A stretch of 64,000 bases of DNA from the human T2T-CHM13v2.0 reference genome, Homo sapiens, in the NCBI RefSeq assembly GCF_009914755.1, contig NC_060947.1; one strand, written 5' to 3'. Made by a program: the position numbers and the translations under genes. Positions within the stretch are counted from its first letter, which is position 1; each line of letters opens with the position of its first letter. The notes beneath the pieces were generated by a model. That model was not told the DNA's origin, did not search any database, and saw only the letters and a program-made list of their open reading frames with translations. Shown piece after piece: positions 1 through 64,000 of this stretch.

Positions 1-93
1 CCTGTATACTCCTCCAAAGTGATCTTCCTTCAGCACCCTTGATTCTACTCAAAACATCAATGGCTTCCCCAATGTCTTCCAAATGAAAATTAA

Positions 94-482
<389 letters not shown>

Positions 483-937
483 TAATACTATGCTATATGA
501 ACTTTGTGCTTCATCCAAATTTTACTCCTAGTTATTCATTGTCATTCCGGAGAATGTGTATAGTTTCTGCATTTTCCTTTCTGAACTTTTATTCATGTTA
601 TTTCTTCCAACTAGAATGCCCTTGTGCCTCTTCTTGTAAGTAGAAACCTTTCTCCCCTTTGAAATCTGTATCTCTCACTGCACTTACTAGAAACCTCTTT
701 GAATTACTGTAGTTATTTATGTTCACACCTTATATCCATACCCCTTTAATAAATTGTACATTCCTTGAAGGTTGGTACAAGCCTTCTTCATCACGGTCAT
801 CTGTATAGGACTTCCTACGCTGTATTATACATGATAGGTACACAATAAATAGCTAAAGAATATTTCATTTTAACAAAATAGTAATTATGAAAAAATTGTT
901 TATAGAAATACAAAATGCTATGTCCATACACAGATTT

Positions 938-1233
<296 letters not shown>

Positions 1234-1402
1234 CCATACACAGAATTTGATCAATTTTCTATTCAGATGTGAGATCCACTCAAGTTGAAAAAAAAGCACC
1301 TCAGATCTTTCAAATCATACAGTTAATTTAAAAACCAAGCATACAATTGAGCTTGACCATAATGTGGTAAAAATCAAATCGAAGTCTCATCTTTAGAATT
1401 AA

Positions 1403-1816
<414 letters not shown>

Positions 1817-2457
1817 TAAAAATACAATAAAAATTTCCTCTATGAGCTGTTGGTCCAACATTATCCACATAATTCATTTTCAACATATACATTAACTTAT
1901 TCAACAAATATTTACCAAGTGCCTACTATGTGCCAGGTACTATGTGCCTGGCAAACATCTGTCAACATGAGCAAAATAATTAACAAAGGAAGATGGAGTC
2001 AAAAGATAACAAAATAATGTAAAAAAACAGATGTTTAGTTGATTCTGAGCTAAATGTGTGTGGTGTAACCAATGGTAATTATCAATGCCTTTAGAAATAT
2101 TCATCAATTTTTTTTCTGTACAGTAAACAACTTATATACTTTAATTCTAAAAACATTAACAATTATGAAGGCTATATATTGATTTCAAGTATTATGGTAT
2201 TTTCATAAACTTACTTCTATTCAGATATGGTTGGAGAACCTTATTTTTGTTATTTTACAAACGCAAATACATGAAGGTTTCATCTTAATGCTTGGCACTA
2301 CAGAGTTTAGTCAGAGATGATAGGCTATCCCTCCAACTTTGGTCCAAGGACATAATAAACAGAACTCTATCATTTCCAAAGCAGGCACTCCAACATCAAG
2401 TTTTAAAAAGTTACTGCAATATTTCAATTGAAAGAAAAAAAAAAGATCAATGATTAC

Positions 2458-53250
<50,793 letters not shown>

Positions 53251-54609
53251 GAAGTTGCAAGGTCACCTAAGTACGAACACATGACATCAATCAATGTTAT
53301 GAGTCACTTTAAGTAACACCAAGTATTGAAACATGAAACCTGAGATCCAAAATCTTTGGGTCTAATTTTGATCTCCAGCACACTCACCATATGACTCCAG
53401 ACAAGACAGTAAGCTAGGTCTCAGTTTTCCACCCTCTAAAATAAAGATGTCTACTACTAGTGTGGATTTTGTTAAATTAAATGCACATAAATTTAGTCTT
53501 TTTCTCCTACAAAAGCCCACCTTTTGAGTTTGATATGTTTAATACACACAGGTAATTCATTTTCCATAATTGGTTCATTTCCAAATGAATACATTTAACA
53601 TATAGTTAAATGTATTAAACATTTACTACTTGAAAAAATCGGAGTTATCAGATTACAAATAAACTTCAAAAGGGATCTTTATGCAAAAATGAGTAATTAT
53701 CCTGTAATATATGTTTTAGTAAATCTGAATTCTGAAATGCTAAGTGACATTAATCTTTAACTGATTCCTATTCTTCACATTTCAGAAATATTATTACTAT
53801 AAGAAAACACATACATTTAGATATTTTTAGTTTTTTGAAAAGTAACAGAAAAGTAATTGGATAAATTGCGTAGTAAAACAATTCATTATAAAGTAACTGT
53901 TCATTGCCTTTTGTGCTCAGGGTAGTATGCCAAGTTCTAGGGAAAATACAAAGATGAATAAGCCATAGTCCTTGCCTTCAGAAGTTTACAATCCGTCTAC
54001 GGTTCTTTGGGCTTTTCAAAAAGCTGTTACATTAAACGTTATCAAAAAAAATGTGAATTGCTTTCTAAAACAGGAATTTGTATCCTGAGTTCTCGTGCAC
54101 TGAACATACCATATATTCTACATACAGAATAAACTTTTAAAATACTATTTAAGTTATAAAACAAAAAAGGTAAAAATCAGACATCAGAAATCTAAAGTAG
54201 GATATACAGAGCTAATTCAGTCTCCACATTTGTCTTTATCTTCCAACTGGCAAAAGCAAACTCCCTAATTCCAAATTATTTGGACGGAATTAGAGCAAAG
54301 GGGAAAATATTACTTTAACTCCAAAAGAAGTTACTTGTATAAATGTTTGGATTTCTACTACAAGAGTCTCTAGTGAATTCTGTAATTCAGTAAATGTCCC
54401 TAGTTTTGAGGTCTGACTATTCAAATCTCTTTAAACTCAACTACTTGGATAGTTAGTGCTTGTTCCTAAATTAGAATTAAGGTAATACATATGCCACGCA
54501 GATAAATACATGACCATTCTTGCTCAACATTAAGGATCTATTGCTACCAAGAGCACAGAATTTTTTAAAGTCACAATTGCACAGCCTATGAGATTCATAT
54601 AACACTTTT

Positions 54610-54779
54610 TTTTTTTAATTTTTATGTTTTAGAGACAAGGTCTCACTATGTTGCCCAGGCTGGAGTGCCGTGGCTATTCACAAGCACGACTCATCATCGC
54701 ATACCACAGCCTTGAACTCTTGGGCTCAAGTGATCCTCCCAAGTAACTGGGACTACAGGTGAACATCACTGTGCCTGGC
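54610..54779 (-). mobile_element. FAM/7SL-like Alu monomer
   Basis: GTGGCTATTCAC motif; TAACACTTT TSD. Confidence 0.8.
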
Positions 54780-55809
54780 TTAACACTTTAATTAAATGAT
54801 CATATAAAATATTTATTGGCATAACCATCCTAAAATGATTACTAAATGTACAAGTAGTCTATATAAACAAGTCATATTTACTGCCTATGGCTATAGAGAT
54901 AGCTTTTGAGGCCCAATGCAGCCACCAAAGAGTCTCAATTGGTACGCTCATAAATGCTCTAAAAAGTCAGAAATCTTTAGATGCCATTAGAGCCATAACT
55001 TCAGTCCAAAGCTGTGCTATCCAATGAGGTAACCACTAGCCACATGTGGCTACTTCAACTTAATTAAAAAATAAAAATCCAGCTCCTCAGTCACTCTAGC
55101 CATATTTCAAGTGCTCAAAAGCTACAAGTGGTTAGCGACTACTATAGTGGATGATGCAGCTATGGAATTTCTATGGGACGACACGTCAAAAGAATACTAC
55201 CATACTTAGTTCCAGTTTTTAAAATAAACAAATACATACAACTTCATGGATTCCTTTGGGGAAGGATTGCAGCCTTCTAAAACTATCACAAAAACCCCTA
55301 AAGTCACCACATCAGAATTTTGGTGGCAAGGGAAGGAATTGTATGGGGGATTAAGTCAGCTGTCAGAGAAATGGAATATCCAGCAAAGATATGCAGTGGG
55401 CATCTTAAGAGCTCCTATAATAGCAACTCCAGAGGGTCTCTAGGTTCTGCAACTCAGAGTTGGCATCAAAATAGGCACAAGAGGAAAGAACACCCCATAT
55501 TTCAGCTACCGATTCAGGTGGAGACACTATACCCATGTTTAATACACTGTTCTTCTGAGGGAAAAAAAATGAATTCTGAGTAACTGACTGAGGAAACACC
55601 TACTGAACACAACCCATTCATTTTTTTGAAGACTGCCTGTATAAATAATTATAATTCCTATTTATTTTTTGGTTTCAGCTTTTATGTATCTAAAATTCAA
55701 CTATGTTTTACAAGAGTTTATTCTACAAAAAGTTAAAAATAGATTGACATAGTTAAAATGGTAAATAGTATATGTATTTTGCCACAATAAAAAAACATTT
55801 AAATAGTTA

Positions 55810-56881
<1,072 letters not shown>

Positions 56882-58739
56882 TCAGCTGGTAGGATTTAAG
56901 CTTGGGAGTGATGTGGAGAAAAAGTACCAAAGAAAGAACCTAACAAAGATAGCAAAGCTGTACGATTCTGGAGTAGAGAAAGGGAGAGTAGGTAAACATT
57001 CGACCGGTCCTGATGATACCATTTAAATACCTGAAGCTAACCATGCCTGAAGCAAATTATCCACAACAGCTTTTCAGTTAAGAGAGAAAATAATTATTCA
57101 TTTTTGGTTTAATCTACTTTGAGCTAGGTTTCTGGCAACTGTGTTTAAAACTACTAATAAATTCATCAATGGATTACCCCATTTTTCAAACCAGGGTCAA
57201 CAGACCTCTCAGGAAAATAGATATATTCCAGGTTGTGCAAGAGAGCTCTATAACAATATAATTCTCTTTTTGTTTTGCTATTTAACTTTTGCTATCTAAA
57301 AAAATTAACATAAGCCTGCTCTGGGGATTCTCTGGGTGACCAACCTTATATACATAAATGACGCATTTGCACTAAATGAAGGGCAATGACCATATGGTTA
57401 GCTATAGAAATGAAGGTACTGAAAGGGTTCAAATAAAAAACCTTGCTATTATTTATATATAAGTAGGGAATATATTATATATATAGTATATATCAGTAGG
57501 TATGAAAAACTCAATAGAAGTAGGTAGGCAGTGACTCAGCAAAATACTCATTCAATATATGAAAGCTGATTCAAATGGCAATGGTTTTGTAGTTTCACTT
57601 GACTGCTTTGTTTTATGGTTGTGTAAGAACTCTGAGAATGTTTCAAACATTTTAAGTTCAGGGGTGTCTGTGAAATGTTTTTCTTATAACAAGAATTGGT
57701 ATAGTACGCAAATCCAAGAAAACTGGATTATATCTTGGTTCCTTAGACAATTTGACTGGCATCTCAACGATTCAAACTTTCAAAGTAGGTTTTGGGAACA
57801 AATTACATACAATTCAGAAAGAAAATAGAGGCTCTTCATATTTTCTTTGTCCAAGTTTTTATACTATGCAAATTATCTTTTTTTCTGAAAGCCTGAACAC
57901 ATGAAGTCCAGGTACATTTTGAGAAGACATTTAATAACTTTATTATTTTATCCTTATTCATTTTCAACTTTTGTCTCTGTTAATTTTCATACTTCATCTA
58001 TTTGTAGAAAATAGCTGGTTTACACTAAGATTTAAAACTCACTAGCATAATACTTTGCAAAGTTTGCCTATATTTTAAAACATTTTATGTCAGCTTTGGG
58101 ATGGGGCACTATAATAAAATATACTTCTACAAAGAAGTTTTACTTTATACTCAGGGTATAGACTTTATAGGCATACGCTTTTATTATAATTCATATGTAA
58201 AAGATATAATATGGGGAAAAGACTAATGTACAATTACTGGCCTTTTGAAGCCAATCTGTATAGTAAATATTTTATGTAAGTTTCATAAGATATTCTATAA
58301 TCACTAATTCCTAAAGTAACCTCAAGAAGTATGTATTATTAATCAATTTGCTTTTTATACGAGTAAAACTTATCCACCAGGGAAAATGTAAGTAAGTGCA
58401 TTGATGGGAACACTGGACATAGGGGCTGACAACCTGAGTGGGAATTTCTGGTCTACCACTTCCTGGCTGCCAAATCTGTAAGTATAATCAACCTCTGTAA
58501 GCCTTAGTTTTTCTATCTGTAAAACGAAAACAGTAATACCTTCCTTGCAGCACTACTGTGAACATTAAATAAAGCAAGTGAAATATTCCTCAACAGTACT
58601 TTGCACTATTTTTCTCAACTTCTCCTTCCTTACCTGAAGTCATACCGTTAAGTTGATGAATACAAGCACTTAAAGAAAACAAATCTAGTTCACATGAAGA
58701 GCTCAATTAAAATCATATCATAAATAAACTGCATCACAT

Positions 58740-59440
58740 CAGTAGTTCTCAAACTCTTTTATCCCAGGATTTCTTTTCACTTAAAACTTAATGAGAACCC
58801 CAATGAGCTTTATGTTTATATGGACAATATGTGTTGATATTTCCCATATTAGAAATTGAAACTGAGACAGATTTCAAATGTTTTTATTTAAAATATTTAT
58901 AAGCCCATTACAAGTTAATAAAAATACTTTTAATGAGAATAACTTTTAAAAAACAAATTTAATGAGAAAAGTAATATTGATTTACATTTTTGCAAATGTC
59001 TTTAATATTTATCTTAATAAAAAGCAGCTGGATTCTCTTATTCTCTGGGGAAAAATGCTGTATGATCTCACATGTGGAATCTAAACAACTTTATCTCATA
59101 GAAACAGAGAGTAGAAAGATGGTTACCAGAGACTTGGGAGTTCAGGGGTGGGACAGATGGGGAAAAGATGTTGATCCAAGAGTACGAAGTTTAATTAGAT
59201 GGGAGGAATAAGTTTTAGTTATCTATTGCACTACAAGGTGACCACAGCTAATACTAATAATGTATTGTATATTTCAAAATTGCTAAAATAATTTCTAACA
59301 TTCTCATAACAAAATGATAAATTGGTAAGGTGATGGCTATGTTAGCCTCTTTCAATAATGTATACATATCAAAACATCACATTGTACCCCATAAATACGC
59401 ACAATTATCATTTGCCAATAAAAAGTTAAAAAGGAAACAA
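58740..59440. mobile_element. hAT-type DNA transposon fragment (58740-59045) and L1MA 3' end (59055-59440)
   Basis: CAGTAGTTCTCAAACT terminus; L1MA 3' UTR CAAAACATCACATTGTACCCCATAAAT. Confidence 0.65.
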
Positions 59441-59621
59441 AAAAATGAAAAAAAAAACTCCTTAAAAGAAAACTACTTTGCAGCAAATGAATAAAGTCTA
59501 GACGAATACTCTACTTTCAGGAGTCATTTCTACAGTTCATTACTAGTGATGTTTCTCTGAATGTACAGAGCACTGGGAAAAAAAGTCTAGACGTATATAT
59601 TTGATTCAAATTACTGAGGAA

Positions 59622-59918
<297 letters not shown>

Positions 59919-61239
59919 ATTACTGAGGAAATCAAATCTTTTTGAATCACTACTTAAGACAAACTCACTGAAAACCAAGTAGCTGAGATTTGGAGTTATT
60001 CAACCTAAGAACTTTTTCAATAGGATATTCTTCAACTCTTCAACATGCTTAGAAATAATATTAAAGTATGAAAAAGTCGAAAAAAAATGAAGCCTTAAAA
60101 ATAAAAATATAAAGGAAAAAGGAATTGAATAATACTTCTTAAAACTTTTAAGTGAGCCTCCTTGCTTATTCTCCGTGACCACCTCACTCTCACAAAAAGT
60201 GAGACATAATATACCAAATTGAACATTGGATGAGGGTCAGAAAGCCTAGGTTTAAGAATTGGTTCCATCACTTCCTAGGCACATGACCTCGGTAAAGTTC
60301 TGTCCTTGAGGCTGTTTCCTCATCTTCAAACAGTTCTAACGACACCCTACAGCCCATCTCAAAAGGGGTGCTACCAATGAAATATACAAATGCAAGATAC
60401 GATTATAATGGAATCTGTACTGCTGTAGAAACATCAAAGGTACACAGCCCTAATTTTACAAGCAAATCAGTGCCTTTGTAGGCTCAGTGAAGTTTCTGCG
60501 TAAGGAGATTAAGTTTGCACAGTAACCCCCAAACCAGGACACCTCACAAATACTAAGAGGAGACTTTTGCAGTTTAAAACTCTACTTCTAGGTTTCTATT
60601 TTATGTTTAGGGGCACTAAAAGACATTACAACTCATAGTCCAAACCTGAAAACAATAGTAAAAAAAATTTAAGGTCGCAGATTTAAAAAACTCCACAAAA
60701 CTAACAAATCTTTCCAAACAAAGAGAATCCCCTGGATGAAGGTCTCCCGTGCTTGCAGAAGCTGGTTCACTTGACAATTTCCTCTCGAATTTCTCCTTAA
60801 AAAAGCATTAAAACCTGAGAGAAGTTGAAAGGAACTCCCTCCATCTCTAGAGCAGGAGTATACCTCAGCATAATTTTTTCCATCTCTTTAAGTAAAACCT
60901 GCAAACCTCCTAGTTAGAATATAGTGTATTTAACTCCACGTTTCTCCTCAGGGCTCTTATCCTCTAGACAATAACGGAATAGAGCACGATTTCTGTGACA
61001 GAGAAGGGAAGTCCCTTTGGCCAGAACAAGGTTGTGGGCATGGAATGACCGGTCCTGTGTGGGGGGAACCTGCGCAGAAAGAAGGGGTCACAGGGTCTCT
61101 GATGCCTGAAAGTTCGGAATCCCCTCAAGTCTCTTTTCGTTTGATTGAAGAGACTTGAGGGTGGGCGGGTCTCCGTCAAACATCAGTATCAACCGTACAA
61201 AAGACGAAAGGGAGTTGCCTCCAGAATGAAAAGCCCAAA

Positions 61240-61915
61240 CCGGGTTGGAAACAGACCGACAGGACTCAGGAGGTGAGAAGGCTGCCGCAGCTGCCGCGGC
61301 CCGCGAAACCACTGCCCGCCGCGGGCCGCCAGGCTCTACCTCCAGAAAACCCTCCCCCTTCAGGGCCCGGCGCAAGATGGTGGCCCACCAGCTACCACGC
61401 CGCCAAGCCTGTCCCCTCCCCCGCACCCCCGTCGATCCGCACCGGCATAGAGACCCTCAGCCAGCCGCCCTCAGAACCGCCCTCTGGGGAAGGCTGCCTC
61501 GGCCGCGCGGGAGAGCTGCTGCCTCCTTCCGCGCGGCACAGGCGGGGGCGGGGGCCGCTTACCGAGAGCAGAGCAGATCGGTCTGACTGGGGTTCGGATA
61601 AGGAGGAGGAGAAAGAGGAGGAGGAAAGGGAGGAGCGCGAAAAACCTCAGGCGACAGCCTCAGCAACAGCGACTCCCCCGGAGACTTCCAGCGCGGAACC
61701 GGCGTCTCAGCCGGGGGCAGAAGTATATAACTGCACGCGCTGCCTCATGGGTAGACGCCGACTCCACCCCCTGAACATCCGGGGCCTTTTAACCGCCCAC
61801 GGACGGACGGCTGGTACTTACATGTGCACATGTGCAGCTACTTTACTTACCGTCGAAGGCAGCGGAGGAAGTGTAATTGACTAGCGTGGATGCAGCTTTT
61901 CTAAGCAAACGCTCG
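61240..61915. promoter_or_regulatory. CpG island / ZNF280C promoter
   Basis: High GC and CpG density in an AT-rich window; GC boxes GGCGGGGGCGGGGGC at 61541-61555; YY1-like CAAGATGGTGGC at 61373-61384; ETS-like GAGGAAGTG at 61865-61873. Confidence 0.9.
61563..61710 (-). other. ZNF280C: ZNF280C non-coding exon 1 (5' UTR); 5' end approximate
   Basis: Inside the CpG island; donor CTCG|GTAAGC at 61563/61562; TATA-like TTATATAC on the minus strand at ~61723-61730. Confidence 0.75.
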
Positions 61916-62396
61916 ATTTAACCTGGAGTTGTCATCCCAAAAAATACATTGTACCTGACTACAGAGAAACATGAATTCTGGGTCTTCCTTGTGTGTGAGG
62001 GCTAAAGACACGAGTTAAAAATATAAATATATTGTTTTCTGGAAATACTGTACTTGAAACACGTCTCAAAATACTAGTTATTTTTACCTTTTGTTTTAAA
62101 CATATGGTTTTGCTTGTCTCTCTGTTACTTCTAATTGCCATATGGATGCCTATAGTAGGTACAAAAAATGCTAAGGAAAAATACATTTACTCTTACACAC
62201 AAGGAAGACCCAGAATTCATGTTTCTCTGTAGTCAGGTACAATGTATTTTGTGGGATGACAACTCCAGGTTAAATCGAGCGTTTGCTTAGAAAAGCTGCA
62301 TCCACGCTAGTCAATTACACTTCCTCCGCTGCCTTCGACGGTAAGTAAAGTAGCTGCACTTGTGCACATGTAAGTACCAGCCGTCCGTCCGTGGGC
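61795..62396. repeat. Long inverted repeat: 205-bp arms (61795-61999, 62192-62396), 192-bp AT-rich spacer
   Basis: Arms are reverse complements with 3 mismatches by eye (61831/62360, 61940/62251, 61997/62194). Confidence 0.97.
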
Positions 62397-62650
62397 TGGC
62401 CGCGGTGGCTCACACTTCTAATTCCAGCACTTTGGGAGGCTGAGGTGGGTGGATCACCTGGGGTGAGGAGTTTGAGACCACTTCCCTTTCCTCCTCGCCT
62501 TTCTCCTCCTCCTTCTCTGAACCCCAGTCAGCCTGACCAACATAGTGAAACCCCATCTTTACTAAAAATACAAAATTAGCAGGGTGTGGTGGCACATGCC
62601 TGTAATCCCAGCTACTTGGGAGGCTGAGGCGGGAGAATCACTGGAACTTG
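62394..62650 (+). mobile_element. 3'-truncated AluS-type element with a 50-nt non-Alu insert
   Basis: Alu left arm and part of right arm; stops at GAGAATCACTGGAAC with no A-tail; insert at 62481-62530. Confidence 0.9.
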
Positions 62651-62784
62651 TAAATACATTTACAAGAAAAACACTTGCCAAAATACTGCTTACAGAAACA
62701 TTTTCTAGACATTGTGCTTTGAACTGTAAAAGTTTCTTCTCCCAAATTTCTCCACAAGGTTTATAGCAGTACTGGTTCATCTCT

Positions 62785-63078
<294 letters not shown>

Positions 63079-63149
63079 CCAATTCATCTCTTAAGAGTTG
63101 CCCAGACTGAAAATATCGTGTGGCTTACATAACACACACGTAAATCCTG

Positions 63150-63787
63150 TCACTGAATCCTACCATTTTTTTTATTTGAGCTAGTTTTTTCTTTCTTATT
63201 TATACAGCTATTTGCTTCTGACCCTGAAAATAAGCTTTACAGGAAAAGACAGAGAATAATCAAAATAAAACAGTGAAAAGTCCCAAAATCTTGGAGCATG
63301 CATAGTTGGTCCCTGCTTCCGGTCAGGGTGATAAGAAAGTCCGGGCACCTTTTCCTTTGATGCCAGCAGGAAATTTAAAACTAGCAAATCTACAGCCGCA
63401 TGACTCTGCTTTTGGCTGTAGTGGGAAATTTAAAACTTGTGATTCTCCAGCCTGCCTCCTTCTTTGGCATTGGTGGGAAATTTAAAACTGGCAACAAAAA
63501 TTGGTGCAGTTGAGAAATTTAAAACTTGCAAATCTACAGCCTGTGCGGCATTTTCACCAGCCCCACTTCCTAGATGCTATAAAGGCCCATCCAACTTCCT
63601 CTGCCTCTGAAACCAGCCCAGACCTGTTTGCAGCACCCAGCCCTCCCTCACTTACCCCCACTAGTCCCCAGGGTAATAAAATTTCTCTCAAATTCTCTTG
63701 TCATATCTAGTGTCACGAGTGTCCACATCCAACCTAAAATTACGAGGAGGAATGGTCAAACTGCCTCAGCAGGATGACCAGAAAACA
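63150..63787 (+). mobile_element. Probable solo LTR (ERV-type, family not assigned; left boundary uncertain)
   Basis: Repeated enhancer-like motif x4, then CTATAAA at ~63577, AATAAA at ~63676 and a terminal ...AAAACA. Confidence 0.45.
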
Positions 63788-64000
63788 CTTATACACCCAA
63801 ATTTCAATCTAACTTATTCTTTTTTTCGTGAAAAATACAGCCAAGAAGACCAGCGGGCTCTGGTCAGTTGACTGTTTGCAGACTCTGGTCAGCAAATTTT
63901 CTATCAAGATGAAAATTTGAGAAACTAAATAATAACAATAATTAAAAGGATGTCTGGTGAGAATGGAATTAACACATGGGAAATTGTTTGGGTGATTTTT

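What the first reader, a model, noticed from the sequence alone, without database searches (positions are those of the whole stretch)
61795..62396. 205-bp near-perfect inverted repeat at the ZNF280C promoter, apparently homogenised between arms
Seen: arms 61795-61999 and 62192-62396 are reverse complements with 3 mismatches (~98.5%), around a 192-bp AT-rich spacer. I do not recognise the arms as any transposon. All 9 CpGs are kept in both arms, whereas the abutting Alu has lost most of its CpGs and the co-located exon-1 copy is ~10% diverged. Inference: if the block arrived in one old event, the arms are far too similar, implying arm-to-arm gene conversion (as in larger sex-chromosome palindromes), recurrent spacer inversion, or selection for a ~200-bp stem. 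The stem could act as a cruciform or as a promoter-upstream dsRNA hairpin (ADAR/Dicer substrate) ~100 bp from the TSS.
Basis: partly seen in the sequence, partly recalled or inferred. Interest (0 to 1): 0.85.

Follow-up and report, generated by a model that had tools for sequence, protein, structure and literature searches.

The report
Short palindrome beside ZNF280C promoter
A unique 205-base inverted repeat just upstream of the human ZNF280C gene looks like the scar of a complex Alu-linked insertion whose two arms have stayed, or been made, almost identical; nothing yet shows that it has a function.

Summary
Arms 61795-61999 and 62192-62396 are reverse complements with 3 of 205 mismatches and a 192-nt AT-rich spacer. 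They are the only two copies in the 3.1-Gb assembly.

New anatomy:
- The right arm abuts the first base of an old Alu, Alu1, 62394-62650.
- Alu1 carries a clean ~48-nt sense copy of ZNF280C exon 1.
- The block of right arm plus Alu1 is bracketed by an exact 12-nt direct repeat (P about 0.001).

So the right arm is the derived copy, inside a composite templated insertion.

Alu1 keeps 1 of 15 consensus CpGs and has no close source copy elsewhere. The arms share all 9 CpGs. If the arm entered with Alu1, the arms are far too alike (P <= 5e-5). They would then have been homogenised later, by gene conversion or template switching.

The rival is a younger inverted copy, 1.5-43 My old, that landed by chance on the Alu junction.

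No primate orthologues were available, so this stays open. Function as a cruciform or dsRNA was not tested. Interest is moderate.

The parts
61563..61700 (-). ZNF280C exon 1; the transcription start is at 61700
   Evidence: Annotation supplied with the finding. It lies in the GC peak of 0.62-0.73.
61583..61631 (-). Stretch of exon 1 that served as the source of the short copy inside Alu1
   Evidence: 49 nt aligned to 62483-62531 with 4 mismatches, one of them a CpG transition.
61701..61794 (.). Single-copy proximal promoter between the start site and the left arm
   Evidence: blastn with word size 7 of 61632-61794 against the window found only itself. GC 0.62, CpG o/e 0.79.
61795..61999 (.). 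Left arm, the probable source copy, native to the upstream shoulder of the CpG island
   Evidence: GC falls smoothly from the island through this arm into the spacer. CpG o/e 0.79. GTAAGT on the minus strand at 61816 and 61845.
62000..62191 (.). Single-copy AT-rich spacer, read as the pre-insertion flank
   Evidence: GC 0.29 with 2 CpGs. No other copy in the window or the genome.
62179..62190 (+). Left copy of the exact 12-nt direct repeat, a candidate target-site duplication
   Evidence: It is the longest common substring of the two flanks. P(>=12) was 0.0011 for random window pairs and 0.00045 for shuffled flanks.
62192..62396 (.). Right arm, the derived inverted copy of the left arm
   Evidence: It lies inside the block bracketed by the direct repeat. 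It forms a GC bump in AT-rich DNA.
62394..62480 (+). Alu1, 5' part. Its 5' end is complete and overlaps the arm end by 3 nt (GGC)
   Evidence: The Rfam SRP model matches from 62395. Non-CpG divergence from the window-Alu consensus is 10/73; 1 of 7 CpGs is kept.
62481..62528 (+). Insert of about 48 nt inside Alu1: a copy of exon 1 in the ZNF280C sense orientation
   Evidence: The Alu is contiguous across the insert: 62480 pairs with 62993 and 62529 with 62994 of the neighbouring Alu. The two parts cover consensus positions up to 87 and from 84.
62529..62650 (+). Alu1, 3' part. It ends early, with no Alu 3' end and no poly-A
   Evidence: Non-CpG divergence 6/106; 0 of 8 CpGs kept; it ends at consensus position 206 of 292.
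62652..62663 (+). Right copy of the 12-nt direct repeat
62785..63105 (-). Neighbouring full-length Alu (Alu2). It is context only, and it forms weaker inverted pairs with Alu1
   Evidence: 83-91% complementary to Alu1; non-CpG divergence 16/247.

Best explanation
The palindrome is most likely the by-product of one old composite insertion into AT-rich DNA upstream of ZNF280C, and not a transposon or a designed hairpin.

Proposed origin (inferred):
1. An Alu was being inserted.
2. The copying enzyme switched templates twice to nearby ZNF280C sequence, either the minus-strand DNA or its sense RNA.
3. The first switch took 49 nt of exon 1, in mid-Alu.
4. The second switch came at the Alu's 5' end and took 205 nt of promoter-upstream sequence.
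5. The result is right arm, Alu 1-86, exon-1 piece and the rest of the Alu, flanked by a 12-nt target duplication.

The right arm faces its source across 192 nt, and that makes the inverted repeat.

Alu1 and the exon-1 piece have since decayed, while the arms differ at only 3 of 205 sites. The arms must therefore have been re-copied from one another at least once in the last 1.5-43 My. The route would be gene conversion or replicative template switching between the arms.

Shown here: the anatomy, the uniqueness of the arms and the discordance in decay. Inferred: the single event, its enzymology and the homogenisation. No function is implied. The likeliest effect is a neutral hairpin-prone scar beside the promoter.
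For: 1. An exact 12-nt direct repeat brackets right arm plus Alu1; P is about 0.0005-0.001.
2. The right arm ends on the Alu's first base with a 3-nt overlap. The Rfam SRP model starts at 62395.
3. The Alu is contiguous across the exon-1 insert.
4. Both ZNF280C-derived pieces are in the sense orientation and colinear: 61583-61631 comes first and 61795-61999 after it, in the direction of copying.
5. Alu1 is old and decayed in place.
   - Non-CpG divergence is 16/179, and 1 of 15 CpGs is kept, against a mean of 0.35 in 29 window Alus.
   - No source copy exists. The best genome matches are 95% for the 3' part and 89% or less for the 5' part, with 40 of 4012 candidates scored.
   - The two other exact matches to a private 24-mer are only 80-90% alike.
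6. If the arms had the same age as Alu1, 17-33 non-CpG mismatches would be expected against 3 seen (P <= 5e-5). The exon-1 copy, at 3/47, fits the old age (P 0.03-0.39).
7. The arms versus the exon-1 copy: 3/205 against 4/49, Fisher p = 0.028.
8. GC falls smoothly through the left arm, while the right arm plus Alu1 is a GC bump in AT-rich DNA.
9. Precedents in print:
   - L1-driven complex insertions with target duplications, template-switching reverse transcription, templated genomic DNA and local inverted duplications (PMC11702581, passages).
Against: - Alu1 lacks its 3' end and poly-A next to the right-hand repeat. A standard Alu insertion does not leave this, so a later deletion or unusual priming must be assumed.
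- The nick site is only loosely like the L1 endonuclease consensus (recalled).
- A return to exactly the Alu position that was left (86/87) is odd for a single copying run.
- The two Alu parts differ in divergence, 10/73 against 6/106.
- Arms of 205 nt are near the lower limit for efficient mammalian gene conversion (recalled).
- The exon-1 clock rests on 49 nt of partly low-complexity sequence.
- 3/205 alone fits a plain duplication 1.5-43 My old.
- No outgroup sequence was available.
Confidence: 0.5

Rival explanations
1. A younger, separate inverted duplication. Long after the Alu arrived, a replication template switch or break repair copied 205 nt of promoter-upstream DNA in reverse. It placed the copy between the Alu's target duplication and the Alu's first base. 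The arms are alike simply because the copy is young, so no homogenisation is needed.
For: - 3/205 gives 7-15 My as a point estimate and 1.5-43 My as a range.
- All 9 CpGs are shared and no mismatch is at a CpG.
- Template-switch events up to 318 bp segregate in human haplotypes (PMC9435742, passages).
- Alu1's missing 3' end shows that the locus has had more than one event.
Against: - The insertion point would have to fall by chance within about 3 nt of the junction between target duplication and Alu. My estimate for that is roughly 1 in 100 or less.
- It needs at least three separate events on one Alu.
- Two of those events would have to copy ZNF280C sequence in the same orientation and colinear order.
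Confidence: 0.3
2. Both arms are held alike by selection because the stem works as a hairpin RNA, a cruciform or a doubled promoter module. Homogenisation may or may not also occur.
For: - The stem is very stable once single-stranded: RNA -437.7 kcal/mol against -151.6 for shuffles, and DNA -278 against -63.9.
- It lies 95-696 nt upstream of a CpG-island start site.
- Each arm carries two GTAAGT motifs.
- Expressed, structurally stable inverted duplicates have been argued to be functional (PMC5398296, abstract and section 12).
Against: - No expression, RNA-editing or conservation data were available here.
- No Rfam family fits. The only non-Alu hit scores 30.9 bits against a cut-off of 211.
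- The right arm arose as part of an insertion scar.
- By recalled knowledge, a 192-nt spacer disfavours cruciform extrusion.
- Selection alone rarely holds 205 nt at 98.5% in two copies.
Confidence: 0.05
3. A non-autonomous DNA transposon with long terminal inverted repeats.
For: It has inverted termini around an AT-rich core.
Against: - These are the only two arm copies in the genome, and the spacer has no other copy.
- No target duplication flanks 61795-62396; the 8-nt flanks differ.
- The direct repeat that was found brackets the right arm plus Alu instead.
Confidence: 0.02
4. An assembly artefact, that is, a fold-back chimera.
For: None was found. Fold-back read artefacts do exist (recalled).
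Against: - The arms differ at 3 sites and enclose a 192-nt unique spacer.
- The structure is 602 nt, well within the length of a single long read.
- The flanks are ordinary unique sequence and Alu.
Confidence: 0.01

Closest known systems
Large sex-chromosome palindromes with arm-to-arm gene conversion (human X and Y)
   Same: They are inverted arms around a unique spacer on a sex chromosome. Their arm identity is far above what the surrounding DNA predicts. The proposed cause is also the same, copying between the arms. Sources: PMC8327919 and PMC8981503, of which I saw only the starts of the abstracts in the listing.
   Different: Those arms are kilobases to megabases long, more than 99% alike, and carry testis genes. 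Here the arms are 205 nt and 98.5% alike, carry no gene, and arose beside an Alu. Concerted evolution is not shown here.
Short-range template-switch mutations and quasi-palindrome correction
   Same: In one step they make or perfect an inverted copy of nearby sequence. Events up to 318 bp have been seen (PMC9435742). A near-perfect repeat made perfect between chimp and human has been described (PMC5453318). Homogenisation of arms and inversion of the spacer are reported in yeast (PMC8604942, start of the abstract only).
   Different: Most described events are tens of bases long with short spacers. Here the copy is 205 nt across 192 nt, and it is joined to an Alu and to a 12-nt flanking duplication.
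Complex L1-driven insertions (template-switching reverse transcription, templated genomic DNA, local inverted duplications)
   Same: It has a flanking duplication of typical length. Its segments are joined in one orientation. The 5' end of the retroelement is fused to another sequence. It also makes an inverted duplication of DNA near the target (PMC11702581, passages).
   Different: There is no poly-A and the Alu's 3' end is missing. The described cases are fresh events in cultured cells and tumours, whereas this one is germline and old.
Closely spaced inverted Alu pairs
   Same: They are hairpin-prone inverted repeats of a few hundred bases within 1 kb. Such pairs are present next door, Alu1 with Alu2 at 83-91%.
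   Different: The arms here are unique sequence and not a repeat family. They are also far more alike than any of the other 18 pairs in the window.

Membership tests
DNA transposon / MITE | Multiple copies in the genome | tested here: not met
   Only the two arms match in 3.1 Gb, and the spacer has no other copy.
DNA transposon / MITE | Target-site duplication flanking the outer ends of the inverted termini | tested here: not met
   The flanks of 61795 and 62396 are unrelated.
Sex-chromosome palindrome with concerted evolution | Arms closer within a species than between species | not testable with these tools
   No primate genomes are held; the genome search states that G000 has no relatives.
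Sex-chromosome palindrome with concerted evolution | Long arms (kilobases) with more than 99% identity | tested here: not met
   Arms are 205 nt with 202 of 205 sites complementary. The size criterion is recalled from the literature.
L1-mediated (target-primed) composite insertion | Target-site duplication of about 7-20 nt bracketing the insert | tested here: met
   An exact 12-nt direct repeat at 62179-62190 and 62652-62663, P about 0.001.
L1-mediated (target-primed) composite insertion | Poly-A tail at the 3' end next to the duplication | tested here: not met
   Alu1 ends at consensus position 206 of 292 and has no A-run before 62652.
L1-mediated (target-primed) composite insertion | Fused segments in the same transcriptional orientation, with the switch at the end of a template | tested here: met
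   The right arm, the exon-1 piece and the Alu are all in sense orientation on the + strand. The arm joins the Alu at its first base.
L1-mediated (target-primed) composite insertion | L1 endonuclease-like nick site (T-rich / A-rich) | tested here: inconclusive
   The left repeat is preceded by an A-run (GGAAAAA...), which would give a T-rich primer on the bottom strand. It is not the recalled consensus.
Template-switch mutation (four-point model) | Reverse-complement copy of sequence within a few hundred bases | tested here: met
   The copy lies 192 nt from its source. The length is within the 318-bp maximum reported.
Template-switch mutation (four-point model) | An ancestral allele lacking the copy, with a one-step change | not testable with these tools
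   It needs an outgroup or population haplotypes.
Known structured RNA / miRNA hairpin | A match to a curated family above its gathering score | tested here: not met
   There were 8 matches at E <= 1 in 61000-63300. Seven lie in the Alus (SRP and mir-1268 models). The other is MIR8562 at 30.9 bits against a cut-off of 211.

The most novel reading that the evidence does not exclude
A 205-nt promoter-proximal palindrome was created 30 My ago or more, by an Alu insertion that switched templates onto nascent ZNF280C upstream RNA. It has since been kept homogeneous across primates. That would show concerted evolution working at the 200-base scale. The stem would be retained because transcripts through it form a long hairpin that tunes ZNF280C or feeds RNA-editing or small-RNA pathways.
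Probability: 0.07. Interest if true: 0.7.

Novelty: new member of a known kind. Interest (0 to 1): 0.4.

Why it matters
If the right arm is as old as its Alu, the locus would be a compact case of arm-to-arm homogenisation far below the size of the classic sex-chromosome palindromes. It would carry its own internal clocks, the Alu and the exon-1 piece. It would also be a fossil of an Alu insertion that copied neighbouring promoter sequence.

If the arm is young, it is an ordinary lineage-specific template-switch duplication.

Either way it places a hairpin-prone 602-nt structure 95 nt from a CpG-island start site. That could matter for replication stability or for upstream transcripts, but nothing here shows an effect.

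Tried and rejected
- **Transposon reading:** rejected, because there are no other copies and no flanking duplication of the whole repeat.
- **Known RNA family:** nothing beyond the Alu-derived SRP and mir-1268 hits, plus a shape-only sub-threshold miRNA hit.
- **Recent patchwork copied from an old Alu elsewhere:** no source was found.
  - The best non-self matches in the window are 87% (5' part) and 91% (3' part).
  - The best in the genome are 89% or less and 95%, with only 40 of 4012 candidates scored.
  - A private 24-mer has 3 exact hits including itself, out of 270 hits with up to 1 mismatch. The two others are 80-90% alike.
- **Alu1 as an inverted copy of its neighbour Alu2:** not supported. 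Mismatches are 12/80 and 11/119, and by eye the shared changes sit at CpG sites or at positions I recall as subfamily-typical.
- **More hidden homology between the flanks:** none. The 61632-61794 stretch and the stretch after the Alu have no meaningful partner.
- **An RNA start at 61999 on the minus strand as the reason the arm ends there:** a TATA-like run lies 20-35 nt upstream. However, 9% of the other 246 AT-rich positions show the same, so the support is weak.
- **Canonical poly-A signals:** none in 61700-62700 on either strand.
- **Literature:**
  - ZNF280C with 'inverted repeat' gave 0 papers.
  - ZNF280C with 'palindrom' gave 4 papers, unrelated by title.
  - A five-term search requiring any two terms listed 15 papers, none mentioning ZNF280C.
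  - Supplements were not opened.

Full report
**Observation**

The inverted repeat is real and placed exactly as described.
- The repeat finder reports arms 61795-61999 and 62192-62396, 205 nt, 99% complementary, 192 nt apart.
- A base-by-base comparison gives three mismatches, at 61831/62360, 61940/62251 and 61997/62194. None is at a CpG, and each arm has nine CpGs.
- Complementarity drops to chance at both ends: 8 of 39 positions outward and 7 of 29 inward.
- Spacer GC is 0.29 and arm GC is 0.47.
- Among 19 inverted pairs in the 64-kb window with arms of at least 80 nt and no more than 2 kb apart, it is the only one above 92%. I take the other 18 to be Alu pairs from their coordinates and the Alu hits; I did not check each.
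- As a single strand it folds into one long stem. RNA gives -437.7 kcal/mol against -151.6 +/- 6.2 for 20 shuffles. DNA gives -278 against -63.9 +/- 4.9. That follows from the repeat and adds nothing further.

**Not a repeat family and not a known RNA**

The arm matches only its two own places in the 3.1-Gb assembly. A 696-nt query covering promoter, arm, spacer and arm finds nothing else at E <= 10. The tool warns that its counts are lower bounds, and very old copies below about 70% identity could be missed.

No target duplication flanks the whole repeat.

Rfam gave 8 matches at E <= 1 in 61000-63300. Seven lie in the Alus. The eighth is a shape-only miRNA hit at 30.9 bits against a cut-off of 211.

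**What surrounds it**

- The right arm ends on the first base of an Alu, Alu1, 62394-62650, plus strand. The three bases 62394-62396 fit both the arm and the Alu start. The SRP model begins at 62395.
- Alu1 is interrupted at 62481-62528 by about 48 nt. These are a copy of ZNF280C exon 1 (61583-61631) in the gene's sense orientation, 45 of 49 identical.
- The Alu is contiguous across this insert. 62480 and 62529 pair with adjacent bases of the neighbouring Alu. The two parts cover consensus positions up to 87 and from 84.
- Alu1 stops at consensus position 206 of 292, with no 3' end and no poly-A.
- The whole block of right arm plus Alu1 is bracketed by an exact 12-nt direct repeat, at 62179-62190 and 62652-62663. 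A common substring that long between two 32-nt flanks occurred in 0.11% of 20,000 random window pairs and in 0.045% of 20,000 shuffles.
- GC declines smoothly from the CpG island (0.62-0.73) through the left arm (0.47) into the spacer (0.30). The right arm plus Alu1 forms a GC bump between AT-rich stretches of 0.30 and 0.38.

I read this as follows. The left arm is native promoter-upstream sequence. The right arm is the derived copy. It sits inside a composite insertion with a target-site-like duplication.

**Clocks**

- Against a majority consensus of 29 Alus from the window, Alu1 differs at 16 of 179 non-CpG positions (10/73 and 6/106) and at 14 of 30 CpG-site bases.
- It keeps 1 of 15 consensus CpG dinucleotides. 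The 29 others average 0.35, with a range of 0.11-0.77.
- No close source copy exists.
  - The best non-self matches in the window are 87% and 91%.
  - The best in the genome are 89% or less for the 5' part and 95% for the 3' part, with 40 of 4012 candidates scored.
  - A 24-mer carrying Alu1's private changes has 3 exact hits including itself, out of 270 hits with up to one mismatch. The two others are only 80-90% like Alu1.
- So Alu1 decayed where it lies and is old. By recalled Alu subfamily ages, that means tens of millions of years.
- If the arms had diverged for as long as Alu1 without correction, 17-33 non-CpG mismatches would be expected. Three are seen, giving P(<=3) from 5e-5 to 2e-11.
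- The chance of keeping all nine CpGs would be 3e-11 at Alu1's retention rate and 8e-5 at the window mean.
- The exon-1 copy fits the old age, at 3 of 47 non-CpG sites (P 0.03-0.39).
- Arms against the exon-1 copy, 3/205 against 4/49, gives Fisher p = 0.028. It gives 0.003 with the ungapped 6/54 and 0.084 with non-CpG sites only.
- Taken alone, 3/205 corresponds to 7-15 My, with a Poisson range of 1.5-43 My. This uses assumed rates of 0.5-1e-9 per site per year.

**Two readings**

(a) One old composite event, then homogenisation of the arms.

In favour:
- the bracket;
- the join at the Alu's first base, which is the natural place for a copying enzyme to leave a template;
- the fact that both ZNF280C-derived pieces are in the sense orientation and colinear, while the Alu is also traversed colinearly. 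This is as if one polymerase run alternated between two templates.

Precedent exists. Experimental L1 expression gives insertions with target duplications that contain template-switched reverse transcripts, templated genomic DNA and local inverted duplications (PMC11702581, passages read).

Homogenisation of short inverted repeats by template switching is also documented. A near-perfect repeat is made perfect between chimp and human (PMC5453318, passages). It is reported in yeast too (PMC8604942, start of the abstract only).

The required rate is modest. With the recalled steady-state relation d = 2u/c, about 1.6e-6 per site per generation is enough. That amounts to one or two events in the arm's history.

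Against:
- the missing Alu 3' end and poly-A;
- the exact return to Alu position 86/87;
- arms near the lower limit for mammalian gene conversion (recalled).

(b) The Alu, and perhaps the exon-1 piece, came first, and a separate, younger template switch added the right arm.

This needs no homogenisation. Events of this size segregate in humans, up to 318 bp (PMC9435742, passages). But the new copy must then have landed by chance within about 3 nt of the junction between duplication and Alu, and it must have copied ZNF280C sequence in the same orientation and order as the earlier piece.

I put (a) at about 0.5 and (b) at about 0.3. These weights are judgement, not computation.

**Function**

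Nothing here shows a function.
- The left arm occupies -95 to -299 relative to the annotated start, and the right arm -492 to -696.
- Each arm carries two GTAAGT motifs, at 62341 and 62370 on the plus strand and at 61816 and 61845 on the minus strand.
- No canonical poly-A signal lies in 61700-62700.
- A TATA-like run lies 20-35 nt upstream of 61999 on the minus strand. It would fit an upstream start whose RNA 5' end defined the arm's inner boundary. But 9% of the other 246 AT-rich positions show the same, so this is only a lead.
- By recalled knowledge, a 192-nt spacer makes cruciform extrusion from duplex DNA unlikely. Hairpins in single-stranded DNA or in a transcript that crosses both arms remain possible.
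- In this assembly the spacer keeps the orientation it had at insertion. The left 12-mer is at its right end, direct with its partner. This gives no sign of an odd number of spacer inversions.

**Limits**

- No primate or population sequence could be reached.
- The literature searches found nothing on this structure. ZNF280C with 'inverted repeat' gave 0 papers. ZNF280C with 'palindrom' gave 4 papers, unrelated by title. Supplements were not opened.
- The following are recalled and not tested here: Alu subfamily ages, the L1 endonuclease consensus, typical target-duplication lengths, the minimal length for gene conversion, and cruciform kinetics.

**Verdict**

However, concerted evolution is unproven and the functional ideas are untested. 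The locus is best filed as a new example of known processes, and a simple primate alignment would settle it.

Noticed in passing
62481-62528 (source 61583-61631): An insert of about 48 nt sits cleanly inside an old Alu. It is a sense-strand copy of ZNF280C exon 1, with 2-3 nt of shared bases at each junction. It looks like a templated insertion in its own right.
   Followed up: yes
62179-62190 and 62652-62663: An exact 12-nt direct repeat brackets the right arm plus Alu1. I read it as a candidate target-site duplication, although no poly-A precedes the right copy.
   Followed up: yes
62394-62480 versus 62529-62650: The two parts of Alu1 differ in non-CpG divergence from the window consensus, 10/73 against 6/106. 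I have no explanation for this. It could be noise, different histories, or error-prone copying next to the arm.
   Followed up: partly
61816, 61845 (minus strand); 62341, 62370 (plus strand); 62000-62040: Each arm holds two perfect GTAAGT donor-like motifs. On the minus strand a TATA-like run lies 20-35 nt upstream of 61999. Together these hint at an unannotated upstream first exon of ZNF280C, but only weakly, since 9% of nearby positions show the same.
   Followed up: partly
62394-62650 with 62785-63105: Alu1 and the neighbouring minus-strand Alu form a second inverted pair, 83-91% complementary and 228-512 nt apart. The promoter-upstream kilobase therefore holds two nested hairpin-prone structures.
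   Followed up: partly
63343-63543: Three to four loose direct repeats of about 52-55 nt share a GGGAAATTTAAAACT-like core (families D2 and D3). Their nature is unknown.
   Followed up: no

What the first reader, a model, noticed from the sequence alone, without database searches (positions are those of the whole stretch)
62179..62663. Right arm plus truncated Alu form one composite block bracketed by a 12-bp direct repeat
Seen: AAATACATTTAC occurs at 62179-62190 and 62652-62663, exactly flanking [inverted promoter copy][Alu 5' part][exon-1 copy][Alu, ending with no A-tail]. Both captured local pieces read in ZNF280C-sense orientation. Inference: a single chimeric insertion with a target-site duplication, in which synthesis switched templates between an Alu and the gene's own promoter/5' UTR. 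Candidates are L1 RT template switching onto nascent RNA, or microhomology-mediated repair. This would be an unusual route by which a retroelement event creates a promoter palindrome.
Basis: partly seen in the sequence, partly recalled or inferred. Interest (0 to 1): 0.75.

Follow-up and report, generated by a model that had tools for sequence, protein, structure and literature searches.

The report
Stitched local copies make promoter palindrome
Just upstream of the human X-linked gene ZNF280C lies a 461-base insertion built from inverted copies of the gene's promoter, its first exon and an Alu repeat; it likely arose in one old DNA-copying accident on nearby DNA rather than as a jumping-gene insertion, and the 205-base mirror copy of the promoter it left has likely been kept almost identical since by gene conversion.

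Summary
The anatomy is real: a 461-bp insert (62191-62651) between two identical 12-mers, made of an inverted promoter copy, Alu nt 1-87, an inverted exon-1 copy, Alu nt 87-204 and a 4-nt remainder. (1) The Alu part is probably not a new retrotransposition: the inverted full-length Alu 130 bp to the right shares two private alleles found together in 13 of 22,490 comparable Alus, and supplies a 5-bp junction microhomology; likelihood ratio about 12 from Alu letters alone, two sites disagree. (2) The 4-nt remainder completes a 9-bp-stem hairpin, a snap-back signature. So all five pieces can be copied from local DNA of one strand, alternating left and right of the site. (3) The pieces differ in apparent age: promoter arms 3/205 mismatches, exon piece 5/51, Alu 26/204; this points to an old event with later arm-to-arm homogenisation (untested, no primate outgroups here). 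RT switching onto nascent RNA is disfavoured: no A-tail, no endonuclease motif, promoter piece lies upstream of the annotated start. Known kind (multi-fragment local templated duplication); no description of this locus turned up in four searches. Interest moderate.

The parts
62179..62190 (+). left copy of the 12-bp direct repeat (end of left flank)
62192..62396 (+). right arm: inverted copy of promoter 61999->61795, 3 mismatches (62194, 62251, 62360), 9 of 9 CpG kept
62394..62480 (+). Alu nt 1-87; shares private alleles at Alu nt 23 and 72 with the neighbouring Alu; 5-bp microhomology 62392-62396 with the promoter piece if the neighbour is the donor
62481..62531 (+). inverted copy of ZNF280C exon-1 bases 61633->61583, 5 mismatches in 51; 3-bp microhomology 62529-62531 with the next Alu piece
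62530..62647 (+). Alu nt 87-204, in register with the first Alu piece, 3'-truncated, no A-tail
62647..62666 (.). junction hairpin: 9-bp arms (62647-62655 and 62658-62666) around 2 nt; 62648-62651 is the snap-back-type addition
62652..62663 (+). right copy of the 12-bp direct repeat (start of right flank)
61795..61999 (-). donor 1 / left arm: promoter-proximal DNA 95-299 bp upstream of the annotated ZNF280C start
   Evidence: hub annotation
62000..62191 (.). 192-bp AT-rich spacer between the arms, single copy in the genome search
61583..61633 (-). donor 2: purine/pyrimidine-rich part of ZNF280C exon 1
62786..63079 (-). likely donor 3: full-length Alu (AluSp-type; label recalled) in opposite orientation; nt 1-204 (63079->62876) match the insert

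Best explanation
The insert is a five-piece patchwork of inverted copies that likely formed in one old template-switching event on local DNA, with the Alu part likely copied from the neighbouring genomic Alu, and the two 205-bp promoter arms were likely homogenised afterwards by gene conversion. Shown: the pieces, their order, their junction microhomologies, the hairpin and the unequal divergences. Inferred path, written for a top-strand 3' end at 62190: fold back and copy 61999->61795; hop at a 5-bp microhomology to the neighbouring Alu and copy 63079->62993; hop to exon 1 and copy 61633->61583; return at a 3-bp microhomology to the Alu where it left off and copy to 62876; hop to 62666->62658; rejoin the normal template at a 4-bp microhomology 12 bp before the point of departure, which duplicates the 12-mer. 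Both the left donors and the right donors are visited in order along one strand. The enzyme (MMBIR/FoSTeS at a fork, or Pol theta-type synthesis at a staggered break) is not determinable. Inferred age: about or older than the ape/Old World monkey split. Origin about 0.55; later homogenisation about 0.65.
For: All five pieces map to one strand within 610 bp left and 430 bp right of the site in pre-insertion distance. Neighbour shares alleles T23 and G72: 13 of 22,490 A93-type Alus carry both, close to the 9.1 expected by independence, so no subfamily explains it; the other 12 share none of the insert's rarest private alleles at nt 7, 25, 68, 116, 138, 200. Neighbour ties for fewest non-CpG mismatches (10 of 169) among 243 Alus, 30 of them from loci picked genome-wide for likeness to the insert. 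Its two flanking bases extend the junction microhomology from 3 to 5 bp; 14 of 212 Alus have those two bases. Site model: donor vs independent Alu, ratio 2-12 over assumed priors, about 12 at the subfamily ratio counted genome-wide (949:8,460). The 4 nt before the right 12-mer match the snap-back prediction; 0 of 212 Alus read those 4 nt there (3 of 212 read the first three). No A-tail, no TT/AAAA. Age split: non-CpG mismatches 3/187 in arms vs 15/221 in the other pieces, p=0.014; CpG lost 0 of 9 vs 14 of 16, p=3e-5. Insert lacks 6 of the neighbour's 10 private alleles, so a copy from it cannot be recent.
Against: At Alu nt 73 and 103 the insert has the state of a real minor lineage (949 copies) and not the neighbour's; the donor model needs two extra mutations, one a transversion back to the ancestral base. 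The Alu piece starts at Alu nt 1, as cDNA of an Alu RNA would. A 12-bp duplication is typical TPRT size. The insert's Alu is more diverged from the Sp-type consensus (10 of 174 non-CpG) than 8 of 9 sampled Sp-type copies. Shared alleles could come from later conversion between two adjacent inverted Alus. The likelihood model uses rough rates I set. For homogenisation: CpG retention may only reflect low methylation beside the CpG island (the two CpGs the Alu keeps are those next to the arm); if the left arm is fully constrained the non-CpG excess is only p=0.025 (Poisson) or p=0.13 (Fisher). No outgroup sequence was available.
Confidence: 0.5

Rival explanations
1. Tailless Alu retrotransposition with local DNA capture: an independent AluSq2-like RNA (label recalled) was reverse-transcribed from an internal position at a staggered break; while the ends were joined, the free left end folded back on its own strand twice and captured the promoter and exon-1 pieces. 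Arms homogenised later as in the best reading.
For: Alu starts at nt 1 and resumes in register; 12-bp duplication; nt 73/93/103/153/154 fit a lineage of at least 949 copies. Tailless, TSD-flanked Alus without an endonuclease site are described (PMC5402677), as are L1 insertions with <250-bp local templates (10.1101/2024.08.27.596794).
Against: Needs T23+G72 (13 of 22,490), the same narrow subfamily type (11 of 212) and the two flank bases (14 of 212) to match the next-door Alu by chance or by later conversion; described local templates lie within 15 bp of the site, these lie 192 and about 560 bp away; needs truncation and two captures in one event.
Confidence: 0.25
2. RNA-templated version: a reverse transcriptase primed at the break copied minus-strand RNA made locally, from the neighbouring Alu, the region upstream of the start site and exon 1, switching among them.
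For: All three larger pieces read in the same, ZNF280C-sense direction, and the neighbouring Alu is on that strand too; an RNA starting at the neighbour's nt 1 would explain both the 5' end and the shared alleles.
Against: No annotated transcript covers 61795-61999 (gene span ends at 61700); no RNA-only mark (the exon piece stops 20 nt short of the splice donor, no tail); fold-back on DNA gives the same orientation; the junction hairpin is a DNA-end feature.
Confidence: 0.12
3. Two events: an old Alu/exon-1 chimera with its 12-bp duplication, and a much younger inverted duplication of the promoter (arm divergence 1.5%) that landed between the left 12-mer and Alu nt 1. No gene conversion needed.
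For: Explains the unequal divergences directly.
Against: The second event must hit exactly the 12-mer/Alu boundary without loss or new duplication; promoter and exon pieces come from the same strand in sequential order, as one excursion would give; the promoter/Alu junction has 5-bp microhomology with the neighbour.
Confidence: 0.09
4. One recent event copying an already decayed Alu from elsewhere, with error-prone synthesis in the exon piece.
For: Arms 98.5% identical and 12-mers identical.
Against: Best genome-wide Alu matches reach only 95% (3' piece) and 88-89% (5' piece), among 40 of 4,042 candidates scored; exon piece 5/51 vs arms 3/205, p=0.009.
Confidence: 0.04

Closest known systems
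Multi-fragment local non-tandem duplications (Frith & Khan, PMC5829575, Fig. 4E-F and 6F; passages read)
   Same: Two or three non-adjacent local segments copied and inserted side by side between their sources; in Fig. 6F three fragments, one from an Alu; template switching discussed.
   Different: Those are young polymorphisms relative to the reference; this one appears old, has five pieces, alternates between left and right donors with in-register return, and ends in a 12-bp duplication and a hairpin.
Snap-back SD-MMEJ / Pol theta templated insertions (PMC2943611; passages)
   Same: Hairpin-primed synthesis leaving an inverted repeat across the junction; complex inserts from several rounds on both sides of the break.
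   Different: Described at induced breaks in Drosophila with short inserts and usually deletions; here 461 bp with donors hundreds of bp away.
Short-range template switches, four-point model (PMC7954356; passages)
   Same: Reverse-complement copy of nearby DNA creating a near-perfect inverted repeat.
   Different: Single switch, median 12 nt, maximum 128 nt; here five inverted segments up to 205 nt.
L1 'templated insertions' (10.1101/2024.08.27.596794, section 4 read; PMC11702581, passages)
   Same: Local genomic DNA under 250 bp incorporated with a retroelement; fold-back of ORF2p-made ends.
   Different: Typical templates lie within 15 bp and the L1 body is present; here no tail, no endonuclease motif, donors farther away.
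Internally primed, tailless Alu insertions (PMC5402677; passages; the primary paper was not held)
   Same: TSD-flanked Alu without A-tail and without endonuclease site.
   Different: No interleaved local unique DNA in that description; here the Alu may be a copy of the neighbour.
Primate X palindromes under arm-to-arm gene conversion (PMC8981503; passages)
   Same: Inverted arms more alike than their age would predict (inferred here).
   Different: Median arm 37 kb at 99.95% identity versus 205 bp at 98.5%; conversion shown there across species, untested here.

Membership tests
Canonical TPRT Alu insertion | target-site duplication | tested here: met
   12-bp direct repeat
Canonical TPRT Alu insertion | intact 3' end with poly-A tail | tested here: not met
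   Alu ends at nt 204, no tail
Canonical TPRT Alu insertion | endonuclease motif TT/AAAA (as given in PMC13174262) | tested here: not met
   the A-run before the left 12-mer is preceded by GG, not TT; no TTTT/AA at the right end
RT template-switch chimera (U6/L1 type) | partner in the same sense as the retroelement | tested here: met
   promoter and exon pieces read in gene sense ahead of and inside a sense Alu
RT template-switch chimera (U6/L1 type) | partner is a transcribed RNA, with tail and endonuclease site on the insert | tested here: not met
   61795-61999 lies outside the annotated gene span; no tail or motif; unannotated upstream transcripts not testable
Internally primed tailless Alu | TSD, no tail, no endonuclease site | tested here: met
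   definition
Internally primed tailless Alu | Alu derived from an RNA of an independent source element | tested here: inconclusive
   likelihood favours the neighbour about 12:1 from Alu letters; two sites and the nt-1 start point the other way
L1-type templated insertion | template under 250 bp | tested here: met
   205 and 51 bp
L1-type templated insertion | template typically within 15 bp of the site | tested here: not met
   192 bp and about 560 bp away; only the 4-5-nt hairpin piece is that close
Multi-fragment local templated duplication (FoSTeS/MMBIR-like) | every fragment has a local donor | tested here: inconclusive
   met for promoter, exon and hairpin pieces; probable for the Alu pieces
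Multi-fragment local templated duplication (FoSTeS/MMBIR-like) | microhomology at switch points | tested here: met
   5, 3 and 4 bp at 3 of 6 junctions, 1 bp at one, imperfect at two
Multi-fragment local templated duplication (FoSTeS/MMBIR-like) | ancestral empty allele in an outgroup | not testable with these tools
   the genome tool holds no relatives for this genome
Snap-back SD-MMEJ junction | primer repeat on one side and inverted repeat spanning the junction | tested here: met
   9-bp arms 62647-62655/62658-62666
Large X palindrome under gene conversion | kb-scale arms over 99% identical | tested here: not met
   205 bp, 98.5%
Large X palindrome under gene conversion | arms more alike within than between species | not testable with these tools
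   only internal evidence:

The most novel reading that the evidence does not exclude
A fossil five-hop fold-back event with no retrotransposition at all forged a pseudo 'truncated Alu with TSD' and a 205-bp mini-palindrome in the ZNF280C promoter, which has been kept near-identical by arm-to-arm conversion for some 30 million years while the co-inserted 51-bp exon copy and Alu pieces decayed. The locus would be a built-in, same-age length series for non-allelic gene conversion at about the smallest homology that supports it, would flip its 192-bp spacer recurrently, and the right arm would be a live mirror copy of the promoter's factor-binding sites.
Probability: 0.3. Interest if true: 0.62.

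Novelty: new member of a known kind. Interest (0 to 1): 0.42.

Why it matters
If the local-donor reading holds, some truncated 'Alu insertions with a TSD' in primate genomes are DNA-templated copies of their neighbours, which matters for how tailless and internally primed Alus are counted. If the arms were homogenised, palindrome-type concerted evolution works at 205 bp with a 192-bp spacer, some 180 times shorter than the median conserved X palindrome arm, and the 51-bp and Alu pieces of the same event are natural negative controls: directly testable in existing primate T2T assemblies. A near-perfect inverted repeat 95 bp from a start site may also affect ZNF280C transcription or fragility, but nothing here shows a function.

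Tried and rejected
Dispersed or paralogous donors for the promoter and exon pieces: none found. A near-identical Alu donor elsewhere: none among 40 of 4,042 candidates scored; not exhaustive. A hidden subfamily carrying both shared alleles: rejected, 13 observed vs 9.1 expected, p=0.17. Four of the 12 other double-allele Alus also share nt 30 with the insert (p=0.004 nominal) and one (L051) shares nt 101 and 188; these alleles are common in the relevant subset (7 and 5 of 48) and none of the 12 shares the six rarest private alleles, so I did not take them as siblings; the nt-30 excess is unexplained. Flanks as halves of an older repeat that would show the empty site: both single-copy. First allele-pattern search returned 0 because my gap was one base off (corrected in 23, 27). 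A catalogued inversion of the spacer: no hit for five strings in 3 supplement files of PMC10150506 (the two GRCh38-type numbers were my estimates), no mention of the gene in the main text of 10.1101/2021.12.20.472354 (its supplements were not seen and may list it). Bacterial promoter scan: irrelevant. Folding of the arms (-282.5 kcal/mol) follows trivially from the repeat and shows no function. The Alu reference sample is smaller than planned (212 elements from 264 kb), so rare-allele frequencies other than nt 23 and 72 are rough.

Full report
1. Observation. The 12-mer is at 62179-62190 and 62652-62663 and nowhere else in the window; chance is about 5e-6 allowing 25 positions. The 461 bp between are: one unassigned base (62191); the reverse complement of 61795-61999 (62192-62396, 202/205); Alu nt 1-87 (62394-62480); the reverse complement of exon-1 bases 61583-61633 (62481-62531, 46/51); Alu nt 87-204 (62530-62647), in register with the first part; four more bases (62648-62651). 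Genome-wide DNA searches found only the local donor for the promoter and exon pieces and single copies of both flanks; these searches skip common words and do not prove uniqueness. No other inverted repeat of >=100 bp and >=95% within 2 kb occurs in 307,933 bases examined. The right arm is the derived copy because the 12-mers bracket it.

2. The Alu is probably local. A full-length Alu lies on the minus strand at 62786-63079, 123 bp right of the second 12-mer; its diagnostic bases are AluSp-type (label recalled). Against a majority of 212 Alus from the window and 200 kb of another chromosome, insert and neighbour share two non-consensus alleles, T at nt 23 (13 of 212) and G at nt 72 (2 of 212), besides subfamily bases. 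Genome-wide exact patterns among Alus with the nt-93 base gave 13 with both alleles (one is the neighbour), 259 and 737 with one, 21,481 with neither: 13 of 22,490, against 9.1 expected by independence (p=0.17), so no subfamily carries the pair. The other 12 share none of the insert's six rarest private alleles. The neighbour ties for the fewest non-CpG mismatches among 243 Alus, and its two flanking bases lengthen the promoter/Alu microhomology from 3 to 5 bp (14 of 212 Alus have them). Against this: at nt 73 and 103 the insert has the state of a minor lineage with 949 exact-pattern copies versus 8,460 of the neighbour's type; the insert lacks 6 of the neighbour's 10 private alleles; it starts at Alu nt 1. 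A per-site model with rates I set roughly gave donor:independent ratios of 2-12, about 12 at the counted subfamily ratio; the flank match adds a few-fold, the nt-1 start subtracts, the missing tail adds. My judgement is roughly two to one that the Alu descends from the neighbour, by DNA or RNA. Later conversion between the two adjacent Alus is an alternative source of the shared alleles.

3. Junctions. From left to right (gapped view): imperfect 4-5 bp with one unassigned base; 5 bp; imperfect only; 3 bp; 1 bp; 4 bp. The last four inserted bases with the Alu's final C are the reverse complement of 62662-62666, completing a hairpin with 9-bp arms around 2 nt. This is the repeat structure described for snap-back synthesis (PMC2943611, passages). 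The bases are unlikely to be decayed Alu: 0 of 212 Alus read these four, 3 of 212 the first three. The site lacks the TT/AAAA motif (motif as in PMC13174262; sequence).

4. Mechanism (inferred). With the neighbour as donor, every piece is a copy of the top strand within about 600 bp of the site, visited in monotonic order on each side and alternating left, right, left, right, with return 12 bp before the departure point. That is multi-switch templated synthesis at a fork or a staggered break; the 12-mer then need not be an L1 TSD. RNA templates cannot be excluded by orientation, since the neighbour and the gene are both on the minus strand, but the promoter piece lies 95-299 bp upstream of the annotated start, no piece carries an RNA-only mark, and fold-back on DNA gives the same orientation.

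5. Unequal ages. Arms differ at 3/205 and keep 9 of 9 CpGs; the exon piece differs at 5/51 (p=0.009); the Alu differs from the neighbour at 26/204 (p=4e-6) and Alu plus exon piece have lost 14 of 16 CpGs. At non-CpG sites: 3/187 vs 15/221, p=0.014 (a stricter CpG mask gave p=0.038). No Alu above 95% (3' piece) or 88-89% (5' piece) was found among 40 of 4,042 candidates scored. The 6.8% non-CpG figure compares with 5.4% human-macaque and 0.84% human-chimpanzee divergence of X palindrome arms (PMC8981503, passages), so the event is inferred to be about as old as, or older than, the ape/Old World monkey split, and the arms look several times younger. Homogenisation by conversion or hairpin-templated correction is the simplest account; low methylation and constraint on the left arm weaken the test (p=0.025 to 0.13 if only the copy drifts), and a second, later event remains possible. 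I put homogenisation at about 0.65.

6. Comparison with what is known. Closest are the double and triple local non-tandem duplications of Frith & Khan (PMC5829575, passages), the triple one involving an Alu. Related: four-point template switches (PMC7954356, passages), microinversions between inverted repeats (PMC8755829, abstract), L1 templated insertions (10.1101/2024.08.27.596794, section 4; PMC11702581, passages), tailless internally primed Alus (PMC5402677, passages). It fails membership of canonical TPRT Alus and U6/L1-type chimeras (no tail, no motif) and of large X palindromes (size), though it may work like the latter. Searches for the gene with 'inverted repeat' (0 papers), 'promoter' (43 papers, 25 listed), 'inversion' (5 papers, 4 listed) and 'palindrom' (4 papers) showed, from listings only, nothing on this structure; one inversion catalogue's supplements had no hit; subscription papers and bioRxiv supplements were not searched.

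7. Verdict. Real, single-locus, most likely an old multi-switch locally templated insertion: a new member of a known kind, with two attractive but unproven features (an Alu copy made without retrotransposition; concerted evolution of 205-bp arms with same-age internal controls). No function is shown. Interest 0.42; primate orthologues would settle both open points quickly.

Noticed in passing
window 61820-61833 and 62358-62371: Perfect 14-bp palindrome with overlapping E-box-like words in the left arm; the right-arm copy has one mismatch (62360), suggesting that change arose in the copy. An ETS-like word lies at 61867 with its mirror at 62318 (motif names recalled).
   Followed up: partly
window 62491: The mirror position of the annotated start site (61700) falls inside the exon-1 copy: the insert is a mirror of promoter plus exon 1 in which the 161 bp around the start site are replaced by the 87-bp Alu piece.
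   Followed up: partly
window 62394-62404: The only two consensus CpGs kept in the inserted Alu are those adjacent to the right arm, hinting at a methylation boundary there.
   Followed up: no
window 63369-63494 (within about 63200-63750): 52-bp tandem unit, 2.4 copies, with a third similar motif near 63511, followed by TATA-like and poly-A-signal-like words; looks like an LTR-type element on the + strand (identity recalled, not tested).
   Followed up: no
window 62529-62647 vs 62876-62994: The inserted and neighbouring Alus form a close inverted pair (228 bp apart, 91% over 119 bp), the only Alu pair at >=90% over >=100 bp within 2 kb in 307,933 bases examined.
   Followed up: yes
L041, L047, L049, L050: 4 of 12 Alus picked for alleles at nt 23 and 72 also carry the same change at nt 30 (background 12 of 212); unexplained.
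   Followed up: partly
window 61940-61950 and 62177-62187: An 11-bp direct repeat links the left arm with the left 12-mer region; probably chance in AT-rich DNA.
   Followed up: no
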